A stretch of DNA of 64,000 nucleotides, taken from positions 32,001-96,000 of the forward strand of contig CAWBNQ010000006.1 of the NCBI GenBank assembly GCA_963790205.1. Reading direction: 5' to 3'. Shown here piece by piece: positions 1 to 64,000 of this stretch. Below the pieces are notes generated by a model that was given only the letters and a program-made list of their open reading frames with translations, had not been told where the DNA came from and did no database searches. Every line of letters starts with the position of its first letter. Positions within the stretch are counted from its first letter, which is position 1. The position numbers and the translations under genes were made by a program. Source of the DNA: Nitrospirota bacterium. Lineage in GTDB: Bacteria; Nitrospirota; UBA9217.

Positions 1-43
1 CTCAGAATGCCGGTGAAACGATGAGCGCAGACAGGGACACGGT

Positions 44-1282
44 ATGAGCGAAACAACATGTTTTTACGATATCCACTGCCATGCCATGAACCTGAGCCAT
101 CCGAACCTCTACGCCATGGTAAAACGGAAATGGGCCCTGGCGCTGCTCATGTCTCCGCTGGCCCTCCCCGCACAGTTTTTTTTAAAGGAAAAGGTCAAGA
201 GGGCGTCAAACCTGCTTTCGGCGATGGAAAACGATGTCACGGATTTTTTCCTGATCACGGAATATTTTCTGAAAAAAAACGGGCAGGAGCTGCGGATCGG
301 AGATACGGCGTTCAACAAGATCGTCCTGACGCCGCTGTTGATGGACTTTGGATGCAAGGACATGAAAAGCGATGCCTTTTACAACCGCGCCCCTCAAAAG
401 CCGATAGCGGAACAGGTCGTTGATGTGTTCAACGGCATCAAGGATTATTGCCGGTATAAACTGGTTTTGAACGATGATGGTATTGATTATGACGCCGATA
501 CCAAGGAAAATAAATTGTTTGAGATCTATCCTTTCCTTGGGATCAACACCAAGAACTACAAGCTTCAAGGCGTTGACGCCCTGTTCGATAAATACTTCAA
601 GGAGTATAAACATGACCATCAGAGCCTGTATGACAGAATGGGGACGTTTGAAGGCGACATCGACGACATGAAAAGCAATTTTTTTGCCGGTGTGAAGGTA
701 TATCCGCCCCTCGGGTTCGATCCCTGGCCCGGGAACAACGCGGAGGAACTGGATAAGGTGATGTGCCTGTACCGGCACTGCTGCAAAAAAAACATCCCCA
801 TCACAACTCACTGCAGCGATGGGGGGTTTTCCCTTGTCGATGAGGCCAAAGAGTTCACCTCTCCCGAAAAATGGCGGACCGTTCTGTCGAACAAGGAGTT
901 CAGCGGCCTGAGGCTTAATTTCGCCCACTTCGGAAGGCAGGGGAGGAGATGGTACGGGGCCGGGAATCACGACTGGGAAAACATGATCGTCTCGCTCATT
1001 GCATCACGTGACAATAACGTGTATGCGGATTTCTCCTACCGGGGCTGCGAGGATGGTTATTACGATGGCCTGAACAAGCTCATGGATAAACAGCCTGAAA
1101 AGGACAGGGAGCTGCTGAAACAGCGGATATTGTTCGGGTCCGATTTCATGATCAATCTGCTGGACAGCGATTCCTATAACCAGTATCTCGCGGGCTTCAT
1201 GGACAAGGGAAACCCGCTGGGAGCGGAGGAGCGGGTCCGTTTTTGTTCAGCCAACCCGGAAAGATTTCTTTTCGGGCCGTGA
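44..1282 (+). CDS. Amidohydrolase-superfamily metal-dependent hydrolase (amidohydro_2-like)
   Basis: N-terminal DIHCH metal motif, KVYPPLGFDP, THCS, AHFG and C-terminal FGSDF motifs. Confidence 0.8.
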   Translation: MSETTCFYDIHCHAMNLSHPNLYAMVKRKWALALLMSPLALPAQFFLKEKVKRASNLLSAMENDVTDFFLITEYFLKKNGQELRIGDTAFNKIVLTPLLMDFGCKDMKSDAFYNRAPQKPIAEQVVDVFNGIKDYCRYKLVLNDDGIDYDADTKENKLFEIYPFLGINTKNYKLQGVDALFDKYFKEYKHDHQSLYDRMGTFEGDIDDMKSNFFAGVKVYPPLGFDPWPGNNAEELDKVMCLYRHCCKKNIPITTHCSDGGFSLVDEAKEFTSPEKWRTVLSNKEFSGLRLNFAHFGRQGRRWYGAGNHDWENMIVSLIASRDNNVYADFSYRGCEDGYYDGLNKLMDKQPEKDRELLKQRILFGSDFMINLLDSDSYNQYLAGFMDKGNPLGAEERVRFCSANPERFLFGP

Positions 1283-1334
1283 CGAAGAGGAGAACGTTCG
1301 CAAGCTCACTGAGCAGACCGGAAGGAGAAGGAAC

Positions 1335-1571
1335 ATGGAATTCTTTACCGTCCCCTGCCCCGGCAGGGGAAATGTCTCGGTTGGCGGCAGTTTTCAGGGA
1401 GCGAGCATAAAGGACGATAAGCTTCACGTATTCCAGTGCGGCGAGGGACTCCATGATATTTCCATGGAGTGCCTTGTGGGGAAAAAGTGCCACGTAACCA
1501 TGCAGCGGATTTTGATCGCCGGCACCAACCCGGTTCTGCCACAGGAGATCCCGTTCATATGCGCGGTATAG
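1335..1571 (+). CDS. Small Cys-containing hypothetical protein
   Basis: 78-aa ORF with GGAGAAGGA RBS; overlaps the start of the next gene. Confidence 0.55.
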   Translation: MEFFTVPCPGRGNVSVGGSFQGASIKDDKLHVFQCGEGLHDISMECLVGKKCHVTMQRILIAGTNPVLPQEIPFICAV

Positions 1572-3043
1572 ATCGTTTCCTGGCCCTTCTATCGACAACG
1601 GCGCTTGTTGTCGTCGTCGTTGGCTGCGCCCACTACAAAGATAATCCGCGGCTTGATGCCATTGATCCGAATGGGGGATATCGCTACAGCGTTGTGCGTG
1701 GCAAACCGGCAGAAGAAAAGCCCTTCGTTCTCCTTGCCTTTTCCGGCGGTGGAACGCGCGCCGCCGCCTTCGCTTTCGGCCTGATGGAGGAGCTCCGCAC
1801 GATCGAGTATGCGGCCAAAGGAGGCGCCAGACGCCGGCTGCTGGACGACGTCGAGATCATTTCCTCCGTCTCCGGCGGCAGTTTTACCTCGTCCTATTAC
1901 GCGCTGTTCCCGGACCGTTTCTTCAGCGACTTCCCGGACCGGTTCCTCTACCGTAATATCGAGGGCGGCCTGCTGGCAAGGCTGTTCAACCCCTACAATT
2001 GGTACCGGCTCCTCTCCCCCGACTTCAGCCGCATTGATCTGGCGGACGAGTATTACAATGATGCCGTATTCGACGGGAAGACCTTTGCGGACCTGCTCAT
2101 GAACCGCAAAGGAAACGTTCCCTTTCTCGTGCTGAATGCGACCGACATCTCGATCACCCATCGCTTTGAGTTCACGCAGGACCAGTTCGACCTCCTTTGC
2201 TCGGATCTTTCCGGGGTGTCCCTTTCCCGGGCCGTCGCCGCCTCGTCCAATTTCCCTGTCGCTTTTGCGCCGATGACCGTAAACATCTACAACAAAAAAC
2301 ACTGTGGTCCTCTGCCCGGCTGGATCGGGCCGGCGCTTGCGAATTATAAAAATACCGGCCGCCGCTTCTTCGACGCCCGCGCGGCTGTCTCGTACCGCGA
2401 CCCGGCCAGGAGCTACGCCCACCTTCTCGACGGCGGCCTGTCGGACAACCTCGGTTTGCGCGGGCCCTATCAGGCAATCACTACTCTCGACAGCCCCTGG
2501 AGCATTTTGACCCAGGCCAACCTGGCACGCCTCGGCAAACTGATGGTAATCGCGGCCAATGCCAAGACGACCAAACATAAGGAGTGGGACAAAACGAGCG
2601 CGCCGCCGGGGATATCCTCCGTCCTGAGCGTGACCATGAACGGACCGATGGACGATGTCTCCCTGGACAGCGTGGAAATGACCGGCAATCACTTCCAGTA
2701 TATGAAGCAGCTGTCGGACACGGTCGACGCGTGCAACACGGTCCTTGCCCGGAAGTGCCCCGCGGCCCCCCCGATCACCAACCCTCTTGTCACTGACTTC
2801 ACCTTTGCCGAGCTCTCCTTTGACCGGATACAAGACGACCGCCTGCGGCGGTGCATGCAGGGGCTTCCGACCTCGTTCAGCCTGCCGCGGCAGACGGTTG
2901 ACCTCCTGCGCCTGGCCGCGGCGCGGCTCCTGATGACGTCCGGTCCGTTCATCAAGGGGATGCAGGACCTCGACCCGGCGTGGAAGCCCCATGAAGTGGT
3001 GATCGATCCGAAGCTCATCGATGCCGTATGCGGCCCCGGATAG
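1559..3043 (+). CDS. Patatin-like phospholipase, predicted lipoprotein
   Basis: SGGGTRAA, SVSGGS nucleophile elbow and DGG motifs; lipobox VVGC; ATG 1559 follows AGGAGA. Confidence 0.85.
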   Translation: MRGIDRFLALLSTTALVVVVVGCAHYKDNPRLDAIDPNGGYRYSVVRGKPAEEKPFVLLAFSGGGTRAAAFAFGLMEELRTIEYAAKGGARRRLLDDVEIISSVSGGSFTSSYYALFPDRFFSDFPDRFLYRNIEGGLLARLFNPYNWYRLLSPDFSRIDLADEYYNDAVFDGKTFADLLMNRKGNVPFLVLNATDISITHRFEFTQDQFDLLCSDLSGVSLSRAVAASSNFPVAFAPMTVNIYNKKHCGPLPGWIGPALANYKNTGRRFFDARAAVSYRDPARSYAHLLDGGLSDNLGLRGPYQAITTLDSPWSILTQANLARLGKLMVIAANAKTTKHKEWDKTSAPPGISSVLSVTMNGPMDDVSLDSVEMTGNHFQYMKQLSDTVDACNTVLARKCPAAPPITNPLVTDFTFAELSFDRIQDDRLRRCMQGLPTSFSLPRQTVDLLRLAAARLLMTSGPFIKGMQDLDPAWKPHEVVIDPKLIDAVCGPG

Positions 3044-3275
3044 ACTCAAGGCCCTTTTTTTGTCGTGCAGGGCGATGTGCTGGCCAGACGATGTTCATCA
3101 AGACCTTGCGGCTTCGGAATACGACGGAGAAAGTCTCTGCAACCGGCCGATCAAGCGCTTGACAAGAAAAACGCGGAAGCTCATACTGGGTAAACGCGGC
3201 CGGTTCAACGGCCGAAGGGGGAGGCATGATCGCTCCATACCGGTAATTCATAATTAGGGAAACCAGAGGGAACCC

Positions 3276-3998
3276 ATGATGCAGGACAAAAGGCGGCATA
3301 AGAGATTCAGATTGGACCTCACGGAAATAAACGGCAAGATGATCCTGGCCGACAAAGTGGAGATCAATGACATCAGTCTCGGCGGAGTCGCCCTGAAAGC
3401 GGACCGGAGGCTCAATATCGGCAAGGAATACGTGATCAAGCTGGGGGACAAGAGGACGCATATCGACGTCAGGGGCATTGTCGTGCGTTCCGAATTAAGC
3501 GGGATCGAGGAAAGGGCCAACAGGGGAAAAGTTTCAATATACACGGCAGGGCTGATGTTCAAAGAGGGACAAGCAGATATAATTGCCGGTTTTCTTGGTT
3601 CAATCGAGCAACACGAAAAAGAGGAAGCGCCGGCGACGCCTGACCGGAGGCTCGCTGTCCGGTTTCATATCATCACTCCCCGGGAGCAGGTCCTGAGCTT
3701 TCCCGCAGAGTTCAAGGTGAAGGAAATCAGCCTCAGCGGCATGTGCATCCGGACCGAGCAGGCCCTGGAAATAAAAAGCACGATCCCCATGGACCTGTCT
3801 CTCCTGACGGGCAAGCCCGTCAAGTTTACCGGCAGGGTTGCTTCATGCCGGCTGACGGAGGACAAGGGGCCGGCGCGCTACGAAACAGGGGTCGAATTCA
3901 AGGACCTGACGGATAAAGATAGAACGCTGCTTACAGCATTCATAGATTACCTGGCATTGATTGAAGTTAAAACCGACCTAAAAAAAGCAGACGATTAG
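3276..3998 (+). CDS. Tandem PilZ-domain protein
   Basis: Two RxxxR + (D/E)ISxxG motif pairs (KRRHKRF..DISLGG; DRRLAVRF..EISLSG). Confidence 0.85.
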   Translation: MMQDKRRHKRFRLDLTEINGKMILADKVEINDISLGGVALKADRRLNIGKEYVIKLGDKRTHIDVRGIVVRSELSGIEERANRGKVSIYTAGLMFKEGQADIIAGFLGSIEQHEKEEAPATPDRRLAVRFHIITPREQVLSFPAEFKVKEISLSGMCIRTEQALEIKSTIPMDLSLLTGKPVKFTGRVASCRLTEDKGPARYETGVEFKDLTDKDRTLLTAFIDYLALIEVKTDLKKADD

Positions 3999-4080
3999 GG
4001 CGCCGGGCGGCAGAACGGCAACGCAGGCTCATTCGTCATGTTGCTTTTCGGAGTATTGTGATCTGATATTGACGATGTAC

Positions 4081-4176
4081 GATTTGGAATTTCCGATTGG
4101 CGATTTGAGATTTTAGATCCGGGATTTTAGCTTTACGATTCAGTCAATCTCAAATCGCAAATCTGCAATCTTAAAT
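4081..4176. repeat. Inverted heptamer-array element (GATTTNN)n...(NNAAATC)n
   Basis: gatttggaatttccgattggcgatttgagattttagat ... aatctcaaatcgcaaatctgcaatcttaaatc. Confidence 0.7.
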
Positions 4177-4207
4177 CGACTGTTCATAGATGAAAGGAGA
4201 AGCCAAG

Positions 4208-4525
4208 ATGAAAAAGCTGGTCTTTGCCGTTCTGTTGATTTCCTTCCTTGCCGGCTGCTACTCAGTGCCGGTCAGAATCCCCACGGTCATGGACAAGCAA
4301 TATGATGTTTTGGGCGAGGGCGAGGGTTCCGCTGTCGGGATCATGCTGTTCGATGTTATACCCATCGGCCAGAATGAGCGTTTGGAGCAAGCATACAAGG
4401 AAGCCGTTTCCAGCAAAAACGGAGACGCTTTGATCGACCCGGTCATTTCAGAGCGCTGGTTCTGGGCCTATATTCTCAATGGATACGTAACAAAGGTGAC
4501 AGGGACCGTGATCAAATATAAGTAG
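4208..4525 (+). CDS. Small lipoprotein
   Basis: MKK + hydrophobic stretch + LAGC lipobox; AGGAGA RBS. Confidence 0.75.
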   Translation: MKKLVFAVLLISFLAGCYSVPVRIPTVMDKQYDVLGEGEGSAVGIMLFDVIPIGQNERLEQAYKEAVSSKNGDALIDPVISERWFWAYILNGYVTKVTGTVIKYK

Positions 4526-4550
4526 CCCGGGAGAAAGAATAAAGGAAAAA

Positions 4551-4640
4551 GTTTGAAGTGTGAAGAGAGAAGGATGAAATAACTTCTCCCTCGGGATCAC
4601 CCTGTGATTTCAAACTTCACCCTTCAAACTTCTGACTTCT
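4551..4640. repeat. Inverted heptamer-array element (TGAAG/CTTCA type)
   Basis: gtttgaagtgtgaagagagaag ... ttcaaacttcacccttcaaacttc; related copies near 5694, 8130, 8951, 10454 and 13158. Confidence 0.75.
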
Positions 4641-4673
4641 ACCGGTGAATTCCATTACTCGGAGGGAACAAGC

Positions 4674-5690
4674 ATGAAACGGAAAGCCGCTTTGCTCATG
4701 GTGCTCATTATCGCCGCATTTTTCGGAGCGCCGGAAGTTCAGGCCCAGTCCCAGCTTAATTATGAAAAAATCAAGACGCTGCGGGGATATCAGGGCGACG
4801 TTCTGTCGCTCGCGATCAGCCCCGACGGCAAATACATGGCGGCCGGAACGTCCGACAACGCGATCGTCGTCTGGGACACGGCGAATTGGCGGATCATCGC
4901 CACGCTCAATGAGGACGAGGGCGATGTCAATGCCCTGGCGTTCAGCCGCGACGGAAAGCTCATGGCCTCGGGACATTCTCATGACAAGGTGTATCTCTGG
5001 GACACGACGGCGTGGAAAAAGACGGCAACGATCAAGGCCCCGAGAACGGTGAACGCGCTGGCGTTCAACCGGGACGGCAGCGTCCTCGCCATAGCGAGCG
5101 ATGACGACGACGGGATGCTGTGGGACGTTCACAAGGACAAGCTGTTCAAGAAGCTGAAAGGCCACAGCAGGGACATCGAGGCGGTCGCGTACAGCCCCGA
5201 CGGGACGCAGGTGGCGACCGGCAGCCGGGACAATACGGTCATTCTCTGGGACGCGGCCTCGGGCGATAAGATCAGGACCTTGAAAGGCCACGCGAACAAT
5301 GTAAATGCGGTCGCCTACAGCAGCGATGGAAAATATCTCCTCTCCGGCAGCAATGACAATTCCCTGGCGATCTGGGACGCCAAAACAGGGAATCTGATCG
5401 ACGGGCTTACCGGTCATTCCAACGGGGTCTGCACCCTATCGTTCCTCCCGAACAGCCACACGGCGGTTTCCGGCGATTGCATCGCTCTTACCGGCCCCTT
5501 TGGAATACCGATCAGGCAAACGGACGACTCGTGCAAGCTTATCTTCTGGGACGTCGCGTCCGCCAAAAAAATAAAGACCCTCGAAAGCGACTGCGGGTTA
5601 AGCTGCTCCGCCTTCAGTCCTGACGGAAAATACTTTGTGGCCGGCTACGCAAAAAGCGGCCGGTTCATCGAGCTTTATGAACGGAAATAG
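4674..5690 (+). CDS. Secreted WD40-repeat beta-propeller protein
   Basis: Signal peptide; repeated GH...V.A.A.SPDG...WD units. Confidence 0.9.
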   Translation: MKRKAALLMVLIIAAFFGAPEVQAQSQLNYEKIKTLRGYQGDVLSLAISPDGKYMAAGTSDNAIVVWDTANWRIIATLNEDEGDVNALAFSRDGKLMASGHSHDKVYLWDTTAWKKTATIKAPRTVNALAFNRDGSVLAIASDDDDGMLWDVHKDKLFKKLKGHSRDIEAVAYSPDGTQVATGSRDNTVILWDAASGDKIRTLKGHANNVNAVAYSSDGKYLLSGSNDNSLAIWDAKTGNLIDGLTGHSNGVCTLSFLPNSHTAVSGDCIALTGPFGIPIRQTDDSCKLIFWDVASAKKIKTLESDCGLSCSAFSPDGKYFVAGYAKSGRFIELYERK

Positions 5691-5808
5691 CCGGTTTGAA
5701 GGGAAAAGGGGAAAGTTTGAAGTGAGAAGTGAGAAATGAGAAGGGTGAAGTTTGAAAAGAAGAATGTTCAGGACAAGATGCAGTGGATAAATGCAAAGGA
5801 TGGGTAAA

Positions 5809-6064
5809 ATGCTGAACCGCGGAGGCGCGGAGACGCAGAGGGATAACCAATTAACGGAAAAGATCATAGGCTGTGCAATTGAAGTTCATAAAGCATTAGG
5901 CCCTGGTCTTTTAGAGTCGGCCTATGAAGAATGCTTTTGCTATGAACTTGCCCAAAATGGTTTTTCTGTTAGCCGTCAGGTTCCTTTACCTGTCTCTTAT
6001 AGGGTTGTTGCTGAATTTTATTGTTCCAGCTCCTAAAGACGGAATAAAACGATTCGTGAATTAA
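5809..6064 (+). pseudogene. GxxExxY (PD-(D/E)XK-like) gene with internal deletion
   Basis: [11 protein letters not shown]-terminus joins out of frame near 6000 to the C-terminal GLLLNF..KDGIKRFVN*; middle is missing relative to the intact copy at 31118. Confidence 0.75.
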
Positions 6065-6101
6065 TTTTAAGATGCCTCCGCGTCTCGGCGGTGAATACTA
6101 G

Positions 6102-7434
6102 CAGTTTGCTGAAAAAGTCCTTTTCAAACGTGATGTAAATGCGTATAGTGGCGCAACGGCAGTTGACAAGGAGGCCACATGCGCGGTGAAAACGAGATTC
6201 AGAGCGGGATGTTCAGTTACTTTTCTCCTGAACAGCGTGTCCCGGCCCAGCATCCTCTGCGGGCGATCAAAGCCCATGCGGATACGGTTCTTGCAGAGCT
6301 TTCGCCGGTCTTCGACTCCATGTACAGCAACATGGGGCGGCCGTCGATCCCGCCGGAGAGGCTGCTGAAATCCCAGCTCTTGATCGCCCTGTACTCGGTG
6401 CGTTCCGAAACCCAGTTCTGCGAAATGGTGGATTATAACATTCTCTTCCGCTGGTTTTTGGATATGGACCTGGAAGAGTCGTCCTTCGATCCCACGACGT
6501 TCACGAAGAACCGGGATCGGCTTCTGGAACATCGGGTGGCCGTGAAGTTTTTTGATCGTGTGGTTAACATCGCCCGGAAAGGCGGGCTGCTCTCGGATGA
6601 TCATTTTACGGTGGACGGCAGCCTTATTGAGGCCTGCGCCAGTCTGAAGAGCTTCCGTCCCAAGGACGAGGACCCTTCGGACCGCCCGACGACGGACGAT
6701 GATCCGGGAAATCCCACGGTGAACTTTCGGGGTGAGAAACGGTCGAACAAGACTCATGCTTCTACCACTGATCCCGAGTCTCGTTTGATGAAGAAGAGCG
6801 CGGGCAAGGAGGCTAAGCTTTCTTTCGGCGCCCATGCCTTGATGGAGAACCGAAACGGCCTGCTGGTCGACATCACCGTTACCCCGGCAACGGGTGATGC
6901 GGAACGGGAGGCGGCCAAGGATATGCTTACCCGTCAGGCGCGGAAACGCGTTAAACCCAAGACCATCGGTGCCGATAAGGGCTACGATACCCAGGGCTTT
7001 GTTGAGGCCATGCGGGGCAGAGAGATCACGCCGCATGTTGCGGCCAACACCGAAAGAAGAGGCGGCTCTGCCATAGATGGACGCACCACGCGGCACGAAG
7101 GATACAACATCAGCCAGCGAATCCGAAAACGGGTGGAAGAGATCTTCGGATGGCTCAAGAGCATCGGCGGTTTCAGGCGGACACGGTACAAGGGAAGAGA
7201 TCGAACCCACCTTCAAGCCTTGTTCGTCGGAGCTGCATACAACCTGCTGCGAATAGTAAATATCCAACGGCGAACTGCGGCTGCTACATAGCAAAAGCGC
7301 AGTAGAATCCCGATAATGGGTGCCGAAAGGCGATCTTGAATGAGCTACAAAGTGTGTCATAGGCTTTGCAGTAGGATAAAAATCAAGCTCCGAATAGAAT
7401 TTTTTAAACTGAAGGCCACTTTTTCAGCGGCCTG
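6102..7434 (+). mobile_element. IS5-family insertion sequence
   Basis: Imperfect TIRs CAGTTTGCTGAAAAAGT / ACTTTTTCAGCGGCCTG; CTAG on both sides (6098-6101, 7435-7438). Confidence 0.9.
6179..7291 (+). CDS. IS5-family DDE transposase
   Basis: GRPSIPPERLL, VDGSLI, ADKGYD and R..VEEIFGW motifs. Confidence 0.9.
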   Translation: MRGENEIQSGMFSYFSPEQRVPAQHPLRAIKAHADTVLAELSPVFDSMYSNMGRPSIPPERLLKSQLLIALYSVRSETQFCEMVDYNILFRWFLDMDLEESSFDPTTFTKNRDRLLEHRVAVKFFDRVVNIARKGGLLSDDHFTVDGSLIEACASLKSFRPKDEDPSDRPTTDDDPGNPTVNFRGEKRSNKTHASTTDPESRLMKKSAGKEAKLSFGAHALMENRNGLLVDITVTPATGDAEREAAKDMLTRQARKRVKPKTIGADKGYDTQGFVEAMRGREITPHVAANTERRGGSAIDGRTTRHEGYNISQRIRKRVEEIFGWLKSIGGFRRTRYKGRDRTHLQALFVGAAYNLLRIVNIQRRTAAAT

Positions 7435-7458
7435 CTAGGAATTCAGGAGGACTTTTTC

Positions 7459-8124
7459 ATGGACGTCATTGATGCGTTGAACTCACGGTTTACGGTCCGC
7501 GCTTTCAAGTCTGATCCCGTCGACCGCCGCACGCTCGAAAGGGTCATGGAGGCCGCGCTCAGGGCGCCGTCCTGGGCCAATACCCAGCCCTGGGAGGTCT
7601 ACGTGGCAGGCGGCGAGGTCCTGAACAGGCTGCGCCAGGACTACCTTGCGAACCTGAAGAACTGCGTGGCCAGAAACCCCGATCTTGCCGCGCCGAAGGA
7701 GTGGCCACCGCTGCTCCGGAAACGGATGGAGGCCCTGAAGTCAGAACGCATGGCGACCCTTGAGCGGGTCTGCCTGGACAAGTCGGAAATGAAGGACCTG
7801 TCGGAAATGAACTATCATTTCTTTCATGCGCCCGCGGTCGCGTATATCTGCATGGACAGGACGCTCACCCCCTGGTCGGTCTACGACCTCGGTCTTTTTT
7901 CCCAGAGCCTCATGCTGGCGGCGCGCCACTTCGGCCTCGATTCGGCCCCGGCGGTGACCCTAGCCGCCCATCCCGACCTGATCCGGAAGGAACTGAACAT
8001 ACCGGACGGCCTTTCGATCATCATCGGGATAGCGCTCGGGTATGCGGATACCAAGCATCCGCAGAACCAGTATCGAACCCTTCGTCGGCCCGTTCAGGAA
8101 GCGGTAACGTTCAAGGGGATTTAG
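7459..8124 (+). CDS. Nitroreductase family protein
   Basis: SRFTVRAF, RAPSWANTQPW and GIALGY motifs. Confidence 0.9.
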   Translation: MDVIDALNSRFTVRAFKSDPVDRRTLERVMEAALRAPSWANTQPWEVYVAGGEVLNRLRQDYLANLKNCVARNPDLAAPKEWPPLLRKRMEALKSERMATLERVCLDKSEMKDLSEMNYHFFHAPAVAYICMDRTLTPWSVYDLGLFSQSLMLAARHFGLDSAPAVTLAAHPDLIRKELNIPDGLSIIIGIALGYADTKHPQNQYRTLRRPVQEAVTFKGI

Positions 8125-8308
8125 CGCAGGTTTGAAGCGGGAAATGAGAAGAATGAAATAACTTCTCCATCAGGGAACACTATGGCTTCAAACTTCACCC
8201 GTCTCACTTCGAACTGTTTCGTCGGGAGGAAGCAGGCACGTGACCCCATAAGCCCAAGGCCGTGTTGACTTGAACGCCACCAATAACTTTTCAGGAGGGA
8301 AAAACGTC

Positions 8309-8926
8309 ATGAAAAAGGCATTGCTCGTACTTGTGCTGTCTGCGGGGGTGTCGGGTTGCGCTTTTACAACGGAGAACATAGACCTCTCATACGCTCCCCA
8401 GCCGGGTGTGGCAAAAATTGCCGAAGCGAACAACGTTATCGTAAGCGTTCAAGTGGATGACCAGCGCCAGGACAAAAGCAACAGGGTCAGCAGCAAAAAG
8501 AACGGATTCGGGATGGAGACGGCGCCTATCCTGGCCAATGAAGATGTCACGGTGACCGTCCGACGCGCGATAGAACAGGAGCTGCAATCGCGCGGTTTCT
8601 CGATCGGCAACGGATCGGTCGTTACAATACTTGCCGAATTGACCCGTTTTTGGAACGATCACAAGGTGGGCTTTTTTTCAATCGATGCGATCGCCGAGCT
8701 GAACATGAACGTCCTGGTAAAGGACAAGAGCGGAACGATTCTCTATTCCCGCACTATTCAAGCACAGGGCATTGAACCTAATAACCAGCTGTCGAACGGC
8801 AACAATGCGCGTTTGGCCCTGAACAAGGCCCTGGAAAAGGCCATGAAGTTATTGTTTGAAGATGGGACATTTATTTCCGCATTGATTCATGATGCGAGGA
8901 AAAGTCCTCCCGCCGCAGGACAATGA
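8309..8926 (+). CDS. YajG-like lipoprotein
   Basis: VSGC lipobox; V.V.D.R motif; AGGAGG RBS. Confidence 0.7.
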   Translation: MKKALLVLVLSAGVSGCAFTTENIDLSYAPQPGVAKIAEANNVIVSVQVDDQRQDKSNRVSSKKNGFGMETAPILANEDVTVTVRRAIEQELQSRGFSIGNGSVVTILAELTRFWNDHKVGFFSIDAIAELNMNVLVKDKSGTILYSRTIQAQGIEPNNQLSNGNNARLALNKALEKAMKLLFEDGTFISALIHDARKSPPAAGQ

Positions 8927-9000
8927 GGCCATGCCGGGGATGGAGCGCATTGAAGTGTGAAATGAGAAGAGTGAAATGGAGGGAAGTTTTTTTAAAACAC

Positions 9001-9923
9001 ATGAGGAACATCAAAAGCCCGCTCATCCTGTTCATCCTGTTTTTTGCCTGTGCCATGGCCCCGGCCGCAGAGGTCTTTGCGCAGGCTGATAGTTCGCCGG
9101 CGCCGCCGCCCGTTGAGCAGGGGAAACAGCAAGACAACGACACCAGCGCCTGCAATAAAAAATCGCCGATCAGCACCTATAAGATAAACTATTTCACCCT
9201 GAACAACTGGCCGAACAACGATAACGCGCAGGTCAAATTCCAGTTCAGCGTGAAATACAAATTTTTCGACCGGGATGTTTCGGTCTGGGGACGCCCCCTG
9301 GCCCTGTATCTGGCCTATTCTCAGAAATCGCTCTGGAACGTGGGACAGAATTCCATGCCCTTCGAAGAGAGCAACTATAATCCGGAGGCCTTTCTGAACT
9401 ACACCGTAAACAGCGCGCGGGGGCCGGTCGAGCTGCGGGACGTCGTCCTGGGCCTGTATGAGCACGAGTCGAACGGGCTGGCGGGGCCCCAGTCCCGCGG
9501 CTGGAACCGCGCGTACGTAGCAGTCCGCCTGGGGTCCCTGCCGATAACGGAACCATGCAATGACGACTCAACGCGAAAGGACCACATCGAGTTAACCGTG
9601 AAAGTCTGGCACGCCTATGGATACTCCGATGAAACCGCCTATCTTCAAACGACCGGAAGCAATGAGACCTTTCTCGGGTATGAAGGCCACGGGGAGGTCA
9701 ATCTGGTCCTCAGAGACATTCTCGTCCGGGGCGGCTGGGGCAACCGGATCGATATGACGTCGAGGGTCGGGGTAGGCGGAATTTCGAATTTCAATACCAG
9801 CAGAAGATCCCGTCCCTGCATTTCTCGCCTTACTTTCAATACTGTTATGGCTACGACGAAACACTGCTCCGGTTCGACCGTTTCGGACGGCGGGCTTTCT
9901 GGGGAGTTTCGTTCGTGTATTAA
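9001..9923 (+). CDS. pldA: Outer-membrane phospholipase A1 (OMPLA), frameshift near 9770
   Basis: KFQFSVK, PFEESNYNPE and HESNG..SRGWNR catalytic motifs; C-terminus YFQYCYGYDETLLRFD..GVSFVY* lies in another frame. Confidence 0.8.
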
Positions 9924-9981
9924 GGCCGGACAGGGCACGGACGTTTCGCATTCTGTTTGAGGATCGGAGGAAGGCGCGGCA

Positions 9982-10458
9982 ATGAAAGTGGCGGAAATGA
10001 TCAAGCGGGCCCTCGAACAAAAGGGCCTTCTGAACAGGAAGGACGCGGCAAAGGCCCTCGGCATAAGCCTGGAACTCCTGAGGATCACGGTCTACCGGGG
10101 ACACATCCCGAAGGACGCCGTACTCGGCAAGATAGCGGACAATCTCGGCCTGGACCGCGCCGAATTGATCCTGGCAGCGCACCAGGAGCGGGCGCCCATC
10201 GAGGTGAAGGGGTATTTCCTCTCAGCCGCGAAGCGGAGGTCCTATCCGAAGAAGCGGGTATGGCCCCTTTCCGAGGAGCAGTGCGATCATCTCGGGAAGG
10301 TCCTGAACGAGACGGAGATACAGATGATCAGGATGTTCCGGCAGGTCCCCGACGAGACGAAGGCGGGGATCGTCGGCTATATCGAGTATGCGTGGGCGAC
10401 GAAGAGGATGCCGAGGGAGATGAGCGCCGCCGAGGAGAAGGGAAAGAGGGAAGGTTGA
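9982..10458 (+). CDS. Putative XRE-like helix-turn-helix DNA-binding protein
   Basis: KDAAKALGIS..L HTH-like segment and a C-terminal 'IRMFRQVPDE' helix typical of XRE proteins. Confidence 0.6.
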   Translation: MKVAEMIKRALEQKGLLNRKDAAKALGISLELLRITVYRGHIPKDAVLGKIADNLGLDRAELILAAHQERAPIEVKGYFLSAAKRRSYPKKRVWPLSEEQCDHLGKVLNETEIQMIRMFRQVPDETKAGIVGYIEYAWATKRMPREMSAAEEKGKREG

Positions 10459-10777
10459 AGGGAGAAGGGTGAAGGGTGAAATGGAGGAAAGTTTGAAGTG
10501 GGAAAGACTTCAAACTTCACCCTTCTAACTTCCATACCAGCGTCGGTTCGCGCGCTCTACAACAATTCGGCAACGACCTTCTAGTGTCTGGAGTGATGAA
10601 TAAGTTAAATAGTTCGTCACGTATCAACGTTATGTCCCCTATGTTGCATTGCTCCTCGCCATTATCTACTCGGTCGTGCTCACGGCGGCGTTCTTTTTCC
10701 TGACGGGGTATGTGCTGAAGAAGAAGAGGTGTGTGTAGGGAGGATGTGTTGTCGACAGAGATTTGATCGGAGATAAT

Positions 10778-11326
10778 ATGAAAGCTCTTGTTCCAATCGA
10801 AATAATCGAGAAGAAGATATTGTTGATCGACGGTCAGAAGGTCATGCTGGACAGCGACCTTGCAGCTCTGTACGGCGTGACTACGAAGCGGCTGAACGAA
10901 CAGGTTCGCCGCAATGTGAAGCGCTTTCCCGCTGATTTCATGTACCAGTTGTCACAAGAAGAACTCGATTCTTTAAGGTCGCATTTTGCGACCTTAAAGA
11001 ATAGTCGAGGAAAACACCGCAAATATATGCCTTATGTCTTTACCGAACAAGGCATAGCCATGCTCTCCAGCGTATTAAACAGTGGTCGGGCTATTGAAGT
11101 AAACATTCAGATCATGCGGACCTTTGTAAAGCTGCGGGAGATGATGGCATCACATAAAGACCTGGCAAAGAAACTCACTGATCTCGAAAAGAAATACGAC
11201 GGTCAATTTCAAATTGTATTCGAGGCCCTCAGGCAGCTTATTGAGATAGAACAGAAACCGAAGGGTAAGATTGGCTTTATCGCAAAGGAGCGTCAGGCAG
11301 TGTATAGGACGACTAAGAAGCGGTGA
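10778..11326 (+). CDS. ORF6N-domain DNA-binding protein
   Basis: VMLDSDLAALYGV, RFPADFMYQL and PYVFTEQGIAMLSSVL motifs. Confidence 0.9.
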   Translation: MKALVPIEIIEKKILLIDGQKVMLDSDLAALYGVTTKRLNEQVRRNVKRFPADFMYQLSQEELDSLRSHFATLKNSRGKHRKYMPYVFTEQGIAMLSSVLNSGRAIEVNIQIMRTFVKLREMMASHKDLAKKLTDLEKKYDGQFQIVFEALRQLIEIEQKPKGKIGFIAKERQAVYRTTKKR

Positions 11327-11340
11327 ATGTCAAAATAAAA

Positions 11341-12941
11341 CGGGCTGTTGCCCAAAGGACTTCCCGCGAACGATCAAGCGCCTTGATGCGTAAAGAGGTC
11401 TAAGCTAATGACGGGCAATATCGGTTCTGTCTCGAGGGAATATGCAAAATGAGCGATCCGAAAGCCTTTGCCACTGTTCTTTGAACAACGAGCAGCCGTA
11501 CCGCAGCTGCTTTCTTCGGCTTGGAAGCATGCGCTATTAGCACTTGCATGTTCTGGATGGCACAGGTCATATATTCCTGGACCCGCATTCGCCAAAGGCC
11601 TCGCCAGCGTGCTTGATCGAAGCCGTATCGGGTGCCCCTGGCAAAGGATCGCTCCATCAGGTGTTGTCTGGTTTTGATGTCGTACCGTGCATTGGCTGAT
11701 CGACTGATTGCACGCATGCGCTCCAGAACATTCTGCCGGAGATGACGCTTGATCGTTCGGCCGGACTTGTTTTTCGTGCATTGCTCTCTAAGCTGGCACG
11801 CTGCGCAGACTTTCCTGGGCGCTGCGTAATCCCGGCTTTGTCTGGCTATATGCAGCGACTTCGGCTTGAGCTGAGTTCCTGCCGGGCACATATAGGAGTC
11901 GGTGGCAGGATCATAGGAAAATCTATCTTCCATAAAGATGTCGGTTTTCGCTATGCGATTGATCGCCACGTCTCGTAAATCCGGGATATGCGCCTTTATG
12001 CCCTTGTCATGGCAGGCAAGGAAGTTGTCGATCGTTCCGTACTTACTGTCCGCAACAACCGTTTCGGCCTCGACTTCCGTTGTTGCGTGGTGTTGCTCAA
12101 GCAGCGAAAGCATCAGATGGGCTTCGTTCACATCGCCGGGCGCTACGTCGGTTGCAGTGATGATTTCTTTTTTACCGTCAACGGCCCGATGCACTTGGTA
12201 GGAAAGTTTGGATTTCCCCCGGTTCACCAGGGCCGCGTCCGGGTCGGTGGTGGAGATATAGCGGTTGTTCTTTTTTTCGTGGGTCCTGGAAGGATCAGTG
12301 CTTTCGGTGCGTTCTTCCAAGCGGGCTTCCAGCTTTTTATAATTTTTGTGCAACTGATGTTTCAGGTTCCGGGTATCGAGAACCGAACTGTTGGAGGCAT
12401 TTGCATCCACCAGACTGGAGTCGACGAAGATCTTGCGGCCGTCAATAAGACCGGCTTCCGCGCACTGCAGAACAATACGTTCGAAGAACCTTTGAAAAAC
12501 ATCGAGGCCCCATTTTTTGCGGGCCTTGGATAGCACGCTATGGTTGGGAATTTCAGAATCAAGGTCATACCCGAGAAACCAGAGCCAATCCATACGCTCT
12601 GGCAGGGTGTCCATCAGCTCCCGCTCCGAGCGGACATTATAAAAGATCAGGAGTAGCATCAGTTTCAGGATAATTGGTGGTGGCACTGAAACGTTGCCGT
12701 TGTTGCCGTACAAGTCCTTGACTTCGTCATAGGCGAAGTTGAAATCGATCAGCGTATTGACTTTTCTCAAAGGATGGTTCTCACGAACCCGTTTTTCTAT
12801 ATTGATGCCGATATAGAACAAGCTGCTTTGAGGCGGTTGCTGCAATCCCATCATGGCTATTGGCTCCTGATGTCGTGATTGACGTCGCAGCAATATAGCA
12901 TTACTGAGTGGCTTTCTCAATATCATTTGGGCAACAGCCCG
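11341..12941 (-). mobile_element. IS1182-family insertion sequence
   Basis: Perfect 16-bp TIR CGGGCTGTTGCCCAAA (11341-11356 / 12926-12941); AAAA on both sides. Confidence 0.9.
11400..12854 (-). CDS. IS1182-family transposase
   Basis: HPLR..IDF, VDSS..ANAS, STTDPDA, ADSKYG and Cys-rich CPAG..CAAC motifs; start placed inside the TIR. Confidence 0.9.
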   Translation of the reverse strand: MMGLQQPPQSSLFYIGINIEKRVRENHPLRKVNTLIDFNFAYDEVKDLYGNNGNVSVPPPIILKLMLLLIFYNVRSERELMDTLPERMDWLWFLGYDLDSEIPNHSVLSKARKKWGLDVFQRFFERIVLQCAEAGLIDGRKIFVDSSLVDANASNSSVLDTRNLKHQLHKNYKKLEARLEERTESTDPSRTHEKKNNRYISTTDPDAALVNRGKSKLSYQVHRAVDGKKEIITATDVAPGDVNEAHLMLSLLEQHHATTEVEAETVVADSKYGTIDNFLACHDKGIKAHIPDLRDVAINRIAKTDIFMEDRFSYDPATDSYMCPAGTQLKPKSLHIARQSRDYAAPRKVCAACQLREQCTKNKSGRTIKRHLRQNVLERMRAISRSANARYDIKTRQHLMERSFARGTRYGFDQARWRGLWRMRVQEYMTCAIQNMQVLIAHASKPKKAAAVRLLVVQRTVAKAFGSLILHIPSRQNRYCPSLA

Positions 12942-13257
12942 AAAAGACGTGACGCTCAGGTCTTCCGAGTGGAGAGTAGGGAATATCAAAATACAAGATG
13001 TGACCCTATGAGGTGCTTTTCTTATCGTCTTTTTGTTGTTCGAATTCGGGAAAGCAGCGGCCTTCCAGAGTGTCATGGCCATGCTCTTCAGGACCGCGGT
13101 CTGGCTGGCGATCTATTCCCTGGTCTTGTGGAAGAACAGGGGACAGGTAAAATAGAGCGAAGTGTGAAGTAAGAAGTGAGAATGGTGAAGAAAATAAATC
13201 GCTTCAAACTTCACCCTTCAAACTTCTAACTTCTACAAAGTAGACAGGAGGAAAACC

Positions 13258-13776
13258 ATGTTGCCCAGCCGTAACGATGATTTGCGCAAAGCCTACCGGA
13301 TGACCGCGTTCATCGGCCTGGCCATGATCGCGAGCCTAGTCGTCTATGCCGTCGTGGTCGAGCTCATCAAGAAGCAGAATGCGCCCTTCGGCGGGTACTC
13401 GCCCATGCCGCCCGATGTCTTCTCGACGCTTCGCTATGCGCTCATGGTTGTTGCGGCCGTGGAATTCTTTGTGATCAGGCTCATGAACAAGCTTATGCTC
13501 TCCGGGAAGGTCCCGCTCCAAAGTTCGCCCACGACCGTCAAGTTCACTCCCGAGCTGCAGCGGCTGGTGAGCGCGGCCGTCGTGACCTTCGCCCTGTGCG
13601 AGTCCGTGGCCATCTACGGGCTGGTGCTCTTCCTGATCCAGGGAAATTCCGGCGACTTCTATCTCTTCCTGGTCCTCTCGCTCCTGTTTTTCAGCACCTA
13701 CTTCCCGAGGTACGGCACCTGGGAGGAGTGGATCGCCGGGCAGGAGCGCGAGCAGTCCCGGCGGCCGCAGCCGTGA
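13258..13776 (+). CDS. Four-TM membrane protein of unknown function
   Basis: Hydrophobic helices; ALCESVAIYGLV motif; AGGAGG RBS. Confidence 0.7.
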   Translation: MLPSRNDDLRKAYRMTAFIGLAMIASLVVYAVVVELIKKQNAPFGGYSPMPPDVFSTLRYALMVVAAVEFFVIRLMNKLMLSGKVPLQSSPTTVKFTPELQRLVSAAVVTFALCESVAIYGLVLFLIQGNSGDFYLFLVLSLLFFSTYFPRYGTWEEWIAGQEREQSRRPQP

Positions 13777-13787
13777 AAGGCAGCCCC

Positions 13788-14294
13788 ATGAAATACATCT
13801 GCTTAATAGCAGTCGCGCTTGCACTCGCCGTCAGTCCGGCCTTCGCGCAGTTCTATCAGTATACGGACAAGAACGGCAACATTGTGATAACCGACAGCCC
13901 TCCGTCCGGCGCCGAAGTGCGGGAAAAGCAGGTCACCGGGGAGCGCGTCCACAGGTCCACGCGATCGGAAAGTGATCATCCGGCCCTTGAGAAGAAGGAT
14001 GATCCGGACCGGGCCGCGCAGGGGGAAGAACGATCGAAAAAAAATTACAGCCGGGTCAGTGTCGTGATGTACATGACCGACTGGTGAGGCTACTGCAAGA
14101 AGGCGCGTGAGTTCATGCGCTCGCTCGGGGTGGACCTCGTGGAGTACAACATCGACAAGGACAGCGGCAAGCGGGACGAGATGCGCCGAAAAAGCGGCGG
14201 AACCGGCGTCCCGGTGATCGACGTCGAGGGCACGATCATTCGCGGCTTCAATGCCAACGCGATCAGGGCCGCGCTCGATCAGAGCGCCCGGTAA
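13788..14294 (+). CDS. Exported DUF4124-like + glutaredoxin protein with selenocysteine (UGYC)
   Basis: Signal peptide; YQYTDKNGNIVITDSPP; in-frame TGA 14085-14087 in VMYMTDW-U-GYC; glutaredoxin VPVIDVEG..IRGF continues to TAA 14294. Confidence 0.85.
14102..14121 (+). promoter_or_regulatory. Candidate bacterial SECIS hairpin
   Basis: GCGCGTG-AGTT-CATGCGC; loop begins 22 nt after the UGA. Confidence 0.6.
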
Positions 14295-14358
14295 GCATTC
14301 CCTGGTATTCGTGACCCTGAGAGCTGTGCCCCGTTGAAGGGAAAGCATAGATAGAAAC

Positions 14359-14385
14359 AACGTTATATATGGATAGAGCATGAGG
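14359..14385 (+). mobile_element. Isolated copy of the IS110 left end
   Basis: cgttatatatggatagagcatgagg (14361-14385) matches the reverse complement of 22100-22124 at 24/25. Confidence 0.7.
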
Positions 14386-14553
14386 ATCCGAATCATGGGG
14401 TGTCATTGACTAGGGTCAGAATGTCTCTCAGAGTACACGGCGGCGTTCTTCTTCCTGACGGGGTATCTGCTGAAGAAGAAGTATGTGTGGAAATAGTGAA
14501 ATATCAAAATACAAGACGTGACCCTATGGAGTCCCAGCGGAGGTACGATCAGG

Positions 14554-14680
14554 AAGAGCAACGTTATTGACAACGAAAGTGCTGCGATGAAGACCTCCCG
14601 TGGCGTGATTCAGGGCTATAACGGGCCGGACATGGTAGACGGTATTAGATAGTCGTTCACGGGGAGGTTTGGAGAACCCT
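14554..14680 (+). pseudogene. Degenerate IS1182-type transposase fragment
   Basis: Translates KSNVIDNESAAMKTSRGVIQGYNG, resembling the TDxES..M..G..QGYN motif. Confidence 0.55.
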
Positions 14681-15353
14681 AATCCGACCTGCTGGGATCA
14701 TGGTCGCGAAGAAAAGTGCAAACTTCAAGACAGTGAATATTATTAGAGAAAGGATCGACGCATACCTTGTGGCCAGTAAAATACCAGTAGCGTGAAACTC
14801 AATTTCCCGAAGGAGGTAAGTACTAAAAAGAACTGTAGAAGCGGCTTGGGATCATCATCTATCGGCCGAAGAACTTTATCTTGAGCTCGAATAAGGACTC
14901 CTGTATCTTTCCAGCCCGCAAGTGTCTCTACTGAAGCGGCGAGAATGCTCTGATCAACGGAAGATGGGCCATTAAGTTTCGCAGTAGCAAAAGGTACTGC
15001 GTGCCCTGCGGACAAAGAGAAAAGCGCCTTCGCGATCTTCACCTGATGGAAATTCGTCAGGTTATTTATTTTGTGGTGTCTATTGGGACGCCAGGCGGAA
15101 ACATTCTCTCATAAGATACGGCGAGCGATATATTCAATCCAAGGCCATCTTATTTATTATAAAAGAAGGCTTGGGACAGCGGAACAGCATTAGCCAACAT
15201 AAGATGATACAAGGATTTAATCAATTTTCCTTCGTACTTAAGGATGAAATGATAATCTGAGCGGACGAATTAGATAGTTACATACTAGAATGAAGTAAGA
15301 GTCTTTTGACTTTTTTACAGGATTGTTAAGTATAAGTAATGGAGGCTTGTGAA

Positions 15354-15791
15354 ATGGCTAAAATAGTTTTGTATATAACTGCTTGTATCTTAATAGTGAT
15401 TTCTGTCGTAGTATTATCAGGAATCATAGTTGCTCATTTCATGTTTGCAGGCAAGACTCCCGAACAGTTAGTTACAATAATGGGAATCCACCCGAGATTC
15501 CCAAAACTGATATATTATGGTGCAATTTCAGGATTTATTTCGTCAATCATTTTTCTTGTTTCCGGAATCAATTTAGTCAGGCTACGAAATTGGGCCAGAA
15601 CATTGTTACTGTGGTTTATCCCACCAATGATATTGTTAGATCTTGTTTACTTTTATCTCATGGATATGCTTAACATACATAACGGCAGGACTTTAATTTT
15701 TGATTTGATTATATGGATGTTACTTCTCAATAAAAATATAGAAAAAGAATTTAGGAAAACTAATAAGGCTGAACGTGCCAGGAGTTTATGA
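15354..15791 (+). CDS. AT-rich membrane protein, possible orphan immunity protein
   Basis: About four TM helices; low GC; lies immediately before an Rhs fragment. Confidence 0.55.
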   Translation: MAKIVLYITACILIVISVVVLSGIIVAHFMFAGKTPEQLVTIMGIHPRFPKLIYYGAISGFISSIIFLVSGINLVRLRNWARTLLLWFIPPMILLDLVYFYLMDMLNIHNGRTLIFDLIIWMLLLNKNIEKEFRKTNKAERARSL

Positions 15792-15849
15792 TATAAGCTC
15801 AAAAGCTGTGAACCTTTAGGGTATCTGCGGCCGGGTCGCAACGAACAAA

Positions 15850-18800
15850 GATAGCCTGAACAACACGATTAATTATACCTATGACTCCGAAGGCAACAAA
15901 CTGACCGAGCAGATCAATGACAGCGCGAACAGTCTCCAGAAGACGCTCAGCTATCAGTACGATGCGCTTGATCGGCTGGCGAAGATCGTGAACCCCGATA
16001 GTACGTTTACGCAGTATACCTATGACGGGACAACGGCCAAAGACCCGAATGGAAACGCGACTACCTACAACTATGATGCATTAAGCCGACTGGCTTCGGT
16101 CATCCAGCCCGGAACTGTTACGACAACTTATGGCTACAACACAAATAATAACCTGATTTCCGTGACGGATGCGAACAACAATACGACCTCGTACAAGTAC
16201 GACGACAAAGGTAGGGTCTATCAAGTCATCTCGCCGGACACAGGAACCACAACTTACCAGTATGATCCAGCTGGAAATCTCACGAGCAAGACGGACGCGA
16301 AGGGAATTACTGTTGCATATACGTATGACGCGGCAAATAGGCTAACGCGAATCCACTTCCCGTCTGATACCGACATTGTTTACGCTTATGATAGCTGCGT
16401 GAACGGCAAAGGCCGTCTTTGCAGCATGACCGACGCGAGCGGCACGACTGCTTACGAATACTCCGCGAAAGGTCAGATCAAAAAAGAAACGCGGGCCATC
16501 GATAGCATTCAATACGTCACCCAATACACCTACGATCAGAACGGCAACTTGAAGACGATAACGTATCCCAGCAGTCGCGTGATCACGTACACCGTGTCGA
16601 ACGATAAAGTGACCGCTGTTCTGAACAACGCCGCGAACCTTGCCACGAATATCAACTATAAACCTTTCGGCGGCGTTTCCTCGCTTACCTATGGCAACAG
16701 CATTGTCGGAACCATCGGCTACGATAACCAGTATCGCGTTACGAGCATCACAGCGGGAACCGTGATGAGTCTCGGCTATCCAACGTATGATGCGAACGGG
16801 AACATCATGGCCATCAACAACGCTCTCGATCCCACTAAGAACAAGTCATTTACTTACGATGCTCTTGATCGTCTCTCGACGGCAACGGCCACCGGCATAT
16901 GGGGCAGTCTCGCCTGGACCTATGACGGAGTTGGAAACAGACAGACGGAGAACGGAAACTCGTACACTTACGTTCCCAGCAGTAATAAGCTAAGCGGCGC
17001 CAATGGCCTGTCTTATGGATTTGATAACGACGGCAATACCACGATAGAAGGCGCACGTCAGTATATCTATAATCAGAACCAAAGATTGATCCAGGTAAAC
17101 AACGGTAGCACCATTGCGTACTACACCTACAATGGCAACGGCCAGCGAGTAAAGAAGAATGTTAATGGCGTAGTAACTATCTTCCATTACAGCCTGAATG
17201 GCCAGATCATTGCCGAATCAGATAGTGCTGGCACTATTACCGCGGAATACGTTTACCTCAATGCCCGTCCGCTCGTAAAGATCGAAGGGCCGAATAACTA
17301 TTATTACATCAATGATAGTCGTGAGCTACCCCCCTTTGTAGTGCCACTTGCAATTAGAGGTTTTGACCGATCTTTGACAATTCTTGCAGCTTGAATTCAG
17401 CAGGCGTCAGGTCGTTTAAAGAGCTGTGGAGACGAACCTGCATGTAATCGACCCGCCAATTCTCGATGATCTTTCGTGCATGATCCAAGCTCATGAACCA
17501 GTTTTCGTTCAGACATTCGTCGCGGAATCTGCCGTTAAAGCTCTCCATGTAGCAATTATCAACCGGCTTGCCCGGACGAATGAACTGTAGCTTGATCCCG
17601 CGCTCATATGCCCACGCATCCAGCGCGTTGCTGATGAACTCAGGGCCATTATCAACAACGATCTGCTCGGGAAGGCCGTGAATTGCCGATATCCGGGTCA
17701 GGACCTGTGCTACCCGCTTACCGCCGATCGATGTATCTACTTCAATCCAGAAACATTCTCTTGTAAACGTATCAATGATCGGAAGCGCCCGAAACCTTCG
17801 CCCGTTATGCAGCGCATCCTGAAGAAAGTCCATGGCCCAGAGTTGATTCGGCCGCTCTGCCTTGGGAAGTTCTATTCGAGCCTGAGCTGCCAGCTCCTTC
17901 ATCCTGGTACGAAGTGCTTCGTCCTTATCCGGTTTCCGTTTGTACCGCAGGGTGTTCCGGCTCAGGTCCACGAGGCGGCTGGCGCGGCGATCACTCAGCC
18001 CAAAGCAGTCTTTGATATAGGCTGCGGCATCCCGCCGTGCCTTGGGCGTTAGAAGTTTTTTGTTACTACCGCTTTCAGTGCCTGGTTATCAAGCGTCAGA
18101 TCGGCTACGATCTGCTTCAAACGTCGGTTCTCGTCCTCGAGCTGCTTGAGGCGCCTCACCTCGCTGACGCCCATGCCGCCGTATTTTGCTTTCCAGTTGT
18201 AATAGGTGGCGTCGCTGAATCCGTATTTGCGGCAGAGCTCGGGGATCTTTATCCCTGCATCTGCCTCTTTTAAAATTTTGACAATCTGCTCCTCCGAGTA
18301 CTTGCCTTGCTTCATCTGGTGCCTCCTTTTCGAGTGAGATATTATGTCACACTCTAATCGGAAATGGCACTATTTTCGGGGGGCAGGTCCGTCGCGCTAC
18401 TCCCCAGAAGATGGTGGACAGCACGGGCACAGTTGTATGGGCTGCTGATTACAAACCTTTCGGCGAAGCGACGATCACTGTGTCAACGATCACAAACAAC
18501 CTCAGATTCCCTGGGCAGTATTATGATGTGGAGACAGGATTGAATTATAATTACTATAGGGACTATAATCCGATGACTGGGCGGTATATAGAGGCGGATC
18601 CGATTGGACTGAAGGGCGGATTAAATCTTTTTGCTTATGCAAAAGGGTCACCGATTAAGTGGGTGGATCCTCGAGGACTTTTATGTGTTCGGATCTGGCG
18701 ATCAGTCACAGGATTTGAATACCACATTTGGGATACTAGGTGGAATAAGGAGGGAGAAACAGTAGTAGATCCGGATTTACATTATGGATATTGCCAATGG

Positions 18801-19010
18801 AGTAAAATCCAGGAAGGTTGGTTAAAAGAGTATGTAAAAACTACTTATCTCTGTTGTGAATGTTTTAAATGTCAAATAAAGACTGAAGAGACTATAGAAG
18901 AAGGGCGACATGATAAGGTGGTTGACACCAGGATTACATCTATGTCATTTTGGCCTGTGGGACCGTATCATACATATATACACCAGTGTCCAACTCCATC
19001 CGATATTTAA
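15850..19010 (+). pseudogene. 5'-truncated Rhs/YD-repeat protein with C-terminal toxin domain, interrupted by IS3
   Basis: YD repeats; removing the IS and one GTCG restores YYYINDSRATPQKM in frame; core end RFPGQYYD..DPIGLKGG..DPRGL, then a roughly 110-aa variable tail. Confidence 0.85.
17322..18390 (-). mobile_element. IS3-family element (orfA 18049-18315, internally deleted orfB)
   Basis: TIRs TGAGCTACCCCCC..TAGTGCCA / TGGCACTA..GGGGGGCAGGTCC; GTCG target duplication; AAAAAAC slippery site; rve WAMDF..DNGPEF..ESFNG; HTH part of orfB appears missing. Confidence 0.9.
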
Positions 19011-19030
19011 AGGAGCTGAAAGGAGCTGAG

Positions 19031-19513
19031 ATGATCAATCTATTTGGCTTTCTGTTAATTATCGCAGGATTTATTATACCTTTCCTAACTGATGGGCAGA
19101 TACGATCAACATTCTTTTTTTTGGTCGGATTCCTACTGCTTCTTTGGCCGAACAAGTATTTCCCGAAGATGTCCTTTTGGTTAAAATGGGGTCGAATTGG
19201 CGTGATACTAAAAATATTCGGGACATTATTTTTGATTCTTTTCTTTAAGCTTATAACACAAACATCGTTTTCTTCAAGTTATTTTGCTCTGTTAATGTTA
19301 CAGATAACCAGTTATATCTTCAGTCCTTTTGCTAGAATATTTGATATCATATTGCCAAAGGGCCAGATAACAATGCCCGATGGAAGTGCTCAATACACTA
19401 TTAGTTTTATAAGAGCTTCGGTTACTAGTTTCTGCGATATCTTGGCATATATCTTAATTGGCATCGCAATCGGTAAATTAATTGCGATGAAACAGAGTAA
19501 AAAAACAACATGA
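19031..19513 (+). CDS. Putative immunity membrane protein for the Rhs toxin
   Basis: Low GC, multi-TM; starts 20 bp after the toxin stop with an AGGAG RBS. Confidence 0.6.
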   Translation: MINLFGFLLIIAGFIIPFLTDGQIRSTFFFLVGFLLLLWPNKYFPKMSFWLKWGRIGVILKIFGTLFLILFFKLITQTSFSSSYFALLMLQITSYIFSPFARIFDIILPKGQITMPDGSAQYTISFIRASVTSFCDILAYILIGIAIGKLIAMKQSKKTT

Positions 19514-19820
19514 CACTGTGGGGAGGTTGTTTTTATGCTTGCTTTTCCGTATGGTCAAAATATTCAAACGCACTGTTTTGTATGATTTTTACAGCCTCGT
19601 GCCAGCCCTGATATCATTCGCCAATTGCGGCAGCGGATGAGTCGGCGGGTGCTCCGTCTCTCCCTGTTATGCGATCAATGATGAAATAGCATGCCCTCTA
19701 CAAGTACGATTCTTCAAAAAAGGGCCTTAAAACGCGAGGTGTCGTATCTATACTTCGATCAACAAAACCCGCATGACTACAGGGCTTTTTCTCTATGGGC
19801 CGGGAACGCTAGACCGCACC

Positions 19821-20338
19821 TTTGACGACAAAGGTCGGGTCTATCAGGTCATATCTCCGGACACCGGGACCACTACTTACCAATATGATCCTGCCGGAAA
19901 CATGATCAGTAAAGCGGATGCGAAGGGAATAACCATCTCGTACGCGTATGATGCGCTGAACCGGCTCACTAAGATCGACTTCCCCACAGACACGGACATC
20001 GTTTATGTTTATGACAACTGCCTGAACGGGAAAGGTCGCCTCTGCTCGATGACGGATGCGAGCGGGACAACTGCTTACGAATATTCGCCAAAGGGACAAG
20101 TAAAAAAGGAAACGAAGACCATCGACAGCATCCAGTACGTCACACAGTACTCCTACGATCAGAACGGAAACTTGAAGACAATGACCTACCCGAGCGGCCG
20201 CGTGATCACGTACACGCTCAGTAACGATAAAGTAACCGCTGTCTTGAACAACGCCGCAAATCTCGCAACGAATATCCAATATAAGCCGTTCGGCCCAATG
20301 TCGTCGCTCACCTATGGAAACGGTCTCGCGGGATCAAT
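19821..20338 (+). pseudogene. Second Rhs core fragment
   Basis: DDKGRVYQVISPDTG...LTYGN closely repeats about 16201-16710. Confidence 0.85.
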
Positions 20339-20399
20339 GATAAACATAGGGGACATACTATAACGCTCCCGTCAAGTGACAGTTTAGTTTTCATAATTT

Positions 20400-20660
20400 T
20401 CAATCAGATGGTTTTCTGCGTCGATTGAAGACGCAGCTTTCCTCCCGGCATTCCTGCCAGCATCGCTTTGATCGGCGAGTCTCTCGCATCCAGACGAACG
20501 ATAACTCTAATCGTTACAGCCTATTCGGCATGCCGCGCTTTCAGTTTGGCCGCCCAGAATACCTTATCCAGATTCTATCGTTCAAACGAGAGGTCCTGTA
20601 TTGTCCCCACCGAGGTCGTAGCCTCAACGTAGTGTCCCGGGCTCTCTCGCCGAAATTGGT
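20400..20660 (-). ncRNA. Candidate IS110 bridge/seek RNA in the 3' non-coding end
   Basis: Structured region with internal-loop segments matching both flanks of the insertion site. Confidence 0.65.
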
Positions 20661-20677
20661 TTTTTACGTTTCACGGA

Positions 20678-21985
20678 TCATGCCGCTTTTTTATTCGCGG
20701 CCTCATCCTCCTGTTTGAGATATTTCGGATCAAAGCATTCTTTTTTTTTCATCAGCGTCCAAGCGATAACCAGGAGCTTCGCGGCCAGCTTGACGCGCAT
20801 CTTTGTGACGATGCCTTTCTCCTTTGCCCGGCCCTTGAGCTTGTTCGTAAAGTAGGTGATAAAGTCCTTGTTCTTAAGCGAGGCGATAAATGCCGCCTGA
20901 TACAGTCCGTAGCGGAGATCGGCCTTGCCTTGCTTGGAGATGACCGGTATCGCGCTGGTGGACTTCTTGCCACTTCGATCCGCGCACAGGTCGAGGCCTG
21001 CCATTTTCAATACCTGCTTGGCGCTCGTAAAGCGGCGTGGATTTCCAATGGCCCCAAGCACCTTTGAGGAAACATCCGGTCCGAACCCCGGAATGCTCAG
21101 CAAGTAGGTGTACTCCGGAAATTCCATGCAGGCATCTTCGAGTTTTTCCTCCACCGACTTGATGGTTTGCCTGATCTGCTTCAGGCCGTCCACCATGACT
21201 TGAGCTTCGAAAGACGCCGCTTCTCCCATAGTGCAGCCGATGGAATCAACCGCGGCCCTCCAGATCATTCCCACCCTGCGGCCCTTCGCCAGCGTCATTT
21301 TGCCCGGCGCGACGGTGCGGCAGAAGGCATCGTATTCCATGCCGGCGATCTCCGAGGGGTCAAGACATTCCCTTACCACCGTCAGGGTTTCCGATGGGCC
21401 GTAGTGTTGGTCCAACTCGGGGAAATACTGCGCGATGAGGTGATTGCGAACACATACGCTCATGCCGTGTTCCCTTCTCTTTAAACGCCGTTTGAGTGCG
21501 ATCAGGACGCGCACGTTCCGCAGTGTCATCAGGGGGTATTCGTAAAACAGGCACTTCCCCTGGGCGATAAGATCTGCGACGTTTGCCGCGTCTTTGACGT
21601 CATGTTTGTCCCAGCGGCCGTCCAGAAGCTGCCGGTTGTTCTTGACCGCGACGCCTCCCACGAGAACGACCATGTGCCCGCACTTGATCAGATGCTCCGC
21701 CAGGGGCTTGTGATAGTTCGCCGTCGGCTCGATTCCGAAAACGACCGTGGTCAGGCTATATTGAACTTTGATTCGCTCGACATAGGCGAGCAGCTTTTGA
21801 AAGCCTTCAAGCGTGTTGTCAAAGACCAGATTCTTAACCAGCGTTTTTCCGCGTGCCGTACCGAAAAAAGCGTTGTGCTTCTCCTTGGCCGCGTCAATGC
21901 CGACGATCAAATGCTTTTCCGAACCGCGAATTTCTTTCTTCAGTTGAAGAAACTGCTCAAGTCTGATATCATCTACATAATTCAT
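20678..21985 (-). CDS. IS110-family DEDD recombinase
   Basis: GIDAAK, GIEPTA, KHDVKDA, SIPGFG and GL....RSG motifs. Confidence 0.92.
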   Translation of the reverse strand: MNYVDDIRLEQFLQLKKEIRGSEKHLIVGIDAAKEKHNAFFGTARGKTLVKNLVFDNTLEGFQKLLAYVERIKVQYSLTTVVFGIEPTANYHKPLAEHLIKCGHMVVLVGGVAVKNNRQLLDGRWDKHDVKDAANVADLIAQGKCLFYEYPLMTLRNVRVLIALKRRLKRREHGMSVCVRNHLIAQYFPELDQHYGPSETLTVVRECLDPSEIAGMEYDAFCRTVAPGKMTLAKGRRVGMIWRAAVDSIGCTMGEAASFEAQVMVDGLKQIRQTIKSVEEKLEDACMEFPEYTYLLSIPGFGPDVSSKVLGAIGNPRRFTSAKQVLKMAGLDLCADRSGKKSTSAIPVISKQGKADLRYGLYQAAFIASLKNKDFITYFTNKLKGRAKEKGIVTKMRVKLAAKLLVIAWTLMKKKECFDPKYLKQEDEAANKKAA

Positions 21986-22161
21986 AGGAACCTCCTGCCA
22001 CAAGAATTTAGTTTCGCTATAAACTTATTCTTAGCAGGAGGTTTCTATTTTGGGTAGTCTTGAAGATAATTTTCCCTATACTTTAATGGGAGAATCTAAC
22101 CTCATGCTCTACCCATATATAACGTAGTGTCCGAAGTGTACTTTCGGACGAAGTCTAACTA

Positions 22162-23262
22162 ATACAAACGCACTAAGTAATGTTACAAAGTCGCCTGACT
22201 TTGTGCTTTGACCACGAGTCAAGCGTCCTTTGGACCGTTGCCCAGATTGCGTCAAGGTTATCAAACCACCGGTTGGTAGTTGATTCATAGCGAATCTGGC
22301 GCCATATGCGTTCCTGCATATTCAAGGCAGGCTGATATGGTGGTAAGTACACAATCCGGAGTCGTTTATGCTTTCTGAGAAACTCCCGGATTGGGTCACC
22401 CCTATGCCAACGAGCTCGGTCAACATACAGCCAGATAGTGTAGCCACGAAGCTGGCTATAAAGGTGCCGCAGCACTTTGAGAAAACCTTCTCGGTTGCCA
22501 CGTTCCGTTTGGATGACGCCGGCACGAGCCAGAAGAGGAGCCACCCAGCCGGAAACATTCAAACGTTTCTGATGCTGGCTGGTTGTCGGCACTTTCAACC
22601 GTTTCCCGATGAGCGCCCAGCCGCGGCCAAGCCGAGGGTGCAGAGTAAAACCGCATTCGTCCTGAAAAACCACAGTTTCTTTAGGACCCAGCGTTTTGAG
22701 TTTTTTTTAGGCTCCTGGCAAACTTCTTCGCGTCTTCTGCCTTTGCCTGGAGATAAACGTGATTGGCTCGCTTTAACCGATACCCAAGTTGATGCATCCA
22801 GTATTGGGCCTGACGGACTTTCAGCTTTATCCCGAACTGGCGCTGTAAATGAGTTGCCAAAGTGGGGCCATCCCATCGAATACGATTTAAGCCGAACTTC
22901 TGGGGCGATTCCTCCAGTTGAAGCTCTAGCTGAGCTACGATCTTAGGAGTCATCCGAACTGGACGGCCTGACTGCTTTTTCGGGACAAGGGCTTCTACTC
23001 CGTCCTTGTTTACCGCCCGCGTCCAGCGGTTTACGTTCATCCGGGTCTGGCCTAGGACTTCTGAGATCCACCCCGGTCGTTGACCCTCCATTACCAAGAG
23101 GAGGGTAGCTATCTTTATGCCGATCCAAGCTCCTGGCACCTTCTCTGCGAGGGCCAGCAATTGCTCTTTGGACACCTTTATTGGGCTTGCAGGGGATGTT
23201 TTCATGCCCCCAGAATAACATAAAGTATGGTTAAAGTGTAACAATATTTACTGCGTTTGTAT
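22162..23262 (-). mobile_element. IS630-family element
   Basis: TIR ATACAAACGCA / TGCGTTTGTAT with flanking TA duplication. Confidence 0.88.
22173..23205 (-). CDS. IS630 transposase in two ORFs joined by a slippery A8C site near 22705
   Basis: orfA HTH (SGRP, W....L); orfB FQDECGF, VDRARWH and LPPYQPALNMQERIW motifs. Confidence 0.85.
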
Positions 23263-23279
23263 TAATTGGAGAATATCGC

Positions 23280-24830
23280 GTGCCTTATTGTCCAAATCCG
23301 GAGTGCCCGTTCAGAAAACGCTTCGGCGAATCCGCCGAGTACAACCAGGGCACGGCCACGTGTTCTGATTGCGGCACGGCGCTTGTAGCCGATGATCCGC
23401 TCGGGAGGACGGTCAAGCAGAAGAAGGAATTCAGGATGCGCGATGTCCATAAACGCCTCCTGTGGACGCTGGCTCTCCTGGGCTTCTGGACCATCGTGCG
23501 CCATTTTCCCCTGCCGGGCCTCGAGGGTGAAGGCCTGATGCGATGGGCGGCATTGGCGGGGAACCTGGGTCTTCGTGTTTCTCTATTCTCTTTAGGCCTC
23601 ATGCCATACATCACTGCCTGCGTTATCGTTGAGGTCGCCGCATTGCTCGTGCCCCCGTTCAAACAATGGCGTTCCAAGGGCGGGGCGCCTGGTAGAGCGC
23701 GGCTTACACGGGCCGCGATTTTTTTAACTGTTGTGATCGGGATCGTCCACGGCCGCGCTCTCGTTTGGCAATTAGGCAGTATGGCCGATGGTCACGTGCT
23801 TGTTGACAACGGGACGGCATTCAAGTCGCTCCTCGTCCTGACGCTCGTTGCCGCGATGTTTTTTATCATCTGGATAGCCGGTCAGATATCTACACGGGGG
23901 TGCGGTCACGGAATCAGCTTGATACTACTGTCCGGTATGGTGGGAGGGATCCCGCACGACTTCGTGAATGCCCTGCACCTCTACAAGAAAGCGCTTTCCT
24001 CCCCTCAATTTATCATGCCAATGGTGGCGCTTGCCGGCGCGATCATGCTGATAGTCTATATAGAGAGAAGCACCAGGCAAGTTCCGATACGGTATGCCGA
24101 CGGTACGGAGACAACGTTTCCCATTAAACTGACCACTGCCGGAACAACACCGGTTTCGTGGGCGTATTCACTTCTCGTGATCCCCATTTTATTCGTGCCT
24201 TTCAATGTAGCCATTAATGCGGCAACCCGTCCTGTTTCGGCCTGGATCACAGGACATCTCTATCAGGGCTCGCCTGTACACACCGCGGCGAGCGCCATCC
24301 TGATCTTTGTCCTTTACTTTGTTTTTTCGGCCCTGTTCCACAATCCGCGCGAGATGCTCGACTATCTCAGAGAAAGAAATGCATCCGTTCTTCCGGACGA
24401 GACAGAAGGAAAACGGGATATCTACCGGGGATTGGAAGGCATGGCATTTATCGGCAGCTTGTATCTGGTCCTCGTGTTTTTGTCGCTTCAGGTTATCTGG
24501 TGGCTGTTGCAGACGGAGGTCACCCCGGTCAACGGGGTCTCGTTGATCGTAGCAGTATGCATAGCGCTCGATCTGACCGGCGAACTGCTTTTCCGATGGC
24601 GCTCGGACAGCCTTGTACGCATTGCGGAATTCCACGAACCCTGGAAAGCCGGCCTGCTTCGCTCTCTTTTGGAAAAAGAAAAGGTACCCTGTATCGTACG
24701 GGGATATTATCACCGGTCCCTTCTGTATCTATTCGGCCCCTACATAGAGATGCCCGTTCTTGTCGCAGGAAGCAATGAAAACGCCGCGCGGGACGTAATG
24801 AGAAAATACATTGGATCATCTCCTTCTTGA
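23280..24830 (+). CDS. SecY-like paralogue with N-terminal Zn ribbon and C-terminal DUF2007-like domain
   Basis: SLFSLGLMPYITA, WIAGQISTRGCGHGISL and PIKLTTAG..P SecY-like motifs; CPNPEC..CSDC; AGLLRSLLEKEKVPC tail. Confidence 0.75.
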   Translation: MPYCPNPECPFRKRFGESAEYNQGTATCSDCGTALVADDPLGRTVKQKKEFRMRDVHKRLLWTLALLGFWTIVRHFPLPGLEGEGLMRWAALAGNLGLRVSLFSLGLMPYITACVIVEVAALLVPPFKQWRSKGGAPGRARLTRAAIFLTVVIGIVHGRALVWQLGSMADGHVLVDNGTAFKSLLVLTLVAAMFFIIWIAGQISTRGCGHGISLILLSGMVGGIPHDFVNALHLYKKALSSPQFIMPMVALAGAIMLIVYIERSTRQVPIRYADGTETTFPIKLTTAGTTPVSWAYSLLVIPILFVPFNVAINAATRPVSAWITGHLYQGSPVHTAASAILIFVLYFVFSALFHNPREMLDYLRERNASVLPDETEGKRDIYRGLEGMAFIGSLYLVLVFLSLQVIWWLLQTEVTPVNGVSLIVAVCIALDLTGELLFRWRSDSLVRIAEFHEPWKAGLLRSLLEKEKVPCIVRGYYHRSLLYLFGPYIEMPVLVAGSNENAARDVMRKYIGSSPS

Positions 24831-24954
24831 GTGGGTCGAAAAGACAGATGATGTCAACCGAGACAACACGCTTCCAGCTGCTTCAACTGGTCGCTTGTGG
24901 ATTTTTTTTGCACATCCCTTTCGCGTCCTGAATGAAATTTCTGACCCGTCTAAG

Positions 24955-25267
24955 GCCACGTCCGCTCGCCCGTGCAAACTCGGCCTGCGGCCTCAGACAT
25001 GCGCGTTCGCCCTTCGGGACGCTGCCTTAGGCCTTGACGGGTGCCCAGAAATTTCATAGGGCCGCTCCAGGGACGTGCGGGGTTTGGGGTAAACCCCATG
25101 CGAAGATCCAGGCAGGCGACCGAGTCCGAGGGTGAAGCATTTCGGACTGTCTGAGCCCGAAGGGCGAGTTTCCGAAATGTACCGAGGGCGACCGAGCATG
25201 CCGTAAAGGATATTCGCCGGGTGCCCTTCTTTGGGTCACCTTTCTTGGGCACGCAAGAAAGGTGACA
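24955..25267. repeat. Structured non-coding element with two inverted related halves
   Basis: aactcggcctgcggcctcagaca resembles the reverse complement of tgtctgagcccgaagggcgagtt; terminal hairpin gtcacctttcttg..caagaaaggtgac. Confidence 0.6.
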
Positions 25268-25340
25268 AGGGCAAATATATCATTAACATGACCCGCTCAG
25301 ATGGGAGAAGACCCAATACTTTAATCAGGAGTGAATGACC

Positions 25341-25649
25341 ATGATCAACGTCGTAGCTTCGATCCGGGTGAAGGCAGGCAAGCTTTCCGAGTATCTTGCG
25401 ATCCTGAAAGCCAATATGCACGTAGTTCGAAAGGAAAAGGGATGTATCGAATACGTCCCCACAATCGACGTTGACTCACAACTGCCGCCGCAGGTCCTCG
25501 ATAAGAATTGCGTCACTCTTCTTGAGAGGTGGGAGAGCCTGGAAGCGCTCCATGCGCATCTCGCATCGCCCCATATGCTGGCTTACCGGGAAAAGGTGAA
25601 GGACCTGGTCGAGAGTGTAACGCTCAAAGTACTGCAGGAGGTAAAGTAA
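25341..25649 (+). CDS. Putative quinol monooxygenase (ABM domain), copy 1
   Basis: VRKEKGCIEY and ERWESLEALHAHLASPHM motifs. Confidence 0.88.
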   Translation: MINVVASIRVKAGKLSEYLAILKANMHVVRKEKGCIEYVPTIDVDSQLPPQVLDKNCVTLLERWESLEALHAHLASPHMLAYREKVKDLVESVTLKVLQEVK

Positions 25650-25673
25650 ATCTCGTCTCGCTATGGAGGTTCC

Positions 25674-27545
25674 ATGAAAAAGATTGTTTTGCTTGCCGTG
25701 TTGTTGCTGATGCGTCTTTCAGTTGCCGTTGCCGAACCGATGTCGGATGCCGACATACCGTTCCGCTATACGAGCGATTCCATCGAATATGACGTGAATG
25801 CGGACGGTTCGTACACGGACACGCAACGATGGTCGACGATCGTTTTAAAGGATAGCGCCTTGCAGGGCTGCAAGTCGGCGTCCGTCACCTTCAGCACGAG
25901 CGTTGCCAAGGGCGAGATACTGGAGGCCTATACGCTCAAACAGTCGGGCAAGCGGATCGACGCGCCGAAAAGCAGTTATCAAGTATCCACGAACGACGGC
26001 TACGCAAGCGGTTCCCCGCTCTACTCCGACGAAACGACGATCACCGTCATGTTTCCGGAACTCGCCGTGGGCGATACCACCGTATTTACGTACCGCGTCA
26101 CCAACCGGGAGGGGATGTTTCCGGATCAATTTTCCATTTACCGCGTATTCTCCCGCTTCCAGGCATATGACGATGTTTCCATCAAAATCACCGCGCCGCG
26201 GACGATGCACGTGCGGACGAAACAATATTTTCTTTCAGCGCAGCCGGTCGTCGAAAAAGACGGCAAACAGATTCTCCAATGGTCATTCCAAAACAGGAAG
26301 CCCGAAAAATGGACGCCCGCGGACACCGGGATCGCCATCGTCGGAGACGAGCCCAGCCTGTACGTTTCCACGTTCGATAGTTATCGGCAGATCGCGGAAG
26401 CATACGCCAAGCGGGCCGTGCCCAAGGCCGCTGTTACGGAACGCGTGAAAGCGCTTGCGTCTCAAATAATCGGTGATAGGCGGACCCCGGAGGCGCGGGC
26501 GCGCGCCCTCTACGACTGGGTGGCCAAGAACATCACCTACGGCGGCAACTGCATCGGGATCGACGCGGTCGTGCCCCGCGACATCGACGTTGTCCTGGAT
26601 AACAGGATGGGAGACTGTAAAGACCATGCCACGCTGATCCAGGCGCTCTTTGCAGCCGAAAACATCGAAAGCGAACCGGCGCTGATCAATGCCGGCGACA
26701 TGTACGAACTGCCTCCGGTGCCCGTGGTCGGCGCAGTCAATCACGTGATCAATTATGTTCCCGGTATGAAGCTGTTCCTCGATTCGACCGCCTCGTACGT
26801 GCCGTTTGGAATGGTCCCTGCCGCGCTCGGGGAAAAGCCCGTGCTGCTGGTGTCGCACTTCCGGGACGGTGCCAGGGTCCCCAGCACGGCCCAATACGGG
26901 CACGAACAAATCATGCGCACGAAAATCCGGATCAATCCCGACGGGACCGCCACCGGTACGACGCAGATCAGCCTGAAAGGCGATCCCGCGATCGGCGCGA
27001 GATATTATATGCGGCGGCTGCGGGGCGATCAGGAGGATTACATGGTCCGGGCGGTGCTGCGATCACAGGGCGTTCACGGCACCGGGACCATCCTGAAAGA
27101 CGATCCCGCGGAACTGCTGGATGCGTACGAGTACGGGTTTACCTTCAAGCTGGAGGACCTGATCGTTGCCGCAAGCACGATCGGCATGCCGATCCAGCCG
27201 GTTGTATCCAGCTCATTGCCGATCTCGGCATTCGTGAGAGGAGCGTATGAACCGACTCCCAAGAAGGCCAATGTATGCTCGGGCGGGCACAGCGTGGAAG
27301 AATACGACTATGTGTTTCCCGCATCGATCACGATCGTCGGCTATCCCAAGGATTTCACCTTCTCCAGTCCCGCCATCGATTACACGGCAACGTATCGAAA
27401 ATCGGGGAATTCCCTGGTCATTAAACGCGAATTGCGCGACAAGACCGCAACGAATGTGTGCACGCCCGGGTATGAAGACGAATATCAAAAAAGCGCTCGT
27501 GCCATCATGCGGGACATAAAAGCCCAGGTGCTCCTGCGCGAATGA
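25674..27545 (+). CDS. Exported DUF3857 + transglutaminase-like protein
   Basis: Signal peptide; GDCKDHA, NHVI and LDST catalytic-triad pattern. Confidence 0.85.
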   Translation: MKKIVLLAVLLLMRLSVAVAEPMSDADIPFRYTSDSIEYDVNADGSYTDTQRWSTIVLKDSALQGCKSASVTFSTSVAKGEILEAYTLKQSGKRIDAPKSSYQVSTNDGYASGSPLYSDETTITVMFPELAVGDTTVFTYRVTNREGMFPDQFSIYRVFSRFQAYDDVSIKITAPRTMHVRTKQYFLSAQPVVEKDGKQILQWSFQNRKPEKWTPADTGIAIVGDEPSLYVSTFDSYRQIAEAYAKRAVPKAAVTERVKALASQIIGDRRTPEARARALYDWVAKNITYGGNCIGIDAVVPRDIDVVLDNRMGDCKDHATLIQALFAAENIESEPALINAGDMYELPPVPVVGAVNHVINYVPGMKLFLDSTASYVPFGMVPAALGEKPVLLVSHFRDGARVPSTAQYGHEQIMRTKIRINPDGTATGTTQISLKGDPAIGARYYMRRLRGDQEDYMVRAVLRSQGVHGTGTILKDDPAELLDAYEYGFTFKLEDLIVAASTIGMPIQPVVSSSLPISAFVRGAYEPTPKKANVCSGGHSVEEYDYVFPASITIVGYPKDFTFSSPAIDYTATYRKSGNSLVIKRELRDKTATNVCTPGYEDEYQKSARAIMRDIKAQVLLRE

Positions 27546-27569
27546 TTCGTGGAAGCATTCGAGGGACGT

Positions 27570-27640
27570 TGTGTCCGAAAGTGACTTTATTGTCCAAATC
27601 CGGAGTGCCCGTTCAGAAGACGCTTTGGCGAGTCCGCCGG
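27570..27640 (+). pseudogene. Decayed duplicate of the SecY-like gene start and its upstream DNA
   Basis: ttattgtccaaatccggagtgcccgttcagaa is identical to about 23286-23317; gtgtccgaa.gtg.acttt resembles 22127-22144. Confidence 0.7.
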
Positions 27641-27727
27641 CTCTTGACATGGTTTCCTACAGGACTTTTAGGAGTTCATCTCACGGCCTGATATTTTTTT
27701 ATTCAATTATCAAATGAGGAGCCGACC

Positions 27728-28036
27728 ATGATCAACGTTGTAGCTTCGATCCGGGTGAAGGCAGGCAAGCTTTCCGAGTATCTTGCGATCCTGAAAGCCA
27801 ATATGCCAGCGGTGAAAAGGGAAAAGGGATGTATCGAATACGTCCCCACAATCGACGTTGACACAAAACTGCCGCCGCAGGTCCTCGATAAGAATTGCGT
27901 CACTCTTCTTGAGAGGTGGGAGAGCCTGGAAGCACTCCATGCGCATCTCGCATCGCCTCATATGCTGGATTACCGGGAAAAAGTGAAGGACATGGTCGAG
28001 AGTGTAACGGTCAAAGTAGTGCAGGAAGTCAAATGA
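27728..28036 (+). CDS. Putative quinol monooxygenase (ABM domain), copy 2
   Basis: Near-identical to 25341-25649. Confidence 0.88.
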   Translation: MINVVASIRVKAGKLSEYLAILKANMPAVKREKGCIEYVPTIDVDTKLPPQVLDKNCVTLLERWESLEALHAHLASPHMLDYREKVKDMVESVTVKVVQEVK

Positions 28037-28100
28037 TCACCGGCTGCGGCACGCTCATCGTTTTTCTCGCAGTACTTACATGAGCGGTAACTTAACTTCC

Positions 28101-28128
28101 TTGACATGATTCTGCAATCGCATATAAT
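28101..28128 (+). promoter_or_regulatory. Sigma70-type promoter
   Basis: TTGACA-16 nt-TATAAT upstream of 28163. Confidence 0.7.
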
Positions 28129-28162
28129 CATGCCATCCTATCTTTATCTTCGGGAGGGAACA

Positions 28163-29278
28163 ATGGCTAAGTCTTTCCGCGGCAAATTGATCGTTCTGCT
28201 CTTCCTTCTGATGGTCCCTGTGTCCTGCAATAACAATAATAACCAGTCTCCCTTGACCGTTCCCGATCTAACATGGACGCTTTCCACGATCGACAGCGCC
28301 GGATCGGTCGGGGTCGCGTCTTCGATCGCGAGAGATTCAAAGGACAAAATGCATATCAGCTATTACGACGGCACCAACGACGCGGTAAAGTATATTTCCA
28401 ACACGACCGGGACCTGGTCGTCTTCGACCGTAGACACCACTATCGGCAATGTTGCGGGCAACGTCAGTACCGCGATAGCAGTGGACTCGACGGACAGGGT
28501 ACATATCAGCTACGGGAGCTATACCCGCAATAAACTCATGTATGCGACTGTTTCAGCCGGCACCTGGACCACCTCTACGGTGGACAGCGCGACCATCCGC
28601 CATACTTCCATTGCAACCGATTCGCTTAATAACGTACACATCAGCTATTACGACCAGGGAACGGGCGCATACAAGTACGCCACCAATGCGACCGGTTCGT
28701 GGGTCACCACGACCCTTGATACGTCATTCTCAGAAGGTTCTTGTTCGATAGCAGTCGATTCGAGCGATAAGGTCCATGTGGCCTATATCGGATCGAGCAC
28801 GGGGGCCAACAATGATGTGATGTATGCAACGAATGCCTCGGGAACATGGACAAGATCAACGATCGTTCCGGGGGGGTCGGACAGCGTATCCGGGGTGTCG
28901 ATCGCCAGGGATTCCCAGGACAAAATGCATATCAGCTATTATGGTGCGGGCAATGCCGGACTGATGTACGCGACGAATGCTTTTGGCGCGTGGACAACGG
29001 AAGTGATAGACAATAGGGCATCCGCCGGACTTGTCTCGTCGATCGCCGTGGATCCGCACGATAACCTGCATGTTGCATACAGCTACTTTGCGTCCGATGG
29101 AAACTATTTGATGTACGCTACGCGGGAGGACGGCGTCTGGTGGTCATGGACTCTCGACAACGTCGGCGTTATGGGCTTCTCTTGCTCGATAACAGCGGAT
29201 TCCCATGACAGGCCGCATATCAGTTATTGGGACGGGAATTTCCCGAATCAGGACCTGAAATATGCGACTGCTGAGTAA
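28163..29278 (+). CDS. Lipoprotein with beta-propeller-like repeats
   Basis: PVSC lipobox; seven SIA.DS.D..HISY....L.YA...G.W repeats. Confidence 0.8.
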   Translation: MAKSFRGKLIVLLFLLMVPVSCNNNNNQSPLTVPDLTWTLSTIDSAGSVGVASSIARDSKDKMHISYYDGTNDAVKYISNTTGTWSSSTVDTTIGNVAGNVSTAIAVDSTDRVHISYGSYTRNKLMYATVSAGTWTTSTVDSATIRHTSIATDSLNNVHISYYDQGTGAYKYATNATGSWVTTTLDTSFSEGSCSIAVDSSDKVHVAYIGSSTGANNDVMYATNASGTWTRSTIVPGGSDSVSGVSIARDSQDKMHISYYGAGNAGLMYATNAFGAWTTEVIDNRASAGLVSSIAVDPHDNLHVAYSYFASDGNYLMYATREDGVWWSWTLDNVGVMGFSCSITADSHDRPHISYWDGNFPNQDLKYATAE

Positions 29279-29404
29279 CCCCGACCGGGAAAAAGCCGGG
29301 GCACACCAAGTTAATCGGAACCTCATAGGTGCCCTTTATATGGTTATCAGGGCTTTACTGTTTGACTTTACTTTTTTTATTTCCATCTTCTCTTCCTGAC
29401 ACCT

Positions 29405-30041
29405 ATGCGATCGAATGGTCCGATAACCCGCCGTCAGAAGGCGCGGCCGCAGCATCAGCGCAGCAGCGTTGAGGTCGACGTCGAGTCGCTCCTGTCGCTC
29501 GAGAACCGCTGCAGCGGCTGCGCCAAAGGCGAGCGGTGCTGCTGCTCGTCGTACGAGGTCTGCGTTACCACGGCGGAGCTCAAAAGGATCATCAAGGTCC
29601 TGCCCGAGGCCGCCAAGCTCTGCCCCCATCTCCTGACCGCGGGCGGCTACGACAACGTGTTCGAGGAAGAGGAACCCGGGCTTTTTTCCATCGACACGAC
29701 CGAGGACGGCCTCTGCCTCTTCGCCTACTGGTCCCACGGCCGGACCCGCTGCTCCCTGCACACCGTCGCCAAGACGCTCGGTCTGCCCCTGGAGCAGGTG
29801 AAGCCGAAGGTCTGCCTTCTCTGGCCCATGCACTTCTCGGAAGGTCGTGAGGTCCTTTCCATGATCAACGACGCTTTTCTGTTCATTTGCAATGTTCGGA
29901 AAGCGCCGGGTTCGCGGCAGTCTGAGCCCCGGCTTTGTCGAGGCGATCGAGCTGGTGTACGGAGAGGGATGCGGGACCCAGGTGAAGCACGCGGCGAAGA
30001 ACGGGGAGCGGCGCGCGCTTTTGGTTGCTCGGAGGCAGTAA
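29405..30041 (+). CDS. Cys-rich DUF3109/YkgJ-like metal-binding protein, probable frameshift near 29915
   Basis: CSGC..CC, CLF, CSLH and KPKVCLLWP motifs; tail SLSPGFVEAIELVYG.. in another frame. Confidence 0.6.
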
Positions 30042-30189
30042 TGGACAGTGCGGAGTGCGCGTGAACCAAAAAAAGGTTTGAGGCTCCGCGTGAAATGGGT
30101 TCTTTTTTAGCTTTTGACTTTATCCGCGTTCCTTGCTAATCTGTCGTCCATTAACCGGCGTTCCACGGGAACAGGAAAGAGGCAATTGG

Positions 30190-31039
30190 ATGGACCAGGC
30201 TCGCATCGTATTTACCCGGTTCGACGGGGACGGCAAGAACATGTTCAACGACATTTATGCCATCGACCGCGGTGGTCAGAATGAGACCCGGCTCACGACG
30301 AACCCTGGCGCGGACGGGGAATACATCGACAATGCGGCGCCCCGGTACAACAGGGACCGGACCATGATCGCCTTCGTGAGCACGAAGAACAATCCCCGGA
30401 AATTGTACAACATCTTCTTCATGGACCTCGCGACCCGGAAAACGGCCCAGATAACCACGGGAGATCTCAATATCACGAGCGTTGACTGGTCGGCCGATGA
30501 CAGCCGTCTCGTCTTTTCCGGCGTTGACGAAAGCGGGCTCCAGCAGGTGCACACGGTCAATCTGGACGGGACGGGATTCACCAAGCTGACGGCAGGGCCG
30601 TCGGAGCACATGAACCCGATGTGGTCGCCCCGAGACGACCTGATCGCCTTCGTCGAGTTCCCGCCGGGCGCCGCTTCTTCCCAGGTCTGGGTCATGGACC
30701 CCGCTGGCAGGGACCGGAGGAAGCTCACGACGGACGACGTGCTGCATTCGAACCCGTCCTGGTCGCCCGGACGGGTCGTGGCTCGTTTACCGCTGCGACC
30801 TGGGCACGCCCCATCTCCGCAGGATCAATGTCGACACCGGGGAGATCGTGCTCTTCGAGCCCCCTGCGCGGGGAGCTGATTCGTCTCCCATCTGGTCCGG
30901 AAAAGAGATCGTCTTTTCCAGCAACTGCGACTGGGAAGAGGCTGAATCGATATTCAATCTCTACCGGATGTCCGAAACGGGAGAGAACATCCAGCGCTTG
31001 ACAACGGGGCAGGCTTTTGAATATTGCGGGGACTGGTAG
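30190..31039 (+). CDS. TolB-like PD40-repeat protein, frameshift near 30770
   Basis: Repeated P.WSP/WS.D..IAF units; WSPDGSWLVY is restored by removing one base. Confidence 0.8.
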
Positions 31040-31082
31040 GTTAAAGACAGTGCGGAGCGGGGAATGCGGAATGCGAAGTGGG

Positions 31083-31530
31083 CTCACGCGGAGCCGCGGA
31101 GAGCGCGGAGATAAAGAATGAAAGAAATTGATGACATCACAGGCGAGATTGTTGATACTGCTCTGAAAGTGCATCAAGGGCTGGGGCCGGGCTTGCTGGA
31201 GTCGGTGTATGAGAGCGTGCTTGCCAAGGCTCTCGAAAAGCGCGGACTGAAGGTGGAAAGGCAGAAGCCCGTATCCTTTGTATACGATGATATTCCTTTC
31301 GACGAGGGCTTCCGGGTCGATCTGCTGGTCGACGACCGGGTAGTGGTGGAGTTGAAGTCTGTGGAAAAAATTGCTCCGGTTCACAGCAAGCAACTCCTGA
31401 CATACCTTCATCTCATGAACCTCTCGGTCGGTCTTCTCATTAATTATGGAGCTTCCACACTGAAAGAAGGGCTCCATCGTATCGTGAACGACCTCCCGGC
31501 CTCCGCGGCTCCGCGGCTCCGCGTGAACCA
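31083..31530. repeat. Inverted nonamer arrays (CGCGGAGNN)n / (NNCTCCGCG)n flanking a GxxExxY gene
   Basis: ctcacgcggagccgcggagagcgcggag ... ctccgcggctccgcggctccgcgtga. Confidence 0.8.
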
Positions 31531-31564
31531 GGGAAGGATTTCTGATGAAAGGATTGGACAATGA
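31118..31564 (+). CDS. GxxExxY protein (PD-(D/E)XK nuclease-like)
   Basis: GPGLLESVYE, RVDLLV..VVELKS, QLLTYL and GLLINY motifs. Confidence 0.92.
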   Translation: MKEIDDITGEIVDTALKVHQGLGPGLLESVYESVLAKALEKRGLKVERQKPVSFVYDDIPFDEGFRVDLLVDDRVVVELKSVEKIAPVHSKQLLTYLHLMNLSVGLLINYGASTLKEGLHRIVNDLPASAAPRLRVNQGRISDERIGQ

Positions 31565-32226
31565 TGCCGCGGGAACGGATCCTGATACTGTTTCTCGTCA
31601 TACTCTGCGGCCTGCTCGTCGCAACGGCCGTCCATCCCTTTGATCGAAGCACCTGGATCATGGAGGTGGCTCCGGTGCTGATCGTTGTGCCTATTCTTGT
31701 CCTGACCTATCGCCGTCTTTCCCTGACGCCGCTCCTCTACTATCTCATTTTTCTGCACGCGATCGTTCTGATCACGGGCGGAGCGTACACTTACGCGCGC
31801 GTTCCCCTCGGGTTCTGGCTTGAGCGCCTGTTCTCGTTCAGCCGCAACGACTATGACCGGATCGGCCACTTCTTCCAGGGGCTCGTGCCCGCTCTCCTGG
31901 CGCGGGAGGTCCTGCTCCGCCTCGGGTATGTGTCAAACCGCCGCATGGCTTCATTCCTTGCAATCTGCTTTGCCATGGCGGTGAGCGCCTGGTACGAACT
32001 GATCGAATGGGCCGCATCCGTGTCCCTCGGAGCGAAAGCGGACGACTTTCTGGGCACCCAAGGGGATCCCTGGGACACGCAATGGGACATGTTCATGTGC
32101 TTTATCGGCGCTGTCGTTGCCATGGCCGGCCTGACAGGGGTACAGGACCGGCAGATCGAACGCCTGGCGCCTGATTTAGGCTCACGCGGAGCCGCACCCT
32201 GCACTCGCGCAGGGCATAATACTTAG
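31561..32226 (+). CDS. DUF2238/YjdF-family membrane protein
   Basis: GGAYTYARVPLG, RNDYDRIGHF and FLGTQGDPWDTQWDM motifs. Confidence 0.9.
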   Translation: MMPRERILILFLVILCGLLVATAVHPFDRSTWIMEVAPVLIVVPILVLTYRRLSLTPLLYYLIFLHAIVLITGGAYTYARVPLGFWLERLFSFSRNDYDRIGHFFQGLVPALLAREVLLRLGYVSNRRMASFLAICFAMAVSAWYELIEWAASVSLGAKADDFLGTQGDPWDTQWDMFMCFIGAVVAMAGLTGVQDRQIERLAPDLGSRGAAPCTRAGHNT

Positions 32227-32275
32227 ACCCATTGTCGTACCATCTCGCTGAGAATCGCGAGACGGGAATCAAGGG
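32222..32275. repeat. 54-bp hairpin element, copy 1
   Basis: 53/54 identical to 61066-61119. Confidence 0.8.
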
Positions 32276-32541
32276 CCTCGTAAACGCTGGGCGCAGGCGG
32301 AGAAGCGCGGAGGGAGTACCCTGCAGGACTAGAACCGCGGTTGTTGGAAGCTGTCATTTTGAAAAAAAGCTCACGTGGGGACATTTACTGTCAGGCATTT
32401 ATCGTCAGCACTATTACCGCTTGTCCTAATATTAATATTATATTATAGAAGGGAATATCAAGAGCAAAGACCTGGCCTGTTGTTCCTTTGTGCAGTCATT
32501 ACCCCGGCTGTTGAGCCGGTATCTTATTCGGGAGGGGATCG

Positions 32542-33234
32542 ATGAAGAGGATCATCAGCGGAATTGCGGCGGTATTGCTGCTTGTGGTGATGAGCGGGGC
32601 GGCGCGCGCCGAGGAAGAAAAGGTCGGGGGCACTGTTCTCAAGGCGGGGATTGAAACGTGGATGAACAGCTGGAAGCGCGAAGCCCCGGGCACGGAGAGC
32701 ATGAAATCCAACACCATCCTGCTTATCGGCCCGTCGGTCGAAGCGGAGTTTCATGAGCGCTTTTTCGTGGAAGCGTCATACCTGCTCTCGGCCGCTGATT
32801 ACAAGTTTACCGAAGCAGGCGTCACCACCGAGGTTGACCGCGGCGATCTGGACCTGGCGCTGGGGGCGAACCTCAATCCTTATATCGGAGCGGTCATCGG
32901 ATACCGCAACTCGGCGTTCAAGGAAAAAGAAACGGGCGCGAAGGAATCTTCCTATGGGTTGTTTTACAGCGTGCGCGGATCGGCCCCCCTGAACGAGGCC
33001 CTCTCCTTGTACGGAACGCTGACCTATCTGAGCACTCGTTTTAAAGCGGAAGGGGCGGCGAGGGAGGACGCCCCCGGCTGGATTGCCGAGGCCGGGATCA
33101 AGTATGCCTTTACCAGGGAACTTACCGGCGATCTGGGGTACAAATATGAAACGACCAAGGGAAAGGATTCCAGCATCAAAGACACCTTCAGCGGGGTGAC
33201 GCTCGGCATCCTATACGCCTTCGAGGGCCTCTAG
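32542..33234 (+). CDS. Outer-membrane beta-barrel protein
   Basis: Signal peptide; alternating beta strands; C-terminal LGILYAF. Confidence 0.7.
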   Translation: MKRIISGIAAVLLLVVMSGAARAEEEKVGGTVLKAGIETWMNSWKREAPGTESMKSNTILLIGPSVEAEFHERFFVEASYLLSAADYKFTEAGVTTEVDRGDLDLALGANLNPYIGAVIGYRNSAFKEKETGAKESSYGLFYSVRGSAPLNEALSLYGTLTYLSTRFKAEGAAREDAPGWIAEAGIKYAFTRELTGDLGYKYETTKGKDSSIKDTFSGVTLGILYAFEGL

Positions 33235-33459
33235 TGCCGGGTTTTTTCGCCGGCCTTATTGCCGCGCCTCAAAATAACAGAAGGGCACATCAAGGGTCAG
33301 GGGTGAGGGGATGCTTTTGCTGAACAGGAGCGACGTAAAAATCCGGCATGAGAGAGGAGAAAAAATCCGTCTCGCAGACCGCGCTGAATCTTATCGGAGA
33401 GCTGCTCACCATTCGCTATTACTATTGATCCTGCTCAATTCGTGAAAGGGGAAATTATC

Positions 33460-34116
33460 ATGGGCATTAAGAAAAAGTGGTTGTCAATCATTCTCAGCAT
33501 CGGCCTTCTGGCAACAGCGCATGTCGCCGTCGCCGAAACCAACGTCGACGTGCGGGTGAAGCTCGGCAGCGCCGCGGGAGTGGATCAAACTGAATTCGAG
33601 TCGACCGGCGACCTCGACACCTCGCGAGCGAACAGCGGCAATTTCCAGGTCGAGGCCGCTTTCACTCCCCGGCGGGATTCGGCGGTGAGTTTTGTCGGGA
33701 CCATCGGGCTCTTCGGAAGGGACCACAAGGGCCATATCGACGACCTGTTCGCCCCCCCCACCGACGTGGAATACAGCGCGTCGGGACTGAGCGGGTCGGC
33801 CGGCGTCAGCATCAAGGCGAATGAGAAGTTCCATTTTGAGGGCAGGTTCGAGCTGGCGGTCGGCGAGGGAAAGCCCAAGCTGACGTCGCCCGTCGCCATA
33901 TGGAACCCCGTCAAGGAGGGAGCCTATGCCGCAGGATCGCTCATCCTGGGAGGGTATTTTACGATCAGCAATCCCGGACTTCAGCTCGGCCTTGAGCTGG
34001 GGGCCCAGTCCTTTGTCGGGGACTTCCAGATATGGAACGACGTCTTCGGATGGGAGGACGGGAAAGTAAGAGGCACCGGCGGCACGGCCAACCTGGTCCT
34101 GGGATATCATTTCTAG
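33460..34116 (+). CDS. Outer-membrane beta-barrel protein
   Basis: Signal peptide; C-terminal LVLGYHF beta signal. Confidence 0.7.
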   Translation: MGIKKKWLSIILSIGLLATAHVAVAETNVDVRVKLGSAAGVDQTEFESTGDLDTSRANSGNFQVEAAFTPRRDSAVSFVGTIGLFGRDHKGHIDDLFAPPTDVEYSASGLSGSAGVSIKANEKFHFEGRFELAVGEGKPKLTSPVAIWNPVKEGAYAAGSLILGGYFTISNPGLQLGLELGAQSFVGDFQIWNDVFGWEDGKVRGTGGTANLVLGYHF

Positions 34117-34187
34117 GCTCCGCGCGGACCGATCTGCGGGTCGAATGCAAGGGTCCCGCAACGGCCGCAACGATCGAGGATGAACCC

Positions 34188-34604
34188 ATGGCAGACGAGC
34201 GAAAAAAATCTGTTCCTGATCCGGAGCCTTCAAAGACCGGCTACGCAGTGCCCCGGCGGGAGCAGCGGCATCAGGTCCCCGCTGTGTACCAGCGCTATGT
34301 TCGCTTGAAAGTAAAAATAGACGACGTCTTCGTTCCCGTCGTTCTTCATGACGTAAGCGGCAGCGGAGTTCTCTTTGAAAGCCGGGTCCCCTTCGAAATA
34401 AAAGCCCGGGCCGACTGTCTCATTTCGATATCCGAGTCTCTTTCAAGGGAGATCGCCTTCGAGATCCAAGTGCAGCACTGCGAGGAGAAAAATAACACCT
34501 TCCTTGTCGGGGCGGAGATCGGGACGGCCGCCGATGCGACCTGGTTCCGTGTTTTCACGGCAGTGCACGATTTTATCATGCAGCGGCAGGGCGATGTATA
34601 TTGA
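34188..34604 (+). CDS. PilZ-domain protein
   Basis: RREQRH..DVSGSG motifs. Confidence 0.7.
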   Translation: MADERKKSVPDPEPSKTGYAVPRREQRHQVPAVYQRYVRLKVKIDDVFVPVVLHDVSGSGVLFESRVPFEIKARADCLISISESLSREIAFEIQVQHCEEKNNTFLVGAEIGTAADATWFRVFTAVHDFIMQRQGDVY

Positions 34605-34745
34605 AACCGGTCTGGGCCGTATACCGGGAGCGCGCAGAATAACGCCTCCCTTGCCGCAAACTGCGCTATAATAATAGAAGGCAGGTAAAAGGGTATAATA
34701 AGGATTCAGCCCGCCCTTCGGGGCGGGAAGGGAAAGGAGCAGGTC

Positions 34746-35177
34746 ATGTTGAAAAAAAGGCATGTCATAATGATCACGATCGCGGCGCTGACCGCGCTGG
34801 TCCTCACCGGGTGTTACCGCCACACGCCGGAACAGCGGGCGGAGTACGTGGTAAAGCGCATGTCATCGGAGCTCGGCCTGAACGATACGCAAAAGGCCCA
34901 GCTGGAGAAGATCAAGAATGAATTTCTTGCCCGGCGTCCTGAAATGATCAAGTCGCGTGAAGAAACCGTGAAAGAGGCGAATGAGCTCATGAGAAGCACG
35001 GAGATCGACAAGGCACGGCTGAATGCTTTGGTGGAAAAGAACAAGGCCGAAGCGAACGATATGATCAGCTTTGTCAGCGCCAAGTTCACGGAGATCCACG
35101 ATATGCTCACGCCGGGGCAGCGGGAGAAGCTTACCAAGGATATCGAGGAACATATGGAGCATGGCCATCACTGGTAA
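34746..35177 (+). CDS. Spy/CpxP-family periplasmic protein (lipoprotein)
   Basis: LTGC lipobox; LGLNDTQ and LTPGQR LTxxQ motifs. Confidence 0.85.
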   Translation: MLKKRHVIMITIAALTALVLTGCYRHTPEQRAEYVVKRMSSELGLNDTQKAQLEKIKNEFLARRPEMIKSREETVKEANELMRSTEIDKARLNALVEKNKAEANDMISFVSAKFTEIHDMLTPGQREKLTKDIEEHMEHGHHW

Positions 35178-35198
35178 GGGCGGAACGGGAAGCGCGAA

Positions 35199-35226
35199 AG
35201 GAGAGGAGAGATCCTCTCCTTTTTTT
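35199..35226 (+). terminator. Rho-independent terminator
   Basis: AGGAGAGGA-GAGA-TCCTCTCCT followed by a T-tract. Confidence 0.8.
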
Positions 35227-35420
35227 GTACAATGTTGGGTTCTTTGTTCCCTCCGCCGCATGCCCTCCGGAATAAGGCTTGCGGCAGAGGAAAGGCGGCC
35301 TACCCTACCGGGTCGGACTTAAGGATTGCCTTGACGCGCAGCTTCTGTCTTTCCAAAAAGTGACGAAATGTGTTATTATCGGGCTGACGTTTCAAATGCC
35401 GAAAAAACGAGGTCGCTCTC

Positions 35421-36017
35421 ATGTCCATACGCATGCAGGTCTTTTCCGATTACATCTGACCCTTCTGCTACATCGGCGAAGGCATCGTCGAAAAGCTGAA
35501 GCAGGAGTTCGAGCTCGAGGTCGAATGGCGGGGCGTGGAGATCCATCCGGAAACGCCCCTTGAGGGGACCCCCATGACGAAGCGCTTTCGTCCCGAGGAC
35601 ATCAAGCGCATGATGGAGCACCTGCGGGGCATGGGCGCGCCGTTCGGGATCACCTTTGTTGACCGGCCCCTTCTGTCCAACTCCCGCCCGGCCCTTCAGG
35701 CCGCTGAATTCGCCCGAGGGCAGGGCCTGTTCGAGCCGTTTCACGCGGCCCTGTTCGCAGCGTACTTTTCTCACGGCCTGGACATCGGAAATATAGACGT
35801 CCTCGCGCTGATCGCCAAAGACGCGGGCCTCGATGCCGGGGCGATGAAGCAGGCCCTGCAAGAGGGGAAGTACCTCCCCGGGCTCGAAGCGGTGAAGGAG
35901 GAAGCGGCTGTTCGGGGCGTGACCGGCGTGCCCGCGTTCTTTATCGGAGGCAAAAAGTCCGTGGTCGGCGCCCAGCCCCTCGAGGTGTTCCGGAAGGCCC
36001 TCCGTTCCGCGATTTAG
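35421..36017 (+). CDS. DsbA/FrnE-family oxidoreductase with selenocysteine (UPFC)
   Basis: MSIRMQVFSDYI-U-PFCYIG with in-frame TGA 35457-35459; EIHPETP and GVTGVPAF..GAQP motifs; GAGG RBS. Confidence 0.88.
35473..35491 (+). promoter_or_regulatory. Candidate bacterial SECIS hairpin
   Basis: TCGGCGA-AGGCA-TCGTCGA; loop begins 20 nt after the UGA. Confidence 0.55.
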
Positions 36018-36172
36018 GCTCACGCGGAGCCGCGGAGCGCGCGGAGATAAAAAAGAGCAGGAACTGCATGACTTAGTATTTGGGTTTTCCCATTACTTCC
36101 GAAGCGTTACCCGAAAAGGGTCTCTCCCTCATATCATGAAAGACTATTCGGCCTCCGCGCCTCCGCGTGAAA
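36017..36172. repeat. Empty inverted nonamer-array element
   Basis: ggctcacgcggagccgcggagcgcgcggagataaa ... cctccgcgcctccgcgtgaaa with no gene inside. Confidence 0.75.
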
Positions 36173-36224
36173 CGGCATTACGGTGAAAGCCTTTTTGGCG
36201 CTTGGATTGATGAGGTATCGATTG

Positions 36225-37030
36225 ATGAGAAGGTTTATTTCCGTCGTCCTGGTCAGTCTCGTTCTTTCCTCCCCGGTTTTTGCCGAAGAGGAAGCGACCG
36301 AAACGTATACGGACACGGGTGTGCCCGCTCAGGGCCGGCAGGCGGCCCCTTCGGGTTTCCACGGCATTCTCGGCGCCGGGCTCTTCAGCGGGCAGAGGAT
36401 CGTCGGCGATGACGGCAGAAGGACCGCGCTCTTTCCCCTTGTCCTGATGCGCTATAAGGACGTGGCTTACTGGAGCCTCGCGGGCGGGGGCGTATGGCTG
36501 ATCCAGACGGGGGACCATTCGCTCCGCTTCGGGGCGGGCGTATCCACTCCGGGTGGCGCCAGGGAGACGACCCGGGTCTTGCCGGGATGGAGGCGCGCAA
36601 GAGTTCGCTCGACGGATATCTGAACGCCCTCTGGAGGACGTCCCTGGTCGTGATCGGCGCCCGTTATTACCACGATATCCTGAATGCAAACAGAGGCGAT
36701 GCGGCCTCGCTCAGACTGTCGAAAAATTTCAATATGAACGAAGACCTGAGGCTGACGCCGAGCATCGGCGTTGAATGGCAGAACAGCGAGCGTGTGGACT
36801 ACTACTACGGCGTGCGTCCCGGAGAGGCGTTGGCGTTCCGGCCGGCGTATGCCGGCACCGCCGCCGTCAATGCCAGCGCCGGCCTCGCCGGCGCTTACCG
36901 GCTGTCCCGTTCCTGGTCCCTGCTGGGAGGGGTCTTCACGACCCGCTACGGCAGCGGCATCGTCGACAGCCCCATCGTTACGCGGCGCTACTCGACGCTC
37001 GTCTATGGGGGAGCGGGATGGAGGTTTTAA
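36225..37030 (+). CDS. MipA/OmpV-family outer-membrane protein, frameshift near 36540
   Basis: YYYGV..E, IVDSPIV and terminal GAGWRF motifs. Confidence 0.8.
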
Positions 37031-37100
37031 AGGCGGCGAAGAAAACTGCCGCAGCCGGGAGCGTGCGGGCGAGCCCGGTTCACGCGCCCCGCATCAAAGG

Positions 37101-37409
37101 TCATTTGGCGGCCGGCAATTTCGCGAGGAGGACCGACGAGTAAAGGTAATTCCTTTTTTCCTCGTGCCACACCCTATTGTAAAAATCGCACTTCTCGCAG
37201 TGTTCGTACTTTCTGGCAAAGGTTCCCTGGACCGCGCCGTCGCACAGCGTTCCCGCGATGATCCAGCACGCCCGCCCGGCGTTTTTCCCGCCGTGGACGC
37301 CGTCCAATGCGGCCTCTTTTGCCGCAGGGCAGCTGCCGAGAAGGAAGTTCTCTCCCCCCGGCTCGCGGCCGCATTTTTTGAACTCCCAGCAATTGAGCTT
37401 CATACCCAT
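37101..37409 (-). CDS. Two-CW-domain protein
   Basis: NCWEFKKCGRE..CPA..ACWIIAGTLC..CEKCDFY. Confidence 0.85.
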   Translation of the reverse strand: MGMKLNCWEFKKCGREPGGENFLLGSCPAAKEAALDGVHGGKNAGRACWIIAGTLCDGAVQGTFARKYEHCEKCDFYNRVWHEEKRNYLYSSVLLAKLPAAK

Positions 37410-37684
37410 CTCTCCTCTCTCTTCTCTTGATGGTTTTCCCTGGTGATCACTCCGTTCAATTTTTACACGGACGGCAGGGGCAAGTAAATACCCCTGCCGG
37501 GGTATTTACCGGGTATGCATGCCATATATTATATTGTTGCGCAGGCCGTGAACTCCGGACTCACGGTCGGGGAACAGGCGCGGCCATGAAGTATTCCATG
37601 CCGCCCGGCTTCGATTTTTCCAGTTGACTTTTCGGCTCACTCACTTTAATCTGGCAGCATCTTGAACGTTCAAGCACCGCGCCC

Positions 37685-40600
37685 ATGAAAAAATTCATTT
37701 TCCTTCTCATGCTGATTTCTTCCCTGCTCCCGGCTGTTCTTCGGGCCGAGGAGGCCGCGCCCGCCGCGAAGCAGCCGGAGGGAGAATCAAAAGTCGTGGT
37801 GGAGATACCCCGGACGCAGTGGTGCCAGTGCGTGCGCGCGATCCTGGGCGTCGAAGGAGGCAACATCGCGGGGTGCGTTAAAAGCGGGGCCTCGGAGGAG
37901 AAATTAAAGATATTCAGGTCGCGGGGGGCCGGGGACGGGAGCTCGAATTCGGTGTCCTTTCTTCTGTCCTTTGCCGGTTGCGCTGAAAGCGAAAATGAGA
38001 ATGTCGGGTCCCTGTCCTTCAACGTACAATGGCAGGGCCGGCCGGTCAGTTCGGCAACATCAACAGCAGGACCTCCGGAACAGGCATTGGCGCCGATCAC
38101 CTGCGCGGCCGGCGGGATCGGCATTGTCGAGGCGACGTTATACCGTTCGTCCGGGGAAAAGCTCGCGGCGGCTGTTCCCTGGAATTGTTCCAACCCCGTC
38201 GGCACGCTCAATAATATTCCCGTCGGTTCGGGGATCAGGCTCGTGGTAACGGGCAAGAATGCGTCCGGCGCCGTGCTGTACCGGGGAGAACAGGCCGGGA
38301 TAACGGTCACCTATAAGCAGACGACCGCGCTCGGGGCCATTGCGGCGCCGCCGTTTCCTCCGGTCCTCTCGGCGCCGGAGAATGCGGCGCTGCTCGGGAG
38401 CGGGCGCGTCCATTTTGCCTGGACCGGCGCCGCCGGCGCCACGTCATACCGGATACAGGTCTCGGACAACCCGGGTTTTGCCCCCGCGGTCGTGGACACC
38501 TCCGCGGCGGGCGCATCATTTGAAAGGGGCGCCGACCTGGCGTCCGGCGCGTACTTCTGGCGGGTAAAGGCAACGGACGCCTTCAACAACACCAGCGAAT
38601 GGTCCGCTCCGGCGAGCATCACGGTCGATGCCGATCCCCCGATCAATACCACGGCCAAAAATTTTATCAATAAGGGCGCCGTGGCGACGAACGCAGGCAC
38701 GGTGTCGCTTGCGATATCGGCCACCAAAAAATCCGGCGTCGCCGGATACTATATATCGGAGCGGCCGAAGAGACCGGAGGCAGACAAGGAGGGTTGGGTG
38801 GCAATACCCTCCATCGCCTCGTATGCAGCCGCCATTCCTTATACACTGAGCAAGCGCGACGGGAAAAAGACCATCTCCGTCTGGTTCAAGGACGCATTCG
38901 GACACGTGTCCAAGGTAAAAAGCGGCGCAATTGTTTTTGATACCAAGCTGCCCCATGTGACGATCACGGGTCATCCCGCTCATCCGACGAACTCGACGTC
39001 GGCGCATTTCACCTATACTTCCACGAAGGCCAGGTCGAAATTCCAGTGTCAGCTCGATGACGGCGCGTATTCCGCCTGTACCGGCACCACGTCGTACGAG
39101 GGGCTTTCCGACGGGTCGCACACGTTTATGGTCACCGCGTCCGATGCGGCAGGCAACACCAACCTGGCCCCCGCCAGCTTCACCTGGACCATCGACACCA
39201 AGCCGCCCGATACGGCCATCACGAGCCAGCCGCCCGGTTCGACGAGCTCGGCCTCTGCAACGTTCGGTTTTTCCTCCACGAAGACGGGCTCGACCTTTGA
39301 ATGCCGGGTGGACGGCGATGGGTACGCGGTTTGCGCCGGTCCGCAGGAGTATACCGGGCTTGCCGCGGGTCCGCATACTTTCATGGTCAGGGCGACGGAT
39401 GCCCTCGGCAATGTAGACCCGACCCCAGCGCAGTATACCTGGACCGTTGCCGCCTCGTTCGAGGCGACCATCACGGACCATCCCTCCGACCCTTCGAATT
39501 CGGAGAACGCCAGTTTCAGTTTCACGTCCAACAGGGCCGGAGCAACATTCCAGTGCCAGCTCGATAGCGGCGGTTATTCGGCGTGCGCCTCCCCCCGGGC
39601 CTATTCCGGGCTTACGGAGGACCGTCATACGTTTTTCGTCAAGGCGAGTGACGCGGCCGGGAACGAGGACAGCGAGCCCGCGCATTATACCTGGGCGGTC
39701 AGCCTGCCGGCGCCTGCGGCAAAAGCCGATATTGCAAAGACCTTTGAAGGATTGCCGCTTGCCGAGTCTCCGGCCTTCACGATGCTCGGGGTGACCCCCG
39801 GGATCATCCGGCCTGCAAGCCCCCGCGGGCTGGCTCTGTCGCTTCTGGAAGGCCTCGATGTCAGAGGGAATGCTCAACTCGCAATCGCCGTGGATATGGC
39901 CCCCTATTTATTGTTCTCGGGAAAAGGACTTTCGCTGCAACAGTATCAGGACGGCAAAAAGGAACGGGACCTGTCAAGGATACAACTTTCATTCGCCGTC
40001 TCGAAAGCTTCAAGCGACGAGGATAACGCCAGACGCGTTGGAGCGGCAGTTAACTGGACAATCTGGGATGACGGCGATCTCCGGCTCGACAAGGACCTCG
40101 TTGCCTGTCTTGACAGGGCTGCTTCGGGCGTCGCGACTGATGATGATTCGGAACCGGCGTCGGCCGGCGAGGGGGGGCCCAAGCAGGCCGCCTATTCCGA
40201 AGTAAGCGCCGCAAGGTGCCGCAAGGAAAGCCTCAAAAGGAATTGGAACAGATCCGCCATGGATGTCGGTTTTGCGCCTGCCTGGATAGACCGGAGCGGA
40301 AGCGGAAACAGCTTCGGATGGGATGGCCTTGGTCTTTGGACGTCATGGTCCCGCGGGTTCGACAACGCCTGTTTAAAAGAAAATTCGCAGATAATCCTGC
40401 ATGCCCGGTACCGCGGGGATGAAGCGGAGCCGTCCGGGAACAGGTTCGTCCCGTACTCCGACAGCGACACGCTGTCTTTCGGCGCCAAATACCGGTGCGG
40501 GAACCCGCAGCGTATGGTGTTCCTTCAGGGACTTCGCGTGGAGACAAAGCCCGACGGACAGACCGCAGGCGCCTCTTACCTGTTCTCAGTCGGAACGGAA

Positions 40601-40732
40601 TTGGCGATCGGCGACAATTTGTGGCTCGAATTTGAACTGGGAACGATCAATGGGCGCCGGAACGAGGACAATGCGGGCTTTATAACGGGGCAGATAAAAG
40701 GAGCGTTCCCGGAAGGCACTGCGACAAAGTAG
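37685..40732 (+). CDS. Large exported protein with Ig/FN3-like repeats and a beta-rich C-terminal domain
   Basis: Signal peptide; three TIT..P..F.C.LD..Y..C..HTF.V.A.DA.GN repeats. Confidence 0.75.
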   Translation: MKKFIFLLMLISSLLPAVLRAEEAAPAAKQPEGESKVVVEIPRTQWCQCVRAILGVEGGNIAGCVKSGASEEKLKIFRSRGAGDGSSNSVSFLLSFAGCAESENENVGSLSFNVQWQGRPVSSATSTAGPPEQALAPITCAAGGIGIVEATLYRSSGEKLAAAVPWNCSNPVGTLNNIPVGSGIRLVVTGKNASGAVLYRGEQAGITVTYKQTTALGAIAAPPFPPVLSAPENAALLGSGRVHFAWTGAAGATSYRIQVSDNPGFAPAVVDTSAAGASFERGADLASGAYFWRVKATDAFNNTSEWSAPASITVDADPPINTTAKNFINKGAVATNAGTVSLAISATKKSGVAGYYISERPKRPEADKEGWVAIPSIASYAAAIPYTLSKRDGKKTISVWFKDAFGHVSKVKSGAIVFDTKLPHVTITGHPAHPTNSTSAHFTYTSTKARSKFQCQLDDGAYSACTGTTSYEGLSDGSHTFMVTASDAAGNTNLAPASFTWTIDTKPPDTAITSQPPGSTSSASATFGFSSTKTGSTFECRVDGDGYAVCAGPQEYTGLAAGPHTFMVRATDALGNVDPTPAQYTWTVAASFEATITDHPSDPSNSENASFSFTSNRAGATFQCQLDSGGYSACASPRAYSGLTEDRHTFFVKASDAAGNEDSEPAHYTWAVSLPAPAAKADIAKTFEGLPLAESPAFTMLGVTPGIIRPASPRGLALSLLEGLDVRGNAQLAIAVDMAPYLLFSGKGLSLQQYQDGKKERDLSRIQLSFAVSKASSDEDNARRVGAAVNWTIWDDGDLRLDKDLVACLDRAASGVATDDDSEPASAGEGGPKQAAYSEVSAARCRKESLKRNWNRSAMDVGFAPAWIDRSGSGNSFGWDGLGLWTSWSRGFDNACLKENSQIILHARYRGDEAEPSGNRFVPYSDSDTLSFGAKYRCGNPQRMVFLQGLRVETKPDGQTAGASYLFSVGTELAIGDNLWLEFELGTINGRRNEDNAGFITGQIKGAFPEGTATK

Positions 40733-40779
40733 CATCTCTTCCTTGCCGGTTCGCCGTGTTCGTCCGCACCGGAGAGGGG

Positions 40780-41821
40780 TCAGACCGGCAAGACTTTTTT
40801 CAGCTCTTGCATAAACGTTTCTTTCGAGCCGCTCCGGAACATCCGCACGATCCGCTCCCGCTCCGAAACAAACCGCGCATAGCCGGCCTCCCGGGCCTTT
40901 GCGATCGCGTCCCAGTCCCGGTTCCGCATAAATTCAGCATAGGCGTCCCTGAGCTCCGGAAAGAGCGCCCTCTGGAACCCTTCCAGGAGCGCGACCGAGA
41001 GGCCGAGGGCGCCCCGGTCCTTTGTCTCGACGATCCTCCTGAGCGGCCCGTGGTCCGATGTGTCGGCGATCAGGTCCTTCACCGCGCGGAGGTAATGCTC
41101 GTTCATCCGGTCGCCGGCAGCCGCAAGGATTTCGTTCCAGAGCGGAAGGGCTTCCTTGAACTCAGCGATCTCATGGCAGAGGACGATCCCGGAATAGCGG
41201 TCCGTCAACCCTTCGAGCCGCGCTGCGAGGGTGTCGTCCATGAGCTGCCGGTGCGGGAACCCGTACTGCGTGAAGGCGTCCTCGAGGGCCGTGCGGCCTT
41301 TGGCCTTCGATTCGGAGAGCTTGTACTGGAGGAGGATCGAGAGGGGTTCCCGTCTCAGGAAAACGGTGTTCCCCTGGAGCATGGCCGATGCGGTGAAGAG
41401 GTCCCTTACGTATTCGGTCCCCGAGGTATGGACAACCAGTCCCGATACCCTGTTCGTCGATCTCAGTTCGGCAAGAAAGAAGGTCGGCTTCATGTACATG
41501 CCGTACCCTGCGCCGTAAACGAGCCCCCGCGGTCCGATCAGCCGGTTGATCCCCGCGGCATCGAAGGGGTCGAAGGCCTTCCCGTCGACCATCAGGTCCC
41601 GGAACTCCTTCTGCTTCCAGCTCGGGCCAGCGCGATTCCTTGCCGTCGATCCACGCTGCGATGTCTTCGCGGCGGATATTCGCCCAGGGTTTCAGGTTGT
41701 TCTCGGAGCGGTAGAGGTCGCGGTAGCGCAGGAGCAGGCCGCAGATGGAGAAAAACCCCCAATATTTTGCATCGGAGACGTCGCAGTTGAATTTTATGTC
41801 TTCTTTTAAGGAAGCGTCCAT
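40780..41821 (-). CDS. Sfum_1244-like conserved protein, frameshift near 41605
   Basis: NCDVSDA..GFFSICGLLLR N-terminus; YGAGYG..KPTFFLA and HEIAE in the second frame. Confidence 0.65.
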
Positions 41822-42015
41822 GTATTCCACGTCCCTGTCGATGAATGAAGGAAGAGGGAACCTTTTCGTTTTAGCGTCCCGTCGTCTCTCGTCCGTCGCA
41901 AGGATTTCCCCTATAGTACCACCTTCACGGCATTCTGTACACAGCCGAGCGGAGCTCGCGGCCTTCTCCCGGGGCAACGGGTAAATCACCCCGTGCTTCT
42001 TATCCCAAAAAGTCC

Positions 42016-42044
42016 TTGCAACTGCTTAAAAAATAAACTATAAT
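42016..42044 (+). promoter_or_regulatory. Sigma70-type promoter of the pheA operon
   Basis: TTGCAA-17 nt-TATAAT. Confidence 0.65.
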
Positions 42045-42075
42045 TCGATACTTACGCAAAGGCGGGCACGGCTTT

Positions 42076-43149
42076 ATGTCCATGGAAAAGATACAGGAAC
42101 TCAGAAAAAAGATCGACGGGATCGACGACAAGCTGCTCGACCTGTTGAACGAGCGCGCCCGCATCGTCATCGAGATCGGCAACATCAAAAAGACCGGAAA
42201 GATGGATTTCCATTCGCCTTCCCGTGAACGGGAGATCATCGAACGCCTGACCGCGCGCAACAGCGGCCCGCTCCCGCAGGACACCCTCAAGGCCGTTTTC
42301 CGCGAGATCATGTCCTCGTCGCTTTCCCTGGAACGCCCGCTCAAGATAGCGTACCTGGGGCCGCGCGCCACGTTCACCCACATGGCGGGGATGCAGCAGT
42401 TCGGCCTCGCGGCCCAGTACGTGCCGGTGGAGAACATCAAGGACGTCTTCAGCGAAGTGGAGCGCGGCCGGGCCGATTACGGCGTGGTGCCCATCGAGAA
42501 CACCACGTCGGGGGCCGTGAACTATACCCTCGACATGTTCATCGATTCCGACCTCAAGATCGCGGCGGAGATCATGCTCGAGGTTTCGCAGCACCTCATG
42601 AACAAGTCGGGCAAGATCGGGGACATCAAAAAAATCTATACGATCTCGCCCGCGGCGGCGCAGTGCAGGCAGTGGCTCGAGAAAAACCTCCCCGGCGTGC
42701 CGGTCCTCGACGCGCCGTCCACGGCCCGGGCCGCGGAAATGGCGGTGGATGATCCCACTGCCGGCGCGATCGCCAGCGAGATGGCGGCCGTGCTCTACGG
42801 CCTTCAGATCGCGGGGAAGAAGATCGAGGACAATGCCAGCAACATTACCCGGTTCCTCGTCATAGCGCCGAAATCCCCCGGGAAGACGGGCCGCGACAAG
42901 ACCTCCATCATGTTCTCGATCAAGGACAAGGTGGGCGCCCTCTATTCCATGCTTGCGCCCTTTGCCGAAAGCGGGATCAACCTCAACCGTCTCGACGCGC
43001 GGCCCTCGGGCAGAAAAGTGTGGGACTACGTGTTCTTCCTCGACATGGAAGGGCACATCGAAGACGAAAAGATCGCCCGGGCCATCGAAAGCCTCAGGAA
43101 GGACTCGATGTTCTTGAAGGTGCTGGGGTCGTACCCGAAAAGCCAGTAG
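42076..43149 (+). CDS. pheA: Chorismate mutase/prephenate dehydratase
   Basis: LRKKIDGID CM domain; YLGP..TF, PIEN and TRF motifs; ACT domain ending LGSYP. Confidence 0.95.
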   Translation: MSMEKIQELRKKIDGIDDKLLDLLNERARIVIEIGNIKKTGKMDFHSPSREREIIERLTARNSGPLPQDTLKAVFREIMSSSLSLERPLKIAYLGPRATFTHMAGMQQFGLAAQYVPVENIKDVFSEVERGRADYGVVPIENTTSGAVNYTLDMFIDSDLKIAAEIMLEVSQHLMNKSGKIGDIKKIYTISPAAAQCRQWLEKNLPGVPVLDAPSTARAAEMAVDDPTAGAIASEMAAVLYGLQIAGKKIEDNASNITRFLVIAPKSPGKTGRDKTSIMFSIKDKVGALYSMLAPFAESGINLNRLDARPSGRKVWDYVFFLDMEGHIEDEKIARAIESLRKDSMFLKVLGSYPKSQ

Positions 43150-43226
43150 CTGCGATTGCGGATTTTAGATTTCAGATTTCGGATTTTAAATTCCGCAATC
43201 CTCATTCCGCAATTCGAAATGAAACT

Positions 43227-44304
43227 ATGATCACCGTTCCCGAACATATCAAAAATCTTATTCCCTACGTTCCGGGAAAACCGATCGAGGAGCTTGAGCG
43301 CGAGCTGGGCATCACGGGGAGCATCAAGCTCGCGTCGAACGAGAACCCGCTGGGCCCGTCGCCGAAAGCGGTCGCCGCGCTCAAGAAGGCCGCGGAGGGG
43401 CTGAACCGCTATCCCGACGGCAGCGGCTTTTACCTCTCCCAGGCGCTGGCCAAAAAATACGGGGTGGACCTCAGCCAGGTCGTCCTGGGCAACGGCTCGA
43501 ACGAACTCATCGAGCTTGCGGTGCGCGCCTTTGTCCGGCCGGGCGACGAGGTGGTCTCGGCTGATCCATCCTTTGTCGTGTATGCGATGATCACCCAGGC
43601 CGCGGGCGGGACGAATGTCATCGTCCCGTGCAGGGAACACCGGCACGATCTCGACGCCATGGCGGAGCGGATCACGCCGAAGACGAGGATCGTCTTCATC
43701 GCCAACCCGAACAACCCGACGGGGACCATGAACACGAAGGCGGAGATGGACCGGTTCATGGGACGCGTGCCGGACCACGTGATCGTGGCCGTGGACGAAG
43801 CCTACTTCGAGTACGTTACCCATGCCGATTACCCCGATTCCCTGGACTATCTGAAGGCGGGCAAGAACGTGCTCGCGCTCCGGACCTTCTCGAAGATCTA
43901 CGGGCTCGCGGGGCTTCGGATCGGCTACGGCATCACGACGCCGGAGATCGCGGGGCTCCTGAACAAGGTGCGGCAGCCGTTCAATACGAATTCCCTGGGG
44001 CAGATCGGGGCCGTTGCGGCCCTGGCGGACCGGAAGCACGTCGAGAAGTCGATCGCGAACAACAACGAAGGCAAACAGTTCCTCTATCAGACCTTCGGCC
44101 GGCTCGGCGTTTCCTTCATTCCGACGGAGACGAACTTCATTCTCTTCGAAACGTCACGGGACGGAAGGGAACTGTACGCCGCGCTCCTGAAGCAAGGCGT
44201 GATCATCCGGCCCCATGGGCGGGAACAGGCTCAGGGTCACGATCGGGCTGCCCGAGGAAAACAAGCGGTTCGCGGACGAGTTGGAGAAGATCTTATCGTC
44301 CTGA
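43227..44304 (+). CDS. hisC: Histidinol-phosphate aminotransferase, frameshift near 44212
   Basis: KLASNENP, NPNNPTG, DEAY and RTFSKIYGLAGLRIG motifs; RVTIG tail in a shifted frame. Confidence 0.93.
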
Positions 44305-44466
44305 TCTTTGTCGCCGCGGAGAACGCGGAGAGCAAATTCGAAACTCGAAGCGCGAAATTCTAAATAATTTCAAAATTTCAAATTCCAATATCGAGAGTTT
44401 TTAATTTTGGTAATTTGCTATTGTTGAGAGTTTAGGATTTAGAATTTCGGATTTGTAAGAGACATT

Positions 44467-45328
44467 ATGATTCTCTTTAACAACGTCACCATCATCGGCG
44501 TGGGGCTGATCGGCGGTTCCCTGGCCAGGGTCTTGAAGGCCAAAAACCTCGCCGCACGCATAACCGGCGCGGGCAGGAGCAGGACCACGCTCGAGCAGGC
44601 GCTCAAGCTCGGCGTGATCGACCGCCTGGGCAACGGTCCGGCGCAGTCCGTCGAGGACGCGGACCTCGTGGTCCTCGCATCGCCGGTCGGGACCTTCGAG
44701 AAGATCGTGAGTGAGATCGGGCCGCGCCTCAAGCCGGGCGCGATCCTCACCGATGTGGGGAGCGTGAAGGGCGCGCTCATCAAGAAAATCGAAAACGCCA
44801 TTCCCTCGGGTTCGCACTATGTCCCGGCGCACCCCATCGCGGGCAGGGAAAAATCCGGCGTGGCCGAGTCCACGGAAACGCTTTTCCAGGGGCGCCGGTG
44901 CATCCTCACGCCCGACGGCGAGGACGGACCAGAAGGCCCTTGCGGCCGTGCGCGACATGTGGACCGCGGCCGGCGCCGAGGTGACCGTCATGGACGCCGA
45001 CCTGCATGACAAGGTTTTTGCCGCCGTGAGCCACCTCCCGCATGTTGCGGCCTTCGCGATGATGTGCGCCGTAGCGGAATTGAACACGGGCACGGAGGAC
45101 TATATCCAGTTCTCCGGCGCGGGCTTCCGGGATTTTACGCGCATTGCCGCGAGTTCCCCGGAGATGTGGAAGGACATCTGTCTCATGAACCGTGACAACC
45201 TCGTCCAGATGATCGACCGCTACCTGTTTTCGCTGAACCAGTTCAAGCGGGAGATCAGTTCGCGGGACGAGAAGCGGCTGGAAAAACACCTCAAGGAGTC
45301 GAGCGACGCGAGAAAGAGGTTGGGGTAA
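44467..45328 (+). CDS. tyrA: Prephenate dehydrogenase, frameshift near 44911
   Basis: GVGLIGGS, DVGSVK, HPIAG and HD..A.VSHLPH motifs. Confidence 0.92.
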
Positions 45329-46632
45329 ATGGCCGACCTCACGGTAAAGCCCTCGCGCGGACTCCAGGGCGATACTGACGCTGCCGGGCGACAAATCCAT
45401 GTCCCACCGGTCGGTGATCTTTGCCGCCATCGCCGAAGGGGACACGCTCATCAACGGCTTCCTCGCCGGTGAGGATACGCTGAACACGGCCAGGGCGCTC
45501 GAGTCCCTGGGGATCGTCATAGACGGCCTCGGCAGCAGCCGTCTCATTGTTCGCGGAAAAGGCCTCGACGGCCTGACGGAGCCCGCGGGCGTGCTCGACC
45601 TCGGCAATTCAGGCACGGGCATGCGGCTCCTTGCCGGGCTGCTCGCGGGCCAGGATTTTTTTTCCATACTGACCGGCGACCAGTACCTGAGGAAGCGGCC
45701 CATGGCAAGGATCGTCGAGCCGCTCCGCCGAATGGGCGCAGCGATCGACGGCCGTTCGGGAGGCAGGCTCGCGCCGCTCTCGATCAGGGGCGGCGGTCCG
45801 AAGACCAGGGCGATCGATTATACCAGTCCCGTTGCCAGCGCCCAGGTAAAGTCGGCGCTGCTTCTTGCGGGGCTCTATGCTCGACGGCGAAACAACGGTG
45901 AGCGAGCCGTCGAAGTCCCGGGACCACACGGAGCGCATGTTCAGGTTTTTCAACGTCGAGGTCAGGGAACGGGGCACGGCGGTCACGCTCCGGGGGCGTC
46001 AGGCGCTGCGGCCGAAAGGCCCGCTCGAGATCCCGGCGGACATTTCCTCGGCCGCGTTCTTCATGGTCGCCGCTTGCATCGTTCCCGGCTCGGACCTCCT
46101 GATCAAAAACGTGGGGGTGAACCCCACGCGCACCGGCATCATCGACGTGCTCCTGTCGATGGGCGCCGATATTGCGCTCTGGAATCCGCGCGAGCAGGCC
46201 GGAGAGCCGGTGGCGGACATCAGGGTACGGCACCGGAAACTGCGGGCAGCGCGGATAGAGGGGGCGATGGTCCCGAGGGCCATCGACGAGATCCCGGTGT
46301 TGTCCGTCGCTGCTGCGTACGCCGGGGGCACGACGATCATCAAGGACGCCGCCGAGCTCCGGGTGAAAGAATCGGACCGTATCGCAACGATGGCCGCAGA
46401 GCTCAAAAAAATGGGAGCCACGGTCAAAGAGCTTCCCGACGGCATGGAGATCACCGGGAGGGACTCGCTCGACGGGGCCGTGTGCGAGAGCCACGGCGAC
46501 CACCGCATTGCCATGTCCCTGGCCGTGGCGGGGCTCGCGGCCCGGGGAGAGACGGTAGTGCGCGATACGGAGTGGATAGACACCTCGTTCCCGGGATTCG
46601 AGCGGCTGCTGCGGCAAGCGGCGTATCGATGA
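45329..46632 (+). CDS. aroA: EPSP synthase, frameshifts near 45372 and 45881
   Basis: PGDKSMSHR, GNSGT, ASAQVKS, RDHTE, KESDR and DHRIAM motifs. Confidence 0.95.
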
Positions 46633-46784
46633 CAACAAAAATTTAAGCACGAAGCCTTAAACTCTAAACAATATTCAATTTAAAATGTTTTAAATTTTGC
46701 GTTTTGGTTATTCGATATTGTTTGGTATTTTGAGTTTCGGATTTAGAGTTTCCTGTGCCTTCTGCGGCACTTGTCTGAACGGGT

Positions 46785-47459
46785 ATGAAAAAAAGCGGTC
46801 TCGTAATAGCAATCGACGGCCCCTCGGGCGCGGGAAAGAGCACTGCTGCACGGCGCCTTGCCGAACGCCTGGGGTATATCTATGTCGACACCGGCGCCAT
46901 GTACCGCGCCATCGGCTGGAAGGCAAAACGAGAGGGGATCGACCCGGACGATGAAGCACGGCTTTCGGACCTGTGCGGCCGCACCGAGGTCACGATCAAA
47001 AAGGACAACAGCGACCCCCGGTTCTCCGTTAACGGCATCGATGTGACGGGTGAGCTTCGCACCCCCGAGATGGGGATGATGGCGTCCGCGGTGTCGAAAT
47101 CGCCGGCGGTCCGCGCCCGGCTCCTTACGCTCCAGCGGGAACTCGGCAGGCACGGGGGCGTGGTGATGGACGGCAGGGACATCGGCACCGTCGTTTTCCC
47201 CGACGCGGACGTTAAGTTCTACCTCGAGGCAAACGCGGGAGAGCGGGGAAGGCGCCGCTATCTCGAGCTCAAGACAAAGGGCATGGACGTCGATCGCGCC
47301 CAAATCACGAAGGAGATCGAGGAGCGGGACCGGCAGGACAGCGGCCGCGCGCTCGCACCGCTCAAAAAGGCGGACGACGCGCACTTGATCGATTCGAGCG
47401 CGATGAGCATCGACGACGTGCTGAACAGGATGCTGTCAGAGATAAGGAAAGTGAAGTAG
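46785..47459 (+). CDS. cmk: Cytidylate kinase
   Basis: AIDGPSGAGKST, DTGAMYR and DGRDIGT motifs. Confidence 0.95.
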   Translation: MKKSGLVIAIDGPSGAGKSTAARRLAERLGYIYVDTGAMYRAIGWKAKREGIDPDDEARLSDLCGRTEVTIKKDNSDPRFSVNGIDVTGELRTPEMGMMASAVSKSPAVRARLLTLQRELGRHGGVVMDGRDIGTVVFPDADVKFYLEANAGERGRRRYLELKTKGMDVDRAQITKEIEERDRQDSGRALAPLKKADDAHLIDSSAMSIDDVLNRMLSEIRKVK

Positions 47460-47607
47460 ACAAAGTCAAAAAATCCGGATATACCGCTGGGCGCGCTGAG
47501 GGCGCAGAGGTAAGGCAATAAATTTTAAGTTCTCTCCGCGAGCTCTGCGAACTCCGGGGTGGACATTCTTTACGAAGCCATCAAGGTAAAAGATAAAAGT
47601 ATAAGAT

Positions 47608-48456
47608 ATGGAAATATTATTAGCAGATAAAGCGGGTTTCTGCTTCGGCGTGAAGCGGGCGATCAATACGGCATTCGAGGCCGCTGTCGGGGGAAGGATC
47701 TTTTGTCTCGGTCCGCTCATCCACAACCCCCAGGAGGTGGAGCGTCTTCGCCGCGCCGGCGTGGAGACCGTTGACGATTTCTCGTCGCTCAAGGCGGGAG
47801 ATTCTCTCATTATCCGTTCTCACGGCGTGCCTCCCCAGGTGCTCGCGCAGGCCCGTGACAGAGGCCTTACCATCATCGATCTTACCTGCCCCTTCGTGGG
47901 CAAGGCGCAGCGTGATGCCGAGGCCATGAAGAAAGAGGGCTACCAGGTCGTGGTTGTGGGAGAAAAAAAACATCCCGAGGTGCAGAGCATCCTCGGCTAT
48001 GCCGGCGACAACGCTGTCGTGGTGGAGAAGGCGGAAGACATTGAGGGCCTCGAGTTTCAAGGCCGGGTGGGGATCGTCACCCAAACGACCCAAACATATG
48101 GTAATTTTTCGGAAATTGTGCTAACATTATTACGTCTTTGCAAGGAATTAAAGATTTTCAATACCATTTGCAGCTCGACAAAAGAGCGCCAGAATGCGGC
48201 GCGGGTCCTGGCCGGTCAGGTCGATGTCATGCTGGTGGTGGGGGGCCGCAACAGCGCCAACACCAGCCGGCTGGCCGATCTGTGCAGGCAGGAAGGAAAG
48301 CCTACGTATCATATCGAGGTTGCTGATGAGATTCGGCGTGAATGGCTGAAAGGCGCAACCAGAGTGGGTGTCACGGCAGGGGCTTCGACGCCCGACTGGG
48401 TCGTGGAAGGGGTCATCAAAAAACTGACAACAGAAGGCGGAAAGGTCGGACGTTAG
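47608..48456 (+). CDS. ispH: 4-hydroxy-3-methylbut-2-enyl diphosphate reductase
   Basis: GFCFGVKRA, TCPFV, TIC..T..RQ and TAGASTP motifs. Confidence 0.95.
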   Translation: MEILLADKAGFCFGVKRAINTAFEAAVGGRIFCLGPLIHNPQEVERLRRAGVETVDDFSSLKAGDSLIIRSHGVPPQVLAQARDRGLTIIDLTCPFVGKAQRDAEAMKKEGYQVVVVGEKKHPEVQSILGYAGDNAVVVEKAEDIEGLEFQGRVGIVTQTTQTYGNFSEIVLTLLRLCKELKIFNTICSSTKERQNAARVLAGQVDVMLVVGGRNSANTSRLADLCRQEGKPTYHIEVADEIRREWLKGATRVGVTAGASTPDWVVEGVIKKLTTEGGKVGR

Positions 48457-48508
48457 CCGCACAGCGGCTGCCGGCCGACACTATATATTCGGGAGGTAGG
48501 CGATTTTA

Positions 48509-50216
48509 ATGAAGGATACGCGGGAAGACAACGATCGTGAAGAAAACGGCGCACCGGGCGGAGAAGAGCAAAACGAGTTTGAAAAGCTCTACGATCAGTC
48601 GCTCAAGAGCTTTAAATCGGGAACGGTGGTGCGGGGGCGGGTGCTGCAGGTCCGTACCGGGGTTTCCGGAGTGGTGATGCTGGACCTGGGATACAAGTCG
48701 GACGGCATTATCCCCGCGGAGCAGTTCACGGAAGAGGAACTCAAGGCCCTCAAGCCCGGCGATGAACTCGATGTTTTGCTCGAGGCGGCGGAAGACGCGA
48801 ACGGCAATCTGCTGCTCTCGCGTGAAAAGGCCAAAAAACTGCAAGTTTGGGACGTGTTGAACCGCGCCTATCAGACGGGCGCGCCGCTGCAAGGCAGGGT
48901 GATTTCGGTCATCAAGGGCGGCCTGACCGTGGACATCGGCGGCGTAACTGGCCTTCCTCCCGGGCTCCCAGATCGACATAAAACCCGTACATAACCTCAA
49001 CCAGATGGTGGGGCAGGTGCTGGAGCTGAAGATCATCAAAATGAACTCCGGTCGCGGCAACATCGTTCTCTCCCGCAGGGTCCTGCTCGAGCACAAGCAG
49101 GGCGCGAAAAAAGAGGAAACTCTCGCTTCGCTGGCTGAAGGCCAGATCGTGAGCGGCGTCATCAAGAACATTACGGAATACGGAGCGTTTGTGGACCTCG
49201 GCGGCATCGATGGTCTGCTCCATATCACCGACATGTCCTGGGGCAGGATCAATCATCCTTCCGACCTGTTGGCGATAGGGGACAAGGTCGAGGTAAAGGT
49301 CCTCAAATACGACCGGGAAAAGCAGAAAGTCTCCCTCGGCATCAAACAGAAAACACAGGACCCGTGGCTTACGATCGGCGAGAAATATCCGGTCGGAACG
49401 AAGGTCCGCGGCAAAGTCGTCAGCCTGACCGATTACGGCGCCTTCGTGGAATTGGAGCACGGCATCGAGGGCTTGGTGCATGTCTCCGAGATGTCCTGGA
49501 CCCAGAAGGTCAAACATCCGTCGAAGATCGTAACTGCCGGCGACATGATCGATGCGCAGGTGCTTTCCATCGACCCGACGGGCAAGCGCATCTCGCTCGG
49601 CATCAAGCAGAGGGAGGCCAATCCCTGGCAGACCCTGGGCGAGCGTTTTCCCGTCGGCTCCACGATCGAGGGCAAGATCAGGACCATAACGGATTTCGGC
49701 GCCTTCGTGGGGCTGGAGGAAGGCATTGACGGACTCGTCCATATCTCCGACCTGTCCTGGACCAAACATGTAAAGCACCCGTCGGAATTGCTCAAGAAAG
49801 GGCAGACCGTGAAAGCCATGGTGCTCTCCATCGATGCGCAGAAGGAGCGTATCTCGCTCGGGATCAAGCAGCTCACGCCGGACCCCTGGGACAAGCTTAT
49901 TTCCGAACGGTATAAGGTCGGACAGGATGAGAAGGTAAAGGTGACGAAGGTCGCTGACTTCGGCCTGTTCGTGGAGCTTGAGCACGGGATCGAGGGCCTG
50001 ATACCCGCATCGGAGCTCGTGAAGGACGCCGAGCCCGCGAAGGAAGGCGACGAGGTCACGGCCCGCGTCATCAAGGTCGACCGGGGAGACCGCAGGGTCG
50101 CGCTTTCGATCAAGGCCCATGCCAAGGGCAAAGACCGGTCGACCCTCCAGGAGTACATGAATCAGCAACCCAAGCCCGACACCACGCTCGGCGCGCTGCT
50201 GAAAGAGCGGAGCTGA
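48509..50216 (+). CDS. rpsA: 30S ribosomal protein S1, frameshift near 48950
   Basis: Repeated S1 domains (YGAFVDLGGIDGLLHITDMSW). Confidence 0.95.
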
Positions 50217-50222
50217 TCCTTC

Positions 50223-51125
50223 ATGAAAAAGAACCCCGTGCTTATCATCCTCGTAACGGCGGCGGCGCTCGGCGCGCTCTTCTTTATTGTTCTATTCATC
50301 GGCGCGCGCCTGACCGGCGTAACCGCTTCAGCCGTGCTGCCGGTCGTCGGTTCAGGCCGGGTGGCGCTGGTAAGGATCGAAGGAGTGCTCGTCACGTCCG
50401 ATAACGTTGTCGATGAACTGCGCGATTACGCCGAGGATTCTTCCATTAAGGCCATTGTTATTCGCATCGACAGCCCCGGCGGCGGCGTGGTCCCTTCCCA
50501 GGAGATCTACAACGCGGTGAAGTACGCGAAAAAAGAGGGTAAGAAGGTCGTCGTATCGATGGGCTCCGTCGCCGCGTCGGGAGGTTATTACGTGGCGTCC
50601 GCGGCCGACAAGATCGTCGCCAACCCCGGCACGCTCACCGGCAGTATCGGCGTGAAGATGGAATTCGCGAACTTTGAAAAGCTGCTCGAAAAGATCGGCG
50701 TTCAGGGCATGGTCGTGAAGTCGGGAGAGTACAAGGACATCGGTTCTCCCTTCCGCGCCATGACGGGGCCGGAGCAAAAACTGCTCCAGGGCGTTATCGA
50801 CGACGTTCAGAGCCAGTTCGTCTCGGCGGTTGCCGAGGGAAGGAAGCTGCAGGAAGCGGACGTGAGGGCCATTGCGGACGGACGCATTTTCACCGGCCAG
50901 CAGGCGCTCGCCCTTAAACTCGTGGACCAGATGGGCGACCTCGCCGACAGCATTCAGCTTGCCGGGAGCCTCGCGGGGATCAAGGGCAAACCGGCGGTAA
51001 TAGAAAAAAGGAAAAAGATCCCCTTTTTTGAATATCTCAAGGAAGAGTCCGCAACGTGGATAGCGGACGTTATCACGAGCGGCGTTAACAGGAGTTCCGC
51101 AAAGCTCCAATATTTGTATCGCTGA
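50223..51125 (+). CDS. sppA: Signal peptide peptidase SppA (36K type)
   Basis: DSPGG, AASGGYY and TGSIGV motifs. Confidence 0.93.
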   Translation: MKKNPVLIILVTAAALGALFFIVLFIGARLTGVTASAVLPVVGSGRVALVRIEGVLVTSDNVVDELRDYAEDSSIKAIVIRIDSPGGGVVPSQEIYNAVKYAKKEGKKVVVSMGSVAASGGYYVASAADKIVANPGTLTGSIGVKMEFANFEKLLEKIGVQGMVVKSGEYKDIGSPFRAMTGPEQKLLQGVIDDVQSQFVSAVAEGRKLQEADVRAIADGRIFTGQQALALKLVDQMGDLADSIQLAGSLAGIKGKPAVIEKRKKIPFFEYLKEESATWIADVITSGVNRSSAKLQYLYR

Positions 51126-51149
51126 CGGTATTATGAGGAGGGGGATTGC

Positions 51150-51434
51150 ATGACCAAGGCAGAGCTTGTCGATAAGATTTCCGAGAAAAAACTTAATCTA
51201 ACGAGAAAACAGGTGGAAGTGGTCGTCAACACCGTGCTCGACGGCATCAAAGACGCTCTTTCGCGGGACGATAAGGTGGAGATCCGGGGTTTCGGGAGCT
51301 TCCGCGTCCGGCACCGCCGCGCCAAAGAGGGAAGAAATCCCAAGACCGGCGAGGCCGTTTCGGTTCCCCCGAAGAAGGTCCCCTTTTTCAAGGCGGGCAA
51401 GGAAATGCGCGAAATGGTGGACGGGAAGATCTAG
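51150..51434 (+). CDS. ihfB: Integration host factor beta / HU-family protein
   Basis: VEIRGFGSF, GRNPKTG and FFKAGKE motifs; rpsA-sppA-ihfB synteny. Confidence 0.85.
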   Translation: MTKAELVDKISEKKLNLTRKQVEVVVNTVLDGIKDALSRDDKVEIRGFGSFRVRHRRAKEGRNPKTGEAVSVPPKKVPFFKAGKEMREMVDGKI

Positions 51435-51444
51435 GAGGCCCCTC

Positions 51445-52110
51445 TCATCCGTCCATTTCTAGTTTGATAATTCCCTTCTGAATGGCAAACTTGATCAATC
51501 CCGCCCGCGTATGGACGCTGAGCTTGTCCCCGATATTTGTTTGATGGGCAATGACCGTCTTGACGCTGATCGTGAGCATGTCGGCCACTTCCTTGTGCGT
51601 GTGGCCTTCGGCAACGAGTTTCAGCACCTGTTTTTCCCGATCGCTCAACTTATCATAGGGGTTTTCCGTACAGACTTCCCGGCCCCCCTGGAGGTAGCCG
51701 GCCACCACTTCCGAGGCGATCGAGGAGTAGAGATAGAGCTCCCCTCTCACGATTGCCTTGAGCGCCGCGATCAGGTCGCTCCCAACGGCCTTCTTCAGCA
51801 AATACCCCGAGACCCCCGCCTTGAGAAAGCGCGAAATATACTCCCGGTCTTCATATTGAGTAAGGACCAGCACCTTGATTTCGGGGTGCAGCCTCTTTAC
51901 TTCGATTGTGGCCTCGAGGCCGCCGAGCTTCGGCATATTGATATCCATGATGATGATATCGGGCCGGAACTTGGCGGTTTTCTCGAGGGCCTCAATCCCG
52001 TCCGAGGCCTCGGCGACGACCTCGACTTCATCGTACAATTTCAAAAATGCCGCGATCCCTTCCCGGACCAGCGCATGATCATCGGCTATGAGGACCTTTT
52101 TCTTAAGCAT
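51445..52110 (-). CDS. NarL/LuxR-family response regulator
   Basis: REC domain (ADDH, MDINMP) plus LuxR HTH. Confidence 0.92.
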   Translation of the reverse strand: MLKKKVLIADDHALVREGIAAFLKLYDEVEVVAEASDGIEALEKTAKFRPDIIIMDINMPKLGGLEATIEVKRLHPEIKVLVLTQYEDREYISRFLKAGVSGYLLKKAVGSDLIAALKAIVRGELYLYSSIASEVVAGYLQGGREVCTENPYDKLSDREKQVLKLVAEGHTHKEVADMLTISVKTVIAHQTNIGDKLSVHTRAGLIKFAIQKGIIKLEMDG

Positions 52111-53956
52111 GGCCGACCTCCGCGTGCGCGAGGGGGATCCGTATGCCGACGCGCGTGCCGAGGCCGGGCATGGAACAGAGCTCGAACTTTCCTCCGATCA
52201 GGAGCACCCGCTCTCTCATCCCGAGGAGGCCGAGTCCCCGGCGGTCTTTGACGTCACGCGATCCCGGCGTGAACAGCAGGCCGAGGTCAAACCCTTCCCC
52301 GTCATCTTCGATGTCGACGGTTACGATATTGTCCTCGATCCTGAAGCGAACGAAAACATTTTCCGCATGGGCATGTCTCGCAATGTTCATGACGGCCTCC
52401 TGCACAATTCTGAACAGCGTGATTTCAACCTCGGGACGGAACCGTTTGTCGGAGACCCCTGCGGAGTTGATGAAGTAGTTGACGTTGTTCTCCGCGAGAT
52501 GCAGGTCAAGGAGCGATTTGACCGCCGCGGCAAGCCCGAGGTCGTCGAGCAGCGTCGGTCTCAGGTTTTGGACGATGCCGAGCACGCCGTCCCAGGCGTT
52601 TACGACGATGCCGCGAAGTGTGTCGATCGTCTCCAGGGTGGCTTCCCCGGGATGAAGCCGGCACAGGTCGATGCGCATGAGCGCAGCAGACAGTTCCTGG
52701 AGCGTATCGTCGTGCAACTCGCGCGCGATCCGCTTCCGCTCGTCCTCCTGGCTGGAGATGACCTTTTTTAACAGCTCCTCGGCCTTCCGCTGGCTTGCGT
52801 TGATCTGCCGCGTCCGCTCTTCAACGCGTGTCTCGAGCTCCTGGGTGTGGCGGTTGATGCTTTCCCTGGATTCGACGAGTTTTCCGCGCATGGATTCGAA
52901 ACTCTGGCTCAAGGTCCCGATCTCGTCGCTCCCCTGCGGCGCTACCGGCTTTGAAAGCTCCCCCCGCGCAATGCGGTCCGTTCCGCGTATCAGCTCCTTC
53001 AGCGGGTCAACGATACTGCGGCTTATTCCTATCGTGAGAATGAACGCCGTCCCGATGAATATGACGGCAAGGGTCGCGAACGTCCCTATCAGCTTGCGGG
53101 CAGGCGCAAAAATGTCTTCCCGCGGCTCCTGGATCGAGATGCCCCAGGGCGCCATTTCGAGGGGGGCGAAGGCCAGGATCATGTCCCTTTTATCGCTTGC
53201 GTTGTTGGCGCTATGGCAATGATGGCACCTTGCAACGCGCTCTTTTTTTTGGGAGATGAGGGTGGTGAAAAAATTGTTCCGGTTGTACTGGGTCAACGTA
53301 TGCGAGGGGTCCGACGACGAGATGACGACGCCGTTCGAGTCGACGATGTCGATAAAGTTTTTTTTGCCCGTGTCGATCAATCCCAGCATCCGGGTCAGGG
53401 AGGGGTTCGTCGGATCTATCTCTCCGCCGACGATGCCGACGTCGTTGCCGCTCTTGTCCTTCAGCGGCACCAGCACGAAGAGCACCTTTTTTCGTGACGG
53501 TTCGATGGTGTAAATGCTGGAGACCACCGGCCGCCCCTGGGCGAGTATCCTGCCGATGGGCTCGATGCTCGTGACGTTGATGGCCGCGTCCCTGATCCTT
53601 TCCGGATAATTCAGGATTATATTGCCGTGCTTGTCCAGAAGAAAAATACCGTCGGTGAAGATGGAGTACCGGTAGGCCGTTCTGAGGGCGTCGCGCTCCG
53701 GGCCGAAATCATCGTCAGTCAGATCGATCTTGCCGGAAAGCGACAGGTCGTAGAGCCTGCTGATGTTGTCTTTTATGATATTGTCGATATTGTTCCTGAT
53801 GAGGTGGGCCAGGTCCAGCTTCCTGTTCAGGGACTCCTCGATGTTCTTCTGGATGATATAGTAACTCGCGATGCCGAGGGTCAGAAGGATGATGGCTATC
53901 CCCGTCATGATGGTCAGGGTAATCCTCTTGCGCAGGCTTCCTTTTCGTTCGACCAT
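52103..53956 (-). CDS. HisKA_3 sensor kinase with Cache-like periplasmic domain containing CxxCH, plus HAMP
   Basis: Two TMs; RCHHCH; ERKRIARELHD, DDGEGF and GLGLLGMRER motifs. Confidence 0.9.
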   Translation of the reverse strand: MVERKGSLRKRITLTIMTGIAIILLTLGIASYYIIQKNIEESLNRKLDLAHLIRNNIDNIIKDNISRLYDLSLSGKIDLTDDDFGPERDALRTAYRYSIFTDGIFLLDKHGNIILNYPERIRDAAINVTSIEPIGRILAQGRPVVSSIYTIEPSRKKVLFVLVPLKDKSGNDVGIVGGEIDPTNPSLTRMLGLIDTGKKNFIDIVDSNGVVISSSDPSHTLTQYNRNNFFTTLISQKKERVARCHHCHSANNASDKRDMILAFAPLEMAPWGISIQEPREDIFAPARKLIGTFATLAVIFIGTAFILTIGISRSIVDPLKELIRGTDRIARGELSKPVAPQGSDEIGTLSQSFESMRGKLVESRESINRHTQELETRVEERTRQINASQRKAEELLKKVISSQEDERKRIARELHDDTLQELSAALMRIDLCRLHPGEATLETIDTLRGIVVNAWDGVLGIVQNLRPTLLDDLGLAAAVKSLLDLHLAENNVNYFINSAGVSDKRFRPEVEITLFRIVQEAVMNIARHAHAENVFVRFRIEDNIVTVDIEDDGEGFDLGLLFTPGSRDVKDRRGLGLLGMRERVLLIGGKFELCSMPGLGTRVGIRIPLAHAEVGHA

Positions 53957-54016
53957 ACTCAAGTATATACCAAGGAGCGCAAAAATGTAAGATGGGAGGC
54001 AATATTAGTCGGGGTA

Positions 54017-54769
54017 TCAGCCCCGGCGGCGGACCTCTTCGACCTCCGCTTCACGCTCACGGATTGCATCTTTCTGCATTTGTGTGCGGATCTCTTCGGG
54101 AGTACGATCCTCGATCCTGGCAAGTTCGTGGAGATGTTCACGGACCATGCGGTCCCTCGGTATATACCCGGTAAAAATGCTGACGTTCAGGGGAAAAACC
54201 TCCGGGCTGAAAATAGCGTTATAAATGTGCCATCCTGCAATAATAAGCAATACGACCAGGGCCTCCTCCGAGTGCAGCACCTTGGCGAGGGGCACGAGCT
54301 CGCCGGTCATGAACCGGGTAAAGAACACGGGCTGCCAGAGGACGGCGCCGGAGCCCATCATCATAAGGCCGCCGGTAAGAATGCCCCAGTACTCGAATTT
54401 CTGGGTGTAATTGTATTTGCCGCTTGCGGCGGGAAAATTTTCAATTCCCAAATAGTACTTGATATTATGCACGGCGCTCGTAAAATCGTTCTTCGTGATG
54501 ATGATGGAAGGCTGCCATTTTCTGATGATGGTTCCGTAGATGGCGGCGGCGATGTGGACGACGGCCGCGATTGAAAAGAGAAGACCGGCACCGCGGTGTA
54601 TGATCCGCGCATTATCGATTCCGCCGAGCTTGAGTATGAACCAGATCGAGATATCGGAGGAATAAAATTTTTGAGACAAGCCGGTCGCAACCAGAACGCA
54701 AAAGGTCACGATCTGTACCAGGTGCTCTATGATGCGGGCTGTGCTGAATCTGCGGTATGTGTCCTTCAT
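54017..54769 (-). CDS. Cytochrome b (FdnI-like) membrane subunit
   Basis: EH..ATGL, IIHR, KY..QKFEYW, LH..EA and WHIY motifs. Confidence 0.85.
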   Translation of the reverse strand: MKDTYRRFSTARIIEHLVQIVTFCVLVATGLSQKFYSSDISIWFILKLGGIDNARIIHRGAGLLFSIAAVVHIAAAIYGTIIRKWQPSIIITKNDFTSAVHNIKYYLGIENFPAASGKYNYTQKFEYWGILTGGLMMMGSGAVLWQPVFFTRFMTGELVPLAKVLHSEEALVVLLIIAGWHIYNAIFSPEVFPLNVSIFTGYIPRDRMVREHLHELARIEDRTPEEIRTQMQKDAIREREAEVEEVRRRG

Positions 54770-54798
54770 GGTCACTCTCCTTCGATTTCCGGCTCCGT

Positions 54799-56247
54799 TT
54801 ACCGGTTGATGGCATAGCGCCAGATGTGCAAAAGGATCTGGAGCACCAGTCCGATGATCATGATGGGGATGAATATTTTAAAGACCATTCCGGCGATGAA
54901 TACGAGCGGCGCGCGGGTAAGGCTCGGCTCGTAATGGGAGAGCCAGGTGTCGGGAAAACGCTCGTTCGCGTCAGGATGGCACGTTTGGCAGCGTTTCAAC
55001 AGATTCTTCTTTACGATGGTCGCATCGGGCCCCACGGTGCTTGTTATATTATGCCTCCCGTGGCAATCGGTGCAGACGGCGATCGGTTTTCCTAGTTTAT
55101 AATTTTCTCCCCGCTGTATTTTATAAAGCCCCAGGGTAACTCCGTGAAAATCCGACAAATAGGTTTTTACGACGTCCGTCGAGAGCCCGTATTTTCCGAC
55201 GATCTCTTTCTTCGCATGACAGTTGCTGCACATCTCGGGGATCCGCTCGCGGTAATCCAGGGAAAAAGGGTCCAGGATGGTGTGCGCCGTATGGCAGTCC
55301 GCGCACACCGGCACGTCCTGGTTGTGCTCATTGAACAGGGCGTTGCCGTGAACGCTTTTCGCATAGACGTCGTATTCCTTCGAGTGACAGCGCTGGCAGC
55401 GCTTTGCGCTGGCGGCCCGTTCCCTGCCCACGCGCGCGATTTCGTGAGAGCCGTGGCAGTCGATGCAGACCGGCGCGTTCATCTGTCCCTGGCTGAGGAT
55501 CGCATAGTGGATGCTTTCGAGCGTCTTGGTGTATTTGTCGAAGTGGCAGCGTCTGCAGCTTTCCGAGGAAGCCAGCGTGAAATCCCTGGCGGTCCTGAAG
55601 TTTCTTTGCGGGTGCTCGTCCGAAGAAAAGCCGAAGTGGCAGTCCGAGCAGTCGAGCTTCCCGTGTACGGACGTCTTCAGCAGCAGGATGTCAACCTGCA
55701 TTGCCCGGCGCTCGCCGTTTTTAAAGCGCAGCGTCGTTCGGCGCTCATGGCACCGCATGCAGTACTGCTCCTCGCTCGCCGGAGCGCCTTTCCCCGATAT
55801 GCGGACGATCGCATGGGAACCGTGGCAATTGGTGCATACCAGCGCCTTTCCCTGTTGCTCTTCCGCGAGCAGCTCGGCGTGGACGGAGCCTTTTTTTATC
55901 TGCTCGTCCGTATGGCAGCGCCTGCATATCAGGGCGGATTTAATGCGATATTGCGCTTTGCTCTTGAACGTTCTTGCCGGATGTTTCCCGTCAGCAAAAT
56001 CGGCATGGCAGGCTGAGCAAGCCAGCGAACCGTGAACAGACCCCTTGAATTTACCGGGGTCCACGGAGGCTGCCTGGGTCTCATTGTTTCGAAAGGACAT
56101 GCTGAGCCCCGGCTTTGCGTGGCAGCCCAGGCAATGCCGGATCTCTCCGGAAGAGGGAAATTGTTCCGACCCGGCCAGGATGGGCAGGAGGAGGACCAGG
56201 ATGAAAAACAGGGCCGCTGCAAACAGTTTTGCTCTCATTCCTCTCAT
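54799..56247 (-). CDS. Multiheme cytochrome c (13 CxxCH) with C-terminal TM anchor
   Basis: 13 CxxCH motifs counted; signal peptide. Confidence 0.92.
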   Translation of the reverse strand: MRGMRAKLFAAALFFILVLLLPILAGSEQFPSSGEIRHCLGCHAKPGLSMSFRNNETQAASVDPGKFKGSVHGSLACSACHADFADGKHPARTFKSKAQYRIKSALICRRCHTDEQIKKGSVHAELLAEEQQGKALVCTNCHGSHAIVRISGKGAPASEEQYCMRCHERRTTLRFKNGERRAMQVDILLLKTSVHGKLDCSDCHFGFSSDEHPQRNFRTARDFTLASSESCRRCHFDKYTKTLESIHYAILSQGQMNAPVCIDCHGSHEIARVGRERAASAKRCQRCHSKEYDVYAKSVHGNALFNEHNQDVPVCADCHTAHTILDPFSLDYRERIPEMCSNCHAKKEIVGKYGLSTDVVKTYLSDFHGVTLGLYKIQRGENYKLGKPIAVCTDCHGRHNITSTVGPDATIVKKNLLKRCQTCHPDANERFPDTWLSHYEPSLTRAPLVFIAGMVFKIFIPIMIIGLVLQILLHIWRYAINR

Positions 56248-56397
56248 GGCGAAGCCCTCTCAAAGTGCGGGGTCTTCCTGACGGGCGGCGTCAAGCCGGG
56301 ACACGGGCGGCGGGGCATGATTGTTCCCAAAGCCGCGGCAGGCCGGACGCCACCGTCAAGAAGGGTGCCCCTTGGATGACGGCTTTTCAATACCAGC

Positions 56398-57651
56398 CTA
56401 ATGAGTCTCCCGGTAATCCGGGTGAGCGTGAAGCACGGGCATACGGTTCAAGATCCACCGGAAAAGCAGGATGTGGATCGTCGCGATCGCCATAACAACG
56501 GCGGCTTCCTTCCAGGGCGGAATGATGTGGTGGAGATGATGCGGAAGCTGCCAGTTCAATGCGATGATCGAGACATTGATCCTGTTGACGATGATCCCGA
56601 AAACAGCATAGAAGCCCGCAAACCGCACCGCAGCGACGCTCTGCTTCTTAACGCCGTAGGTGAACAGGAGCGCTGGGGCCAGGACGAAGCCCAAAAGCTC
56701 GACGAGGAACCAGTATCCGTAGGGAGTGTTCAGGTAATGCCAGTTGTCGTCATGGGCGATGCCGATGATCTTGAATACGAAGTATACATACATACCCACG
56801 GCGGCGCCCTGCCCCAGGCCGAGCGTCAGCTTGGGAAGGCTCTCGAGGAACTCGCTGTCGCACCTTTTTTTCAGGAACCGGGCCGCGAGGGTGCTCACCA
56901 TGATCACCATAGCAAGGGCCGCGTAGACGCTCGAGCTGAGGAAGAACACCGGGAGGTAGGAACTGTACCACAGCGGGTGCAGTTTCCCCGGGACCAACAG
57001 GTACATGGCGCCGAGTGCGGACTGGTGGAGCGTCGAGAGAATGATGCCGGCAATGGTCATGCCGATCGTGAGCATCACCGCCCATCTGCGCACCCTCTGT
57101 GACTTGAGCCATTCCAGTATGGCGGGGCTGAATTCAACGAACTGGACCGTCAGGTACGTGGCCACATGCCATGCCACCAGGAACAGCACCGATTGCGTGC
57201 CGAACCCGATCATCATGGGGTAGTAGATCCTCCACGGTCTGCCCAGGTCTACGAGCAGATAGATCACCGCGAAGAGGTAGCCCAGGAAGCCGGTCAGGAC
57301 GCCCAGCCTTAACAGCGGATGGTATCTCTTAAACCCGAAAATGTAATATGCCGTCGCCATGATAAAACCCGTGGCCGAAAGCGGCACCCCGCCGAAAAGC
57401 CCCCAGCCGAGGTACAGTCCCCAGGGGTATTCGTTCGAAGCATGAGTGGCGAATGCAAGTCCGTAATAGAACCGGAGCGCCAAAATGGGCAGTCCGACGC
57501 TCAGGATGATCGCAGCGACGATGTTGAAGGGAGTGAGCAGGCTCCGGAAGTAGTCGGGCCAGGTCATGCCCATCAGCAGTTTTCCCATGAACCAGGAGCG
57601 AAACTCCACCGGGGCCGCCTCCGGCCTTTTCATGACAATGTCCGTATTCAT
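56398..57651 (-). CDS. NrfD/HybB/HmcC-family membrane subunit
   Basis: YPWG, DLGRPWR and LHQSALG..KLHPLW motifs. Confidence 0.9.
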
Positions 57652-58673
57652 TTTTTCACCTCCTCTTTTTTCTCCTCTTTTTTCTCCGCGCTTTTGTTTT
57701 CCTCATCGATCGCGTCCCGGTGACGCAAGGCCGCGTAGATGGTCCCGAACAGGGCGGGCCATGCCGTCAGCACGATGGGGACCGCCCCGAGGAACCCTTT
57801 CGTTTCTTCGATAAGCGGTTTTTTGGGAAGATTGGTCGGGAAGCCGAGCTGCTCGAAGGGAACGCCCGCGATGTACATCCAGTTCGTCCCGCCGACTTCG
57901 TTCTCTCCGTAAATGTGGTCTACATACTGGCCGGGATTGTCCGCTATCTTCTTCCGGGCGAGCTTCAGCAGGTCCTCGCGCTTTCCGAAGGTGAGCGCTC
58001 CCGTGGGACAGGCTTCCGCGCACGCGGTGATCTTGCCCTCCTTGATCCGGGAATAGCACATGGTGCACTTCTGGATCCGCGGCTCCAGGGCGCTCCAGTA
58101 ATCGTAGGCCGGGATACCAAAGGGACAGGCGGTCATGCAGTACCGGCACCCGAAGCAGAGGTCCGGGTTGTACGTGACCGGGCCTTCCGGGGTCTTGGTA
58201 TACGCGTGGATCGGACAGGACGTAAGACAGGCCGGCTCCTTACAGTGGTTGCATTGGACCTTGCGGTAGATAGGCTTGCTCTTGTCCTTGGGGTTTTCAT
58301 ACCGGTTGACCACGGTGTACGCCTTTTGCGTGGGCATCCTCGTTTCTTCGAATACCGAGCTGTCGTCAAAAGGCTTGTCCGGCGCGGGCAGCTTGTTTGC
58401 CTCATTGCAGGCCTTTTCGCAGCTTCGGCATCCGACGCAGGCCGTCAGATCGGTCAGGACCCCATAGCTGTTCGGCCATCCGGAAAAGTCCGCGGACGCC
58501 CGCGCCACCCCCTGCGTGCCGACCAGGGTCACGCCGGTGATCGTTGCGACGGTCCCCAGGAATGCCCGTCTGTTCATTCCCTTGGTTTCCTGCCGCTCAG
58601 GACCGTCCCCGCCGGTTTTCTCCCCAACGGTTTCATCCTTCTTCTTGACGGGTTCATTCGGATTATGGTTCAT
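57648..58673 (-). CDS. Tat-exported 4Fe-4S ferredoxin (HybA/HmcB-like)
   Basis: NRRAFL Tat motif; CVGCRSC, CNHC..C, CFGCRYC and CTMC..CP motifs; C-terminal TM. Confidence 0.9.
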
Positions 58674-58717
58674 ACCGTTCTCCTTTGATGAAGTATTTTC
58701 CTTCCCCGCATCCCCCG

Positions 58718-59182
58718 CTATTTCCGTGCGTCCTGAGCGACGTTGCCGGTCTTTCTGGCATGGCATAGCTCCGTGCAGCCCTTGGGGTCCGTGCCGATGT
58801 CGCCCATGCCGCGATGACACTTGAAACACTGGCGGTGGTACGCGGTCTTGAGGCCGGGCATGGAGGCGTTGTCGCGGTCAAAGGTGCTGTGACAGTTTTT
58901 GCAGGGCATAAAGCTGTGGGTGACCGAATTCTTAAATGTTTCCGGGGACAACTTATGACACTGCTTGCACGGCAGCCCGTCACCCACGCTGTGCTCGTGA
59001 TGACAGGCAGCGCAACTGCCCGCGAGGGAGACATGTTTCGGGTGATCGAACTTCACCGGGGTGTAGGCATCCTTGATGCTGTCCAGGATGCGCACCCCCG
59101 GCGCATCCGCCGCAGCGCCGATGAGCGCCGCGGCGAGAAGGCAAAAGCTTATGACCACGGTGATGCCGAGTATTTTTCTCAT
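58718..59182 (-). CDS. Class III cytochrome c3-like protein
   Basis: FDH..H; CAACHH, CKQCH, CKNCH, CFKCH plus an atypical CTELCH. Confidence 0.88.
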
Positions 59183-59221
59183 TGATCCGTCCTTTCATCG
59201 AATATGCATCGGCAGAAGGCG

Positions 59222-59638
59222 TTATTTCTTCGCGTTCTTGCCTGCGTTGGCCTCTGTCTGCTTCTTTTGTTTGCCCGTGAAATAGGCTTCCATGGGCCGC
59301 CATTCAAAGGACACGTCCCTGCCCAGGAGCGTGGACACGCCCTTGACGAGCAGGTTCACGGCCTCGGACAACAATACAAAGAAGAAACCGACGGGCAGCA
59401 TGACGATATACGCCAGCCCGATGAACGGGGCGGCGGCTATCTTGCCGGCGAACTTCATGGTGTCCCGATAGCCGTTCTGTTTGAGGTGCTCAAGGTCCTC
59501 CTTGCCGGCGCTGACGACCGTGGCGAACGGCCGGGGCTTCAGGATCTCCCAGAACAGGAGAAATCCTCCGATGAACAGGATCGATAATATGTATTCAATT
59601 CCTTTTACCCGGGTTATGAAATCTACGAGTGTATGCAT
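59222..59638 (-). CDS. Small membrane protein, HmcD-like N-terminus
   Basis: MHTLVDFITRVKGIEY..FW; position in the operon. Confidence 0.65.
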   Translation of the reverse strand: MHTLVDFITRVKGIEYILSILFIGGFLLFWEILKPRPFATVVSAGKEDLEHLKQNGYRDTMKFAGKIAAAPFIGLAYIVMLPVGFFFVLLSEAVNLLVKGVSTLLGRDVSFEWRPMEAYFTGKQKKQTEANAGKNAKK

Positions 59639-59740
59639 GGTGTTCCTCCTTTGTGCCGGCGGCGCTGACGCCGCCGGGCAGGGTGAGTACGGTTCGCTTC
59701 GGCACACGAGGACCGCCCATCCGCCCATCCGCTTCGGCGG

Positions 59741-60085
59741 CTACTTCGCATCTTTTTTGTCCTTTTTCTTTTTCCCGGCGAGGTACGCCGTTCTCGGCCT
59801 CCATCCGAAGGAAAGGCTTTTTCCGATCAGATTGAAGACTCCGCCGACAGCCTTCCGTCCTGCAACGGCCGCCACGGTGGCGATCCCGATGAACGGAAGG
59901 AGTACGACGTACAGCAGGCCGATGACCGGCCCCGCGAGCAGCATGAAGCCCGCGGAGATCCTGAGATAGGTCGACGAATTGCCTCCGCTCAGAATTGCCT
60001 CGTCTGCCACGTCGATCCGCTGTCCGCTCGACAGTTCCCAGTACGTGCCCTTTTCAACCTTGTTTCCGCCTTTGTACGTTAGCAT
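59741..60085 (-). CDS. Small membrane protein, first gene of the cytochrome operon
   Basis: YKGG..V..GTYW N-terminus; TM; AGGAGG RBS. Confidence 0.7.
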   Translation of the reverse strand: MLTYKGGNKVEKGTYWELSSGQRIDVADEAILSGGNSSTYLRISAGFMLLAGPVIGLLYVVLLPFIGIATVAAVAGRKAVGGVFNLIGKSLSFGWRPRTAYLAGKKKKDKKDAK

Positions 60086-60393
60086 GATTTGTCACCTCCT
60101 TTCTTATTGTTGATTCGTTTATAGCACGGGCCGCGTCATTTGGAAATTGGATGAAGTGCCTATTCGGATAGGTATTATGTCTTAGTGTGGCGCACGGGAA
60201 CGGCGTTGAAAATCTTATACTAAAGTTGCAGACGAGGTTTGATGGGAAGAGCGCACTTTTGGATGGTTCCGCGATGGTAAGAAAAGCAGGGGGATGATTC
60301 ATTCAGTTGTTGCTTGAAACAACGGCGATGGAGCTTGTTGAAGGGAAGGTCTTGACGCCGAAACTGCGGAGAGCGCGGCGTTTTAAGAGCCTA

Positions 60394-60927
60394 TCAGCGA
60401 AGCATGCTGCCGGCGATCTTGGTCAACTCAAAGGGCGCGGCCTTCATGAACGCCGTGACGGTGTAAGGCCCTTCTTTCCAGGTTATCCCGCTGCAGGGCT
60501 CGTTCTTTGCGCACTCTCCGACAACGAGTACGGCATTCCGTCCTTTCATGATAAAGGGAACTGTTTCTTTGATGGCGGTTAAAGCGATCGCACGTCCGGC
60601 CGGGAACGCTCCGCCCTGGGACTGGGAAAGCACGAGGACGATCTCACCGCTGCCCGCATCTTTGAACTCCATGACAACGGCGGGAAAGGGCCTGCCCTGG
60701 GCCAGGATCTCCGACGGCGGCCAGACGATGTGCTGCGGGAAATAGGACGGCACATAAATATCACGAATGTTCAGGGAGGTCCTGACCTCCTCGATACTCC
60801 GGTATCGTCTGAGGGTGTCCTTCTGAAAGGCCATGGGGACCCAGTTCATGACTGCCAGAAGGACGACGAGCGCCCCGATGGCAAGGGCAAAAGAGAGAAA
60901 GCCGGCGGTTCTGTTCATCGTTCTCAT
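60394..60927 (-). CDS. Membrane-anchored hypothetical protein
   Basis: N-terminal TM; VPSYFP motif; GGGGAG RBS. Confidence 0.65.
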   Translation of the reverse strand: MRTMNRTAGFLSFALAIGALVVLLAVMNWVPMAFQKDTLRRYRSIEEVRTSLNIRDIYVPSYFPQHIVWPPSEILAQGRPFPAVVMEFKDAGSGEIVLVLSQSQGGAFPAGRAIALTAIKETVPFIMKGRNAVLVVGECAKNEPCSGITWKEGPYTVTAFMKAAPFELTKIAGSMLR

Positions 60928-60945
60928 GGTCTCCCCCTTGTACTG

Positions 60946-61119
60946 CTTAGACCCATTGTTGTACCATCTCGCTTGGGTCAGAAGCGTAGACGCTTTGTCG
61001 TACCCTCGCACGAAGAAGCATGCGAGGGGAATCAATGACCGCAGAGACGGGAATCAAGGGTAATGCTTAGACCCATTGTCTTACCATCTCGCTGAGAATC
61101 GCGAGACGGGAATCAAGGG
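60946..61119. repeat. Tandem and nested copies of the 54-bp hairpin element
   Basis: Copy 60946-61060 with a variant nested at about 60985-61035; further copy 61066-61119. Confidence 0.8.
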
Positions 61120-61121
61120 TG

Positions 61122-62108
61122 TCAAACGACAAAGTAGTTCAGGACCGTAATGACCAGCAGCGTGATCACGAAGAGCGCCATTCCGCTTTCCCGGGTGCGC
61201 GGCGCTCCGCGCTCAAGCCTTGTGATCCTGCTTTCCAGATGCAGATTATGGCTGTATTCTTCGAGCGGGACTGCCGGGATCTTTCGTTCGTCCGTTTCGA
61301 GGCGCGCCTCAGGCTTGTGATAAAATTTCCCGAGCGCCCCGGCGAGCGCCTTCGGGTTCCCCGTCAGGGAAACGGCGATGTCGTCGCATATCTTTTCTTC
61401 ATCCCTGACAGCGCGCCTGAACTTAACGAGCACCGCGGGATTAAAGAACAGAACGGCCCGAAGGACGAACACCGCGATCAGAAGGGGGCGCCTGCTTCGC
61501 GCGATGTGGGCGAGCTCATGCGCCAGGGCCGCATGCAGCTCGTCTTCCGTCAGCGTTTCCCTGAGGCCCGCGGATATGAAGATGACGGGGTCCCGCCCCG
61601 TCGACGAGAAGAGCACGGGCTCGTCCTCGTCGAGGATGAGGACCTCCGGCGCTTCCAGGGACAGGGCTTTGGAGGCCTTTTCCACGAACGGTTCCGGCGC
61701 GCACTGCGTCCCGTCGTGCTCGGCGTTTCCCGACTCCAGTGTATGCTTGACGACCGGGATGGTCTCCTGGAACAGGAACACCAGGGACGTGGCAATGAGC
61801 ACGATGAGGAACAGCAGGCCGAGCGGCACGGCCCCCCCGATTTCCCAGTTGAGCCATCGGTTCACGTCGAAGAGCGCGTCCAGTCTGAACTGCGCCGAAG
61901 ACCTTTCTGCGTTGATCGCCTGATACAGGGGAAAAGAAAAGATCGGGAAGATAACGGCGATGAGGTGAAAGCGCTGCTGCACCGCGGGATCGTCGATCTT
62001 CCACGCTTTCACTGCGCGCTCGGTGATGACGGCCGCAATAAGAGAGTGGCAGAACGACTGGGCCACGTACATGCCGGCGTAGGAATTGAAGAACGTCGAT
62101 ATACTCAT
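61122..62108 (-). CDS. M56/M48-family (BlaR1-like) membrane zinc metallopeptidase
   Basis: AHELAH, FFNP, E..CD and ALAGAL motifs. Confidence 0.85.
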   Translation of the reverse strand: MSISTFFNSYAGMYVAQSFCHSLIAAVITERAVKAWKIDDPAVQQRFHLIAVIFPIFSFPLYQAINAERSSAQFRLDALFDVNRWLNWEIGGAVPLGLLFLIVLIATSLVFLFQETIPVVKHTLESGNAEHDGTQCAPEPFVEKASKALSLEAPEVLILDEDEPVLFSSTGRDPVIFISAGLRETLTEDELHAALAHELAHIARSRRPLLIAVFVLRAVLFFNPAVLVKFRRAVRDEEKICDDIAVSLTGNPKALAGALGKFYHKPEARLETDERKIPAVPLEEYSHNLHLESRITRLERGAPRTRESGMALFVITLLVITVLNYFVV

Positions 62109-62715
62109 AGCTCGGGAAACGCGGTACCTGCCCGGGTCAGCCGCTTCGCTCCGCCGCAGGGAGCGCCAGGCTGCTTTGCCCCGGTTCTACGGCTCATACA
62201 CGGCTCCGCAACGCTTTGGCTCCGCGCGCGCTGCCCTGGTTGATGTGTCATCATCTCGCGGCTTGCGGCGCGTTTTCCGCGCCTGTGCTCAGCGGTTGCC
62301 CTGCCGAGCAGTCACGGAACGCGGAAGGGAACTGGGACGCTCCTCTTCGCGGGAGGGAATTGCGGATATTATAGCGGAATAAGACATCCGTTGCCACAAA
62401 AAGATTATGCCGCGGTACTGTCGCATTCGCGTAAACACTCATAAGCGCTGGGTGCAGGCTCGTAAACGCTGGGCGCAGGCAGAGGGCACCGGGGAATACC
62501 GGGGTAAAACCCAAACGCGTTGAGTCTTATCAATAAGATGCTCTTGCTCTCGTGGTTTAATGACAAGACAAAGCAAACGGGGCTGGTAATAAAAAGAGCG
62601 CAGAAGGGGAGGGAGGACAGGGAGGAAGTTACCTCCCTGCATTCAAGACCTTCTCTGTGGTTAATTTTTGACATTACGCATGCCGCTGCGGGAAGCAACG
62701 CATGAAGAACTTCTA

Positions 62716-62744
62716 TTGACATGCTTTACCGCGCCCTATATTAT
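62716..62744 (+). promoter_or_regulatory. Sigma70-type promoter
   Basis: TTGACA-17 nt-TATTAT upstream of the TPR gene. Confidence 0.55.
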
Positions 62745-62798
62745 AGAGCCAGTACGGACCATCGTACGATGATGCGCCAAACGGGGCGGTACCGTATC

Positions 62799-64000
62799 AT
62801 GTCGTTTCCTGAAAAGACCATCCTGATGTTTGTCTTTCTCTCCGTGACGGCCTGTGCCGCGGCGAAAACGCCGCCTCCCGGCATCGTCGCGGCCGTCCTG
62901 CCCGGCCCCGCATCGCCGGGGCCGGGCAGCGTTTCCTTTTCCGGTCCCGGCCGGGGGCTGAAGTCGGCCCTCGCAGCGTACAAAGCCGGGAAGTGGGACA
63001 TGGCGCTGTCCCTCGCATGGCAGGTGCGGGAGCAATATCCGGACACGCCATGGTACCAGCGGTCGCTGTTCCTGGCGGAGCGGACGCTCATCCAGATGGA
63101 CCGGGTTTCCGAGGCGGACGCCGCCATGCTTCGGGTGCGGGACGAGTACCCCCTGATGGCCGACTACGCCTTGTTCGTCCTCGCTGAATACCATTATGCA
63201 AACAAGCGCTTCTCGCAGGCAGCTGTCCTGTATCAGCAGCTGGCGGAGCGCTATCCCCGGAGTTCGCTGGCAATCCGCGCCGCATACCGGAGCGCGCAGG
63301 CCCTCCTCGAGTCCAATGCCTTCGCTCCCGCGGCCGAGGCCTTTGAAAAATTCCTCCAGGACAATCCCCGTTCGGAATTCTGCGCTGACGCAGGCATCGG
63401 CCTCGGAAAAGCGCTGACCGCTGATGCGCAGCCGGCGCGGGCCGTCCGCGCATACCGTGACGTCCAGGTCAAATGTCCCGGGACCCCCGCGGAACCGGAT
63501 GTGGAACAGGCCCTTGCCGGGCTCAGGAGCGGCGGCGTCGAAGTTCCCGAACTTACCCCCGAAGAGCTGCATGAACGGGGAAAAAATCTCTTCCGGGCCG
63601 GCTTGTATGACAAGGCCGTGGAGGCCTTCACGAAACTTCTGGCGCTCGATCCATCGTATTCCGACAGGCCCGAGGTCCTTCTCCGCGCCGGCATCGCCTT
63701 GTTCAACCTGGGCAGGCGCGCGGAAGCGGCCGCAATGCTTGAAAAACTGGCGCAGGAATTTCCCCGCGACCAGCGGGTCCCCGAGGCCCTGTACTGGCTG
63801 GGCAAGTCATACAGCAAGTCCGGCGAGCGGGACAAGGGGGTCCAGGCCTTTCGCAAAATCCTCGATTCCTACGCCGGGAGCGAGTGGGCCGATGACGCGC
63901 TTTTCCTGACCGGAAACATCTATCGCGAAGCGGACGACTTGAAGAAGGCGCTTACGTTCTACGACCGGCTGGCAGCGGAGTACCCGGAGAGCAAGTTTGC
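62799..64000 (+). CDS. TPR-repeat lipoprotein (partial, runs off the window)
   Basis: Open frame MSFPEKTILMFVFLSVTAC..; repeated A...Y..L...YP.S TPR units; absent from the ORF track because it has no stop. Confidence 0.8.
   Translation, partial: MSFPEKTILMFVFLSVTACAAAKTPPPGIVAAVLPGPASPGPGSVSFSGPGRGLKSALAAYKAGKWDMALSLAWQVREQYPDTPWYQRSLFLAERTLIQMDRVSEADAAMLRVRDEYPLMADYALFVLAEYHYANKRFSQAAVLYQQLAERYPRSSLAIRAAYRSAQALLESNAFAPAAEAFEKFLQDNPRSEFCADAGIGLGKALTADAQPARAVRAYRDVQVKCPGTPAEPDVEQALAGLRSGGVEVPELTPEELHERGKNLFRAGLYDKAVEAFTKLLALDPSYSDRPEVLLRAGIALFNLGRRAEAAAMLEKLAQEFPRDQRVPEALYWLGKSYSKSGERDKGVQAFRKILDSYAGSEWADDALFLTGNIYREADDLKKALTFYDRLAAEYPESKF

Follow-up and report, generated by a model that had tools for sequence, protein, structure and literature searches.

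The window, a 64,000-nucleotide stretch of Nitrospirota DNA, carries an intact IS110 element of the bridge-recombinase type (Table 1). On sequence comparison, it is very probably a canonical two-loop bridge-RNA element with the RNA in its right end. The target loop would read 8 nt left of the crossover core on the bottom strand and 4–5 nt right of it on the top strand, the donor loop would read the element's own joined ends, and single handshake bases would pair across once the strands are exchanged.

The remaining steps are modelled on IS621 and CazIS110 work. The ends would join at GT to form a circle and rebuild a sigma-70-type promoter, the recombinase and the RNA would be made from the circle-promoter transcript, and their complex would insert the circle at a 14–15-nt target. 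RNA expression, its binding to the enzyme and the circle formation are presumed by analogy.

Table 1. Features of the element in window coordinates
Feature	Position	Strand	Basis
IS110 element between GT cores	20355..22121	-	four genomic copies, homologue junctions
Left GT core	22122..22123	-	copies and homologue junctions
Right GT core	20353..20354	-	right junctions of homologues
Left target, 8 nt	22124..22131	-	covariation; 22132 also matches, position -9 without covariation
Right target CCCC	20349..20352	-	covariation; fifth base weakly covarying
IS110 recombinase, 435 aa; D31, E86, D129, D132 and S338 align with IS621 catalytic residues	20678..21985	-	
Conserved 5′-leader hairpin	21989..22043	-	sequence and homologue leaders
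Predicted bridge RNA, ~182 nt, two internal loops, covarying closing stems	20472..20653	-	homologue alignment
Left target guide, 8 nt and core	20627..20636	-	covariation
GAGG/CCUC hairpin capping the target-binding loop	20612..20625	-	100% paired; compensatory change in 2 pairs
Right target guide, 4 nt and core	20603..20608	-	covariation
Putative target-loop handshake A, opposite last T of right end	20602..20602	-	match 0.96, nearly invariant
Left donor guide AUAAGGUAU, matching right end ATAGTAT with 2-nt bulge	20559..20567	-	T/G covariation
Right donor guide UGUAAC and donor-loop handshake G at 20512	20512..20518	-	handshake complementarity
-35 hexamer TTGACG of predicted circle-junction promoter	20370..20375	-	spacer 17 nt in 81/87 right ends
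-10-like hexamer TATATA, first six bases of left end	22116..22121	-	40/41 distinct left ends; pattern required TATA
Second GT, 21 nt inside left end; joined to right target in seven remnants of related genomes	22099..22100	-	

The element, its recombinase and its ends

The element spans 1767 bp between its two GT cores, as delimited by four genomic copies and by homologue junctions. Besides three near-identical copies (the two others at 99.8–99.9%), this genome holds a copy at 90.6% and some short fragments. Flanks resembling GGACACT on the left and CCCC on the right vary between the near-identical copies, so these flank segments are the targets. An element end at about 20638, which would reduce the 12-nt match discussed below to a flanking duplication, is excluded, as the other copies run to 20355.

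The noncoding ends measure 136 nt upstream of the gene and 323 nt downstream. Their terminal inverted repeat is TATA/TATA only, and exact inverted matches within the terminal 40 nt reach 5 nt at most, the longest being not terminal. The 11–13-bp sub-terminal inverted repeats (sTIRs) typical of IS1111, 7 and 3 bp from the ends, are absent from the terminal 40 nt checked. An earlier note on this DNA had likewise seen no sub-terminal repeats, and none of length exists.

The 435-aa DEDD recombinase recognized in that note is intact and has an N-terminal DEDD RuvC-like domain (PF01548) and a C-terminal Tnp domain (PF02371), scoring 150.6 bits with NF033542 (NCBIfam IS110) at a cut-off of 140. Across 34 sequences, D31, E86, D129 and D132 are invariant and S338 is at least 90% conserved. 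By sequence, the solved relatives are IS621 and ISCro4 only, which are also the best fold matches (8WT6) of the AlphaFold model with a pLDDT of 79.

The best cultured-plasmid relatives of the recombinase are only ~30% identical, and 5336 of the 8000 proteins scored fall at E≤1e-20. The lineage enzymes of 425–435 aa come from Nitrospirota, deltaproteobacterial and other bins. Among the matches listed, the nearest named relatives are Nitrospirota bins, and the deltaproteobacterial and other bins are more distant.

When the ends are joined at GT, a 17-nt spacer separates TTGACR from TATATA in 81 of the 87 distinct right ends and an 18-nt one in 6, with 14–18 nt allowed, and the spacing also holds for right ends with the last motif one base longer. 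The joined ends would rebuild a predicted sigma-70-type promoter on consensus spacing. A consensus promoter scan over the minus strand of the linear element finds nothing. Contigs of four DNA sequencing runs, which hold relatives of the element only, contain no end-to-end joint.

The conserved leader hairpin would cover the ribosome-binding site. At 22052–22115 of the window, GGGTAG lies close to the left end, and together with CTACCC, 55 nt on, it changes to GGATAG/CTATCC in relatives, pointing to a second conserved leader stem.

An IS630-family element at 22158–23264 lies 25 bp from the left target and has eight further full-length matches and one split match in the genome. On the right side, an RHS/YD-repeat ORF cluster (15988–20363) is truncated at the flank of the IS110 element and, judged from ORF appearance, is broken near 17354–18315 by an IS3-like element.

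Some insertions lie at AAC-GT-CCCC motifs beside RAYT-like transposase genes of the MPRQARL type (G000:C5:353203–354075; loci L030, L034, L049, L051, L058 and L063). A general link to RAYT/REP loci was rejected, since the motif occurs in 3 of the 51 left flanks and in 0 of the 84 right ones, with a background of 3 in 1000, so in a minority only. RAYT targeting by this lineage was not found in the literature searched, which was partial and without figures or supplements.

The predicted bridge RNA and its target

In an alignment of 76 diverse sequences, the two-loop fold has 93.8% of its cells paired and 22 of its 38 pairs changed on both sides. It scores above all 500 of 500 shuffles, a test inflated by relatedness, and above every slid control. 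Folding of the single sequence is no better than that of shuffles (z -0.75 and -0.62). Rfam gives no match at E≤1 within 19800–23400.

The long-range stem proposed earlier (20472–20479/20646–20653) pairs and is kept in homologues, one pair having 33 compensatory changes. So are the GAGG/CCTC hairpin and the GAGAG/CTCTC stem of the same proposal, the latter helix being 97.7% paired in the 76 sequences. The pairing of CTCTC within the GAGAG/CTCTC stem and that with a downstream GAGAG fit about equally (95.3% vs 97.7% paired).

The RNA is found in 149 of 214 loci, including the genome's own four copies, among the matches listed. It begins 170–290 nt past the stop codon in L055, L065, L058, L146, L147 and L149, and a degenerate additional target-loop copy stands upstream of the complete RNA in L055 and L065. 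Viral contigs give no match to the RNA pattern.

The earlier note overlooked the second loop, which appears to be the donor-binding loop matching the joined ends. Of 99 distinct elements, 97 have a T/G position in this loop that fits their right end, a covariation that largely parallels a single clade split and so counts few independent events. The left donor guide has no pairing with both core bases. In 102 of 105 distinct RNAs (C-G 90/90, A-U 8/8, T-A 4/5), the base that follows UAAC complements the final base of the left target guide, and the same donor-loop handshake is described for IS621 (PMC11208158).

It is improbable that a short target-loop RNA (seekRNA) of ~70–80 nt is the working guide here, with the protein mainly reading the donor ends and the second loop being secondary. 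Such a division is suggested by the CazIS110-1 transcripts, 90% of which are target-loop-only (Sun 2025), and by the IS1111/ISEc21 seekRNAs of 70–100 nt (PMC11187229), and here the donor guides hardly vary and are imperfect. However, strongly covarying stems close the second loop, its handshake base tracks the target as counted above, and the full RNA is needed for full CazIS110-1 transposition (Sun 2025).

The two-loop reading was examined with homologous loci, 71 from GTDB genomes, 20 from relatives (two own duplicates dropped) and at least 121 from metagenomes, where the search pattern left both guides free. After duplicate removal, 59 left junctions with 34 guides and 105 right junctions with 29 guides were compared with 2000 shuffles per position. 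Among the right junctions, three RNAs had a 16-nt segment skipped and five right ends longer by one base were shifted by one.

From -8 to -1, the left guide matches its flank at 0.55, 0.60, 0.85, 0.57, 0.80, 0.73, 0.90 and 0.90, against 0.33–0.72 in shuffles. Positions -9 and -11 are at the null level and -10 is weak (7 long guides, 13/2000 shuffles). From +1 to +5, the right guide matches at 0.95, 0.95, 0.94, 0.61 and 0.39, against 0.47, 0.54, 0.54, 0.38 and 0.23, and +6 and +7 are at the null level.

Shuffles within clades used clusters set by the donor arm, entered by those with at least two guides. The left guide stays above them at 0.71 vs 0.53 and 0.73 vs 0.60 (0/2000 each), and the right guide at 0.85 vs 0.67 (0/2000), the latter being not significant with the tightest clustering (114/2000). 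In the 12 non-CCC classes of right guides, the flank matches R1–R3 in 9 and mismatches the own guide in 3. Several left guides match poorly, such as those of L027, L041 and L144.

The loop segments thus change with the flanks, also within clades, which argues that they are guides, one for the left and one for the right target. This tracking, seen in 149 loci among the matches listed, agrees with the earlier proposal of a 3′-located RNA with both guides and suggests that the lineage has been reprogrammed in nature many times. The guide order, a bottom-strand match and then a top-strand complement, is of the IS110 type as compared with PMC11187229.

All left ends begin with GT-TATAT and all right ends finish with TAG(T/G)AT-GT, irrespective of the target. 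GT occupies the right core positions in 0.99/1.00 of the 105 right junctions, found by a pattern without GT requirement. Together with the promoter spacing, the empty sites, the donor letters and the remnant joins described in this text, these junctions place the crossover core at a 2-nt GT. TATAACG is indeed common to both ends (20359–20365 and 22118–22124), but a 7-bp shared junction does not follow, as the 91% copy shares TATA only and the homologues fix the core at GT.

In L052 (1060–1075), the left junction has GA and the right one GT, and both left-junction guides are altered to match. This hints that the core is perhaps resolved asymmetrically, and the exact cut position may differ from that of IS621.

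The target would then be 8+2+4(-5) nt, i.e. 14–15 nt and IS621-like. The 14-nt donor also equals that of IS621 at 8 of 10 quoted positions, namely A1, A6, T7, T9, T10, T12, A13 and T14 (PMC11208158). The base adjoining the core fits the IS621 handshake guide, and by comparison with PMC11208158 the A at 20602 may have the handshake role; the three loop bases past it vary widely among homologues.

A shared junction of 4–7 bp with a ~25-bp target, read by a recombinase of higher specificity, as formerly proposed, is very unlikely. The matches behind it are real: 20626–20637 and 22121–22132 have the same reverse complement, and 20598–20608 is complementary to 20349–20358 with one bulge. All 25 letters can pair with the loop in this copy, the bases 3′ of the right guide sometimes follow the T/G change of the right end (AAUCC with GGAT), and a search of 201 genomes gave one 20-nt site (G479) that looks like such a target with two additional bases.

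However, the 12-nt match comprises 9 nt of flank, 2 nt of core and, at its last position, the first base of the element itself, opposite which the loop has T, G or A in 86, 38 and 25 of 149 RNAs, among the matches listed. The 10-nt 'right target' likewise divides into 4 nt of flank, 2 nt of core and 4 nt of element. These last four, GTAT or GGAT, are constant over elements with unrelated targets and track the donor loop, and GTAT is missing from the remnants described below; as the remnants join straight to GT and the right target, TATAGTAT belongs to the element.

Moreover, the guide–flank covariation ends at L-8 and R4/R5, and the spacer of the circle promoter would be 7 nt under the longer junction. 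Empty sites of the 25-bp form with up to 2 mismatches number 0 in the whole genome, where the matches are three element right ends only, and none is among the 30 right-end loci read. The long footprint was thus claimed because the boundary was misplaced.

Least probable of all is that the loop matches are flanking-DNA copies or chance without a guiding role (an 11-mer match in the 323-nt 3′ noncoding end has a chance of ~8e-5), as they occupy set positions of a conserved fold, lie on opposite strands and, in dozens of elements, co-vary with the flanks.

With the short bipartite target, occupancy in this genome appears accounted for by guide match alone. Within the 14-mer, one of the three near-identical copies matches fully and the other two have one mismatch each, and the genome's sites with up to one mismatch are 3 filled and 1 empty. 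The genome also has unoccupied sites built as left target-GT-CCCC, at C3:426821, a close sister of the filled site on C5, and at 27562–27576 of the window. The latter (plus-strand numbering, minus strand) has one mismatch to the guide of the 91% copy and adjoins a 53-bp duplicate of 23285–23337.

An ISPpu10-like stem-loop as an extra target determinant was rejected, as 47 rejoined sites fold like shuffles (median z ~-0.2). A multi-copy relative with ~20 copies tolerates several left-guide mismatches. From these mismatches and those of the copies here, the specificity is not unusually high, and the claim of a longer-target, higher-specificity tool fails.

In one genome (L006–L032), more than 20 copies form four sub-variants with differing left guides and a single right guide. 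Every insertion falls in a dispersed intergenic repeat whose inverted ends are loose (TTCAAC...GTTGAA), and one of them directly follows an attC-like sequence.

Left-end remnants joined to right targets

Left-end matches number 74 in 401 genomes, of which 52 were read. In six remnants, the element's initial 21 nt run into GT and then the right target that belongs to the class concerned, CCCC in genomes G000, G007 (twice) and G211 and AGGTG in G153 and G104. For G153 and G104, deletion through microhomology at AGGT would produce another join. The G211 remnant has ~130 bp of its left flank in common with two truncated elements whose right ends are missing.

A length-free pattern gives 7 matches in 64 family genomes against 1 in the control; four measure 21 nt, G023 being the new one, and the others 24, 33 and 35 nt. 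Those of 33 and 35 nt end at GT dinucleotides found in related left ends. The remnants total ten, from nine genomes, and seven of them are exactly 21 nt long. Outside the family, 5 genomes have none, and 201 genomes of another phylum give 4 matches against ~17 in the control, the chance level.

The remnants were probably made by the recombinase. After the internal GT stands TA(G/T)AT, as at the true right donor; the base ahead of this GT is G, which leaves the donor-loop handshake G unable to pair there. Native handshake pairing disfavours excision (Hiraizumi 2026, PMC13626964) and donor-arm recognition suffices (Xie 2026). More tentatively, the recombinase may excise at the internal GT without the handshake pair and rejoin the chromosome, leaving a 23-bp scar in the order left target-GT-21 nt-GT-right target.

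Against the excision, other left ends break off elsewhere, and about half of the 30 right-end loci read are remnants or chance matches with varied debris. The same join would arise if direct transfer to a new target were aborted (Sun 2025). Intact elements starting at the internal GT are absent among 4 matches in the 64 genomes.

At 14362–14386 (plus strand) of the window, a related IS110 left-end remnant has a target-like AAACAAC, GT and the same 21 nt, then GA and not GT-CCCC, and appears to be an imperfect member of this class. L232 (G178:C135) is a mini-element of a ~70-nt left end and a ~25-nt right end with correct GT cores and target.

In L292 and L293 (G022:C15 and G240:C1), beyond an intact empty target come, within 40–50 nt, a short piece of right end, GT and a further right target; these are possible one-sided (half-match) products. 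At G000:C3:438253–438308, a lone 56-bp copy of the leader hairpin is bounded on both strands by CAGGAG-GT-CC, one side continuing into the usual right-target context, and is possibly another internal-GT product.

Cut-out with rejoining by IS110 elements is disputed, copy-out models competing with it. Precise excision leaves nothing visible, unlike these scars, which, if made by the recombinase, bear on the open question whether the vacated site is rejoined. If the excision is true, they would be a natural genomic record of in vivo cut-out with rejoining by IS110 bridge recombinases, and donor-like GT sites in cargo ends would lead to imprecise excision.

IS110 partial circles reuse internal endpoints (Hu 2026). 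The partial-circle and half-match reports (bioRxiv 2026.08.14.744561 and 2026.08.31.748434; ISPpu9, PMC12288879) share with the remnants the recurrent internal sites and the single donor match. Theirs are circles and inserted fragments, whereas what is seen here, scars of the left end in the chromosome that run into the right target, is the proposed reciprocal product. A published account of such scars was not found in the literature searched, partial and without figures or supplements.

Relation to known IS110 systems

The earlier note called the element an unusual variant for its 3′ RNA and long enzyme. Both features stand, but the wording is overstated, as both have been reported already: some IS110-group members have a downstream noncoding region (NCR), and IS110 subgroup enzymes have 395–455 aa (Siddiquee 2024, PMC11187229). 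The element resembles these members in its 3′ noncoding region, lack of a long sTIR, enzyme length and IS110-type guide order.

The IS110 group sensu stricto has no sub-terminal repeat or one of 2–4 bp, and TATA/TATA agrees with this. Its norm of a long upstream NCR is reversed here, where the longer noncoding end is the downstream one, and PMC11187229 lists exceptions to that rule. IS110-group RNAs are mostly on the left and IS1111 ones on the right (Durrant 2024, PMC11208160). The same paper gives guides of 8–14 nt, with longer right guides in some orthologues.

IS1111 elements (ISEc11, ISKpn4, ISPa11) also have the guide RNA downstream of the recombinase gene. They differ in their 11–13-bp sTIR, absent here, in the opposite guide order and in enzymes of 330–350 aa, beyond which the one here extends by ~90 aa. 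GT-core systems of this lineage were not found in print in the literature searched, again partial and without figures or supplements.

The likeness to IS621 and ISCro4 (IS622) is broader (PMC11208160, PMC11208158, PMC13626964). It comprises a DEDD and Tnp-serine enzyme, a target loop followed by a donor loop, a bottom-strand guide ahead of a top-strand guide, a 2-nt core ending in T, a ~14-nt footprint, handshake bases, a junction promoter and short AT-rich inverted ends.

In contrast to these two, the RNA here lies in the right end, not in the left, the core is GT and not CT, and the enzyme has 435 aa against ~326–328 aa, with ~21% identity in structural alignment. The left target has 8 bases here and 7 there, and the bulge here is apparently in the left donor guide. 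The element thus adds a large, naturally reprogrammed lineage (149 loci among the matches listed), whose natural guide/target pairs are ready for ortholog screens and in which the IS621 two-loop and handshake logic would be kept at ~21% identity of the protein, with GT as the core and the RNA in the right end.
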